In this document: piece by piece, positions 1 to 64,000 of the stretch | Position numbering within the stretch: position 1 is the first letter of the stretch | Layout of the letters: each line of letters starts with the position of its first letter | Assembly (NCBI GenBank): GCA_036785375.1 | Contig: JAWMAR010000063.1 | Location: forward strand, 8,680,001-8,744,000 | Length of the DNA stretch: 64,000 bases | Reading direction: 5' to 3' | DNA from: Leucoraja ocellata | Lineage: Eukaryota | Made by a program: the position numbers and the translations under genes | The notes under the pieces: generated by a model | The model's database searches: none | Told to the model about the DNA's origin: nothing | What the model saw: the letters and a program-made list of their open reading frames with translations, nothing else

Positions 1-3000
1 TAGTCACATGTGATAGTAAAATATTCATATTCCTATTCCTAAATACATTTTAAAAAATCGCATGAGTATTAGTCACTTGTGTAATCGGTAGTGTGTGAGG
101 CCATAGCCCAGCTTGCCTCCTGTTTAACCATATTCAGATGTCCTTTCTCATGCTTTGCATCACACCATATGCTACTTTAGACAAATAGAACAGTTTTATA
201 GGCACACTAGGTAGCAAGTGAAAAATAAGTAAAATATGGGTGAATTTGCATTTTCATGTTTAAAGAAACCATTTCTTAAAATAGTCAAATTTAAATTTTC
301 CTGTGGGTATTTAATTCTATTGTTGGTGACACCGTACTCAATCCTGCCCTGTGATGTGGTTCAAATTTGGTTAATTAGCAGATTTCATAGAATAATATAT
401 ATCTGTTGCCATTTTCAATGTTACAGCTAGAAATAATCACTCGTCCATTTATTTACTTGTATTGAACTCAACTGTGCAACAATGCTTGTGTTCACTTGTG
501 GTAAATAGGGGTAACATTCAGTAAGAGTTGGCTTTTATTTTTGTTACAGTGCAATATATGTCACATATAATCATCAGCCTAAACCCACATAACATGGTTC
601 ATTAAAGCGTGCAAGTAATTATCTCAAGATTCATTAAAAAAAAACATTTTGGAGGAGTTTTGTTATTACCTAAAAAAAATAGGATAGGTTCCACAAAGGC
701 ATTTGTTCATTGTCATGATTGTAAAGTTTCAGGTATCACTATAAAGTGTATGCTAATGTATCAGATTGTAGTGGTACTTGGAGTGTTGTGTAAACGGGAG
801 ATAGATGTATTCTAAGAGGATGATCCTCCTGGCAAGGCCTCTGTAAACAGTGCCTTATTAAAGTAATAAAAGAATATCAGAGCCTTGAGCTAAGAAATGA
901 CACTGCCAAAATTTACCACAGTGCCATAATACTGGGTGGGTGGAATTTGTTAGGCCACAATTTATTAGTCTAATTTTAAATGAGTGCAATTTTTAATTGT
1001 TTATATAATGTGTAAAATCATCTTCATTTAGAATTTAATGTAAAAGAAACCGGAACTTCAAGAAATGCAAGACTTTTTCATTGTCAGAGCTGAACAGAGC
1101 ACATATATTTCATTTTGTTTTCCATCTGCAAGCCTTGTTTAATCAATTTGAACTTTGCAAAATGAAACCTACTCTCAAGCCAAGAAATTAAGAGTCGTTA
1201 CAAATAATTTGAATTGATGAAAATATACAGATCCATTTAAACTTTGCTAGTGTATATAATTTTATGATAAGCAATTGCAGATTATGAGTTTATAATACGG
1301 TCTTCCCTGAAGGCTCTTTTTAAGCCAAGCTAATAGTTGTTTCCCATTTTGTTCAAACAGGCAATTAAATAAATAAATAAAATTCCCTTTGGCATAAAAT
1401 AATGTTTCCCAATCATTGGATGAATAACACCTGCCGATCCTTACCAGCTCATTAGAAAAAATCTTGTTTGCAAAACCATGGTATATCATGTTCTTTTTTT
1501 AAAAGAAAAGATTACGGGCACATTTGTGGGACTTGCAGAATTGGCTAAAGATTTTGTGAAAGAAGCCCTTTTCCACTACATGTTTAAAGTGATCAGCCAC
1601 AATTAACGTACATTGGTGTATTACAGCCTTTATCAAAAGGTGACAAATAGTTTGAACAAAATTATCTTCATGGTTTTATTTCATGCCATCTCGTGCAGAT
1701 GGGAAGGTTGTTAAAATTATTTTTTGATATTTTGTCAGGAAAATTTAAAGAAATGTTAATGATCAATGCTAGTCTTATTTTTTTCATATTTAGAATATTA
1801 TGCAATGAATTTATTTTTTAATTGCCTTTTTCTATAATTGTTCCCAGAATTAAAATATAATTGTTAAAAATGAAAACCCCGATTATTAAAAAAACAAAGT
1901 TTTAACCAGGTGTTTCTCATTATGTGAATGGGAAAATAAAACGATGGTCACATTTCAAAGTGATTCTTTGAATGACGCTGATGAACGGCAGAAGTGCAGC
2001 AGGAATATTGTCAAGTATTACTGGTAATTAAAAAGCAACATGCAAGGTCAGCTTCAGTTTTTGCCAGAGAACTGTATGATAAAAATATCTTCACCAGCAA
2101 GAATGAAAGACTATTGGTTGCACATTGTTCCTAACCTCTCCAGCCAACGTGGTTTGCAGTTAATAAAATATTGCTTTTCCTGCTTAATTACTTTCTGAAC
2201 TATATTTACGACTCTAGTTCAATGCCAATTTTCTTCTGTTAACAACCTTAATTCTTCTTGCATTTGTACATGCTTTATGCTGAAAATCATCGCCTCACAT
2301 GCATACGCATGGCAACAGGGTCAAGACAATTAAAGGCATTTTTTTTTCAAGTTTTTGCGTGTTAAGGGCAGTAAATCCGTAATGTCTGACCGACATATCA
2401 TGTGTATCTCTGCACCAGCGGTGACGGTGTGCATTAGTTAAAAGATACTGCTTGAGGCCCTGCTAATATGTAAGTGTGATTGGACGTGTTTGGCTGTTTT
2501 AAGTGTAAAGATTAACAAGGGGAACAAAAGAAATGGAAACGTTATTTTTTTAAATCAACAATTTGTGGTGTTGTCTGATAATCGTTAAAGATAAACATAC
2601 TTTTTTTAAATGGCCTTTGTATATTGATTTTGGGTCACACTGAAATTGGTTCAACTCTAATATTTTTGTAGGATGAGTTGTATATATAAATTCTATATTT
2701 GTGTTGAATAAATATATATATGGATATACTTTATAGATCGCGTTGCAATCCGTTAATTTAACTGATGATCGAGCGAGATGGAGAATATTTGAATAAAACC
2801 ATTTTTTTTAAACTGTCCCGGATTGAACAGACTTGTGTTTAAATCGGAAATCGGGTCGTTGAATGGTCATCTGAACACCCTTACTACAATTTGGCACTTT
2901 AAACGCACAATAACCTTTGGGGTATCTGTAATTACGAGGGGGTGGTTCAGCGGCGTATGCTGATACAAGATCGCAGAAGGACATCTTCTCCGTCAGTTCA

Positions 3001-3647
3001 GCAGACAAAAAACGCGTAGCCCAGGTGAGGGTGAAGAGGAGACGACTGACTACGTTGCCGGGGGAGTGGGCAAAGTGGTCGAGTTTAAGTTGAAAAATGC
3101 AAGTGGTCCTGGCGCTGCTCAAGCTCAACAAAGGCCGACTGACTCGCTGTTTCTGATCAATTTAACCCGCCAAGAAAATACGCAGTGATCGACAAAACAG
3201 TCAAATAACGATCGATTTCAATTCGAATGCGATATGTTGGTTTGTAGTGAATATTTTGTTAAAAAGTATATATATAATAGGAGAAATTATAAAGGTTATC
3301 AATTGTGACGAACACATGAGATGCTTTAATCAGTTCTACGGTGAATGTGTTAATGTCAAAGTTGTTTTTTTTTGTTTTGTTCAAGAAAGCAAATTAAAAC
3401 AATGACGACAATTGGAATAATTAAAATATTAGTGGTTAGGAGATATTTTTTCTAAACCTTCAGTCGAGGCAGATCTTCGAACCAGAGAATAGATGTTTTA
3501 AAATCAAATGATGTTATGAAATATTGCCACCTGGGTTTAAATCTTCTAAACTAGGAAGAAAATAGCCAGCTATTGATGAGAAAACACAAGCGACTGAATA
3601 CAATTCCCGATTGCGGTGTTCAACTAGGGTTGAGGAAAAAGAGGTTA

Positions 3648-6650
<3,003 letters not shown>

Positions 6651-6808
6651 TATTAATATGTTTACATAGCTGACATAGCTTCATGGCAAAATACAAACGG
6701 TGTTTTCCTAGGTTAAAGCTCGACAAGCCTTTATTGTGGGATTTTTTGTCTCGACTATAATGTAAACAACTAGCCTGAATGAGACCACGACAACTTGGGG
6801 AACAATGA

Positions 6809-7150
6809 GAGATGCTGCTTGACCCGCTGAGTTACTCCAGTGTTATATGTCTATCTTCGGTGTAAACCAGCAGCTGCAGTTCCTTCTTACACAATAACTA
6901 AGAACCCCCTATCCCTGGATTCCCTCTCTCCTGACTCTCAGACTGAGGAAGGGTCTTTACCTATGCCTTTTCTCCGGAGATGCTGCCAGATCCGCTGAGT
7001 TACACCAGCATTTAGTGTCTAACCAGAAGGTCAGGTCAGACTGGGAGCTCATGGCCATTCAACATATAGGAAGGAACTACAGATACTGGGTTAAACCGAA
7101 GATGGACACAGAATGTCTGGAGTTAGTCCAGCTTTTTGTGTCTATCTTCC
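6809..7150. mobile_element. Cluster of Penelope-like (PLE) 3'-end fragments
   Basis: gagatgctgc..cccgctgagttactccag...cagttccttcttacaca units in both orientations. Confidence 0.75.
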
Positions 7151-7710
7151 ATCCAGCGTATAGGTGGGATCATTTCATACGTGGATCTTGGTGGACGTTG
7201 ACAATTGGATATGTTGCAAGGATGCACACACGTTCATAAATCTTATAACTGTGCTTATGATTAACCTTGCATTTTACATATATATTTATCGTGATGGTTC
7301 ATCATACCATTCAACTATAAATACACCAGATGATAAATGTTAACCTGCACGCGCTTGGATACATTCTGTGTGCAGCTTAGTGTATTTCATCTGAATAAGC
7401 GAACATGATTCTGGGTGTAACTTCAATAATGGCACAGCCGCCCACTCCATTATTTAAGGAGATCGTAAAGTGCCGTAATTTAAACCAGACGACGACAGAT
7501 TAAAAAAAAAGCGAAGTGGAGAGATAGGGAGGGAGATAACGGGAGAGAGAGAAATGATTATTAGCATCTTTCCAGGAATCAGGCAAGAACAGTTCTATCT
7601 ATCGTCCGTCATGAAGAACGCGTTCACTGCTGTTCGTGGCGCATTGAATTAACTGTGGCAGTCAATTCTTCTTTTGTGATTTCTTCGGCATCATACAAAT
7701 TCTTCACTGA

Positions 7711-7830
7711 AGAAAGACACACAAATCTGGAGTAACTCAGCGGGCCAGGCAGCAGCTTTGGAGAAAAGGAATCACTGTTACTCCAGCTTTTTGTGTCTAT
7801 CTTCGGTTTAAACCAGTTCCTTCCTACAAA
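7711..7830. mobile_element. PLE fold-back fragment
   Basis: ctggagtaactcagcggg followed by inverted gttactccagc...ttccttcctaca. Confidence 0.75.
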
Positions 7831-8660
7831 TTCCTCGCTGATTTCACTGCGCGCTTGTTTTCTAATTAAAGGCAATTCCTTCCCATCAGTGTCGTTCGAA
7901 ACCATTTGTTACAGAAATTCGTATCGTGCTTCAGCAGAAGGTCGGCGATCAGATATTCGTCCCTTTCAAATAAAAGGGTTGATTTTATTTGTTTACCCGC
8001 AGAATCAGCGTAATGTCATAAAATACCACTGACATCCCCTAAAAAGAAGCCTCCTCTAGATAGAACTATTCTGCAAACAAAAATAACCAGGAAGTTTATC
8101 ACGACAACTATTTGACTTTACTTCACTTTTTCCTCCCACCAATTACACATAATTTTAGAAAGCCAGGGGATCGGAATATTTAGAATGTCAGATATCTCCC
8201 CATGTAAATTGAAATGATGGTAGTGGTAAAATAATTGGTGAAACTGTTCATCAAAATAAAACAAACTACCCTGTTTCTATTTTTATTGGGCAACCGGGAG
8301 GTGCGTGTCATAAAAAGTGGGTTATTGAAAGAGTCCGCCTGCATTCTAGCAGTTCAGAATCAATCCTTGAATACACGGTTTATTCTGTTCAATGAACTCC
8401 CTGACATGTTCTGCTTTGCGGTGGCGGTGAATATTCACTGTGATTTCTTTCTGTGAGTTTCGCTCAGTCCATCCACTCAGGGCACCCTGACCCTTTCAAC
8501 CGATACTGACTTTGCAGAATATAAAGCTCCTTGTTTGAAATGACAGGGATGTAGAATGGTGACAGATTGTCTGTTAAGTGCGGTGTAAGACCTGTCAATA
8601 ACTTTCATCATAAAAATGCCCACAAGAATTTGCCATAAGCCGCGTGTTGTCAGTATTTGT

Positions 8661-8702
8661 TCTCTCTCTCTCTCCCTCCCCCTCTCTCTCTATCTCTCTC
8701 TC
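8661..8702. repeat. (CT)n-rich microsatellite
   Basis: tctctctc...ccctcccc...tctc run. Confidence 0.85.
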
Positions 8703-10438
8703 ACTGTGGTGATACCTGCAGTGGCGCTGAATCCAAAAACGGCCGGTCACTCTTGAGACACACCGTGTGCACTGCCCGGGTCTGATATTGTTCTCGTTCT
8801 GTGTGTTATTTGTAGGGCTCTCTCTGACTACAACGCGACTTTTGTTTTAATAGCGCTTTTACTGAAAATGACAACATATGGAACCGAATCCGCTGTTCGT
8901 CTCAACATTGAAATAACGGACCGTTTCCGCCAAAGAATTTCTACACTCTAACAAGTCCGCGCCCAGTTCTAAGGCGAGATTCTCACACTCCGCCAGAGCT
9001 GCTTACACTAGTGTTCAGACAGGAAACAGAAGTGTCTATATTTCATCAAACCCCGTGTATAAGGAACAACAGCGGCGTATTTTTTAAAGTTATTTATTTC
9101 TCTTTGGAGAATTCCTGTACAAGACGGCCAAACGAAATATCTAAGCCGACCTATTATTAATAAGGTAAACTGAAGTGAGGCGGTGGGACGCGAGTTACTT
9201 CAAGACTTTGGTGTTCGGTTGCCTGTGTTTGGCTGTTTACAGGACCTCTGTTCAGCCACGACCCACCTCGTGATTTTCAGCCCAAGAGATCCAAAGTGTG
9301 GATTTAACGAAAGCAACTCTCCCTGCTAGAAGTCACACACACCGATAGATGTCAATATTTCAGTGTTGTGAAATTAACACCTCGCATCAGTTTCCCTGCA
9401 ACTTCCACAAAACATCCCTGAAAACCCGATCTCCACGCCCCCTGTTTAGATTTTTTTTAGTGGTGGGATTTGATGTGGAGCTATGAGCATTCCTCGATGT
9501 TTCGGATAATGTAGCTGGTTTGTGAATATTGTTGCTGTCTGGGAATGCGATTTTGAATTTCAATTAAAAAAACAACAACTTTTTTTTGCATTTCAAATTA
9601 AAACATTTTTTTTTAAACTCATGATCGAATGTGAATTAATTCCGCACAGACCAGCCTATGCATTTTGAAAATGTAGACGCGTTTCATCAACCCTCTTCCA
9701 GAACAATTCAAACATACCAGGAATAGCATTTTTTGTACCCGTTACTATTTAATTATTGTGTGCTTTGCACTGGACAGTTAAGTCCTTTACAAAACCACGA
9801 AGGTCTGAAGTATTTCGCCACGCTCGACAGGTAAATCTACATTAATTCTGTTTTTCTCATCCGCTGGGCGTGGGATGAATCTGCAAATTATATCGGGGTT
9901 GCGCCCCGGCAAGGATTAGTTTCACTGGAGCCGGTAGCGATTCAGAACCGGCCACGCCAACGGTAAATGCACCCCCTGCAGTAACACTCTTTTGGATTTT
10001 ACGCCTTTGGAGTTCAACATATTTTTGCTGTTTTAATCATGTAACATATTTTCGAAAATGTTCCAATTCAAATTAAATATATATATATATAATTTAATAT
10101 ATCAATTGAATATATATAATTGAAACATTTTCAAAAAGATATTCCATAGTACCAGTGCAGCCACAATGACACATATTCCCTTGAAATATTCAATGCGAAA
10201 TTATTTGCGACAAAAAAAAGACTAGTTTGCCCGCACTGGGAGGACGTGGCCGTGTTCAGGAGTGTGTTTCCCAAGTGGGATGGTATCCTCGGGTGTTGAA
10301 TTGTCCGTCTGGAATGACGCGCTGTTGCCACTGGTTGGCGCCTCCGTTGTACAGATGCGAACTCTGTCTGCAAAACTCTCTGCCAGGCAATCCTAGTTGA
10401 ATCTACAAATTACTGCAGCTCAAACGCGGAATTAGTAC

Positions 10439-10537
10439 AAGGTAGACAAAAGTGCTGGATAAACTTAGCGGGTGCAGCAGCATCTAATGAGCGAAGGAAA
10501 TAGGCAACGTTTCGGGCCGAAACCCTTCTTCAGACTT
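10439..10537 (-). mobile_element. PLE 3' fragment with hammerhead-like core
   Basis: Minus strand GT-CTGAAGA-AGGGTTTCGGCCC-GAAACGTT-GCCTATTTCC. Confidence 0.8.
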
Positions 10538-10642
10538 AGTACATTTGGAAATTCGATGCTACTATCGATATTTCGGGCAATTCAACTTTTATAATGGCCG
10601 TTTTATAACTTACTGCCTGTTCTAGAACTTACTGCCTAATCA

Positions 10643-10644
<2 letters not shown>

Positions 10645-10675
<31 letters not shown>
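10645..10675. repeat. (AT)n microsatellite
   Basis: Perfect AT run. Confidence 0.95.
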
Positions 10676-10679
<4 letters not shown>

Positions 10680-10732
10680 AAGAATATATTCGAAATTCAC
10701 ACAAGCAGTTAAGATTCACATACGCCTTGTAT

Positions 10733-10979
10733 TTGCAAATTGGAGGAACGGCATCTCATATTTCGCTTAGGTAGTTTACACCCTAGCGGCATGAACATTT
10801 ACTTCTCTAACTTCAGATTTCTCTCTCCATCTCCTTCCCCTTCCCAGTTCTCCTACTAGTCTTTACTGTCTAAGACTACATTCTATCAGTCTGAAGAAGG
10901 GTCTCGACCCGAAACGTCGCCCATTCCTTGTCTCCAGAAATGTCGCCTAACCCGCTGAGTTACTTTTTGTGTCTACCTT
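10733..10979 (+). mobile_element. 5'-truncated Penelope-like retroelement: GIY-YIG C-terminus plus hammerhead-like core, 10-bp TSD
   Basis: 10737-10817 reads KLEERHLIFRLGSLHPSGMNIYFSNFR, matching the PLE endonuclease end. Core at 10891-10918. CGCCTTGTAT at 10723-10732 and 10980-10989. Confidence 0.88.
10888..10922 (+). ncRNA. Minimal type I hammerhead ribozyme-like motif
   Basis: CTGAAGA, extra A, stem II GGGT-CTCG-ACCC, GAAA, CG, TC. Stem I is only ~2 bp and stem III is palindromic (ACGT). Confidence 0.55.
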
Positions 10980-12785
10980 CGCCTTGTATATCAGTTGTGC
11001 ATTAAACTTCTGTACGTGAATATAAATCGACACCGTGACTCTCGTATCTTATGTACGCGACATGTAGATGTTACCAGAAGTGCGGAAACATCGAAACAAT
11101 CAGCATGCTTGCAGCGCCAATAAACACAATTCACTCATTCATCGACACTTTTTACTTCTAAGTTTAATTTGTGGGCGTTGATTGATGGTCAATTTTATTC
11201 GAGTGAGTGATATCGAAATTCACGCGACTACAGAGACCAACTTGACCTCTCCTCCTTACAGCCAGAGTGTTAAATACAACACAATTTAGATTAAAGGATT
11301 GACAAGAAACACGTATTGGGACCCAAAACAGGTAAATGGGGGTAGTGCAGAGTGTGGCTTGAAGCTCGGCATGGATATGATGGGCCGAAGCGCTTGTCTG
11401 TGTTGCACTGTGCACACTTGAACTAAATTAACGTATTTGCAATCTCCGCACACGCTTATATAAAGGCAAGCGTTTCAGAATTGAATTTCGCGTCGAGAAT
11501 GGATGTGGGATTGTTGTCCCTCTTGTAACTTCGGTGATTGTCCAGCAGAGGCCCTGATGTTGGCTCGAGCTAGATAGTCCCTCGATGGGAATGTAGGGAC
11601 ATTAGGAGGACTCGACAGATACTGACTATTGCCGGGCATTGTCTAGAGAGGCGGGGAACTGGGTTCATTTTTTTTATTTGTCTTTGTCGAAAGAAAAAAG
11701 TGGAAAGTCTGCAATTAAACTCCATCAACCCCCCCCCCCCCTTTGCCACCAGATCAATTAAACCGACAGAGGAGCGGCAGTATATAAGAAATATGAGCAG
11801 TGGTAATGTTTAAGGAACATTTTCAATGTGAAGTATCTTAAACAACCTAGTCGCACTGAAGCTCTAAAGGCAATCCATTCAATAGAATATTCTCATGATA
11901 AAATTGAAATGAGTGATGATGTGTTATTGGACCACTTATGGAGTGTTCTGAGCATGTTATTGTCCACCATGTTTGCATTTCAAATCCACCTGCACATTCA
12001 GAAAAATACTAGAATATGGAAAAGTTGGCAAAAGTGAAAAGAGTACTGATTATTATTTGTATAAATTATATGCTCCTCTAATGTTGAATAATTTAATGGA
12101 TCAAATATATTCATTGTTGTACCAATTCTTGCTAAGACTCCAATAACAACATAGTTGCATTTAGCCCATAAAAAGTGTACTTCAAGTGCTTTTCTTTAAA
12201 TCGAAACATGCATAGGCTGAGTCATGTAAGGAGATATTACAGCAAGCAAATAAAAGCTTAGTTAAAGGTAACTTCTAAGACAGTGTGAAAGCAGTGAAGA
12301 TGCAAGGCTATTTAGGGAGAGTCTTTGAGAAAACGTTGAAGATACGGCTGCTAATAATAATGCAAATAGATTAGGGATGTAACTCAGTCATTGGTATGGA
12401 CTTAATGGGCCAAATGACCTCCTTATATGTCATAAAGAGATTTAAAATATGAAAAAAGATTCTTTATTTGGCACAAATGAAGTGATATTGAAGGACGATA
12501 TGGATTAACTCAGATAGTTTTGACAATAAAATCGAGAATTTTTAAATATAAGCATTATTTGATCAGGTGCTAATGAATGTCAATGATCGTAAAGGTGATG
12601 TTTGAATGAGACTTGGTGTTTTAGGATATGCACAGAAGGGTTTTAGATGAACCAGTAAAGGCCTGGTCCAACAGCAGAGGCAGAACGGGACAATGATGTG
12701 GAGACATAAATGATTGTGAACTTCTATAATGAAGAGGATGTGAGCTCAAATAGACACCAAATTTGTTAACTACCTTATACGTCTT

Positions 12786-12990
12786 AGACAATAGACAATA
12801 GGTGCAGGAGTAGGCCATTTGGCCCTTTGAGCCAGCAGTGATATTCAATGTGATCATGGCTGATCATCCCCAATCAGTACACCGTTCCTGCCTTCTCCCC
12901 TTATCCCTGACTCTGCTATTTTTAAGAGCCCCATCTAGCTCTCTCTTGAAAGCATCCAGAGAACCTGCCTCCACCGCCCTCTGAGGCAGA
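12786..12990 (-). mobile_element. CR1-type LINE 3' end
   Basis: Minus strand ORF2 end LPQRAVEAGSLDAFKRELD, 3'UTR and short tandem tail. Confidence 0.85.
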
Positions 12991-13138
12991 CAATAGTTGT
13001 GGGAAATGATGCAGTTGGTAGTTAGAGAAGAGAATTTGTAATGGGCCAGAGATAATGACTTCACCTTCCAAAACTTAATTGGAGGACGTTTCTGTTCATC
13101 AAACGCTAGATGTCAGATAAACCACATTCAACAGTCTA

Positions 13139-13372
13139 TAGAAACAAAGAACTGCAAATGCTGGCTTATACGAAAGTTAGACACAATGTACTGGAGTAAT
13201 TTAGCTGGTCAGGCAGCATCCCAAGAGAAAAAAGATGGGTGACGTTTCGGGTCGGGACCCTTCTTCAGACTGAGAATGTCTGAAGGGTCCCGAGTCCCGA
13301 CCTGAAACCATCCATTTTCTCTAGAGATGCTGCTTGACCCATTAAGTTGCTCCTGCACTTTGTGTCTATCTA
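13139..13372. mobile_element. PLE inverted pair with intact hammerhead-like core on minus arm
   Basis: gggtgacgtttcgggtcgggacccttcttcagac (13237-13270) followed by a degenerate forward arm. Confidence 0.85.
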
Positions 13373-13725
13373 TTCAACCACCAATTTGCACTTCAGAATA
13401 GAACTTCAGTTCCACCCTTTCAGTTTTGATCTATGTGCTGCTTCTAAAGGGAGCTCTCATTCTCAATGGAGCAGCAATTAGAGATGTCCACAGCATTACG
13501 CTGCTGACAGCCTTGGTTAAAAGTGATGAATGAAGAAGCTTCATAAAGAGCATCACCCGAGGTGCTCCTGCAGGTATCAGAGAATAAAGCAAAGTGATTG
13601 AAACTGACATTTTCATTTGATATGCTGCCATATACTAGAGGCATGCTGAGGTCAGGGATCTAGTGGCTGAATGATAGCTAACTAGTTACAAAAAAGAGAA
13701 CATGGGTTAAGCAGACCAGAATGAA

Positions 13726-13881
13726 GATGTACAGGTTTGTAGGCTAATTGGCTTGGTATATATTTAAATTATCCCTGGTGTGTGTAGGATAGTGCTAATA
13801 TATGGGGATCGCTGGTCGACCTGGACTCAGTGGGCCAAAGGGCCTGTTTCCGTGCTGTGTCTCTAAACTAAACTAAACTAA
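13726..13881 (+). mobile_element. HE1-like SINE 3' half
   Basis: caggtttgtaggctaattggc...gggcctgtttccgtgctg, then (ctaaa)n tail. Confidence 0.85.
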
Positions 13882-14224
13882 TAAATGCAAATAGTGAATT
13901 ACAACGATTGTGCAAGGATTACTTTGTCCACATTTTGGAAATTATTTTGACTGGGGCTATTTCCAAATTTTTGACTCGTATCATATTGGGGTTGCAATTA
14001 CGCCCAAGGAAACTCAAAAATACTTTTGTGGAATTGCTATGTTTTGAAGACACATGTAGACAAGATGATATGTTTTTGGAGTAGCAATAAGAACAACAAG
14101 GGCCTAAAGGGGATAGAGGGGCAAAAAGGAAGAGTACACATCCACAAATTATTACTAGTTAAAAAACACGTTTCGGGAGTTGTAATTAATACAAACATAG
14201 TGTTTTAGAATAGGAAAGTTGGGA

Positions 14225-14950
14225 ATTTATGTGCCAATTGCATTGTTAGACAGCACAGAGTATTGTGTTCAGTTTTGGGCTCCAAAACATTTATGGCGGC
14301 AAAGAAGGTTGAAAAGCTCGACAAGGATTATACTGGAATTGAGTGGTTAGAACCAATTTAATAGTGTTGTATATTTGTACATCACAGAAACAGGCCTTTC
14401 AGCCCTCCACATCCATGCTGATCATCAAGCACACACACGAATCCCATTTTATTTTTAATGTATCGCAGTCAATTCCCCCCCAATTCTATCATTCACCCAC
14501 ACACGAGAAGCATTTTCCAATGGCCAATTAACCTCCCAACCCTCATATTTTTGGCAATGTTCAGAGGCTGTGGGAGGAGAAAGGAACACAAGAGGAAACC
14601 TACAGGGTTACATTAAAAATAAAAGCCAAAATGATGACATTGGTTTCTAAAATTACAGAGGTTTATGTGGAGAATAATGGAATTTTTAAAAAAGTGTCAT
14701 AGATCGAAGTTGGTAATTTATAGGTCAAATAAAAATATAATTGGCATATTCTTAACCCAGAGTGTGATTAGAGCATGGATCTATCTACCACATGAGGCAA
14801 TTAAAGGCTAGCTTGCTAAGTGAGGGAAGGAGAAAGGGACAGAAGCACAAAACTAAACTGGATGAGATGAGATGGGGTGGGACAAATCTTGTGGGACATA
14901 TAAACAATATCAGTGCCTAGTTTGGCCGAGTAGCTTGCTACTAGACTGTT
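14225..14950. mobile_element. Degenerate CR1 (+) interrupted by SINE (-, ~14375-14610)
   Basis: gagtattgtgttcagttttgg (EYCVQFW) motif; reverse SINE body; CR1 3' end after ~14720. Confidence 0.55.
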
Positions 14951-16044
14951 AATTATTTATAAAGTGCATAATTGCAATAAATCACCATTTGATTTCAAAC
15001 ATGGCAAAGGAACAGTTGTAAAAATTATTGTGCAATCTGCCGAGCGTTACGGAACATATCAGGTTTTGAATATTCAGCAGTGGAACAATATCATTCCCCA
15101 CATCTCACGGTGGTCCACAATATGATCAAAGAATCGACATTGAAATGTAAACCTACTTCACAGGCGAAAAAAGATCCTGCATTTAACAAACACAAGTTAC
15201 GTTATAATCTAAAGGAGAGGTTAAAAGAGAGTTATGAACAGTGCAGATTCCACAGTAGAACAATAGGGGTCCTTCACTCACTCAGTACATTCTCCAATAT
15301 GACCCACTAAAATGAAAATCTATGAGGTTGAAGTCTGGTTTATTTATGTAAAGCCTTTTCTTTATCCTAGTATTTAATATGATATTGCAGGAAATCCTGA
15401 TTCCTCCCTCTGTTACACAAGTTCACAAAAGGACAATATGACAATATGATGCTTGGATGCTGGAGGTCAGCCTGTTATTGGGCTACCTTATGCTTTACTA
15501 ATAGATCTTAGAATCCCAAATTCCCAACTAATTTAGATTTTCAATCTCAATGTCCCTCTGAAATAATCCTTTCATTATCTGAGTATACATTTTTGTTATA
15601 CTTTAAAAAAAAATCAGAACTAAAGTGTAAGAACAGCAACCACTGCTAAAGTTTGCCCTGAGTCCAATGGTGTGGTTTAAACAGTCAGGTATTTTGTTTC
15701 TGATGTACTGAGGGTGTGGTTCTCTGTTTGTGACAGAGAAAGGGAGACATTTCTAGAGTGTTGGAGGTTGTAAAAGTAAGAGACACTTGACCAAATCCTG
15801 TTTCAGATTTCAACATGGGAGTGATCTTAGTGTATTGGTTATTGCCATGTGTACAGAGGTACAGTGAAAAGCTTTACATCTGAGCTAAACGTGTGATGTA
15901 TACTGTGTTACTGTGGCTTGGAGTTTACTTTACCTTAGCCTAACACTGAAGCATGCCAAATAAAGAATAAACCATGTAAAAAAATAAGGAGCAAGAGACC
16001 AATTGAGCTTCCAACTAAAACGTTAAAATATATACCAAGGGGAG

Positions 16045-16140
16045 AGGTTTAAATCCTGGAACTTCTTGTCCAACAGCATTGCCAGAGCACCTTCATCAGA
16101 AGAACTATTGCTGTTCAAGAAGGTGGCCCTGTTCAAGAAG
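16045..16140 (+). mobile_element. Old CR1-like 3' fragment (second copy at ~17175-17300)
   Basis: aaatcctggaac..tccaacagcattgccaga.cacct.catcagaag shared by both copies; reads SWNxLSNSIA...FxKVAH. Confidence 0.55.
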
Positions 16141-17337
16141 TTTGTTTTACATAACCATCTGGGCCATTCCTCTGTAAACAAAGTGTCCCATGTCTGGGCT
16201 AGTTATTCTACAACCAAGAATTTATGAGCCTAGTTCGATGCCGTTCAATGTAGGTGTGACATTTGGGGGGGATTATATGAGCACCTTTAATGAGGTTATT
16301 AACTAGAGCAGTAGAAATGCCTTACATTGTATTTTTCTTTCTCTGGTTCACACACAATTATCAGTGAAAGCATTACAAACAGACTTTGTTAAAATATTCA
16401 GTCGTTCGACAAGTGTTAGGTGGAATTTTTCCAATACTTGAGAACAAAAAACAAATTGATTAATGTTTATGGATGAAGTACATTTGAAGTACTTGTACAT
16501 GTGTGATCCTCAGAACACAAAATACTCTAATTTCTTCCCCCTGAACAGCTATCTGTTTGTTTGCATTATTGACTGCTTGCATAATAATTAAAAGATTATT
16601 TGGAAAACATTCACATCATTGTGAAAATCAGGATAATATTACAGCCACTGATGTTGACTGACAGTTGCATTATCATTAATATAATTATTAATTAGTTATT
16701 AAACGTATGTAATTATTAATGTGGAAATGTAATGCAGCAGCCTTTCACTTTATTCTTTTAATGTGTAACTGAAGATCTAATTACTTCCAACATCAACCTT
16801 GACAACAATGCAAATAAAGGTTGCATAACAGATACTTGCAACAAATCATCTGCTCTACACAATGGTCCTTAGCAATGAATACATTTCCCCTTGACAAAAA
16901 TTACTTGAATTAATGTGAGATATCCACATTCTCAATGACAACGATCTTTACACAATGGGGTACAAAGGTGGAGCAGCAATTCTTCACCAGTTGCTTCCGG
17001 CAAACATGATATATATTGGCAGATGCACATTGTAAACTGCTTCTGAAACCCAGATCCATCAACTGCAATAGAAGTGAACTTTGGAAGCAGACTACAATGT
17101 GCACCTGCTATTTTGTTCCTCATCTAGTGCTGAGGCAAAAGAAGAGTTCCTTCCCAGACTACAAGATCATTATTAGGTTTAAATCCTGGAACTATCTGTC
17201 CAACAGCATTGCCAGAACACCTCCATCAGAAGGAGCATTGCTGTTCATGAAGGTGGCCCATCACAAGAAAGCAACTTCTTAAATATAATTAGGAATAAGC
17301 ATTAAATCAATCAATACCAAAAGTGAGAGGGAGAAGG

Positions 17338-17890
17338 AGAGGAGGTCATGATGCAACTTTTTAGGATTTGGTCAAGCTGCATTTGGAGTATTGTGTGCAG
17401 TTCTGGTCACCCCATTACAGGAAGGATGTGGAGACATTGGAAAGTGTGCAGAGGGAGTTTAACAGAATTATGCTTGGATTAGAGGGTATTAGCTACAGGA
17501 AGAGGCTGAACGGACTTGGATTGTTTTCTCTGGAATGCCTGATGTTGCGAGGGGACATGATAGAAGTATATAAAATTATGACAAGGCATAGAAATGATGA
17601 CAGGCTGAGAATCTTTTTTCCTTGAATGGAAAACTCAAATACTAGTGGGCCTAGCTGTATTGTGCGAGGGGCAAACTTGAAAATAGATGTGGGGGGTGAG
17701 TTTTATACACAGAGGATGCCTGGAACGTGCAGCCAAAGGTGGTTGAGGCAGATACCATAGTGGCATTTAAGAGAATTTTGGATAGGCATATGGATATGCA
17801 GGGAATGGAGGGATATGGATTATGTGCAGGTGGATAAGCATTGGACTTGGCATCATGTTTGGCACAGACACTGTTCCTGTGCTGTATTCT
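17338..17890 (+). mobile_element. CR1 LINE ORF2 C-terminus and 3'UTR
   Basis: ORF 17368-17625 HLEYCVQFWSPHYRKDVETLESVQR...LGLFSLE...RGDMIEVYKIM. Confidence 0.92.
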
Positions 17891-18210
17891 TCCATGCCCA
17901 ATGAAAATGAGGCCATATAGATAGATTACCTATATTTGAATTAGTCTGGTTTTTGTAAAGGAGATGGCCTAGTGCCACATGCGGTGAATATTCAGTGTCC
18001 TCTGTCGGTGCCAAAACCTGCCGACACTTGTGTACTGCCTGGCTGATGTCTGCTACATGATGTGTCTGGGTTGTATGCAAAACAAAGCATTTCACTGTAC
18101 CTAGGCACATGTGACAATAAAGTATCATTGAATCATTGAATTTTATTAATTTGACAATTACCAGTACCTTCCAAGTGGAGCTTGGTTAGATATTTGTAGA
18201 TGAGATGAGT

Positions 18211-18456
18211 CTTTCACACAGAGAGTGGTGAATCTCTGGAATTCTCTGCCACAGAAGGTAGTTGAGGCCAGTTCATTGGCTATATTTAAGAGCGAGTTAG
18301 ATGTGGCCCTTGTGGCTAAAGGAATCAGGGAGTATGGAGAGAAGGCAGGTACGGGATACTGAGTTGGATGATCAGCCATGATCATGTTGAATGGAGGTGC
18401 AGGCTCGAAGGGCTGAATTGCCTACTTCTGCACCTATTTTCTATGTTTCTATGTTT
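18211..18456 (+). mobile_element. CR1 LINE 3' end with (tttctatg)n tail
   Basis: Reads FTQRVVNLWNSLPQKVVEA; conserved 3'UTR. Confidence 0.9.
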
Positions 18457-19439
18457 CTGTGACTTCTGGGGTGGCAGGTGAGGCCAATGTGGGACTTGAA
18501 GATTTTCCAAAGTGGGCAGAAAGTGCTTAGCCAGATAATTGTGCAGGTAAATTGGCCGGTGGTCTGAGTCAAGAGTGCTTAGATTGCTTAGATTTGGCAC
18601 TGTTGGGATTGCACAGGAAAATTGTGACATTCGAGATCCCAACCTTCAAATTGAGTGGAAGTTCCCTGTGCATAATTAAGGTGAGATAGTCTTACACATC
18701 AGCTATAATGCAGGGCCTTGGTTCAGTAGCAAATGCGTCCTATGTTGCAGTTTACCAGGCTCTGCTGTATGGACATTCGCGCGCACACACACACACACAT
18801 GCTCACACACAAATATAGCTATGGGTTAGCAAGGTCCTTGCTAACACATACACACTCTCACGTGCACATGGGTGGGCTCAGGCACAGATGCCCTTAGCCT
18901 CTGCCTCACACTCAGTTAATACCAGTTAAAACAGAAAGGGATCTGTGTTCTTCATGGGTCTGATTAAAAGGTTTTGAAGATCGTGAGGAACTAGCGGGTG
19001 TCACATTGCAGAGATTTGGTGTCTGCACACTCATTGTTTCATTGCACAGAGGATGGGAGGTGCCATGCATTGGTTAATGGATATTCAGCCTCTGATACTA
19101 ATTTGAAAACAGCAGTAATAGCTTACGTTTCAGGCTTCTAAAACTCCAGTAGTAAATTATTTACTTTCCCTTCATTGTTTAGTACTTATTTGCCTCTACA
19201 GCAAAATGTGACGTTATTTTTTATCAACTGGATGTTGAAGGATGTGAGCCAGACGATAGGAGTCCAAATATATTTTTGAATTGAAGAACTGCACAGCTCA
19301 AAAGGAAGATATTTATGCCAACTCTTCCAAGTAGCTTCACTTCCTCTTTACCAGCATCCCTGCGACCTCTTCTCGTTTCAGAAAGCTAATGCTGCACCTA
19401 CATCGGCAATTGTCATTCCAAATATAATCAGTTGGGTAA

Positions 19440-19942
19440 ACATATTTATGTCCATGCCACTTCGTACTCTTTAACCATTCATCTTAAATTCATCTAAACC
19501 CATTCCATTTGGTAACCAACTCTGCACACATTGGAAACCATGTGTTTTTTTTTCCATTTACACTGTCTACATCATTCATGATCTTAAACAACTCAGCTTT
19601 CTACGCTTTATGAGATCAATCACAATCTCGCCGTTCTATCCATATAAATGTAATTCTTTATTTTGGAGCGATCCTGGTAAATTTCTCAGGTAAACAAAAA
19701 TGCTGGAGAAAGTGAGCGGGTGAGGCCGCATCTATGGAGCGAAGGAATAGACGACCTGGTCTCGACCCGAAATGTCTCCTATTCCTTCGCTCCATAGATG
19801 CTGCCTCACCCGCTGAGTTTCTCCAGCAATTTTGGCTACCTTCGATTTTTCCAGCATCTGGTAAATTTCTCCATAGTTTGCCAAAACCTTCATATCCTTC
19901 CTGAACTGGGCACAATGCACCACTGTGGCCTACACTGTTTTT
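19440..19942 (-). mobile_element. Degenerate CR1 fragment hosting a PLE insertion
   Basis: Minus strand HCAQFRKD remnant and CR1-like downstream sequence. Confidence 0.55.
19688..19857. mobile_element. PLE fold-back element, 14-bp TSD
   Basis: Inverted arms; CTGGTAAATTTCTC at 19674-19687 and 19858-19871. Confidence 0.9.
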
Positions 19943-19944
19943 GT

Positions 19945-20163
19945 AGAGAGAACAGACTGCAGATGCTGGCAACTTGACCAAAACAGAAAGTACAAGAGGA
20001 ACTCAACGGGTCAGGCAGCATCTGTGGAGGAATGGATGGGCAATGTTTGGGTTGGGACCCTTCTTCAGACTCAAGGCTGAAGTCTGATGAAGGGTCCCTA
20101 CTTGAAACATTGCCTGTCCATTCCCTCTCCAGATGATGCTTGACCCACTGAGTTTCTCCAGTG
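19945..20163. mobile_element. PLE inverted pair with two hammerhead-like cores back to back
   Basis: gggacccttcttcagac followed by gtctgatgaagggtcccta.ttgaaacattgcc. Confidence 0.82.
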
Positions 20164-20952
20164 TTCGATGTTTAATGTCATCAAATACAAAGCAAACCAT
20201 AATGGTTTAAAACAACATGACCATGACCTTAAAGAGGATGTTCTCACTCTTGTGCCTCTCAGAATAATAAGCTCCAAGATTACCACTACCTGCAAACTAC
20301 TGCTCACCAACATCTCTGATTTCAAACAGCAGGCAGTGTGAGAAACATGACTAAAGTATGTCAAACACACACAGACCCAAAGCCTTTGCCCTGTGACTAT
20401 ATCTGTGTGTTTTACAAAGACCAACGGGGCTTTATGAAACATCATGCATGGCTTAATCCCTTTTTCAGATACAATTAGTTTCCATGAGAAAAGAGAGAAG
20501 GCACTGCCCTTATGCACAGCCAGCCCTCGATCTGTCTTTTACTGTGGTTAGAAAGGAACGCTGTTTGAGACATTCCATCTCAAAGAACAAACCACATGCT
20601 ACAGAGATCATTTTCCTCTGAAATTGCTCTTACAAAAAAAACTCCAACAATAAAATACATTTCTCCCTACGTTGACTGTTGTCTGAATTGCTGCCTATTG
20701 GAGTATTTTGCTCCAAATTCCGGGTGTTGGGTTGAGAATATCCTACAAAATATGGTAGGCTTTGGCTTAGAAGGAGATAAATAAATAATTTGAATTCTAA
20801 CTTACAGGAATGGTCAGGGCTGAATTCTGAATAAACGGATTTAGTTAAATATGTTTTCAAGTCAGATTTTGCTAGGATTAAGCTTCTGAAAATGAAAGAA
20901 AGTTGGATTTCAGAGCAAAGATCCTTCATTTGTATTCTGAGGAGATTAGTTG

Positions 20953-21282
20953 TGCTCGGAGCTGTGGCGGCGGCAGCGACCACCCGCGGAGTTTGAACCG
21001 GCCCGTTCGCGGAGCACGGTTGAGCCGCGGGATTTACCGTCACCCGGTGGGGTCACAACATCTGGAGCCTGGATCGCCTCGGCGCAGAGGGAGAACAAAG
21101 AGGAAAGAGACAGAGACTTTAAGATTTTGCCTTCCACCACAGTGAGGAGGTGTTTGGGGAACTCACTGTGATGGATGTTAAATTTGTGTTGATTGTGTGT
21201 TTTTGTCATTTTTTATTATATGTATGACTGCAGGGAAACGAAATTTTGTTCAGACCGAAATCTAATCTAATCTAATCTAATC
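20953..21282 (+). mobile_element. CpG-rich non-autonomous retroposon with (TCTAA)n tail
   Basis: GC-rich body, internal stem-loop, tandem tail, TAGTTG duplication at 20947-20952 and 21283-21288. Confidence 0.75.
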
Positions 21283-21284
21283 TA

Positions 21285-21672
21285 GTTGATTGTCACATGT
21301 GCAGAGGTACAGGGAAAAACTTTTGTTGCATGCTGGCCAGTCAGTGCAAAGACAATACATGATTACAATCGAGCCTTCCACAGTGTACAGATACATGATA
21401 AAGTAAATAATGTTTAGTGCAAGATAAAGTCTGATCAAATATCGTTCGAGGGTCTACAATGAGACAGGTAGTAGCTCAGGACTGCTCTAGTTGTTGGTAG
21501 AATTGTTCAGTTGTCTGATAATAAATTGGATAGTTATATGGACGGGAAGGGAATGGAAGGTTAGGGTCTGAGCGCAGGTATATGGGACTAGGGGAGAATA
21601 TGTGTCGGCACGGACTAGAAGGGTCGAGATGGCCTGTTTCCGTGCTGTAAATTGTTATATGGTTATATGGTT
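21285..21672. mobile_element. Rex/Babar-like LINE tail (-) followed by CR1 3' end (+)
   Basis: attgtcacatgtgcagaggtacag tail; ggcctgtttccgtgctg with (ttatatgg)n. Confidence 0.6.
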
Positions 21673-22184
21673 AATACTGGGAGGAAACTGTCATTGCCAC
21701 TCATCTGACTTCCTACGTGAGCCTGCAAAATCAATTCACTAATTTCACAGTCTAAGGGCAGAAGCAAATCAAACAATACATATTCAGAAGTGGAAATATT
21801 CTGTGGATTAAAATTAATATTGTGCATTATTTTAATAAAGGAATAATTGCACTCAATAGTTTTATATTGAGCTATGGATCTTGGCCAGATTTCTTCCTTT
21901 CCCCATAGTATTATTCATTATACATGGAGTCAGAACATTTGGTGGATGTCATTATCTCCATTCACTATATCAAGCAATTCAATACATTCACTTATGTCAA
22001 TATCACTAATATTTCATCCTTAAACACTGTAGCAGTGAAATGTTTGATACACTATAGCTCAAGGCACAGTCCAGTATCCACTGTTAGTTGCTTCAAAGTT
22101 TAGTGCCCCCCTCAGCATTCAAGGAACCTTGGTGTTTGTGTTCCCAGAGCCTTGGGAATCTGACAGGACCACACCCAAAGATGA

Positions 22185-22570
22185 GCGTAGGCACAAAATC
22201 CTGGAGTAGCTCATCGGGATAGGCAACATCTCTGGAGAGTAGGACTAGGTGATGTAACTCTTCATCAGACTGGAGAAGGGTCCTGACCCGAAATGTCACC
22301 CATACCTTTTCTCCAGAGATTTAACCTGCTTTCTGATGGAACGCTCAATACATCACACATCACACACACACGTCACACATGCATTGAGGATAGAGGAGAG
22401 ATGACAGCCTTGCATGTAGAATTATACCAAGCCGATTATCCTACAAACCTCGACGTCTTTGGAGTGTGGGAAGAAACCGGAGATCTCATGCAAGTCACGA
22501 GGCGAACAGGATCCAGGCCGGGTCTCTAGTGTTGTATGGCATCAACTCTATCGCTGTGCCATCGTACCAC
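22185..22570. mobile_element. PLE inverted pair (22185-22325) and SINE fragment (-, 22425-22570)
   Basis: gactggagaagggtcctgacccgaaatgtcacc core; gtctttggagtgtgggaagaaaccggag SINE body. Confidence 0.7.
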
Positions 22571-23076
22571 CCTAAGTACCAACCACTGTCTGTGTAAAAT
22601 AATTTCCACTCAAATCCCTGGGAGGATATCTTGCCTCAGAGCAGACTTGACTCAATGGGCAATGGTTTGGGCAAAATCTTGCACTCCACATTCAACAGTG
22701 ATATTGGTCTGTGATTTTTGATCTCTCTCTCACTCCCTCATCTTGTTATTAATGCTGACAATTCCCCTTTTCATGGATACTGACATCCTACAGCCAGCTG
22801 TATGCTTGCTGCAAGTTTGGGCCCATCCAGCCAAGTGCAACTTTACTGCAAACCATCGCTCTGGGAACTTTATTAATCTCAAAGGAATGTGTTGGGCTTG
22901 TCAGTTCTTCCAGGATCAGTGATCTGGAATTCTTCCAGATGCCATTGCCGAAAACTTTCAAGATAAAGGACAAGGAGTCCCGGGGGGGTCTGTATTTTCT
23001 GTGGCCTACCAATCATGCAGCTGACGTTGAAGGATTTATAAATCCTTAATATGCTCTTCAGTGAAGACATTACCAA

Positions 23077-23545
23077 GTTTGACGTGGCCCTTGTGGCTAA
23101 AGGGATCAGGGGGTATGGAGAGAGGGCAGGTACAGGATACTGAGTTGGATGATCAGCCATGATCATATTGAATGGCAGTGCAGGCTCGAAGGGCCGAACG
23201 GCCTACTCCTGCACGTATTTTCTATGTTTCTATGTTTCTATGTTATTCTCATCTATAATCTCAGAGCTCCCTCTGTAGACCCTTTGTTAGACAAAGCATG
23301 AACATGGCTCAACCTGCTCCATGGGGCAGGTGTTGGATTGGAAGGTGATAAACACAGAACATAGAATACTACACTACACAGGGACAGGACCTTTGACACA
23401 CAATATCTGTGCCAAACATGATCAGAATATAACTTAATGTCATCCGTCTGCACGTGATCCATGCTCTCCATTCCCAGCATATCCATGCACCTATCTAAAA
23501 GACTCTTAAACACCACTATTGTATCTGTCTCCACCACCACCCACT
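23077..23545. mobile_element. Two CR1 3' ends, tail to tail (+ 23077-23243; - 23355-23545)
   Basis: The first is near-identical to 18300-18456; the second reads VVETDTIVVFKSLLDR on the minus strand. Confidence 0.85.
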
Positions 23546-24960
23546 GGATTATGAAGGACTCCAAGGCCAAGAATGAGGCGTGTTGCATCTTGGCCCCATA
23601 GCACACCTCTAGTCTTATTTAACGAATGCATGAGACAGCTGAGCATTTTATTTTAGCCATATGCAGGTGCACATAGGAAGAAGAAATAAAATTAACCAAG
23701 GCAGTTGATGCTGTTAACTGTGCAACAGCATTGTTGGAGAATGCAGTTGCTTGCATGTAAGATGGTGAACAAGTGTATATCTAAATGTGGCGTAACATAG
23801 GGCTCAACATGTAAAATGCATGTGGATCATTAGAGCCCTGTTGATAACACATTTCACTTTGCATCTTAAGGGGTTGATTTTCCATAATTCTACATGTCAT
23901 TTCTCACCATTAATTGTTTATCTTACCCCTCTCCCAAGCTGATACTTTCACTTAGTCTCTGAGGTACAAAGCAATTTATCAAATGAGGACTGATATTACA
24001 CACGTTAGCATGCACTGTTGATGCTTCTTCCTCCTGCAGCAGAGACATTTTGATATTAGCTGTAACACTACAAACACATTGGCTTAACACATGTACACTC
24101 AAACTTTGTAATGCAGTTCATTTGTTTTGTGCCTCTCCCATTTCTAAATGCATAGATCGCAGTTGCCAGTACTGAATATATATTTATTTTTTCTCATCCC
24201 TGCCCTCTACATGTTTTCACAAACAACTTGGGTTTGTCTGCAAATGATATTTTCTGGCCTTTGTTAATTGGATTAATTTTTATTATTAAACTGCTTGGTC
24301 CAAGGAAATTCATACTTCCAAATTATCCTAATCAAAATTAAGATAAGCCTTTTATATTAGTGTCATAGAATCATAGAGTGATACAGTGTGGTACAGTCCT
24401 GAATGAAAAGTTTCAATCCAGAGTTAAATTCTTATTTGTACCAATCTTGTTTGTCATTCAATGGTTCGACCATTAAGCTGTATGTTTCATGGCACCAAAT
24501 CAGGTTGCCTTCATTGAGGATGCCAGTCTAAGTCATGTCTGATGGTGACAGACCAAGTGCGTACACTGCCATCCAACTACAGATCAGCATTTCCAATGAA
24601 TGTATGAAGACATCTTACTAACTATCTCTCATTTCTGTAGATTGTGTGAAAGTGTTACTTTTTCGATACTAGATGCCTGACTTTTATCCAAATTCTATCT
24701 ATGAAACAGCTTGAGTTGATAGTTGATGTTTGGAGGTCCTTACCCCCTCACTAACTTTCCTGGCATTCTTGGCCTTACAGGTGGAGGACCTTATGGGTGG
24801 CAGGTTGCTTCCTCACTTGCTCTCCTGCTAGGAGGAGCGTGACCAGGAGGAAGATGCTCCCCTTACTGAAAGAGGCCAAATGGAGAAAAATATCATCAAC
24901 ACATTTCTACAGAGGAGGCCAGACAACTATTGCCTTACCAAGTAGAAAGAGGAGAAGTTA

Positions 24961-25241
24961 TGCCCCTGTCTCCAGAGGTTTCCGTTCAGGTTTCCTAAGT
25001 GGGACAGGGGCATTATGCCCCTGTCCCACTTAGGAAACATGAACGGAAACCTCTGGAGATTTTGCGCCCCACCCAAGGTTTCCGTGCGGTTCCCGGAGGT
25101 TGCAGGTGGTTGCCGGAGGTTGCAGGTAGTGGAAGCAGGTAGGAAGACTGACAAAAACCTCCAGGAACCGCATGGAAACCTTTGGTGGGGTACAAAGTCT
25201 CCAGAGGTTTCCGTTCAGGTTTCCTAAGTGGGACAGGGGCA
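24961..25241. mobile_element. PIF/Harbinger-like MITE (25016-25241) plus adjacent internally deleted mini-copy (24961-25012)
   Basis: Long TIRs TGCCCCTGTCCCACTTAGGAAAC...; flanks TTA/TTA/TAA. Confidence 0.85.
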
Positions 25242-27329
25242 TAAGGATAAGGCGTTCGGAACTGCACTGAATTTATTGGACGACATGTCGAAGATACACT
25301 GTTAAAGCCACCTTGTCTACCTGAAGCATGCATTAAAAATATATCAAAATATCTATTTATAACATACTTTATATAACATTATTAATGCGTTGGATCAGAA
25401 ATTATTGCTTTTATTCAATACCACACAACCTTTGGCATTTTCTAAATAAGCGAATTCATGTATGCACGCATATGTAATATTACATTTATTTATATGCACA
25501 GTGTCGCGCATATATACATCATTGCTATTCTCAAATTAGAAAAAAATGTCTCTTTATAAACTACATGAAGTTCTGACATAAATTTTGCAGGCATCCAAAT
25601 AACAAAATAATATAATTAATAGAATCAACCAGTTGCTAACCCATTGTGTCTGTCGATATCTACAACTCACAGTTGAATATACTGAGAGCGTTGAGAGGGA
25701 AACAAAAAATAGCTTGGAGGAAAATATCAAAACTATAGAAATGAATTCTGCAGTTAATGATAGTTTCTGACTCAATATCACCACATTATTTACCCACCAA
25801 ATGAACCACTCAGGAGCTGATGTTACTGGGAGCATTTAACAAATGCATCACCAGCACAATTTACACCAGTTAGTGTCCTAATCACACGTGACATTTTTAA
25901 TGGCTCATAAATTATATTAATCCGTCCCTACCTCAATCAGCAGCTAATATAATTCAACCATTGTTGGGTAGATCATGACTCTGCCGTCGTGAAGTTGGGT
26001 GATAACAGATCTGGCTTACATTTCTCTCAATGTTGATTTACATCAAAGTCAAACAGAAATAAGAATTGGGTGAGATGTGAGAGGACCTATGACCTACTGT
26101 TAGTCATTTTACATAAGCGCATGCAGTCAAGTCCAATGCCTGTGTGCAAAGCATTCACCTATGTGGTCTTGTTCATCGTGGCAGTCCTGTGTGTTTAAGA
26201 CCTACCCCTCAGTGCCACCTCTTTCATTGCTTGTTACACTTGGTCGGTTGTACAATCATTTTCCTTTTCAATACCTTCTACATTTTCCCATTATCAAAAC
26301 CAAATGGTCCCATAAATAACGGTGCGTTTGTTGCCTTGTGTTTTATTTTGAATTATGACACTCGTGGCTTAGCAGGTTGTGAAAATACCTCATTAATTTC
26401 TAGACTTGCTGTATTTCACTTGTTGAGACTAATGCTCCATGATTCATGGTACATTCACGGACTTAAAAGGTGAGCTGATCTTGAAATCTGTCGCAGCAGA
26501 GCAAGTGCAGCTGAGTGAAATATCACTTGTGTGTGAAATTTTTATTTCCACTGGAGTGACTGACCACAATTTACTCATTAATTTTTTTAATTCTTGCTTA
26601 TTCCTGTCACCCTCTCTCCCCATGCTTCTAATCAGTTAATCTTTTCCACTATCAATCTTACCTTTTTAACTTATTTTTTGTACTTAAATTGGTGACTGCA
26701 GTCAATACTATTATAATTGCTATAATCCTCATCACTACTCAAAAATTGGTTAAAAAACAAACAATTCATATCAATCCGAATAAGATACTCAGCAATCTCC
26801 ATAAGGTATGATCTTATAAATGATCAATAAATGATCAATAAACACCCATCACAATTCCACCCCAAAATTATCAATGTTCAATAAACATACAACCCTTCCC
26901 CGTCTTGATGTCAAAAGACAGAATATTCTTTTGTGGTCATCTAAGGATTGTTACATTTCAAAAAATATGATTAATAGGTTAAAAATATTCTCTGATTTGT
27001 CCTCTAAATCAGAGAATACTAAAGATCTTCCTACGCACATCACAGGAAATGCAGTGAATGGATACAGGCCAAATAATGCTGAGTAAAACTCAGAAGACGA
27101 GAAGAGAGAATAAAAGTAACAGGGGCAGAAGGTTTATGGAAGGAATTGCAGGATAGGAGCAAGAAAACTGAATAGACGCCAGGACGGTGGGGTGAAATGG
27201 ATGGTATTGAAAAAGGTGCTGTTCAAGGGTTTAACTTCAAAAGTAAAAGTAAATTGAAGTAGACCTTAAGAAATTGTGAAGATTGTTTTGCCAAAAGACC
27301 ATGGCAGGATTGAAGGAAAATCCCCAGAA

Positions 27330-27850
27330 AACCACAGTGGCACAGCAAATAGATCTGCTACCTCATAGCTCCAGCAACCTTAGATTTGATCCTGACCTCT
27401 GCAATTGGATATGAGCTGCTCCTTTATCTGAAAAGTTGTCAATGGTGCTGAACATTGTGCGATTATCGGTGAACCTCCCCGCGTCTGACTTTACGTCTGA
27501 AGGAAGTTCTTTGATGCGGCAGCTGCAGATGGATGGGGGCTTGGATAGTACCCGAGGAACTCTTGCTGAGATGTTTTGTGGCTCAGAAGATTGACCTCCA
27601 GCAACCACAATTTCCCTGCGCTTGTGTAGGGTTTCCCCTGGGAGCTCAGGTTTCCTCCCATACTACAAGGAGGTGCAGATCAGTCGAATACTCGGTAACT
27701 GTGAATTGTCCCTACGGTGCAGATGAGTGGTAGAATCTAGTGGGTTTGGTGGGCATACGGGGAGAATAAAATTGGGTTATTATAGAATTAGTGTAAATGG
27801 ATGGTTGAGGGTTTTCTGGTTTTGAGCTCTGGTTTTCCCACACAACCTGT
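27330..27850 (+). mobile_element. HE1-like SINE interrupted by minus-strand CR1 RT fragment (~27405-27605)
   Basis: SINE head and body flank ORF remnant ARVPRVLS...IKELPSDVKSDAGRFTDN, resembling GVPQGSVL...INDLP...FADD. Confidence 0.65.
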
Positions 27851-30289
27851 TTCGATGATGTTTCACTCTTAGAATTGAAGCATTGAAACTGGACAACCCA
27901 ATTTCTTCAACTTTATGGAAAGTGGGAAACCAGCAAGGTGAACATTAGATTTGATGACACCTGTAGTGAAAAGGGCAGTTCAAAGCAAATCAGCATCGAA
28001 GCGGTCTAGTATTGGTGTATGGAGCTAATGGAGCAGAGTAACCAATGTTGGAGAAGGAGAACAAATGGGGTCCAAAACTAATCTTACTAGGAACAATATT
28101 TTTGAGGGCATAGAAAAAGCTAACATGAATGAACATTATCCACATTTGTTTATTTTGTTTAGTTGAGTCCTATGTGACTCATGCATTTCCTGTACCGTTC
28201 TGCTCAATGGTCATGAATTAACAGCCCACTTCCTCACATTAGGAGTGGGAGTTTTAACCAAAGGGGTTATCCTCAAATTACCTCATTAACATGGCCTGAC
28301 TGTTTCAGTGCCAGCTCAGATTCTGAATGAATGCTTTAAAATTTTGATTTTACTTCTTGAGAAAATACTTTCCTCCTTGTGACCGTTTCTTTCAGCAGCT
28401 GTATTTGAAATCACTGCTGACCTTCTGACTGATTCGATTGTTCCATTTGTGATCGATAGAAACCTTATAATCCTCAACAGAATAGATAAAGGTTGAGCCC
28501 TTTAATGGAGCCCATTCTTATTAATGCATGAATGAATGCGGGGGGAACAAGTGGGGAGGCAGGGTTAGGTCTTACTCATTGCTCATTCTAATTAATATTT
28601 CACAAATTCAAAGATCAATTTGCATTACAGAAAGGTATTGCATTATAAAGGCTCAGCTACTTTGCTAATAAATGCAATGCCCAAATTGCTATTTGTACAA
28701 TCGCCAAATAAAAACCAGCAATTATCAAATGTTATGCTAAATTCACCTAATTATCCATTTTGTATCAGCTAAATTTTAAAAAGGGGTGGAGATATTGGGT
28801 ATAAACCAGATTTAGTTAAAGGACAATACGTTTCTATAATATGTTGCAGTCTTCAAGGTGACTCTGTTGATTCTTTTTTGCCTGTAGATATAACAGAACA
28901 AGTGGTTGGGTAATACTTTATGCCCAGTTCAGGATTTTGTATTTAAATATTATGCTTGGACCAAGATTCTGTCCAAGAGGAAGAAGTGGAAATGGATGGT
29001 ACAGTGGAATTTAATGCTGAGAGTTTTGTTTGGATCAGTTTACGAAGTTGGCTCTTCTTCATGTTACAGCGCAAAGCTTTTGAATTACAGAAGAAGAATT
29101 TTTCTGCTTTTTATCTGAATGGCCACTGACAGATTTATTGGCGTTTGTCTCATGGCTATTCCCCAGTGAAGCCGGCGCGGTTATTTTAATAAGTAAGATG
29201 ATTGGATTCTGACCATATTGGGGACACCACCCTTTTTATACGCTGTCGGGTTTGATTTCCTATCCTTAGCCCGTGATTTCACAATGCTGTCACTCTCCTG
29301 CACAGAGAGACAAACTAAAAAACGGAATGTAAAGATGTATTTGAACTGATAAAGAACACGACAAACAAATTTCTAGATTTCATTCAAGACTAGTACAGAA
29401 CTATAAGAATGTGTCGAGTAAATATATAAAAGCTTAATCCACCAACATATAGGATTAAGGATTCTGTTGATATGTTCCATAGCCTCTCCTTTCCTCTCTC
29501 TCTCTGACTTCATCCAGCTCAAAATCATCCAAATATGCCACATCTGTATAGTTCTGGCCTTTCGTATGTTCCAAAACTTTTGTTCCATCATTGGCAGCGG
29601 TTCTTTCAGCTGTTTCGGTTCTGAGTTTAGGATTTAGTTTCTCTCCTTGAAGACAGTGACGCTTTTCACTAAGGTTTGGGTCACCTGACTTTCTTACTTT
29701 CTCTTTAACTTAATGCTGTTTATGAAACAGCTTAGCACACGTTACAATGTTGAAGTGGGCAGTCAAAGAAAAATGTTTGTTGTGCGTGGAGGCCTGACTT
29801 GCAAATTCAACTTGGGGAAGATGCCCATTTGCCATTGCAGGCCAAAGATATTGCAAATATCGTGGAATAACACATTTAATGTCACAAGCAAATGTTTATG
29901 TTTTTTCAATAATTCTGTAAGAGATACAATGGGAAGAAATGGTCTTACTATGTTATTGATGGTGCTTGAGCAAAGGCTTTAGAATAAATTCACTTACGGT
30001 AAACCAAGATGAGAAAGTTTGATCAAAGGGAGAACTTCCCAGTCTTTGTTTGTGGAGCTACTTTTTCGTTGGGGAAAAACGGTTTCCCTGCAAAGGCCAA
30101 GTCATTGACCAGCAGTACAAATTACTGCCCACAATGCTTGAAAACTGCAAAGTTGTCTGGTTGTAAACTTTGGTTGGTTTCTCACCAGCATTGCATAAAA
30201 AGAAGGTAACTTACTGTTAGCAAAATCCCTGAGTCAAAGGTGTAGAGAATTAATTGCACTCTTGTGCAATACAACATTGACCAAATAAG

Positions 30290-30540
30290 TGGAGATGAGG
30301 AATAATTTCTTAACCAGAGGGCGGTAAATCTGTGGAATTCACTGCCACCGATGTCTGCGAAGGCCAAGGCATTGGGTATTTTTCCCAGTGGAGATAGATT
30401 AGTATGGGTGTCAAAGGTTATGGGGAGAAGGCTGGAAAATGGAGTTAAGAATGAAAAATAGATCAGCCATGATTGAATGGCAGAGTAAACTCGATGGGCT
30501 GGATGGCCTAAATCTGCTCCTATGTCTTATGGTCTTATGG
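30290..30540 (+). mobile_element. CR1 3' end with (tcttatg)n tail
   Basis: cagagggcggtaaatctgtggaattcactgccac motif and 3'UTR. Confidence 0.85.
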
Positions 30541-30614
30541 ACCATAAAGCACACCTGAGGGAATGCGACATATAGCAACAGATCACCAGCTTGGGCATTT
30601 CTCCAAAATCTAGA

Positions 30615-31020
30615 GAAGTTTCAAAGGTTTCAAAGATCTTTTATTGTCACATGTATCAATTAAGGTACAGTGATATGTGATTCACCATACAAAAAAACCC
30701 AACAAGACACACAACTACATAAAAGTTAACATAAACAGCCACCACAGCAGATTCCCCACATTCCTCACTGTGATGGAAGGCAAAAACATCCAATCTTTGC
30801 GATGTTATAGTCCCGTAGGCTCTCAAAAGTCTCCAGCAAAGGCCGCCAACTCCTCGGGAAAAAATTGCATCTCCGTCGAGGTAATAGATTCGAAAAAAGT
30901 TTCACCCCCTCCTCACCCCATAAAACAAGCTAAAGAACACTAAAAACATACACTTATCACATACCATTAAAACACTAAGAAAGAAGGGACGGACAGACTG
31001 TTGGCGAGGCAGCCATACAC
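30615..31020 (-). mobile_element. Non-autonomous retroposon with Rex/Babar-like tail
   Basis: Minus tail catgtgacaataaaag and the same stem-loop as the 20953 and 43598 elements. Confidence 0.7.
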
Positions 31021-31349
31021 CACCTACATGCAGACTTTAGGAATTTGAAATAAAACTGGAAATACTAGAAATACTCAGGATGTTTAGCAGCATCTGTGGG
31101 AGAACAACATATTTGATCTTTTATTGAAACCCACTCTATAGCCAATAAATGTTGCCCCAACTGGGAAGGTCCATATCCATAGAATAATAAAATCAAGAAT
31201 TGGAATAGTAATTGGGCTATGCAGAGAGGATCGGAGAACGCAAGGTTGTTTGCTGTTGTTGGTGATCTTCTGCCATTTTGCAGGCTTTGATATTACTACT
31301 ATTGCCAATGAGTCAGAAGGCTTGTGGTTTAAGTAAGTTACACCAGAGA

Positions 31350-31790
31350 TCAATAGAGATATTCGAGTGCAACTGGAAGGGTTGCTGTAATTTTGGAAGT
31401 GTCATCCTTCAGGTGGTGTGTTAAAATTATGTTTTGTCTAATTTCTTTGCTAAACACTCAAGATGCCATGGTAGTTTTTGAAGAAGGCAGGGAAGTTACC
31501 CTGGTGGTTTAGTCAACATAAATTCTTTAATTAACTTTACCGGACAATTAGAGTCGGTGGGATGATAATTGACTACCATTGTTTTTAACATTGCAACAAT
31601 GTTGTTTCAGAAGAAATACCATTGTACAGTTCATCTGAAGAAGGTCTCAACCCGAGATGTCTCTTATCATGTTCTCCATGGATGCTGCCTGACCTGCTGA
31701 GTTACTCCAGTACCTGGTGTCCTTGTTTTTAAATCCAGAAACACCTATTTAGCCATGTAAAAGGCATAGGGATGTTCCGTGACTGATGTC
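31350..31790 (+). mobile_element. Ancient Deu-domain SINE with PLE insertion (~31634-31740)
   Basis: aagatgccatggtagtttttgaagaaggcagggaagttaccctggtg resembles the recalled Deu-domain consensus. Confidence 0.6.
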
Positions 31791-34178
31791 AATTGTGTTA
31801 TTTAATAAAAGCCTTTCTTTCTCACTGTGACCCACGACAAAATCATGTCAAGCGCTCATTTTGTGAAAGGTTCAAACGGTGACGTGTTAGGATACGTCAG
31901 TCAGTAGGTGTCAAGGGATTTCCCAGTAGAGGTCTTATTGCCAGCTATCAAACAAATGCTTTATTTTTGAAGTTCAATGCATCGGTTTCTATGGGTTGGT
32001 CTGACAGCGAGTGATTTAAGAGCAATTTCCCCTACTGCTTTGGAGCAGTGAATGGAAAGGTGAATTCCTAATAAATTGAATTTCAATGAAGCAGTAGTTT
32101 TGTGCTGGAGAGCTCTATTTGGATTTCTTTGGAACAAGGTGTATTGTTTTTGGCAGTGAAGCAAGAATTCTGATGCTTTCCACAAATTCTAAGGAAGTTG
32201 TGTTGCAAATTTCTATAATCGCATGGCAAAATATCCATTGGGGTGACAGTAGTCCTTCTATAAAAGCTTCTATGAGGCAATCCTTCAAGAAATAATGTAC
32301 ATTTTCAATAAAATTCCTTCTTGGGATGTAGGAATCAATGCACCGGGCTCTTAAATGATTGCAGATTTAGCTGGTCCCATTTTCTGACCATCAGAACAGT
32401 AAATTAGACCTCAACATTTCTAGGAAGGAAGGTGTAAATGTTAAATAAGGTTTCTTGGTCCTGATCATTGTCCGGCGACATTTTCAGGAAAATGTACTTG
32501 TTTGGACATCATCAGGTGAAGGTCTGACTCCAAATACCAAAATAATCGCTTGATGCTCTCCGTATGATCTCGGTAATGACAGAGTAGATGGAGATGGAAG
32601 GGCAACTCGAATTATTAGGTTTACATTTAGTTTTTATTGTTATTGCAACGTGTACCGAGGTACATAATGAAAGCTTTGTTTTGCATGCTGTCCAAAAAGG
32701 TCAGATAACACTATATGTAAATGAAGTCAAACTCGTACATTAAGTAGAGCAAAGGGGAAGATACAGAGCGCAGAATATAGTTCTCAACATTGTAGCACAT
32801 CAGTTCCATAGACCAAGTCCAATGGCCACAATGGGGTAGGGCATATTGGAAATATACCCCAAAATGATATAGAATCCTTAGCTCACAGAAGAATTAAAAC
32901 AATAAGGTACACATCAAACGTTCCTCATTTGTCCCTTTATCCATCTTTGTCACTTTTAAGGGTTCAAATAATTATAATACAATATGTCTGTAAATGATTA
33001 CGAATTGTATGGCAGGTCATGATGTGCACTTGTGAATCAAAGAATGGAAATCACAAAACATTGTCACATAAAAGTAACTCATTGATTTGATTCAGAGCAG
33101 ATAGAAAAAAAACAATTTAAAAGTTCCAGTCTCAAAACTTCAGGAATGAGTTTGAATTTTTATTAACAACATTAAATCTCTACCAGTCATTCGTTGGAAG
33201 GTGGGAAACTTAAAGCAGAGACACTACTGTTCGCTGTGGTATTATTGCTTCCTGATTTAATATCAAAATTTGAAAGGAATTCTGTTGATGGGGTAGGGGG
33301 CGGAAGTGGAATTTTCTGACTGAAAATTTGAAATATACTTTAGAAGAAAAATATATACAGACAGAAAGAGTAGTTCCTTGAAAAATTAATACAGCCACAA
33401 TTAGCCAAGAGGCTTCCTACTGGCTAGAGATTTGGTGAGATTTCTGATACTGATAAGAACTTCCAAAATTAATTCAAATGATTCGTCGTCACAAAACTTT
33501 TATTTCTTCACAAAATGGTTAATCCATCCATACTGTGTGTGTGTGTGTGTGTATGTGTTGGTTTGTTCTTATTTAGGAGTTGCAATGGGGTAGTAAGCAG
33601 GCTGATTGTGAATAGGTTGGTTTGGATTGGATTGTAGTGAGGAATTGTTGGACAGCTTCCAAGTTGTTCGTTTGGTAAGTTTGAGAGTATATTCACTAAA
33701 AAGTATTGTAAAGTTCTCCAGGTCTATACATTTCTCATATTAATTGCTTATATCCGTGTACCTCCGTTCCTGCCTCTGCTCTAAGATCTTTGGTTGTTGC
33801 ATTCTCTCACCCATTCTGAAGCCATTGTCTCCTGCTGTGAATATTCATACCATTCACTTTCTCCATACCTTTGCTTTTCTGAGTGAGAAGAGAGATGCTT
33901 ATATTTTGTGGGGAGATGCATTGACATTTTGTGTAGTGTTTAGTAGGCTATTTGACTTTGGATGAAACACAGCTAAACCCAATCTTTTATTTATCACCTA
34001 ACATTTATACACATGCTATATCTGTTCAGGGTTGCTGAAATTCAATTTCCTAGCCAAGGGTTATCTTTGTCTATGTTTATCCCCGTCAAATCTGAGGTTA
34101 GAAAACAACAATGATGGGCCAATATAACTTTCAACTCAAAAACAGAAATTTGCTAAAGAAATTGCCTTGGTATTAACA

Positions 34179-34346
34179 TGTAGGAAGGAACTGTAGATGC
34201 TAGTTTACACCCAACATAGACACAAAATGCTTGAGTAACTCAGCGGGACAGGCAGCAACTGAATGGAAGAAATGGGAAACGTCACCCATTCCTTCTATAC
34301 AGAGATGCTGCCTGTCCCGCTGAGTTACTCCAGCATTTTGTATTCA
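34179..34346. mobile_element. PLE fold-back element, 16-bp TSD
   Basis: TGCCTTGGTATTAACA at 34163-34178 and 34347-34362; inverted arms. Confidence 0.92.
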
Positions 34347-35644
34347 TGCCTTGGTATTAACAACGTATAGATTTGAAAAACAGCTATATGATTTGCTGCC
34401 ACTGTTGAAAATGATGTTATTGTACAGAGCAGCATTTCAATTCTCAATGTAGACCTGTAACTATTTGCTTCTTGAGCTATTCATATTGCCCATACCCCAG
34501 GGAATTAAAAAAAATGTTTATATTGAGCCCAACCATAGAATAACATCTTAACTGAGACTAACTTTAGCATTTCCCCCACACCTACGCCCTGGGCCTAACC
34601 TTCTCTCACGAAACACATTGCTACCGCAGTCAAAGTCCTGAAATGCAAAGAGATCAAAATTAAACAATTTCATAGTTCATTTTGAACCTCCTGGAAACTT
34701 AAAACTCTGAGACTGAACAGCGATTTAAGAATGTACACAGTGATTCAAGAATGTTTATAAAGCAGCAAAAACCACTTTTCAACAAAAAAATCTAATGCTA
34801 TAAATCCAGACATATGGTTTTAATTCACTTATAGCACCTTGATGGTGCATTAATGTTCATTTTTACTCTAGTTTTGTTTAATGCACCCACAAGATCACAC
34901 AACTTTACTCAATAATAATATATTTTCTGTAACGTGCTTTGACACTAACATACAATTAAGGCTCAGCTATCTGGTTAGGCTGCGGGCCAAACACTTAATG
35001 TACCCAAACCTGCCAAAGTTATTCGAACATCACTGATGTCTTTTATTCTGGATGAATCAGGTAAAATGTGTGGGAAATTTGATGGATTCTGAAAGCCACG
35101 GATTAGCTTTTAATGCCAACTGTCTTAGTTTTTACAGACTGGGTTGTTAAACATAATTGCTTGCAGAAGAGTTCTCTGTGGATCCTTGAATCTTGGCAAC
35201 AAAGTACATAGGTTCCAACATATCAGGGGAGGTTTCTGCTAAATATTTGCCTAATTTCAGCATTATTGGTCACTTCTGTGGAGAGACCTCATATTCCCCA
35301 TAATCTGGATGGGTGCCTTTTTCTACCCGATATTTAACTAAATATCAGTGAAACATTGAGATTGAAATAAAGAAATGTAAGATTGTGCTGCAATTATTGG
35401 AGAGTAGATTCCATGTGATTCTCTGCATTGGAAAGTGAATTGATTTTCTCCCTCTTCTTGTTACAACCTGACCTGGGTTTAGAATCAATAAATAGTGTTA
35501 TTCCTAACAGACAAGTGACAAACGATATTTTGTTTAACAAGATATGTTTTATATTCTGTAACTTTCCTGATATATTAAATAATAAAGATGATTCTTGCTC
35601 GCAAAATCAAAGCAAAATGTTATATGCAGTGCCAGTCCAAATAT

Positions 35645-35945
35645 GATTAGATTAGAGTAGAGTTTAGTTTAGATGTACAGTGTGGAAACAGGCCCTTCGG
35701 CCCACTGGATCCGTGCTGACAAACGGTCATCCGTGGACAAGTTCCATCCAACACACTAGGGACAATTTACGGAAGCCAATTAACCTACAATTAACCTGCC
35801 TGCACGTGTTTGGAGTGTGGGAGGAAACTGGAGCACCCAGAGAAAACCCACGCTGTCACAGGGAGAATGTACAAACTGCGTACAGACTGCACCCGTGGTC
35901 AGGATTGAACCCGGGTCTCTGGCGCTAAGGCCGCAGTGCCACTCT
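35645..35945 (-). mobile_element. HE1-like tRNA-derived SINE, near full length
   Basis: Minus head with B-box-like GGTTCAATCC, conserved body and CR1-derived tail. Confidence 0.88.
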
Positions 35946-36529
35946 GCCCCTATTTCAGCCATAACATTCCCATCTTATGTCAATGGTATTAATATGTGGT
36001 GATGAAAATGAAATATAACCCTGAGTTTTCATCAGAGATTCTCCGAGGACAGTTGTATGATCGGCTGTTTACCCAACACAAACGTTAACAAGCTGCTCTC
36101 AGAACAGAAAGTTGGCTCCATACTGCTTTCACAGACGTGATTATCCACAGATTTCCAGTAATTAACACGTTTTAAACAATCATTTAACATGGATTGTAGA
36201 ATATATCTATTCATACAATGCAATTATCTAGAAATAAACCCTGAACACTAATCATACTTTTCATTCTTCTCCCTTTTAAGCAGTCCCTCCTTTTTGAGGA
36301 TAATTTGCACCATCTCAACTTCTGTAGGTTCTGGAAAGGCAGCTTTATTTTTTTGCAACAACACTAACTTTGAATTGATATCAAATAAGGTGGTGCTAAA
36401 TCATGTAAATGACTTCAAATTAAGTTGTGCGATTATGGACAAGAACTCAGGCAAGAATCTTAATAGCACTGATGTTAATAGCAAGAATCTTAACAGCTTT
36501 GATATGCACAGGGATCTTAGGATTTAAGT

Positions 36530-36885
36530 CCTGAAAGGGGTAACACAAGTAGACAGAGTTGTAAAGATGCATGGCGTGCTTGCCTTCATCAGTTGGTGAA
36601 TTGAGTTATATGTGTCAGGAATTCATATCGCAGCTTTATAGGACTTTAGTTAGGCCACATTTGTAGTATTGTGTGCAGTTTTCGTCACCCAATTAAAGGG
36701 AAAATGTGGAGGCTTTGGAGACGGAACAGAAGAGATTTACCAGAATTCTACCTGGATTAGAAGGTATTACTTAAAAGGAGAGGTTGGACGAATTTAGATT
36801 GTTTTCTATGGAGTGTCAGAGGCTGAAGAGAGCTCTAATAGCAGTATATAAAATTATGAGGTAAATAGATAGGGGAGACAGTTAG
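36530..36885 (+). mobile_element. CR1 ORF2 fragment
   Basis: Reads YRTLVRPHL*YCVQF...RRFTRILPGL. Confidence 0.85.
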
Positions 36886-36934
36886 AATTTTTGGTTGTTC
36901 TGCGCCCCCTGAAATGCTATCTGCTCTGAGGGAG

Positions 36935-37232
36935 ACATAGTTGTGGAGTTCTGGAGGCAGCGCCAGAGACCCGGGTTCGATCCTGACCTCAGGTGTTGTC
37001 TGCGTAGAGTTTTCACATTCTCACAGTGACCCCGGGGTTCCACCAGGTTCTCCAATTTCCTCACATATCCCAAAGATGGGTGGGTTTGTAGGTTGATTGG
37101 CCTGTGTAAAATTGTCCCTCGTGTGTAGGGAGTGGATGGGAAAGTGGGATAACATAGAATTTGTGCGAATGGGGGTGATCGGTGGTCAACGTGGGCTGAC
37201 GGGCCTGTTTCCATGCTGTATCTTTCAAATCT
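36935..37232 (+). mobile_element. HE1-like SINE
   Basis: cagcgccagagacccgggttcgatcctgacc head; gggcctgtttccatgctgtatct tail. Confidence 0.88.
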
Positions 37233-37359
37233 AAAACATAACTTTTTAAGGTGCAGCCTCTTGGCTGAAGGTGCAATACCACAGAGTCAGGGCAACAGGA
37301 CAGTGCAATCCTGAGTGGTGTAATAATGCTTGAACTGCGGAATAGCACAGGTATCCAGT

Positions 37360-37765
37360 CTATGGGGTCTATCCAGTTTATCGCAGTCGCTGCCTCAAAA
37401 AGGCTGTCAGTATCATCAAAGACCCACACCATCCTGGCCACACACTCATCTCCCTGCTACCTTCAGGTAGAAGGTACAGGAGCCTGAAGACTGCAACGAC
37501 CAGGTTCAGGAATAGCTACTTCCCCATCAAGCTATTAAACCTGGCTCGGACAAAACTCTGAACATTAATAACCCATTACCTGTTATTTGCACTTTATCAG
37601 TTTATTTATTCATGTGTGTATATATTTATATAATGGTATATGGACACACTGATCTGTTTTGTAGTCAATGCCTACTATGTTCTGTTGTGCTGAAGCAAAG
37701 CAAGAATTTCATTGTCCTATCAGGGACACATGACGATAAACTCACTTGGACTTAAACTTGAACCT
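37360..37765 (+). mobile_element. Rex1/Babar-type LINE 3' end
   Basis: Reads YRSRCLKKAVSIIKDPHHPGHTLISLLPSGRRYRSLKTATTRFRNSYFP; (acttga)n-like tail. Confidence 0.85.
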
Positions 37766-38577
37766 AGCCCGAGGGGAACTGAAGATCAAGTGCGTCAACA
37801 ATGATGCCATCTCAGTTGCAGAGACAAAGGCTAAGCAGCCTGCTACCATATATGACGTTTTTCAATGTATGGAGAAGTACCGAGCGTACCGTTGTGAAAT
37901 AGCTACAAGAGGTTCAGTTGGGTCAGTCAGTCGGGAAATCCTGAGTATGATTATGACCAACGTTAAAGAGGTAATTGAGCCGACCCATGAACCCTGATTC
38001 TTCCCCCCCCCCCCACCCCCACCCACCCCCACCACAGATGCTGCCTGACTTGCTGAGTATTTGTATCCGTTTCAGTTTTGTCCCCATATTAGATACATTA
38101 TAGATCTTGAAGGGATTGAACTGCTTTTGATGTTGCAGGCGTAGAAACCCACCACTATTAGAGCTGGAAGGTATTATTTCAAAATTGGAATGCAGTCAAA
38201 GGAATGGAGATTTTGTATTTTGATTCCAAGTTGTATTCTCCTTTCAAGCTGCCTCCCAAATCCCAGATCCATTAAAATGATCCAAAGGACTTTGCAATCT
38301 ATCAAAAGTTTGGCGTTTCGAGTGCTGCTGGGAGCAGGCATAGCAGGCCCTTTGTACAGGCATGCTGCACTGTGGAGGGTCCTTTTCCACTGTCTGCTTT
38401 TCTATCCCAGCCCTCCACGGTGTTGTGAGATGGACTAAATGCCAGCATTCATGCTCGGGGCTTTTTAAGTGCCTCATAGCAGAATCCAGGAGTGGGTGAC
38501 AGATTTTGGATCTCGAATGGTGCAGTTATTGGAGAGTGCCTCACATCTATTTCCATCTTTGATTCAGGTCGTAGGAG

Positions 38578-38842
38578 TGTTGTGTGTGTGTTTGTGTGTG
38601 TTTGAGAGCAAGTGAATAGCTGGGGGCTGGAACTGGTTGTAGAGTGAGTGTGCCACTGAGTGATGAGAGCCCTGTGTTTACCTCTGACTGACTTAATGTG
38701 AGTGTTGTCTGTGTGTGAGAGAGAGTGGGAGCAAACGGAAACATTGTGCATAAGGAATTGCTGAATGAAAGCACTGTGTGTTCGTACTGAGTACAGCATT
38801 AGAGAGTGATAGCGTGCGTGTGTGTGTGTGCGTGTGTGTGTT
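38578..38842. repeat. GT-rich low-complexity region with (GT)n runs
   Basis: Interrupted TG repeats. Confidence 0.7.
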
Positions 38843-39274
38843 TTCATTGCGCAGGAGTTCTGTCACTTAGCATTGTCTGTTCCAGCATCACGTGTCTATA
38901 AACCGATGTTTCCTGATGCACAGTGCAATTACATACTTTCCATCCTCAAATCCTGCCACACCAGAAACTTGACCGGCTGCTTTGTGTCAGTAGTGGTTGT
39001 GCCGATCAGCTATTTTCAATAAGTATTTAATGACACAATTCCTGGGGGGAAAGCACATCTAAGGCTGGCTTCATGTTCCCACAGCCAGGCAGCCCGAGGT
39101 CCCTTGGAAATTGTGAATTAGCAGAGCAATCTGATGGTAAAAATGAGACCAAATTGACCCGCGTTACATTTACCTTTCGTCACTCGTAAGCAAAATAGGT
39201 TTTTATGACCCTACTGGCTCTGCGGGGGTCTCCGTGATCAGAGCCGAACTCAACACGAGGAATGAGGCTCAGGT

Positions 39275-39397
39275 ATGTCTCAACCCGAAACGTCACCTAT
39301 TCCGGCTCTCCAGAGATGCTGCCTGTCCCGCTGAGTCACTCCAGCTTTTTGTGGCTATCTTCGGTATAAACCAGCATCTGCAGTTCCTTCCTACACA
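39275..39397 (+). mobile_element. PLE 3' end starting within stem II of the core
   Basis: gtctcaacccgaaacgtcacctattcc...cagttccttcctacaca. Confidence 0.85.
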
Positions 39398-39989
39398 GTC
39401 TTATAAGGTTGCCTATCTTATTGGTTCATTATAACATGCAAAATTGGAAAAAGGAGTTACAATTCACAGATAGTGAAATAGGGTTTCATGAACTTTCTAC
39501 ATTTGGCCACTGTTATACCTCAGCTGCTATGTGTTTGAGCTGGAAGACGTCACTTACTGGGGTTGTTTTGTTCTCCTTGCATAAGTGCACTGCAGCTGAC
39601 CTCACACCTAAATCGCACAGCATAATGTGGATTGATGAGAAGTTAAAACGGTTTGCGGCAATGCACACTCATAAGTAGCATTCACTGATAAGAGTTTGCA
39701 ATTATACTGTGTTAGTAATACAAGAACCAGTGTTTGTATCCCACATTAACTCCCTTCCAACCCTCAATGTAATTCAGAAAGCAAAAGCAATATTCAATGC
39801 ATTACAGGGCCGTAAAAACACAAAGTACATGGCTTCACACTTTAGACTGATTGGATTGTGCAGAAATAATGGAACTGCAACTAGATTTGGAAACAGAACG
39901 ATGGAGAGGTTAGGGATAAGATGACAAAAAAGTCAAAAGATAACACCATCAGTTCAACAGGAGATAACTCAAATAGCCTAATATTCACT

Positions 39990-40900
39990 ATCCTAGAGTT
40001 ATCGAGCACAGAAGTTAATCCTTCAGCCCACCACATCCATGCTGACATTTTTTCCCATCTACGCTAATCTATGTGCATGAACAAGGATCATATCATGTGC
40101 CATGCCTTTTTTAAGTTTCTGCCTAAATATTTCTTGAACATTTAATTGTATGTGACTTCATCACCTCCCCTGACAGCAAGTTCCAGATTCCAACCACTCC
40201 ATTAGTAAACCATTTTCCTCTTAAATCTTCTTTGAAAACCTTTCTTTTACCTTAAATGTCTTGTTTTGGATACACCTACCAGAGGAAAACATTTGGCCTA
40301 TCTTTCCTACTTATGCCCCTTATAAACAAACGCCTCTTTCAGGTCAACCTTCAACTTCCTTCCTCTTGGATAAATAACCTCAGCCTATCCAATCTCTCTG
40401 CATAATGAGTGGTCTCCATTCCAGGTGACGTACTGATGAATCTGCTTTGCACTTTCTCCAGAACAATCTCATTCTTGCTATAGTGTGGTGACCAAAACTG
40501 CACATAATGCACTAAGTGCAGCCAACCAGTGTTTTGCAAAATATCAAAACAACATCCCAACGTTTACATTCTATACCCTAATCTATGATGGTAAGGATGT
40601 CCTATGCTTCTTCATCATCTTCCTTCATGTATTGTCACTTTCCAGGAACTATGGACATGCATATCCCTTTTCACCGTTCCATTTACTGTATATGCCCTAC
40701 CCTCATTTGACTTCCAAAACTGCATCATCTCACGCTAATCAGGATTAAATTCCTTGCCAATGTTCTGCCCAACTTTCTATCTGACCTCTACCCTGCTATA
40801 GCCATAGACAACCTTTCTCACAATGCACAATGCGCCAACATTTATGTCATCCACAGACTTAGTAACCATACCTCCTGCAATCATGTACAAGTGGTTAATA
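39990..40900 (-). mobile_element. Degenerate CR1 LINE (~0.9 kb)
   Basis: ORF 40351-40560 HYVQFWSPHYSK..LEKVQSRF...YAERLDRLRLF. Confidence 0.85.
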
Positions 40901-41934
40901 CAGTACATATCACAGCTAACAATCTCAGTACTTGGTTGTGTGAACTGAAGATCATTCTCGCACTATGTTTCATACGCCTGGTGGATCTACCTAGGAATGC
41001 TTATGATTATTTGGTTGACAACAACTCCAGATGTTGGTGAATCTACAATAGGTAAATAATAATACTGATACAAGGGAATACTCAAATATGAGAAAATGTG
41101 TCAAAATTGTAAAATCATGTGGCACAAATAAATTATGATGGAGACAGTGATGTATGAAAGATGCATATATATGAATAGAGTGTTTGCATCAGATGTCCTT
41201 TGGGAATGTGTGTTGTATTACATTCCATTTATTAGGAATAGATCAATGATACTTTATTATTACATGTACCTAGGCTATGTGAAATTCCTTCTTTTATATA
41301 CAGTTCAGTAAAAATCTTAATTTTCACAGGTGCAAGCCACACTGAAGTACAAGAGCGTAGGTACGGTAGATTACACTGAGACAATACACAAGAGTCACTA
41401 TGTTTCTGGTGCAATTCCGTGTGATTCATGTCCAAAGGCGTTAACAACCCAGAGTCTTATCTTTGCCGTGAGGTTCATTGTCCCAGCGGCGCCACTAGGC
41501 CAGGCGATGTTCTTGTAGCCAGAATGGACACAATGGGGTGATTGCTTCCCCTCGTGTCATGGTAAGTGGATGAGGACAAGGAGTTGGAATGGGATTTGCA
41601 GAGACAGGGATCATCAGCCCAACAAAGGGACAGAGAATGGATACAGAGAATTGGGGACTCCCACATTCCACTGTAAGCAGTAGTTACTAGTAAGTGGTGT
41701 AATGTGATGGAGATGTTACATGCGACACCTATCATAGCATTAGACTCATAACATTATTGTAATGCTTGTGTTCAAGAATATATTTCAATATAGGATTAAC
41801 AATTTTTAAAAATATTACATTTTCAAACATATTTTACCAATGAACTGGATTATTATCATTCAATGTCTCAGATATAAATGGTTAAACATTCTGATTAGAA
41901 AAATGTGTGCATTTCAACTTTACACAAGATTTCA

Positions 41935-42330
41935 TCCTTGCCTCAATGGAAGTGCTCTTACTTCTAGGTCAAAAGATTCTTGATTCAAGTGTCACAGCAT
42001 GGGTTTTCGAGCACATTATCTGGTCTCATTACTGATGGAGCATTTCACCTGCAGCGGTGTTGGTTTATGCATAAGATGTTAAACCAATGTTCTATTCACC
42101 TTCTGAGGTGGACATAAAGATATCAAGACACTGTTCAATGATAAGCAGGGGGATGCATTCAAGTGATCAATACTTTCCCTTTAACCATAACCCTGGGTAT
42201 AGATTATCTGTACACCATTGCAATACCATTGTGAGGTTTTGCTCTGTACAGATTGGCCAACATATTTTCCTGCTGTCCAACAGCGGTGTACTGAGGTTTT
42301 AGAAAATGCTGTGCAAATGTCAAGGTTTCT
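41935..42330 (+). mobile_element. Deu-domain SINE (SacSINE1/AmnSINE1-like), near full length
   Basis: agatgttaaacc...gaggtggacataaagat...agcaggggga...agattatctg...attggcc follows recalled Deu-domain order. Confidence 0.7.
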
Positions 42331-43414
42331 TACCAGCAAAAGCAGGAAGAATTGTGGGGAAAAAGACAGCTATTTATTACAAAGTTCTTATTACTAGATG
42401 CATTGTTGTCAACACATTGCAGGTGGAACAGGGCTGGCCATGTGACTGGCAGTTCACAGACTAAAGAGTCGATTTATTTGGAAAACAGGAAAACAAGGAA
42501 ACAGCTATACCATCTTCTCCCTTTAAAAGTAAAGTAACCTTCTCCGTAAGAATCAATAGACTCAACAAGTCCCTCCTCCCCGTACCTAAATCATTGAAAT
42601 AACTAGCAAATAGTTTTGAGCCAACATAGAACACTGGATTACATAAAGGGGAACACTTATTGCTGACCCTGTCCTTAATTATGCCTTAATTATAGTCTAA
42701 CAATACCAAATGAGAATTCCACACAGTCCTTAATTTTTTTCTTTGTACAATCTGGTTTTGGAAGATATACAGAACAACATTAATAGTCCTCAGCAATTAC
42801 TGTGACTGAGACACTCAGACTGGCAAGACTGCAGTCTTCTGTTAAGTAATGGAGACATGCTGAAAGTTAAGCAGCTGGGGGAGCAGAATTTCAGCGCCTC
42901 TTGCTTTATGCATGCACCTCACTATAACACAGTCAACGTCTGGCTCCTGAGGACTTCATTATCATTAGGGTCAACGGTATTGGATTTTCTATAAATTTCT
43001 AATGTTTGAAAATTACAGCAGCCTGTCTCTATAACACTCCCTTTGGGAGCCATATGAAGCAATGTTAAAGGGCGTAGAGAGAGAGTTTGTGTATGTTTTC
43101 CTTATTAATTTGAGAACCAGAAGCAATTTAATGTGTCTAAACAAAAGTATGGTAGGCGCTTATTGTTGAGTCAGTGTACTGGACAAATCTGCATTCTATT
43201 TCTTCGGTGTTAGCCTTCCTCATGTAAACACTATAAGAAAGTCCATGGCATACTAACAGTTAACAATTTTATACGTTTTATTTTTTCCAGCTAATTTTGA
43301 ATGAACTGGTCATGATTTGCTCGTGGGTACATTGTTTGTGGGTGCTGACCAAATACAAATTGACCGCTGTGTTTTCTACGTTACAACTGCAACTACACTT
43401 TAAAAGTTTGTCAT

Positions 43415-44645
43415 TGGGTGGCATAGTGGCACAACTAGTGGAACAGTTTCTCACAGCGCCAGATACATGGCTTCAATCTGACCTCAGGTGCTATCTGTAT
43501 GGAGTTTGCATTGTTCTCCCTGTGACCATGTGTGTTTCCATTGGGTGGTCTGGTTTCCTGCCACATTCAAAGGGCATGTAGGTTGGTAGGTTAATTGATA
43601 CAAGATACAAGATACATTTAATTGTCATTTGGACCCCTTGAGGTCCAAACGAAATGCCGTTTCTGCAGCCATACATTACAAACAAATAGACCCAAGACAC
43701 AACATAATTTACATAAACATCCATCACATCGCTGTGATGGAAGGCCAAATAAACTTAACTCTCCACTGCACTCCCCCCCCCCCCCCCCCCCCCCCCCCGA
43801 TGTCAGAGTCAAAGTCAAAGCCCCCGGCTGGCGATGGCGATTGTCCCGCGGCCATTAAAGCCACGCCGGGTGGTGCGAGGTCGCACACCGGGTCTTGGTG
43901 TTAGAGCCCCCGGCGTGCGCTCGCAGAGTCCCGCGGCCATTCCAAGCCGCGCGGGGCGGTGATGTCAGGCCCCGCTCCAGGAGCTCTTCGACCCCGCAAC
44001 TCGGGCGGGGGAAGTCGCCGTTGCGAGAGCCCTGAAAAGCGGTCACCCTCCAGGGACCCGCGGGCTCCCGGTGCCGCCGTCCACAGACCTGCAGTTGAAG
44101 CCTCTGACTCTCCGGTTGGGCCGCAGCAGCAGCAGCAGCAGCGCTCCTCCACCGCTCCACCCGCTCCGGACTCGGCCAGCCCCGCGACGGTGAGGTGAGT
44201 CGGCACCAGAGTCCCCGGTCCCTTCCTGTTGGAGGCCGCTCCTCATTGCAGCCCCAACGATAACGGAGACCCGACGAGAAAAGGTCAGGTCTCCCGTGCA
44301 GGGAGAGATTTAAAAAGTTTCCCCCTCCCTCCCACGCCCCCCCCCCCCCACACACACACACCCCAACAAAAAATAACAAAAAATACATAAAAACATAGAC
44401 AGAAAATAATAAAACGTGGACGGGCTGCAGAGGCCGCTGCTGACGAGAGTCGCGCCGCCCACCGGAATTGGTTACTCAATATTGTCCTTGATGTGTAGGT
44501 GAGTGATTGAATCTAGGGGGCAATTTGTACAAATGTAGGGAGAATAAAAAATAAATGAATTAATATAGAATTTGTATAAATAGATGGTTGATGATTGGCA
44601 AGGACTCGGTGTGCTGAAGGATCTGATTTTGTGCTCTATGACTCT
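43415..44645 (+). mobile_element. HE1-like SINE split by a nested insertion
   Basis: Head at 43415-43597; body resumes at 44466. Confidence 0.8.
43598..44465 (-). mobile_element. Young CpG-rich non-autonomous retroposon, (TATCTTG)n tail, TSD AATTG
   Basis: AATTG at 43593-43597 and 44466-44470; high CpG; poly-C run 43773-43798; short CAG run. Confidence 0.82.
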
Positions 44646-44654
44646 ATGATACTA

Positions 44655-45760
44655 ATAGTTTAGTTTGGTTTAGTGATACAGTACGGAAACCGGCCTTTTG
44701 TCCCACCGAGTCCGTGCCAACCAGTGATCCCCACACACTAACACTATCCTACACACACTAGGGACAATTTACAATTTTTACCAAAGCAAATTAACCTACA
44801 AATCTGTATGTCTTTGGAGTGTTAACCAGAGTGTTAATCCTGGCCAAATTGGAGAGGCTAGGACTTTAAAATGGGGTAGACAAAAATGCTGGAGAAACTC
44901 AGCGGGTGTGGCAGCATCTATGGAGCGAATTAAATAGGCTGAATTAAAAAATAGAATTAAATTTAATAGAATTAAATCGAGCCGAAACTCTTCTTGCTTC
45001 AGGGCTGCTGGGAGATTTGGTCAATTTGGAATTGCTCTCTGCAGAGCTGGGACAAGCTGTGGAGTGGTTCCAGTGTGTCTTGAGCCTAGATACAATTTGC
45101 AAGAAAAGAATAAGAACATCTGCAGACCCTGTCAATTAGGTGCAAAATGCATAGAATGGATTGGATGGCTGCAAACCAGACATACACCTTGTAAATAATT
45201 GTAAATAATGTTGCAGATTTCGACTTTGCCAAGTGTTGATTGGATGAGGTATTGAGCCTTGTCTGGGTTTCTGGCAGATCAGGGTAAATGTTTCTGTTGG
45301 CTTCCTTGCGAAGTCCGGTTTGAATACAATGTATTGAGCTGCTGTATTATTGGGTTAGGGAAATGTCTGTTATGTATGGGGTTAATCGATATCTGTAATT
45401 GGATTATTAAGAGACCACCCCCATGTGGTTCGGCCCCTCGAGGTCCCGGGACATATAAAAATCCGCTACCACGAGGTCCAGGGTCGATCTTCTGGGAGAG
45501 CGCTTGGGACTGCGTGATTTTGTAATGCGCTTTTGTTAAAATAAAGATTAGTTGTTTCAAGTGCTTGATTCAGTGTTTTAACTGAAACTAGACTGGGGGG
45601 AGCTTAGTAACGAGCAATTTACAAGAGCACCTGGAGCAAAACCCACGTGGTCGCAGGGAAAAGGTACAAACTCCATACAGACATCACAGGTAGTCAGGAT
45701 CAAACCCAGGTCTCTGGCGCTGTAAGGCAGCAACTCTACCGCTGCTCCACCGTGCCACCG
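44655..45760 (-). mobile_element. HE1-like SINE split by a solo LTR
   Basis: Tail at 44655-44831; body and head at 45624-45760. Confidence 0.82.
44832..45623 (+). mobile_element. Solo LTR (Gypsy or class I ERV type) with nested PLE fragment (~44875-44995)
   Basis: TG...CA ends (TGTTAAT/ATTTACA); TSD AGAG at 44828-44831 and 45624-45627; TATAAAA 45454-45460; AATAAA 45540-45545. Confidence 0.82.
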
Positions 45761-46919
45761 CTATTTAAGGGCAGGCAAGACACAATGGAAATCGGGTATT
45801 TTTAATGTTCTGAATGTCCTCTTCATGGTTTTTGGTGAACTTCACACCAATGGGGGAAAAAATGTGTATAATTGTTCCCCATTTCATTAATTGTTGGTAC
45901 GCCATGGACTTTCTTATAGTGTATACACGAGGAAGGATAACACTGAAGAAACAAATTGCAGCTTTCTGATGCATCAGAAGTGATCTTGAGATCAGATATC
46001 CCTCGACACAATTATGTTAATGATTTGCTTGCTGGATTTAGGACCTGATTGCTTGAATCAACATATTTAAACGATAATGATCTCTGGAACTCGATAGGTT
46101 CAAACTCAGTGAAGCTGGTTGGTTGAATTGACACAGTATAATAATACCTTTATGTGTACAATGGTATGGATGGAACATTAAAGGTTTGTAGAGTCCAGCC
46201 TTGGAGATATTCAGAGTAGTTTTAGTAATACTCTGGTGTCCCTTTAGCAGTAAACTAATGGTCTATTTTACAAGGGTCAAAGAAGAAATCTGAGGAATGT
46301 GGTATTATAACTCCTAGAAAATGAATTAGCAAGAAACCACACTTTAATTCACTGAGAACATTTTTAGAACTATATCTAGTCTTAAATAGGAGAGCATACT
46401 CTGTGTATAGACAAGATAACTTTGTTTCAGTTTAATGATGTAGATAACAATATCAAGTTTATTTCATCACTAACACTGCACAATGCATAATTGAGGCTTT
46501 CTACAGCCAACAGGTAACAATCCAACACCATGAGAAACGTGTGACTACTCAGATTAAGTAAAGGTCATTGTGTATGAAATGAGTCTGACAATGACATGAA
46601 ATAGGTCTTATTTTGTTTAATTTGCTGGTTAGGGGAAAACCCATTTCAATCTCAAACTGATTTTCACACGTTTGCAGATAAAGTCAAGGAATATTAACTC
46701 TGTATTTTCTCTCCCAGTTAAGATTGATATAGGATTGTGATGTTTACTCTCCGCTGAGGTTGAAAATTACATTGGTGGTAACATGTAACAAACAGGCGAG
46801 ATTTAATCAACATAATTATTTTTCAAAAATATTTGACAATCCCAGAAACAGACCAAGGAATTGCAGTATACAAAAGTAAACAGTGATCATTAAATGCAAT
46901 GTAGGCATTATGTCAATTA

Positions 46920-47560
46920 CGAGCTGCCATATAGTGACACACTTGACCTTGATTCAGAAGGAATTTGATTCAAGTCTCACTCCGGAGACCTGAGCATAAG
47001 TGTGTTGGAAGGAACTGCAGATGCTGGTTTACATCGAAGATAGACACAAAATACTGGAGTAACTCAGCGGGACAGGCAGCATCTCTGGAGAGAAGGAATG
47101 AGTGGCGTTTCGGGTTCGAGACCCTTCTTCAGACTGACTTCTTCAAACCTCGACTAGTCAGACTGAAGAAGGGTCTCGACCAGAAGTGTCAACCTCCAGA
47201 GAAGCTGCCTGTCCCGCTGAGTTACTCCAGTATTTTGTGTCTACCTTCGACATGAGTATAAACATCTAAACTGACAATGCCATATGGTAATGTAGCTTTT
47301 CTGGTACACATTTGGGTATAACAGTACTCATTTGGTGCAAAAAATCCAATGATCCACTTGGACTACAGCAAATACGTTGATCTATTGTACTGAAGTTTAT
47401 TTATCTTTCAATGCTTGAGAAAAGAAAGCAATCTGGTTATTATCAGATTACTGGTGTTGAAGATTGCTTTTGCATATTGGCTGCCATGTTTCCTAATGTT
47501 ATTATAAATGACATTACAAATTGGTTTGGCATGTTTTGATAATGTGTGTTGTATTCCAGT
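46920..47560 (+). mobile_element. Deu-domain SINE interrupted by PLE inverted pair (~46999-47250)
   Basis: ttcaagtctcactccggagacctgagca head; atctggttattatc...attggctgccatgtttcct tail; PLE arms between imperfect repeats tgagcataa/tgagtataa. Confidence 0.75.
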
Positions 47561-48003
47561 TGGCTGTGGCCAAACTGTCGCTGTGAAAGTTAGCAAAAAG
47601 TGGAAATTAAAATGAAACTGAACGGGGATCTGGGGTTCTTTGTAATGGAATCACTGGTGAATATCTTATTCATGATCAGAAATTGATGATGTAGGGCATT
47701 CACTCTCTTTGTCTTCATTCTCCTCCTGCCAGCAGTTGCTCACCATAGAATTCATAGCAAAATGTAGACCTAGCAGTAGGCAAGACAATGTAGCATGCTG
47801 CGGAGCACCACAAATATTTTGTGTCCATCCTGCTGAGTTCTCAGAAATTCTCCAGAATAGTCCAAATGACAGAAATGTTATTCAGCACTGAGATTATTTG
47901 GCTGCACTCTTTTGCGCAATAGTGTTGGTGCTACCCAACTTCCCAACATGTGCATGGGTCACAGACTTTGGTCGTGAGTTGTGTGAGAGCGAGAAGCCAC
48001 TAT

Positions 48004-48170
48004 CAGTCTGAGGTAAGGTCCCGAACCAAAACCTCGCCTACTCCAGTCTGAGGTAAGGTCCTGACCTGAGACGTCACCTATCCCAGTCTGAAGAAGGTTC
48101 CTACCCTGAAACATCGCCTATCCATTTTCTCTGGAGATGCTGCCTGACTCGTTGAGTTGCTCCAGCACTT
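48004..48170 (+). repeat. Tandem trimer (40-nt period) of hammerhead-like core, followed by PLE 3' sequence
   Basis: Units start cagtctga at 48004, 48044 and 48084. Confidence 0.88.
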
Positions 48171-49147
48171 AGTCATAGAGTCATAGAGAGTCATTGAGTC
48201 TCTAGGCGCTTTGGCACAATTTGCCCATGCCGACCTACATGCCCCATCTCCACTAATCCCTTTGTGGCCTTTTTAGTCAATATCTCCCATGTTTCTTGTA
48301 CTTACAGTGCCTCACGTTCATGTGGTATGGTGAGCCGTCACAAAATGAAACCATCAAGGCCATTGCCTGCGTAATGACCATTAAAGTGTACAGTTCCCAG
48401 TGACTAGTTATATCACTGCTTAATACTGAGGTGATGGAAATATTGTAAATTGGAGAACCACAGTATGTTGGCATTTGGCTCCTGAAAGCCACACACATAC
48501 ATCCAATGGAACCCTACACTGTGTCAAAGCAAGCAATTCTTGCAAGATGAAATGAAATATGGTTATCTCCCTTTGAGCAAGTTTCGGTGACATTCCTTAT
48601 TTAACCATGGACTGAACATTACGGTGAAGTTCCAAATATAGTTCCTCAGTGTGGTTACCTTGTCAAGCACTCAGCTGTAAGGGTACAGTTGTAGCCGCAA
48701 CAGGTGGTGTATTTCAGTGAAGACATCCTAACAGAGATAAAGATGGTTAAGGGACTTTTTGCTGGGGTTTTGGTGGATTACAGGTGAGAATACTCCTCCA
48801 CTCAGTTCAGTCAGTTTGCTCTCTATGGGCATATAGACATATGAATTAGTAGCAGGAGCAGGCCACAGCTTCATCAATCAGCTTCACCATTTAATAAGAT
48901 CAATCAGCTGATCTGATTGTAACCTTAACACATTCTCCTCTATTCAACGTAACCCTTCATCCTATTACTTATCATGTATCAATCCATATGTAAGGACTCA
49001 GCTTCCAATGAAGAGCGTTTCTAAAGGATTGGGACCCTTTGCGGGAGTAATAATGACTGATTTTTGTCTATCTTGGGTGACCTTTTAGTTTTAAACAGAC
49101 ACTATTTATTCTGTCTCTCAGCATCTTGAATATTTCAATCTATTAGG

Positions 49148-49425
49148 GGTGGGACAGTAGAGCTTTGCCTCACAGCGCCAGAGACCTGGGTTCGATCCTG
49201 ATCTAGGGTGCTGTCCATGTGGAGTTTGCAATGTTATCTCTGTGTCCTCCGTTTTCCACCAGCATCTCAAAGACATGCGGGTTTGTAGGTTAATTGGCCT
49301 CTGTAAATCGCACCTAGTGTGTGGTGAGTGGATACGAAAATAGGATAACATAGAACTAGTGTGAACAGGTGGTCAGAGTGGACTTGATGGGCCGAAGGGT
49401 TATTTTTCATGTTGTCACTTTCAAT
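49148..49425 (+). mobile_element. HE1-like SINE inserted in minus-strand CR1 (~48830-49570)
   Basis: gggttcgatcctga head and body; CR1 sequence on both sides. Confidence 0.78.
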
Positions 49426-49767
49426 ATTTGAATCATTCAATCAAGTCATCTCTCACTCTTCCAAATGTCAATGGGTGCAGCTCTTCCAATGTCTATCCAG
49501 CTCTTCTCTATAAGATAACCCACCCATTCTGGGCATCGGTCTGCTGAACCTTTTCCGAACTCCTTCCAATTGATCCAGAAATAAGAAAACAGATTATTTT
49601 ACTTTTCTTGCTGAAGTTGAAAAGAAATGCTTATAGTGCACTCATGTCTCGGAATAACTTATTTGTGTAGAAAACCGGAACTTAGAATGAACTTAAACCT
49701 GAACTTAAAGTTGTTCAGAAGGTGACAACTCTACAGGATTTGGCAACTTTAAAGTGCTCCAGACATC

Positions 49768-50392
49768 TGTAGAACAATATGGACAGTTCACAAAAAGCAA
49801 CAATTGCTTGTTGTGAGTAGTTGATGACTCCTATAAATAGCACTGATGGGGTGACGTGCAAGCTATAGAACCGATGTAAGAGTGCGCAGGAAGAAAATGC
49901 AGATGCTGGTTGACATCGAAGATAGATACAAAATGTTGGAGTAACTCAGCGGGTCAGACAGCTTCTCTGGAGAAAAGGAATAGGTGACATCTCGGGTTGA
50001 GACCCTTCTTCAGACTGAGAGTCAGGGGCGAATGAAACTAGAGGTATGAAAGGTGCAGAACAAATCAGAGCCGGCACTGATGACTCGGGAATGGTGGAGC
50101 CCACAATGGTCCATTGTTGGCTGTGGGCAAGGTGATAATGAAGTGATACAAACAGTGCATCTAGCAGACGTCTAAGGTAGGGGAGAGAAAGAGAGAGAGG
50201 GAAAGCAAGGAGTTTCTTGAAATTAGATAAATCAATATTAATGCAAGGATTAACCAGCATCTACAGTTCCTTCCACCACATGTAGACTAATATGGGCAGT
50301 TTACGAAAAGCAACAACTGCTCATTGTTAGTGGTGGGTGACTCCTTTAAATAGCACTGTTGGGTGACCTTCCAGCTCTTGCACAGATGTAAG
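49768..50392 (+). repeat. Diverged ~112-bp direct repeat (49768-49880, 50281-50392) bracketing the PLE
   Basis: tgtaga..aatatgg.cagtt.ac.aaaagcaacaa.tgct...tgactcct.taaatagcactg.tgggtgac...gatgtaag in both copies. Confidence 0.88.
49881..50280 (-). mobile_element. PLE 3' region (ORF end INIDLSNFK, UTR, core) with short inverted terminal piece
   Basis: ORF 49946-50260 remnant; core with GAGA in place of GAAA at ~49985-50013. Confidence 0.85.
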
Positions 50393-51142
50393 TGCCAGAA
50401 TACTGAGCTGTGGTATTGTAGAGCTGGCAATAAATACTGAATACCGACCAATGTCGCAATCTGCACATTTTAAGAGGCCATTCATATAGCAGACACCAAG
50501 GCCTTGGCCAGGACAATGGGCAGCCAGACCTACACCATCGATGCATACTGATACAGTGAAAATATTGGTGTCATCTTGCTATGAAGGTTCTGTGCTCATT
50601 TTGCCGCGTTAAAATGACTATTGAAATAGAAGTTATAACTGTACACGTTGAACCTGAATTAAATTCTACTGTTTGCATTTGGTTGTTAAATAGATGGGTT
50701 AAAAGATGTTAAAGTAGCACAGATAGCGATTTACATGGAGAGAGCAACTTTACCAATATTTCTCCTGAATTAAGGAAGCTGCCAGTTCATTTATCTCACT
50801 GCTCCCCATGTGATTTTTCAATGCACTAATTGGCAGCTGCATTTCCCCAGGTTACAACATTATCTGGAATTATTTGCTTGGCTGAGGAACTTTTCCTTAC
50901 TTGCTTATTTACTTGTACATTAGAGCTTTCCATCTACAATGTAGCCTTAGGCTGCCTAAAATTGAAAAGAAGAGACTGGGTGGATTCTGGTGGTGACGGT
51001 GAACCTGCACAAGTCACATTTAGCATGAGTCATTGACCTTATGCAGTAACATGGTTGTGAATGTGGTGGTTCATGATGCTTTGGAAGATTTCCAAATACA
51101 TTCATGACTTGAAGTGATGTGAAAATATTCTCCAATGTGGAT

Positions 51143-51600
51143 TCTGATATCCTCCTGATCTCAGAGGCGACCAAAAACATTGGAACTGACAGTGCCGTGG
51201 GAGGACCGTCTGGAGGAGGCCCACGAGAGGAAGATGACCAAGTACAAAGAGCTGGTCATAGACTGCCGTAAGCAGGGCTGGAAGGCAAGGTGTATGCCCA
51301 TCAAGGTTGGCTGCAGAGGTTTTGCTGGGCAATCACTCGACAAAGCCTTGAGTGCACTGGGCATCAACGGAATGGCGAGGAGAAGAGCCATCAAGAACAC
51401 CACAGAGGCAGTGGAGAAGGCCTCGAGATGGCTCTGGATCAGGAGAGAAAGTCCATGGGGGGGGAACGAATGCCACCTGAACACACGTCGTGGTCTGATC
51501 AACCACGGCTGGGTGAGGGTGTCTGATGTTGAAAGACCTGAAACACCCAGATTACATCACTGATGATGTGTTCAGCAGCATCAATAGATGTCATTTTTAT
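51143..51600 (+). mobile_element. HERO/NeSL-type (R2 group) non-LTR retrotransposon 3' end, restriction-like endonuclease
   Basis: SDILLISEATKNI, frameshift, then ELTVPWEDRLEEAHERKMTKYKEL...PIKVGCRGF...ASRWLWIRR. Confidence 0.88.
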
Positions 51601-52619
51601 CAATGAACATGGTGAAGTCATGTTTGTTTCCCACGTTTGGTTCCCCCATTCGCTTTAGATTGGAGATGGCTTCATGTATTAAAGCAAACTCTCTGGACGC
51701 AAGGCACCACTATGTATATCCACTGCCGATATTGGGTGAGTTTGGCTAGCTGTCTGTGCACAGGTATATTTACAGGAGGATCTTCCTCTTAATACCCTGT
51801 GTTATTCCTCGTAATCTGATAAGCGTTATCCTATTCATGGTGGCATCAATAGGATTTTCCAATCAATTGAATAACTCCTATTCCAGAGGAAACAATGCTC
51901 CATGTTTTCCTTGTGGTAATAGTTCAAGTCTAACTTTGGTAATCTATCAGAGTACCGGGTGTTGATCTGATTATGGTTAATTATTTCTGAATTTATAGGT
52001 TAGCTTGTCCAATCTTATTCACTCCCATTAATTCAACTAAAATAGGATTCAGTGACCAATGTATCTCATTGGAACTTGATAACATCATAAAATGGACTGA
52101 AATGTGAAATAAGTAGTTTTAGGACATCCATTAACAGGTTCCATATAAAATCTGCAGGTCTGAAGTATCATCAATTGGACCAGAGTAGAAGGGCTGATTG
52201 GCTGACTCCTATTTCTATATTATTAATATGTTGAACAACACACAAATATGGAACTTAGAACATAAAACTACAGCAGAAGAACATACCTTACGGCCCACAA
52301 AGTCTATAATCTATATAACTAAAAGTCTCATCTTGACCACTTCCTGTCTGCACTGTGTATTGATTTTAGAAAAAAAACACTACTCTATGTCGCTTATGAT
52401 TTTTGGCTCACAGTCCTCCTCCACTGAGGCAGCTCCGAGGATTTTTCCGATCGATGAAAAATAAAAAAGTTATGAGTGTTTAAAAAATCTTGAGATCAGC
52501 TGATTGGTCTTCTCACCTGCCAATCACATGATGAAAGTAATGCCCCTTCCGGGGAGAGGGCAGGAATATAAGCTTTGCCTTTGCTTTGCTTACCTCACCT
52601 AAAATGAAAGCAAATGGAT

Positions 52620-52908
52620 TGTATTGTTGGCTGTGTTGTTACCTTATTGCTCTGGAGACCTAGGTTTGATCCTGACTACAGGCGCTGTCTGTACAGAGTT
52701 TTTACTTTCCCCCTGTGACCATGTGGGTTTCTCTGGGTGCTCCAGTTTTCTCCCACACTCCAAAGATGTACAGGTTTGTAGGTTAATTGTGTTCAGTAAC
52801 ATTATCTTTGATGTGTAGGATAGTGCTCGTGTATAGGGTGATCGCTGGACTTAGTGGGCTGAAGGGCCTGTTTCCACGCTGTATCTCTAAAATCTAAAGT
52901 AAAGTCTA
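52620..52908 (+). mobile_element. HE1-like SINE
   Basis: ggtttgatcctgactac head, conserved body, tctaaa tail. Confidence 0.88.
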
Positions 52909-53812
52909 AATTATCCCATCAGCTTCCAGCGCTCCAGAAAGAACAATCCAAGTTTGTCTGACCTCTCCAACACCTCCACAGTTGTGATTTCCAAAAATGC
53001 AACCCCACAGAATAGTGGACTGTACATTTACCCATAAAATACTAATCTCTTTTTCTCTACGTTGAACTTCTATAATGGAAACTTTACCTCGGCTTTTTCC
53101 CAGAACTTTATCTCTTGTTTCAATCAAATTGTTTATTGAACGACAAAGAAAACTGAAAGTATTTATCAAAACACAATGTTTTCACAAATCTTTGCTGAAA
53201 TCTCAAGATTAGTACGTTTGAGCTGTTCTGAAGAAAGCGATACCTTGACTGACAATGATGGAAACCCCCAACATTTCAGATGTATATAAAAAAATAAATA
53301 TACATGTTTGAACAGAAAGGAAGGTAGCAATGATGATTTGAATGAGACCATTTCAATCTCCATGCAGTCCCTGATTAGAAAATATTTCTGTCATCTTTGT
53401 TTTCCTCATGAGCAGGGTGCCAATGCGGAGAGGGACACAATTTCCTTTGTAGAGAACTGTCATAAAAGCAAGGTATAGCACCAATTACTGTAAATCTTCC
53501 TTTATTATGGGCCACCAGAGGGTGATCCTTGATGGTAAATACAAATCATATGGGATGTTTTCCTACAATCTAATTACAAGTCATTGAGTTGTGAATCAAC
53601 TGTAAGAATTCACAGATAGAAAGGTACCAATGATCACCAAGAAAGATGCAGGAACATCCAAACATTAACATGATTTTGTAATGGTCAGATTGTGCTTATT
53701 TGAGTATCAACTTCAAAAGGAAATTGCAGACTACAGATAATAGAGATAGTATTTGTAAAAGGGTTCTTTAAAAAAAAAAAATGTCACAAGGGAAACATTC
53801 TAGTCATGATCT

Positions 53813-53910
53813 TAAAGGACCTGTCCCACTTAGGCTATTTTTAGGCGACTGCCAGCGACTGTCATAGTTGTAGCACGTCGCCGAAAAACTGCGACTAGAC
53901 CCCCCCCCCC
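53813..53910 (+). mobile_element. Single end of Harbinger-like non-autonomous element
   Basis: aggacctgtcccacttagg resembles the MITE TIR gcccctgtcccacttagg; no second end seen. Confidence 0.6.
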
Positions 53911-54077
53911 CCTTTGACATAAAATCTGAGAGTCATTACTTTAACAACAAAATAACATTTAGGTGGAGTTTCCAGTGATCATTTGGATATTGCTGTTGAA
54001 ATGGAAGACACGGTTACGACAGAAGTAAATTTGGTCAACTCATGACTTTGGGATGTAGATACAATGATGATGATCTT

Positions 54078-54305
54078 CATAAGTTCATAAGTGATAGGAG
54101 CAGTATTAGGCCATTCATCCTATCAAGTCTATGCCGCCATTCAATCATGGCTGATCTATCTCTCCATCCTAACCCCATTCTCCTTCCTTCTCCCCACAAC
54201 CCCTGACCCCCATATTAATCACGAATCTATCAATCTCAACCTTACAAAAATATCCAATGATTTGGCTTCCACAGCCTTCTGTGGCAAATATTTCCACAGA
54301 TTTGC
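54078..54305 (-). mobile_element. CR1 3' end (related copy at 55800-55965)
   Basis: Reads NLWKYLPQKAVEAKSLDIF. Confidence 0.85.
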
Positions 54306-55144
54306 TGGGACCTGGTCATGTGAGTACAGAGGATGGTGCTGGTTACAGTACAGAAGTCGCGTGGCCCTTGAAGATTGGGGAAGCCTATCATGGCGTTCAG
54401 AGCAAATGACCACTTCAGTTATTATGGTGACACAAGTAGCTCACGAGGTGAATATGATTGCTGCAATAATTACAGTCGAGTGCAGGGTGGTAATGTCCTT
54501 AAAACCATCAAAACACAAAATAGTCTCAGATGAAAATTGAATACTGCTATAATTGCCCTTGGATCCTGAAAAGGCCTGATAAATCTCAGAACAGATGCAT
54601 CAAGCTATCTTTGATTATTAGCAATATAATGTTGTGAACGGATGGTATTGAAACTTTTGGGCTAAATATTGCCCAGAATAAAGCCCATAATAATGTTGCT
54701 GGTGGTTGCAGAGAACTATGTAGTTTGACCAACATTAAATATTGCATACAGAGGCATTGAATCAATAGGGAATGAGTCCGTATTTGAGCACAATGCAACT
54801 GTTCATGTAGTTTGTGGATTGTTTTAAAGATTCATACAGTGGTATGATTGGACACACAGCCCAAAACCAAATCCACCAAGAAGCCAAGTCCACATTTTGG
54901 TGGCCCAGATCCATGATATATTCTGATGGACAGTAGTTACAAAGGTGAAACAGCACAGATTGTGTTTAAAATTCATTGTGTTATCTGGATAACCCCCCAC
55001 ACAAGGAACTAACCTGAGAAAGTAGACATACAAGGTACAATTGGTCCTGACAATATTTCTTAGTGTAATGTAGTAATATTACAGGGATCTTTACTGGCTG
55101 TGTAATAAGAATGAAAAATTGATCGTAACAAGCATCAAGCAGCA

Positions 55145-55286
55145 TCTACGATAGACACAAAATATTGCCGTGAAACGCCTAGCTTGACACAAAATGCTGA
55201 CTCAGCAGGAAATGCAGCATCTCTGGATAGAAGCATTTTGTGTCTATCTTCGGTGTAAACCAGCATCTGCCGTTCGTTCCTACACA
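55145..55286. mobile_element. PLE fold-back fragment
   Basis: gatagacacaaaat / attttgtgtctatc arms; flanking catcaagca repeat. Confidence 0.7.
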
Positions 55287-56104
55287 TCAAGCATCACCTC
55301 TTGAAAATCTTCAAATCAGTGCTTAAGTTGCAATGTTGTGAAATAAAGTAATTGGAGCACAAGATGATATATTTGGGTGTCCAGTTGGATGTAGATAGGC
55401 TAAGACAAGAGCAGGGAAATTTGCCACCTACTTTAATGTGAGGAAGCAAAATAACATTTCAAAACGTAATTTGTTTTTTCTGAATATCTTTCAATGCAGC
55501 ATGTGATTTTTGTCAGATCTTCTACACCTTAATGCTTGTTCATAATCATTTTGGAGAGAAGAGCCATGGAACTGAAAACCATAGATGCAACAGTGCCTTA
55601 TTATGTATTTATTTTGATTTCAAAATGAGCATTGAGGCACTTGTGAAATGCATCTAATTCCAGGACCAGTACATGCATTGTGCATGTGACGATTGTGGCA
55701 TGAACTGACAATCAATCACACAATAATGTCCAGGGAGCATGAATTTGTGCCCACCCAAACCCTCGTTACTGTGGAAAAGCCAAGCACAAATTGGATGATT
55801 CATAAGTACATGAGTGATAGGAGCAGATTTAGGCCATTCAGCCCATCAAGTCAACTCCGCCATTCAACCACGGCTGATCTATCACTCTCTCCTAACCCCA
55901 TTTTCCTGCCTTCTCCCCATAACCCCTGATCCCCGTACTAATCAAGAATCTATCTATCTCTGCTTGGCGGAGCACTCTGTTCAGTCCAAAAAGAAGACCC
56001 TGAACTTCCATATGTTTCCACGTTAGTGCCTTGTATTGATTATAATTCTCCATCTTACTCTTATTCTGGCCTGGCTTTCTTTGGCTACACCGTTCCAATA
56101 AAGT

Positions 56105-56188
56105 AAACTTGAGGAACAGCACCTCAACTTCCGATTACCAACACTGTAGCAATTGAGGTCTGATATGAAATTCAACCTTTTCAGATGA
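56105..56188 (+). mobile_element. Degenerate PLE GIY-YIG C-terminus
   Basis: Reads KLEEQHLNFRLPTL*QLRSDMKFNLFR*, similar to 10737-10817. Confidence 0.7.
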
Positions 56189-56749
56189 CTTGTTTTTCCT
56201 TGTTTATGCCAGAAATGGGTACGTTTCCTGAGGATTATCCACCTGCAGCATATGGGTTCACTTTTTCTATGCTGTTGTTCACATTTCTTTCTTAAACTGT
56301 GGTAAATAATGAGGAAGAGTGAGGGAGACACAGGTGCCTGATGCGGTTAAATGTGGGGAAAGGTGAAACAGTCTATTTAAGGGAGGAAAATGATGGGAAC
56401 TGTACTGTGCGATCAATGAAGAAACTACATGATCAACAGAATAGAAAATAAGACAGCCTCAGGGTGCAGATACATAAAACTTCAACAGAGGGAGTGCATG
56501 CAAAACATGACATGAATACAAATGCAAACCTGAGTATTATGTTGGGGTCACTGGAGATATTGTTTATGTACAACCCACATTAACTGGGCCACATTGTGTG
56601 TACAATTGTGGCTGATAGAAAGATATTGAGGCAGATTTCAATTGCTAATGCCAGTAGTATGAAACAGAATCACCATTGTTTAGCAGTAAGTCCTATACAT
56701 TTGCCATGCATTGCTAAACACACAGTTATCAACTAGGCTTAAATATTAC

Positions 56750-57390
56750 CTGGACAAACCACATTAAAGCTATGACCAAAAAAAACACACCATTGCCTCT
56801 ACTTCCTCAGGGGACTTAGGGAATTCAGCGTGTCTCCGACGACTTTTATCCACTTCTACCGATGCACCTTAGAAAGCACACTGTCTGATCGTATCACAGC
56901 CTGGTTTGAGAACAGCTCTGTCCATCACAAAGACCAGATTCCCCGCCACTCATTGACTCCATCTGCACTGCATGCAGCCTCATGAAAACAGCCATCACAA
57001 TCAAGGTCCTTTTCTACCCTAGTCACTCCTTCCTCTCTCTGCTCGCATCAAGAAAAAGATGCAGTAGCTTAAAAGGATGTACCACCAGACTTGGGAGCAG
57101 CTCTTCTCCTCTGGCTTCAGGCTTCTGAACAATCCTTCCATAAGCTCGGATACAGTCCCAATTTTCCAACATAACTCCTGCGGACATTGGACTTTCTCTC
57201 TGGAACTCTCATGCTACAATACTGGGATTCTATATTCTGCACTGTGATGTTTTTTATCTTTACTCTACCTGTTCTACTTGTGTATGACTAGATTGTATTC
57301 ATGTATAATATTATCAGATTTGATCAGATAGCATGCAAACAAAAGCTTTACATTGCATTTTGGTGCACATGACAAATAAACCAATGCCAT
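56750..57390 (+). mobile_element. Rex1/Babar-type LINE 3' fragment
   Basis: Reads LYFLRGLREFSV...FYRCTLESTL...ITAWFENSS; tail cacatgacaaataaa. Confidence 0.82.
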
Positions 57391-57604
57391 ACCATACCAA
57401 ATGATCAATGTTCAATCTATCTGCTCACTTTCCTGCTAGACTGCGTCACAAAATCCAATGGTGGAACCCAGTCTCACTCAGATTACCAGCTTCACTGTAC
57501 TGTCACCTAGATCCCGCAGCAGGTCACATTTGGTCAGACCCCGTTGACTTTGGTGGGAGTTTGGGACGTGGATTAGAAGTCAAAGGAGAAGTTATTGGTT
57601 GACA

Positions 57605-58190
57605 CACTGGTGCTGCTGATAGAACTGCCACCTCACACTGCTCCAGTAAAACAGGTTCAATGCTAACTTTAGACTTGATAGATACAGCACAAAAACAGGC
57701 TCACTGAGTGCATGCCAACCGGCAATCACCCCGTACACTAACAATTTACAATTTTACCAAAGACAATTAACCTACAAACCTGTATGTCTTTGGAGTGTGG
57801 GAGGAAACCAGTGCTACAAACCCTGTACAGGCAGCACCCATAGTCAAGATCGAACCCGGGTCTCTGGTGCTGTAAGGCAGTAACTTTACCGCTGTGTCAC
57901 CGTGCTGCCCTTCCAATGCTATTCATGTGGAGTTTACACATTCTCTCTGTGACTGCATGGATTTCCTCTGGGTACTCTGATTTCCTTTCTCGTCTAACAT
58001 GAGGGTTAGCAGTATAATTGGCCACATTCAATTGCCTCTAATGTGTAGGTGAGTGGTAGATTCCAGGGGGAGTAGAAGGGACTGCAAGGAGAATAAAATG
58101 AGATTAGTATACGATTAGTGCAAATGGGTATTGAGTTGATGACATGGACTCACTGGGCCAAAGGACCAGTTCCCCCCTGCTCTGTGACGA
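57605..58190. mobile_element. SINE (+) containing a nested SINE (-, ~57675-57910)
   Basis: Head at 57605-57670, reverse copy, body resumes ~57915. Confidence 0.7.
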
Positions 58191-59019
58191 TGACTGGGAC
58201 TATAATCTACCATTATAAAATTCCTTTGTAATCTTTTTAATACTGTATTTTTAGATAAATTCATTGTTATATACCAGTTAGAACCATTGCATAATCCTTG
58301 ATTTTCTTTTATGTCTTATTTCAATTTTAACAGTTTCACAATGTCTCTGGAATCATTATAGCTTTTGCAGCCAACAAGGCCAGTGAAGGCATTTTATATC
58401 CAGGATATCATTAGGGGGTCAGGCTTTGCTATTAATGTTGTTTACAGATGGGGCTGTGTTTTTGGGACTATCTTTGGGGCGGAGATTCGTTCCAGGGTGT
58501 TTTTTATGGGGTGTGGTGTTTTTGTTGCAATTTCTTGCATTTTTGTGGCTGTGTGGAGTATCGGTTATATAGTGCACCATGATATGATTGCAGGTTGTGG
58601 CGTGGCAAAGGATTCAGTGGCCTAAAAGTTAGTTGGTTCAGCATTTATTTCAAAGATACAATTTGTTTGACCTACCACACTCTACATGCAGTATGGGCTC
58701 ACATTCAATATCAAAAGTCATTCACCTGCTGTAATGGACTGGGGAGGTGGGGAGGTGGTGAGGCATAAGTTGAAAATGCATTGTACATGGATTGGAATAG
58801 TCAATTATGGTTGCCGTTGTCACAACATGTGATAAACATTCTCAGCACCAATCCATGCTTGGAGTTAGAAAGAACTCTTCAGCAACTTACATTTATAGAT
58901 CTTATAGATCATACCCACAGCATAGTGTTGGTTGCTGGCTTGAATCTTCATGCGTCTATCTAACTAACAGAAGCTTATGTGTCCTTTTTTTCAAATTCCA
59001 AGAAAAAACCTTGACTGAT

Positions 59020-59372
59020 GCTGCAGAAAAGGATTTTAGAGGAATAGATCGCGTACATGCACAGTCTCTTGCCCAGAGTAGGGGAATCAACAACCAGAGG
59101 ACATGGGTTTAAGGGGAGGAAAGATTTAATAGGAATCTGAGGGGTAACTTTATGACACATAAGATGGTGGGTGTATGGAACGAGCTGCCGGAGGAGGTAG
59201 TTGAGGTAGGTACTATCACAACGTTTAAGAAGCACTTGGACAGGTACATGGATAGGACAGGTTTAGAGGGATATGGACCAAATGCAGGCAGGTGGGGCTA
59301 GTGTAGATGGGGCATGTTGGTCGGCGTGGGCAGGTTGGGCCGAAGGGCCTGTTTCCAAGCTGTGTGATTCTA
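59020..59372 (+). mobile_element. CR1 3' end
   Basis: Reads FNRNLRGNF...VGVWNELPEEVVE...FKKHLDRYM. Confidence 0.9.
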
Positions 59373-59569
59373 GGAATCTAGTACGTGTTCATCGAAGATC
59401 GGATAATTTGTGGAAGTATGAAATGGGACAGGATTCATTCCAAAAAAGTGCAAACAAACATTCAGAACTATGGAGCTGCACAATACCAGACTAGAAATAT
59501 TGGATAGCAAACAGTGGTGATGCATGACACAAAGGTAGAACAAGGAAAGTTCAGGGAAGGTTTGATCTC

Positions 59570-59935
59570 GTTTAGCTTAGAGATACAGGACGAAAACAGG
59601 CTCTTTGGCCCAACGAGTCAACGTCCATCGATCATCCGTTCACACTTGTTCAATGTTATCTCACTATCGCATCCACTCATCCACTATCGGCAGCAGGGTG
59701 ACCAGCAGAGCTACTGTGCTACCCCAAGGTGATAGTAGTATATTGTAGTAATATACAGAGGCCAATTAACCTACAAAAACATGCTCATGTTTGGGGTGTG
59801 GGAAGATGCCAGAACACCCAGAGGTGGCCATGTGGTCATAGGGAGAACTTGCAAACTCCATGCAGACAGCACCTGAGGTCTTGGCTCTGGGATTTTGAGG
59901 CAGCAACTCCACCAGCTGTATCACCGTGCTGCCCT
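59570..59935 (-). mobile_element. HE1-like SINE
   Basis: tttagcttagagatacag tail; gccaattaacctacaaa body. Confidence 0.75.
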
Positions 59936-59989
59936 AAGGTGACAGAGATGTTGCGTTAAGTTGCAGGAGAACAGGCAAATGAGAGTGGG

Positions 59990-60505
59990 AAGGCAACAAA
60001 AACAATCACTTGCCTGGAAGCCACCTTGGACCCAGCTGGGAGATATTCTTTGAACCCAAAGAATCAAGAGACCAATTATTTCATTGTAGTTGCTCAGAAA
60101 GATGTCATATGGAGTAGTACTATACGCCACATGGGACTGGTGCGCATTGTGAAGATTTCTTCAAAGCAAACACTCACTTCAGCTACACAACTTGTAGATG
60201 AATACGCTGATGTCTTCCATGGAGTAGGGCAAAATGATCCATAAAGATAACTGGAGTTGACGGGGAGGAAACAGGCCCACTGCCGTCACACAAGCACCAA
60301 GGGACTGTTGCTGCCATGAGCTGGAGAAACAGCGAGGATGAGGCTCATGTCAGATGAACAACAAACGTGGCACAAGGCAGTGGTGACAAAAGGCACATCA
60401 CATTCCAGATCAGATGACGTTAGCCACATCGTAACAGGCAAAGGACCAGATGTGGAAAGGCAGTCAGTCAACCAAGGAATCTGGCCAAACATGTAGCAAA
60501 GTGAC
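59990..60505 (+). mobile_element. Gypsy-like pol remnants (internally deleted)
   Basis: MGLVRIV...QLVDEYADVFHGVG; MRLMSDEQQTWHKAVV...SRS; TRCGKAVSQP resembling TRSGRxVxxP. Confidence 0.55.
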
Positions 60506-60536
60506 AACGTGCATGCGTTGACAACATCCTTGATAT

Positions 60537-60858
60537 AAAAGATAAGGGCGGCATGGCGGCGCAGTGGTAGAATTGCTGCCTTACAGCTCCAGGGACCTGA
60601 GTTTGATCCTGACTACGGGTACTGTCTGTACGCAGTTTGTACGTTTGTACGTGTCCTGCGTTGGTTTTCTCGGGAGCTCTGTTTTCCTCCCAAGGTGTAC
60701 AGGTTTGCAGGCTAATTGGCTTGGTTAAAATTGTACATTGTCCCTTGTGTGTGTAGGACAGTGTTAGTATGCGGGGAGCGCTGGTCGGTGTGGACTCTTG
60801 TGTGCCGAAGGGCCTGTTCCCACATTGTATCTCTAAACTAAACTAATGAGTCATACAG
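60537..60858 (+). mobile_element. Full-length HE1-like SINE, 18-bp TSD
   Basis: A-box-like TGGCGGCGCAGTGG, B-box-like GTTTGATCC; TGACAACATCCTTGATAT at 60519-60536 and 60859-60876. Confidence 0.92.
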
Positions 60859-61312
60859 TGACAACATCCTTGATATTTTGTTATTTTTATTTTATGTTTT
60901 ACTGCTGCTCCGGTTTCATCCTACATTCCAAAGATATGGAACTAGTGTACGGGTGATCGTTGGTCAGCGCAGACTCGGTTGAGAGAACTGTTTCCACATT
61001 GTATCTCTAATGTAAACTAAGGAGACAAGGCACTTCTCTGTGCAGCCACCAAGACCACTCTCCTGGGGAGGAAGAGAGTAGGAAGGGGGTGTGACAGATT
61101 AGTGCAAGAACACAAGAACACAACACATTGGTAGACTGTGTCAATACTGTTTCGCAAACCCAAAGGACTATTATGATTATATTACAATTCCCAAATCTGT
61201 GCTCTTTCATTGACATCTCCTCATGTAATGGCAGTTTCTACCTCCTGCAATGATAAACTCCTGCCCAGAATTGTGTATGAACTTCCCCTACACTAGTCGT
61301 GGAAGGTATACT

Positions 61313-61790
61313 TAGAAACATAGAAAATAGGTGCAGGAGGTGGCCATTCGGCCTTTCGAGCCAGCACCGCCATTCATTGTAATCATGGCTGATCGTCTCC
61401 TGTCAATAACCCATGCCTGCCTTCTCCCCATATCCCTTGATTCCACTAGCCCCTAGAGCTCTACCTAACTCTCTCTTAAATCCATCCAGTTGACAAACAA
61501 TGTGAGATGCTTGGAGATTGTAACTATGTTGGCCCAATTATAGAGAGGGGAAAGATTTAATAGGAACCTGAGGGGTAACCTTTTTACACAAAGGGTGGTG
61601 GGTGCGTGGAATGAGCTGCCGGAGGAGATAGTTGAGGCAGGTACTATCGCGATGTTTTCATGGATGGGGCAGGTTTAGAGGGGTATGGGTCAAATGCATG
61701 CCGGTGGGACTTGTGTAGATTGGACATATTGGTTGGCATGGGTAAGTTGGGCCAAAGGGTCTGTTTCCACACTGTTTAACACTTTGACTA
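61313..61790. mobile_element. Two CR1 3' fragments (- 61313-61490; + 61540-61790)
   Basis: Same 3'UTR motifs as the other CR1 copies. Confidence 0.85.
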
Positions 61791-63314
61791 ATAGGTTTGT
61801 AAATAGTTGGCAAGCCATGAGGTACGGAAAGAGAGGAGTCACACCAGTGAGTCTGAACAAAGTGGGAAGGGATAGAAGTGTGGCAGAGTTCCCAAAGAAG
61901 TGTCAAGTAAAAATGGAAGCCAAGTATTGTAGTGGCTGGAGTCCAAGGAGATGTGGCCAAAGAGTAATGGAGTGAGTAATGGAGAAACATTGCAGTTACG
62001 TCACAGGCTTAACATGGCCTGAGAGCTGATCTGCTTGTTGGTGGCACATAGGTCCTGGGAATGGCTTCAGGCAGGAAAGGATCTCCCTTCTCCTGACCAC
62101 TGCTTGTAGTGGGACTGTAAATTTTGCACTGAATAACCTGAATATGCTCATTAGAGCTCCTCAATCAGGACAGTTTCTCCTGATTTACAGCCAGCATGTA
62201 TTTCCTCTTAAGAGACCCTGTTGCTTCTTCGTAAACTCAGAGTGACTGTGCTTTCTAGGCTACTAATGTACCCACCCCCACATCCCCAATACCACAAATA
62301 ATCCTGTAGGTTTTTGAGTGCAATTATAGGTCAAGGCTAAAATATCTGAATCGATTTTTCTTTTGGCTTATGTAAAAGAGTGAATGAATAAGAATTGGAT
62401 CTTTAATTTATCTAAATGCTATTTTAGAATAATTGTTATTGCATATTTCAAATAGATTGAATATGCAACTGACATAGGGCAGATTCATGGCCCTATGCCC
62501 TGAAGGAACAACAGATTGATTATGCAAGTCGTGGCTCAGTTGTGCATGAGACCCATGATCTGGAATTCCATGTTGAAACCATCAAATGAGCTGTAGAGGG
62601 CAGGCCAGTAGGCTGGATGAAGATGCAACTGGAGTTTGACTTGGAAGTGACTACGTGTTTAGTCTGCTTCTTAGTCTCTCGAAGTGACTGATTGAGTCAT
62701 ACATTCTGACAGTTTACAATCAGCAAGCTCATGAATAGCAGCCAGACATGTGGAACGTGGCTCCTGATCAACAGAAGTAATTGTGACCAAGAATGAGTAA
62801 TAATAAAAAGCAGCCCCATGAGGAACATATTGATCACTTTCTAAAAATCATCTTGCACGATAGCATTGTCAATGTACTTCCAATGGACTTGTAGGGTCTC
62901 ATAGCAAGACAAGCATAATCCACACCAATATTTTTAAATAAACCAAGATAAATGCCTTTTCTTGTATAAATAGTAAGCTAATGAAAACTATTAATCAAAA
63001 CTGACCAATACTCTTAACAGTGATAGTCTTCACGTTGTAAATTGGTCTGTGAGCTGATCTTCCTGCATTTACCTCTTCTTGTTAAGGGCACATACGCCCC
63101 TGGAATGTTGGTACAGGTGGGAATACTCGTGATGCTACACACCATTCAATGAGCAGGTGGGTCGATTTCTAGATGTAAATATCCAAAGACTCATTACTTT
63201 GGGTGTGAAGTGTACAGTTTTTATAATTAATTGAGAAATGAGGAAATCAAATTTTAATGCAGAGATCCTGCAAGCCCATTTAACGGTGGAAGGGAGTACC
63301 CAACAATTAAGGGG

Positions 63315-63500
63315 AAACAAGGAACTGCAGGTGTTGGTGTGACAAAAAAAGACAAAAAGTGCTGGAGTAATTCAGCTGGTCATGCAGCAACGCTGAAGAA
63401 CATGGATAGGCAATGTTTCGGCTCAGGATCCTTCTTTGAACTGAAGAAGGACACCCGAAACATCACCTTATCCATTTTCTCCAGAGATGCTGCCTGACTC
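63315..63500. mobile_element. PLE inverted pair
   Basis: gtttcggctcaggatccttctt followed by ctgaagaaggacacccgaaacatcacc. Confidence 0.82.
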
Positions 63501-64000
63501 AATTGTACAAAGGACTCTGTAGTGCAGCAATGTTGACGGCAGGCACTCTGACTTAGTCTCTCTCACTGACCTATCTGGAAGGTCAACAAAGTTGTTGGTC
63601 TCAAGAATTACACAGAGAAAAAGCATGGTGGTAATTATAAAATGAATGCTCATTTTGAATGTAAGTGGAGGAAGGATTTTAAACCAATACAGAGAAATAC
63701 TGTATGCACAAAGATTAGGATATTATATGTGAAAGAGACAAATTAGAATGATTTCCTTATACATGCCTTTATGGGAAATGGAATGTATTGCAACAAGGAA
63801 TTTCTATAATTGGAATGTTATATTTCCTACTTCATTTGTGTCTAAAAAATAAAATGTGAGTAAAGCAGGAGCTCTCAATTTGAAAGTGGCCCAACTGCAG
63901 ATTGAATAATATAATTTAAAATTATATTTCAAAGGAATATGGAAACTATGGAAATGAGTTTAGTTTAGTTTAGAAATACAGAACGGAAACGGGCCCTTCG

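Follow-up and report, generated by a model that had tools for sequence, protein, structure and literature searches.

The window analysed here, a single stretch of 64 kb, carries at 10733-10981 the 5'-truncated end of a Penelope-like element (PLE), bracketed by 10-bp direct repeats. The following parts were assigned to this insertion.

10723..10732, plus strand: target-site duplication, left copy, assigned from the direct repeat and its rate in random windows
about 10733-10735, plus strand: 5'-truncation point; contig pieces of the family start at 10734-10740
10734..10817, plus strand: last 27-28 codons of a PLE GIY-YIG endonuclease, 74% identical to the protein P0008, with no stop directly after
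10818..10888, plus strand: pyrimidine-rich 3' UTR or pseudo-LTR, read from the letters, with CAG immediately 5' of the hammerhead core
10889..10920, plus strand: minimal type I hammerhead with a 2-bp stem I, the full core, an extra A, a 4-bp stem II and a palindromic ACGT replacing stem III
10921..10981, plus strand: conserved 3' part of the pseudo-LTR in the short, tail-less form, from the alignment (ending at profile position 104 of 139)
10980..10989, plus strand: target-site duplication, right copy, the first 2 nt of which may be element-derived

The sequence-only reading of this locus had described an insertion bounded by a target-site duplication (TSD) and holding a PLE endonuclease end followed by a hammerhead core, and every part so described was found. 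The direct repeat CGCCTTGTAT occurs at 10723-10732 and again at 10980-10989. Among 20000 random 247-nt windows, with 3 nt of slack, repeats of at least 10 bp at both ends were obtained in 6 and repeats of at least 8 bp in 40. The length of 10 bp given earlier is correct for the repeat but is not fixed for the duplication: because 2 nt at the start of the right copy agree with the family's 3' end as well, the true duplication is 8-10 bp, and 8 bp plus microhomology would fit equally well. The core begins 73 nt after the peptide frame 10737-10817, close to the spacing of about 75 nt first proposed. Relative to the window consensus of the family, the focal copy differs in 7 of 89 columns and has in addition a 6-nt deletion; this deletion, together with several letters unlike the family majority, lies in the 3' part at 10921-10981. 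The CAG just 5' of the core may represent a 3' splice-site-like element. A pyrimidine tract and CAG upstream of the core were present in three of the seven arms examined, and a retained spliceosomal intron is known from some PLE pseudo-LTRs.

The PLE identity was borne out by the encoded peptide. The frame at 10737-10817 encodes 27 residues with the conserved end ...NFR; no stop follows NFR in the focal copy, and the frame continues to a stop at 10857-10859. The peptide corresponds to residues 343-369 of P0008, a protein from Mobula with reverse transcriptase (RT) and GIY-YIG domains, at 74% identity over 27 aa. Seven matches to the peptide were obtained among 1.84 billion representatives, six of which carry the stretch at 58-74% identity, five of these six being labelled skate, ray or whale shark (Rhinoraja, Hemitrygon, Hypanus or Rhincodon). 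The seventh, P0002, was an unrelated repeat protein and was set aside. A 60-residue region of one match led to P0008 and to P0009 (Chiloscyllium), in both of which the RT motif YIDD is followed by a GIY-YIG domain; the E values for PF01541 were 4.6e-4 and 4.6e-3, respectively, both below the curated cut-off. The earlier term "GIY-YIG tail" was thus upheld by homology to P0008 and not by Pfam profiles, as the 35-aa frame of the focal copy matched 0 families. The arrangement expected of EN+ PLEs, a C-terminal GIY-YIG domain behind the RT, was seen via the P0008 homology only. Comparison of P0008 with PDB sequences gave one match (E 0.67), which was irrelevant.

The linker of P0008 is of the form CX4CxxC, and two Cys lie between its GIY and YIG. 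The CX2-5CxxC linker, the two Cys and the CCHH motif are marks of the Neptune and Nematis PLEs (PMC8557442), so that the Neptune-clade marks found in this homologue, which lies outside the window, are shared with Nematis. Neptune is deemed the likelier clade because Neptune and Poseidon were found, and Nematis was not, among the vertebrates of a 2026 preprint (bioRxiv 10.64898/2026.07.22.740005). No RT or GIY-YIG catalytic motif of the element occurs within the 64-kb window, the focal copy being truncated, and the clade assignment therefore rests on the homologue from another species.

Three of the peptide matches are odd ends of predicted host proteins. The PLE tail starts or ends the predicted skate or ray proteins P0003, P0004 and P0006, labelled neuromedin-U receptor 1, VKORC1-like 1 and ATP synthase subunit C3-like, as a result of either exonisation or an annotation artefact. 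Family fragments inside predicted host proteins confuse gene annotation.

The endonuclease tail and the hammerhead were linked in one further copy.

49883..50279, minus strand: second copy with endonuclease tail and hammerhead, in which the UTR leading to the hammerhead region and tail is longer, with an inverted tail piece at its 5' end

This second linking copy (50016-50242, minus strand) supports the earlier proposal that the abundant short repeat of the window is the hammerhead-bearing 3' end of a PLE. Its endonuclease-tail remnant at 50216-50242 (minus strand) gave a tblastn E value of 8.8, which is weak alone. The copy is flanked by a direct repeat of about 122 bp (49763-49889 and 50278-50399, about 80% identical), which is either a target duplication of unusual length or a duplication of local origin. 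A more decayed endonuclease-tail remnant, with 46-48% identity and one stop, was observed at 56102-56185 with no hammerhead region after it.

The core of the focal motif consists of CTGAAGA at 10891-10897, the extra A at 10898, GAAA at 10911-10914, CG at 10915-10916, T at 10917 and C17 at 10918, and stem II is formed by 10899-10902 and 10907-10910 with a 4-nt loop. The cleavage site predicted after 10918 agrees with that of the sequence-only reading. All core features of the PLE minimal hammerheads (min-HHRs) are present, namely CUGANGA, GAAA and UH, the extra base after position 9, the pair G10.1-C11.1 and the palindromic 15.2-16.2. The typical helix I of 4-5 bp is replaced by a stem I of 2 bp, G10889-C10920 and the wobble pair U10890-G10919; the family majority at 10919 was A in all four sequencing runs compared (54-75%). 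A strict descriptor, requiring the full core, a G-C-closed stem II and the palindrome in place of stem III, matched three times in the window (10891 plus, 13268 minus and 10533 minus) and 0 times in 200 order-1 Markov shuffles of the 64 kb.

Covariance models and covariation gave no such support. No Rfam hammerhead matched in the window at the gathering score, and none was among the eight weak matches of a local search at E up to 10. Covariation of the stems was also lacking, with 0 of 6 pairs changed on both sides in 18 arms and 478 of 500 shuffles reaching the score, in a test of low power as the arms are closely related. These results would suit a motif that is merely hammerhead-like in this PLE family, being a structure for protein binding or RT initiation, or else a relic without catalysis. 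The short stem I, compared with 4-5 bp in the Schistosoma min-HHRs (PMC4209133), and the insertion in vitro of an anole PLE unaffected by hammerhead mutants (PMC11167929) point the same way. Such a relic or binding structure was nevertheless considered unlikely, since the motif lacks none of the defining core bases or PLE-specific extras, and the core columns are more conserved than others across subfamilies. Furthermore, a 2-bp helix I is on record in the Penelope of D. virilis (PMC4209133), and the anole motif cleaves once PLE protein is added (PMC11167929).

The excess core conservation expected from the earlier reading was found, with 157 of 168 core cells conserved compared to 1075 of 1294 other non-CpG cells (p 3e-4, 18 arms that are not independent). 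This excess points to constraint on the subfamily founders rather than to selection on inserted copies. After insertion the motif decays, the CpG of stem III being changed in 11 of 16 arms. A helix and hairpin considered for the pseudo-LTR downstream of the motif were rejected, with 84% of cells paired but 0 of 10 pairs covarying. A degenerate motif pattern matched 0 stretches in metagenome contigs, and no P0008 relatives were found in viral contigs. None of 29 metagenome loci related to P0008 had the motif behind the endonuclease end, so that no distant sequences were obtained for covariation. One descriptor match was seen among these loci, on the opposite strand of L013 (1615, minus strand): a minimal hammerhead with a 7-bp stem II, a 4-bp stem I and an AT palindrome, with a PLE-like RT piece on the other strand.

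The requirement for a dimer, proposed from the outset, is consistent with the motif itself: there is no loop between C15.2 and G16.2, and stem III could therefore form only between two motifs. The published PLE min-HHRs showed no activity as monomers and little as dimers (PMC4209133), the dimer model is set out in a review (PMC6765202) citing Lunse et al., and the anole PLE motif was cleaved only with PLE protein and was not needed for insertion (PMC11167929). The focal motif has no same-strand partner nearby. In its predicted monomer fold, GGGU pairs with bases 3' of the cut site and stem II is not formed; the probability was at most 0.03 for stem II and at most 0.003 for stem I in all four folding contexts. 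Thermodynamic folding likewise missed the hammerhead in the other two intact copies and thus does not single out the focal copy as dead. Activity of the focal copy, with its 2-bp stem I, lack of covariation and a predicted fold other than a hammerhead, found no support and was deemed doubtful; the copy is most likely a dead fossil.

The earlier description of the locus was right in parts and missed the inverted neighbour, the RUNX-antisense orientation and the CpG-rich domain, which are given below.

10440..10535, minus strand: separately inserted 96-nt copy from a sister subfamily, flanked by an 8-bp duplication of its own (10432-10439 and 10536-10543), passing the strict descriptor
5400..5675, minus strand: RUNX-family exon with the proximal start codon at 5675 and the first part of the Runt domain (PF00853, E 2e-14; RUNX1 chain match, E 1.5e-34)
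3687..3866, minus strand: next Runt-domain exon (PF00853, E 5e-32)
2001..12000, no strand: CpG-undepleted domain holding the focal copy (observed/expected 0.85, versus 0.36 for 12001-64000)

The neighbouring insertion starts at the first base of the hammerhead stem I and is inverted relative to the focal copy. Its motif has an intact core with U at position 17 and is sense to RUNX. In a plus-strand transcript containing both copies, 29 of the 32 bases of the focal motif were predicted to pair with the neighbour at a probability of at least 0.96 (z -8.9), and the neighbour would sequester the focal motif in any plus-strand transcript starting upstream of it. The residues of the RUNX gene at 3687-5675 presumably indicate RUNX3. 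The RUNX exon on the minus strand likely sets the direction of host transcription, and the focal motif is antisense, and the neighbour sense, to this gene 5 kb away. Given the upstream P1 promoter that is also used for RUNX in the elephant shark (PMC3974841), the focal site probably lies in the first intron or the upstream region of RUNX. A distal (P1) first exon was not found using a 4-residue start motif. A 56-aa exon-like frame after AG was also observed in the CpG-rich domain at 10222-10392 (minus strand), and no homologue of it was found.

All six consensus CpGs are kept in the focal copy. For the arms inside the domain, 16 CpGs were kept and 3 had decayed, compared to 47 and 42 outside (Fisher p 0.02, with 18 other changes set aside, arms treated as independent and one consensus used for several subfamilies). 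The non-CpG divergence of the arms was similar inside and outside the domain (13.6% versus 15.8%). Two of the three intact motifs lie within 2001-12000. Low CpG decay would be the simplest reason for the intact focal core, and germline hypomethylation of the RUNX domain may be deduced from this pattern.

Four of 24 sequencing runs, three of DNA and one of oligo-dT RNA (5% of the run), were compared with the locus at 85% likeness. A contig of organism B spans the right junction with 45 letters inside the element, and a contig of organism C spans the left junction with 31 letters inside; a contig of organism E has 28 letters inside, which is below the bar for a shared junction. No empty site was seen among the 15 of 67 joints listed. 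The insertion is common to at least organisms B and C and is thus older than the split of these organisms. Sharing with these organisms fits either age or retention. The lack of core differences among those listed was not counted, since 85% likeness favours matching copies. In the oligo-dT RNA (5% of one run), 15,811 reads fell on the element, 99% of them running into other sequence, with both directions about equal. No reads fell on the unique flanks and no pile-up of molecule ends was seen, which is weak evidence from 5% of one fragmented run. The pattern fits passive transcription of many copies, and rare cleavage is compatible with it. RNA editing, suggested by A>G and T>C places commoner in the RNA than in the DNA runs, was rejected because C>T was also elevated and the records are of different types.

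These data bear on whether selection has maintained the focal hammerhead because its RNA is active or regulatory at the RUNX locus. The palindrome and each of the 11 core positions have survived, the motif is one of only three intact motifs in 64 kb, two of which lie 350 nt apart near RUNX, and the insertion is common to related organisms. Selection is considered very improbable even so: the focal motif is antisense to RUNX and open to sequestration by the neighbour, the remainder of the copy has decayed, low CpG decay accounts for the core, and the RNA run, weak as it is, shows neither flank reads nor an end pile-up.

The wider family was studied with a repeat profile built from 14 window copies, whose 139-nt consensus begins at the ribozyme and is blind to unknown UTRs. 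The search gave 34 arms totalling 2844 bases, or 4.4% of the window, and none in the reversed window. Twelve minus/plus neighbours stand head to head, comprising 11 single compound loci and the focal copy with its separately inserted neighbour, and a partial tandem lies at 6808-7022; the tandem or inverted arrangement of pseudo-LTRs, a trait of EN+ PLEs, is thus present. Duplications of 9-16 bp surround four of the inverted loci, a length of at least 9 bp being reached at 3.5% of random sites with an equally loose search. The 3' ends of the arms cluster at profile positions 98-109 and 133-137, which corresponds to the optional tail of 30-40 bp, and the focal copy represents the tail-less form. 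Inverted copies and a one-sided tail of 30-40 bp are on record for PLEs (PMC8557442), and in the anole element two RT start sites define a tail (PMC11167929). Three tandem 40-bp units with broken-core hammerhead regions were observed at 48003-48173, where cis dimers would be allowed; back-jumps of 33-45 nt like those of this triple were rare and occurred in all three DNA runs.

Copies tend to begin at the 5' edge of the ribozyme, not at the cut site. Nineteen of the 34 arms begin at profile positions 2-7: an inverted arm adjoins 10 of these, unique upstream DNA adjoins 4, 3 continue into UTR, and the other 2 are internal units of tandems. At 10885/10886 the summed contig depth climbs 121- to 227-fold. 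Loose ends with low agreement (0.31) occur before 10888-10889 in all four runs and are AT-rich in the DNA runs, as for unrelated flanks. A start of copies at the cleavage site was also considered and dismissed, because remains of the motif persist upstream of the candidate at 44875-44939 and no such boundary was among those listed in the runs.

The clustered starts, the depth step and the AT-rich ends could mean that most short arms belong to a non-autonomous, SINE- or retrozyme-like unit (the hammerhead and some 100 nt, alone or paired in inverted orientation) that amplifies by itself with PLE proteins rather than arising by separate truncations, the focal copy still being an ordinary truncation. 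The duplication around the neighbour at 10440-10535 indeed encloses a unit starting at stem I, and the 2026 preprint derives animal retrozymes from PLE pseudo-LTRs (bioRxiv 10.64898/2026.07.22.740005). Against such a unit, the 11 inverted loci differ in their junctions: gaps range between -18 and +20 nt in 10 of them, and arm starts lie between 2 and 105. The arms at 13140-13392 resemble different subfamilies, and together these points suggest repeated independent formation. In addition, the depth step comes partly from subfamilies with other UTRs, UTRs unknown to a profile starting at the ribozyme are invisible, and no promoter was identified. An amplifying unit of this kind was accordingly judged improbable.

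Per Mb, the window density amounts to 47 strict motifs and to about 300 arms bearing a motif. Extrapolation to 2.2 Gb, the size of the little skate assembly (PMC10115646), gives about 10^5 strict motifs and about 6x10^5 motif-bearing arms. In the three DNA runs, contig depth summed at the motif exceeded that of the unique flank by a factor of 5x10^5 to 1.2x10^6, a ratio that is not a copy number. A genome-wide count of 10^5-10^6 for the family would follow, of which the order of magnitude alone is claimed. For comparison, up to 120,000 retrozymes are reported in the axolotl (PMC7229834). Several other dispersed repeat families of 150-290 bp were noted in the window, e.g. 18295-18461/23076-23242, 54069-54237/55794-55960 and 35652-35919/52655-52909. 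A 134-aa frame lies at 51159-51563, for which the Pfam match was weak and unrelated; we take it to resemble the end of a non-LTR element of HERO/NeSL type where the restriction-like endonuclease lies.

The consensus contains only two odd near-palindromes of 4+1+4, one of them at the 5' edge of the ribozyme, and 3 of the 11 inverted junctions overlap on these two. Inverted pairs whose arms overlap on the near-palindromes were observed at 7067-7157, 22184-22320 and 63313-63500. The anole PLE protein cuts and extends both strands (PMC11167929), and annealing of two oppositely primed cDNAs would explain the overlap at these junctions, 3 of 11 being a small sample. As a tentative proposal, rather speculative at present, genomes of the skate and ray type may carry the densest known hammerhead load among vertebrates (about 10^5 intact and 10^5-10^6 in total), the shapes of the copies recording how they were inserted. 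Reverse transcription would stop, or oppositely primed cDNAs would anneal, at the TCAG-T-CTGA near-palindrome at the ribozyme 5' edge, giving head-to-head pairs whose ribozymes are silenced by folding of the pair into a long hairpin. PLE inversion is described but not explained in the papers cited here, and twin priming was not mentioned among the literature matches listed on Penelope inversion. If the near-palindrome proposal is true, PLE inversion becomes directly testable by genome statistics.

For the focal copy, we are confident that the 5'-truncated end of a Neptune-type PLE was inserted by target-primed reverse transcription and is now a fossil, its core kept by low CpG decay. To the observed anatomy, homology, duplication, orientation and CpG pattern this reading adds an insertion mechanism and an inactivity that we infer, and dependence on a dimer and on protein is carried over from papers on other PLEs. 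The Neptune-type element would have inserted a copy of its 3' end, leaving the duplication of 8-10 bp. Reverse transcription would have started at the inner of two start sites, yielding the tail-less form. It would have run through the uncleaved hammerhead and the UTR before ending about 28 codons inside the endonuclease. The founder hammerhead most likely worked only as two motifs paired via their ACGU palindromes, probably with the help of the element protein. The inserted copy, with no open reading frame, no nearby same-strand partner and an orientation antisense to the likely host transcript, would then have become a fossil. CpG decay, which breaks the palindrome in most copies, would have been low in the CpG-rich RUNX domain, allowing the focal core to survive.

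A single locus of this kind matters little, since the retroelement is of a known ribozyme-bearing type and the copy has decayed. It is a warning that a ribozyme core may look "intact" through preservation without selection if it lies in a CpG-rich domain. With hundreds of arms per megabase, elasmobranch genomes provide a very large sample for PLE questions, including the role of the hammerhead, the cause of inversion and where reverse transcription starts and stops.

Among known systems, the non-LTR retrozymes (PMC7229834; bioRxiv 10.64898/2026.07.22.740005) share PLE-related type I hammerheads in short repeats. They are tandem arrays with complete motifs, whereas the focal copy is solo and has a coding remnant. 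A minimum of two successive units bearing complete hammerheads characterises a retrozyme, and the only tandem triple of the window, at 48003-48173, fails the descriptor. The preprint reports hammerhead tandem repeats in one chondrichthyan (bioRxiv 10.64898/2026.07.22.740005). The present family was undescribed among the matches listed from open-access literature on hammerheads with Penelope, sharks, skates and cartilaginous fish.

PAc, the Poseidon element from Anolis (Frangieh et al. 2024, PMC11167929), is alike in having a hammerhead in the pseudo-LTR, two RT start sites defining a tail, uncleaved RNA as the template and no RNA-seq ends at the cut site. It differs in clade, and its activity was assayed with protein, whereas the focal copy is known from sequence alone. 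The Neptune-clade EN+ PLEs (Craig et al. 2021, PMC8557442) share with the homologue P0008 the C-terminal GIY-YIG, the CCHH and the CX2-5CxxC linker, and with the family the heavy 5' truncation, the inverted 5'-truncated copies and the one-sided tail of 30-40 bp. Unlike them, the focal copy retains only 27-28 codons, and Nematis, which bears the marks of the linker and Cys as well, is a possible though less likely placement.

The closest likeness is to the min-HHRs of PLE pseudo-LTRs, a feature class already described in 2014 (Cervera and De la Pena, PMC4209133), to which the focal locus adds an elasmobranch PLE min-HHR. Shared features are the full core, the extra base between 9 and 10.1, G10.1-C11.1, the palindromic 15.2-16.2 without helix III, the place behind the endonuclease, and the many solo copies and opposite-strand pairs seen in the family of this window. 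Helices II and I differ, with 4 and 2 bp in the focal copy compared to 7-8 and 4-5 bp in Schistosoma. The host of the focal copy is most likely an elasmobranch, as the labels of the peptide matches indicate, and elasmobranchs are unmentioned in the portions of that text and supplement searched. The copy number inferred for the family lies far above the hammerhead figures given there, which are about 4,000 for the coelacanth and about 9,000 for Xenopus (PMC4209133).
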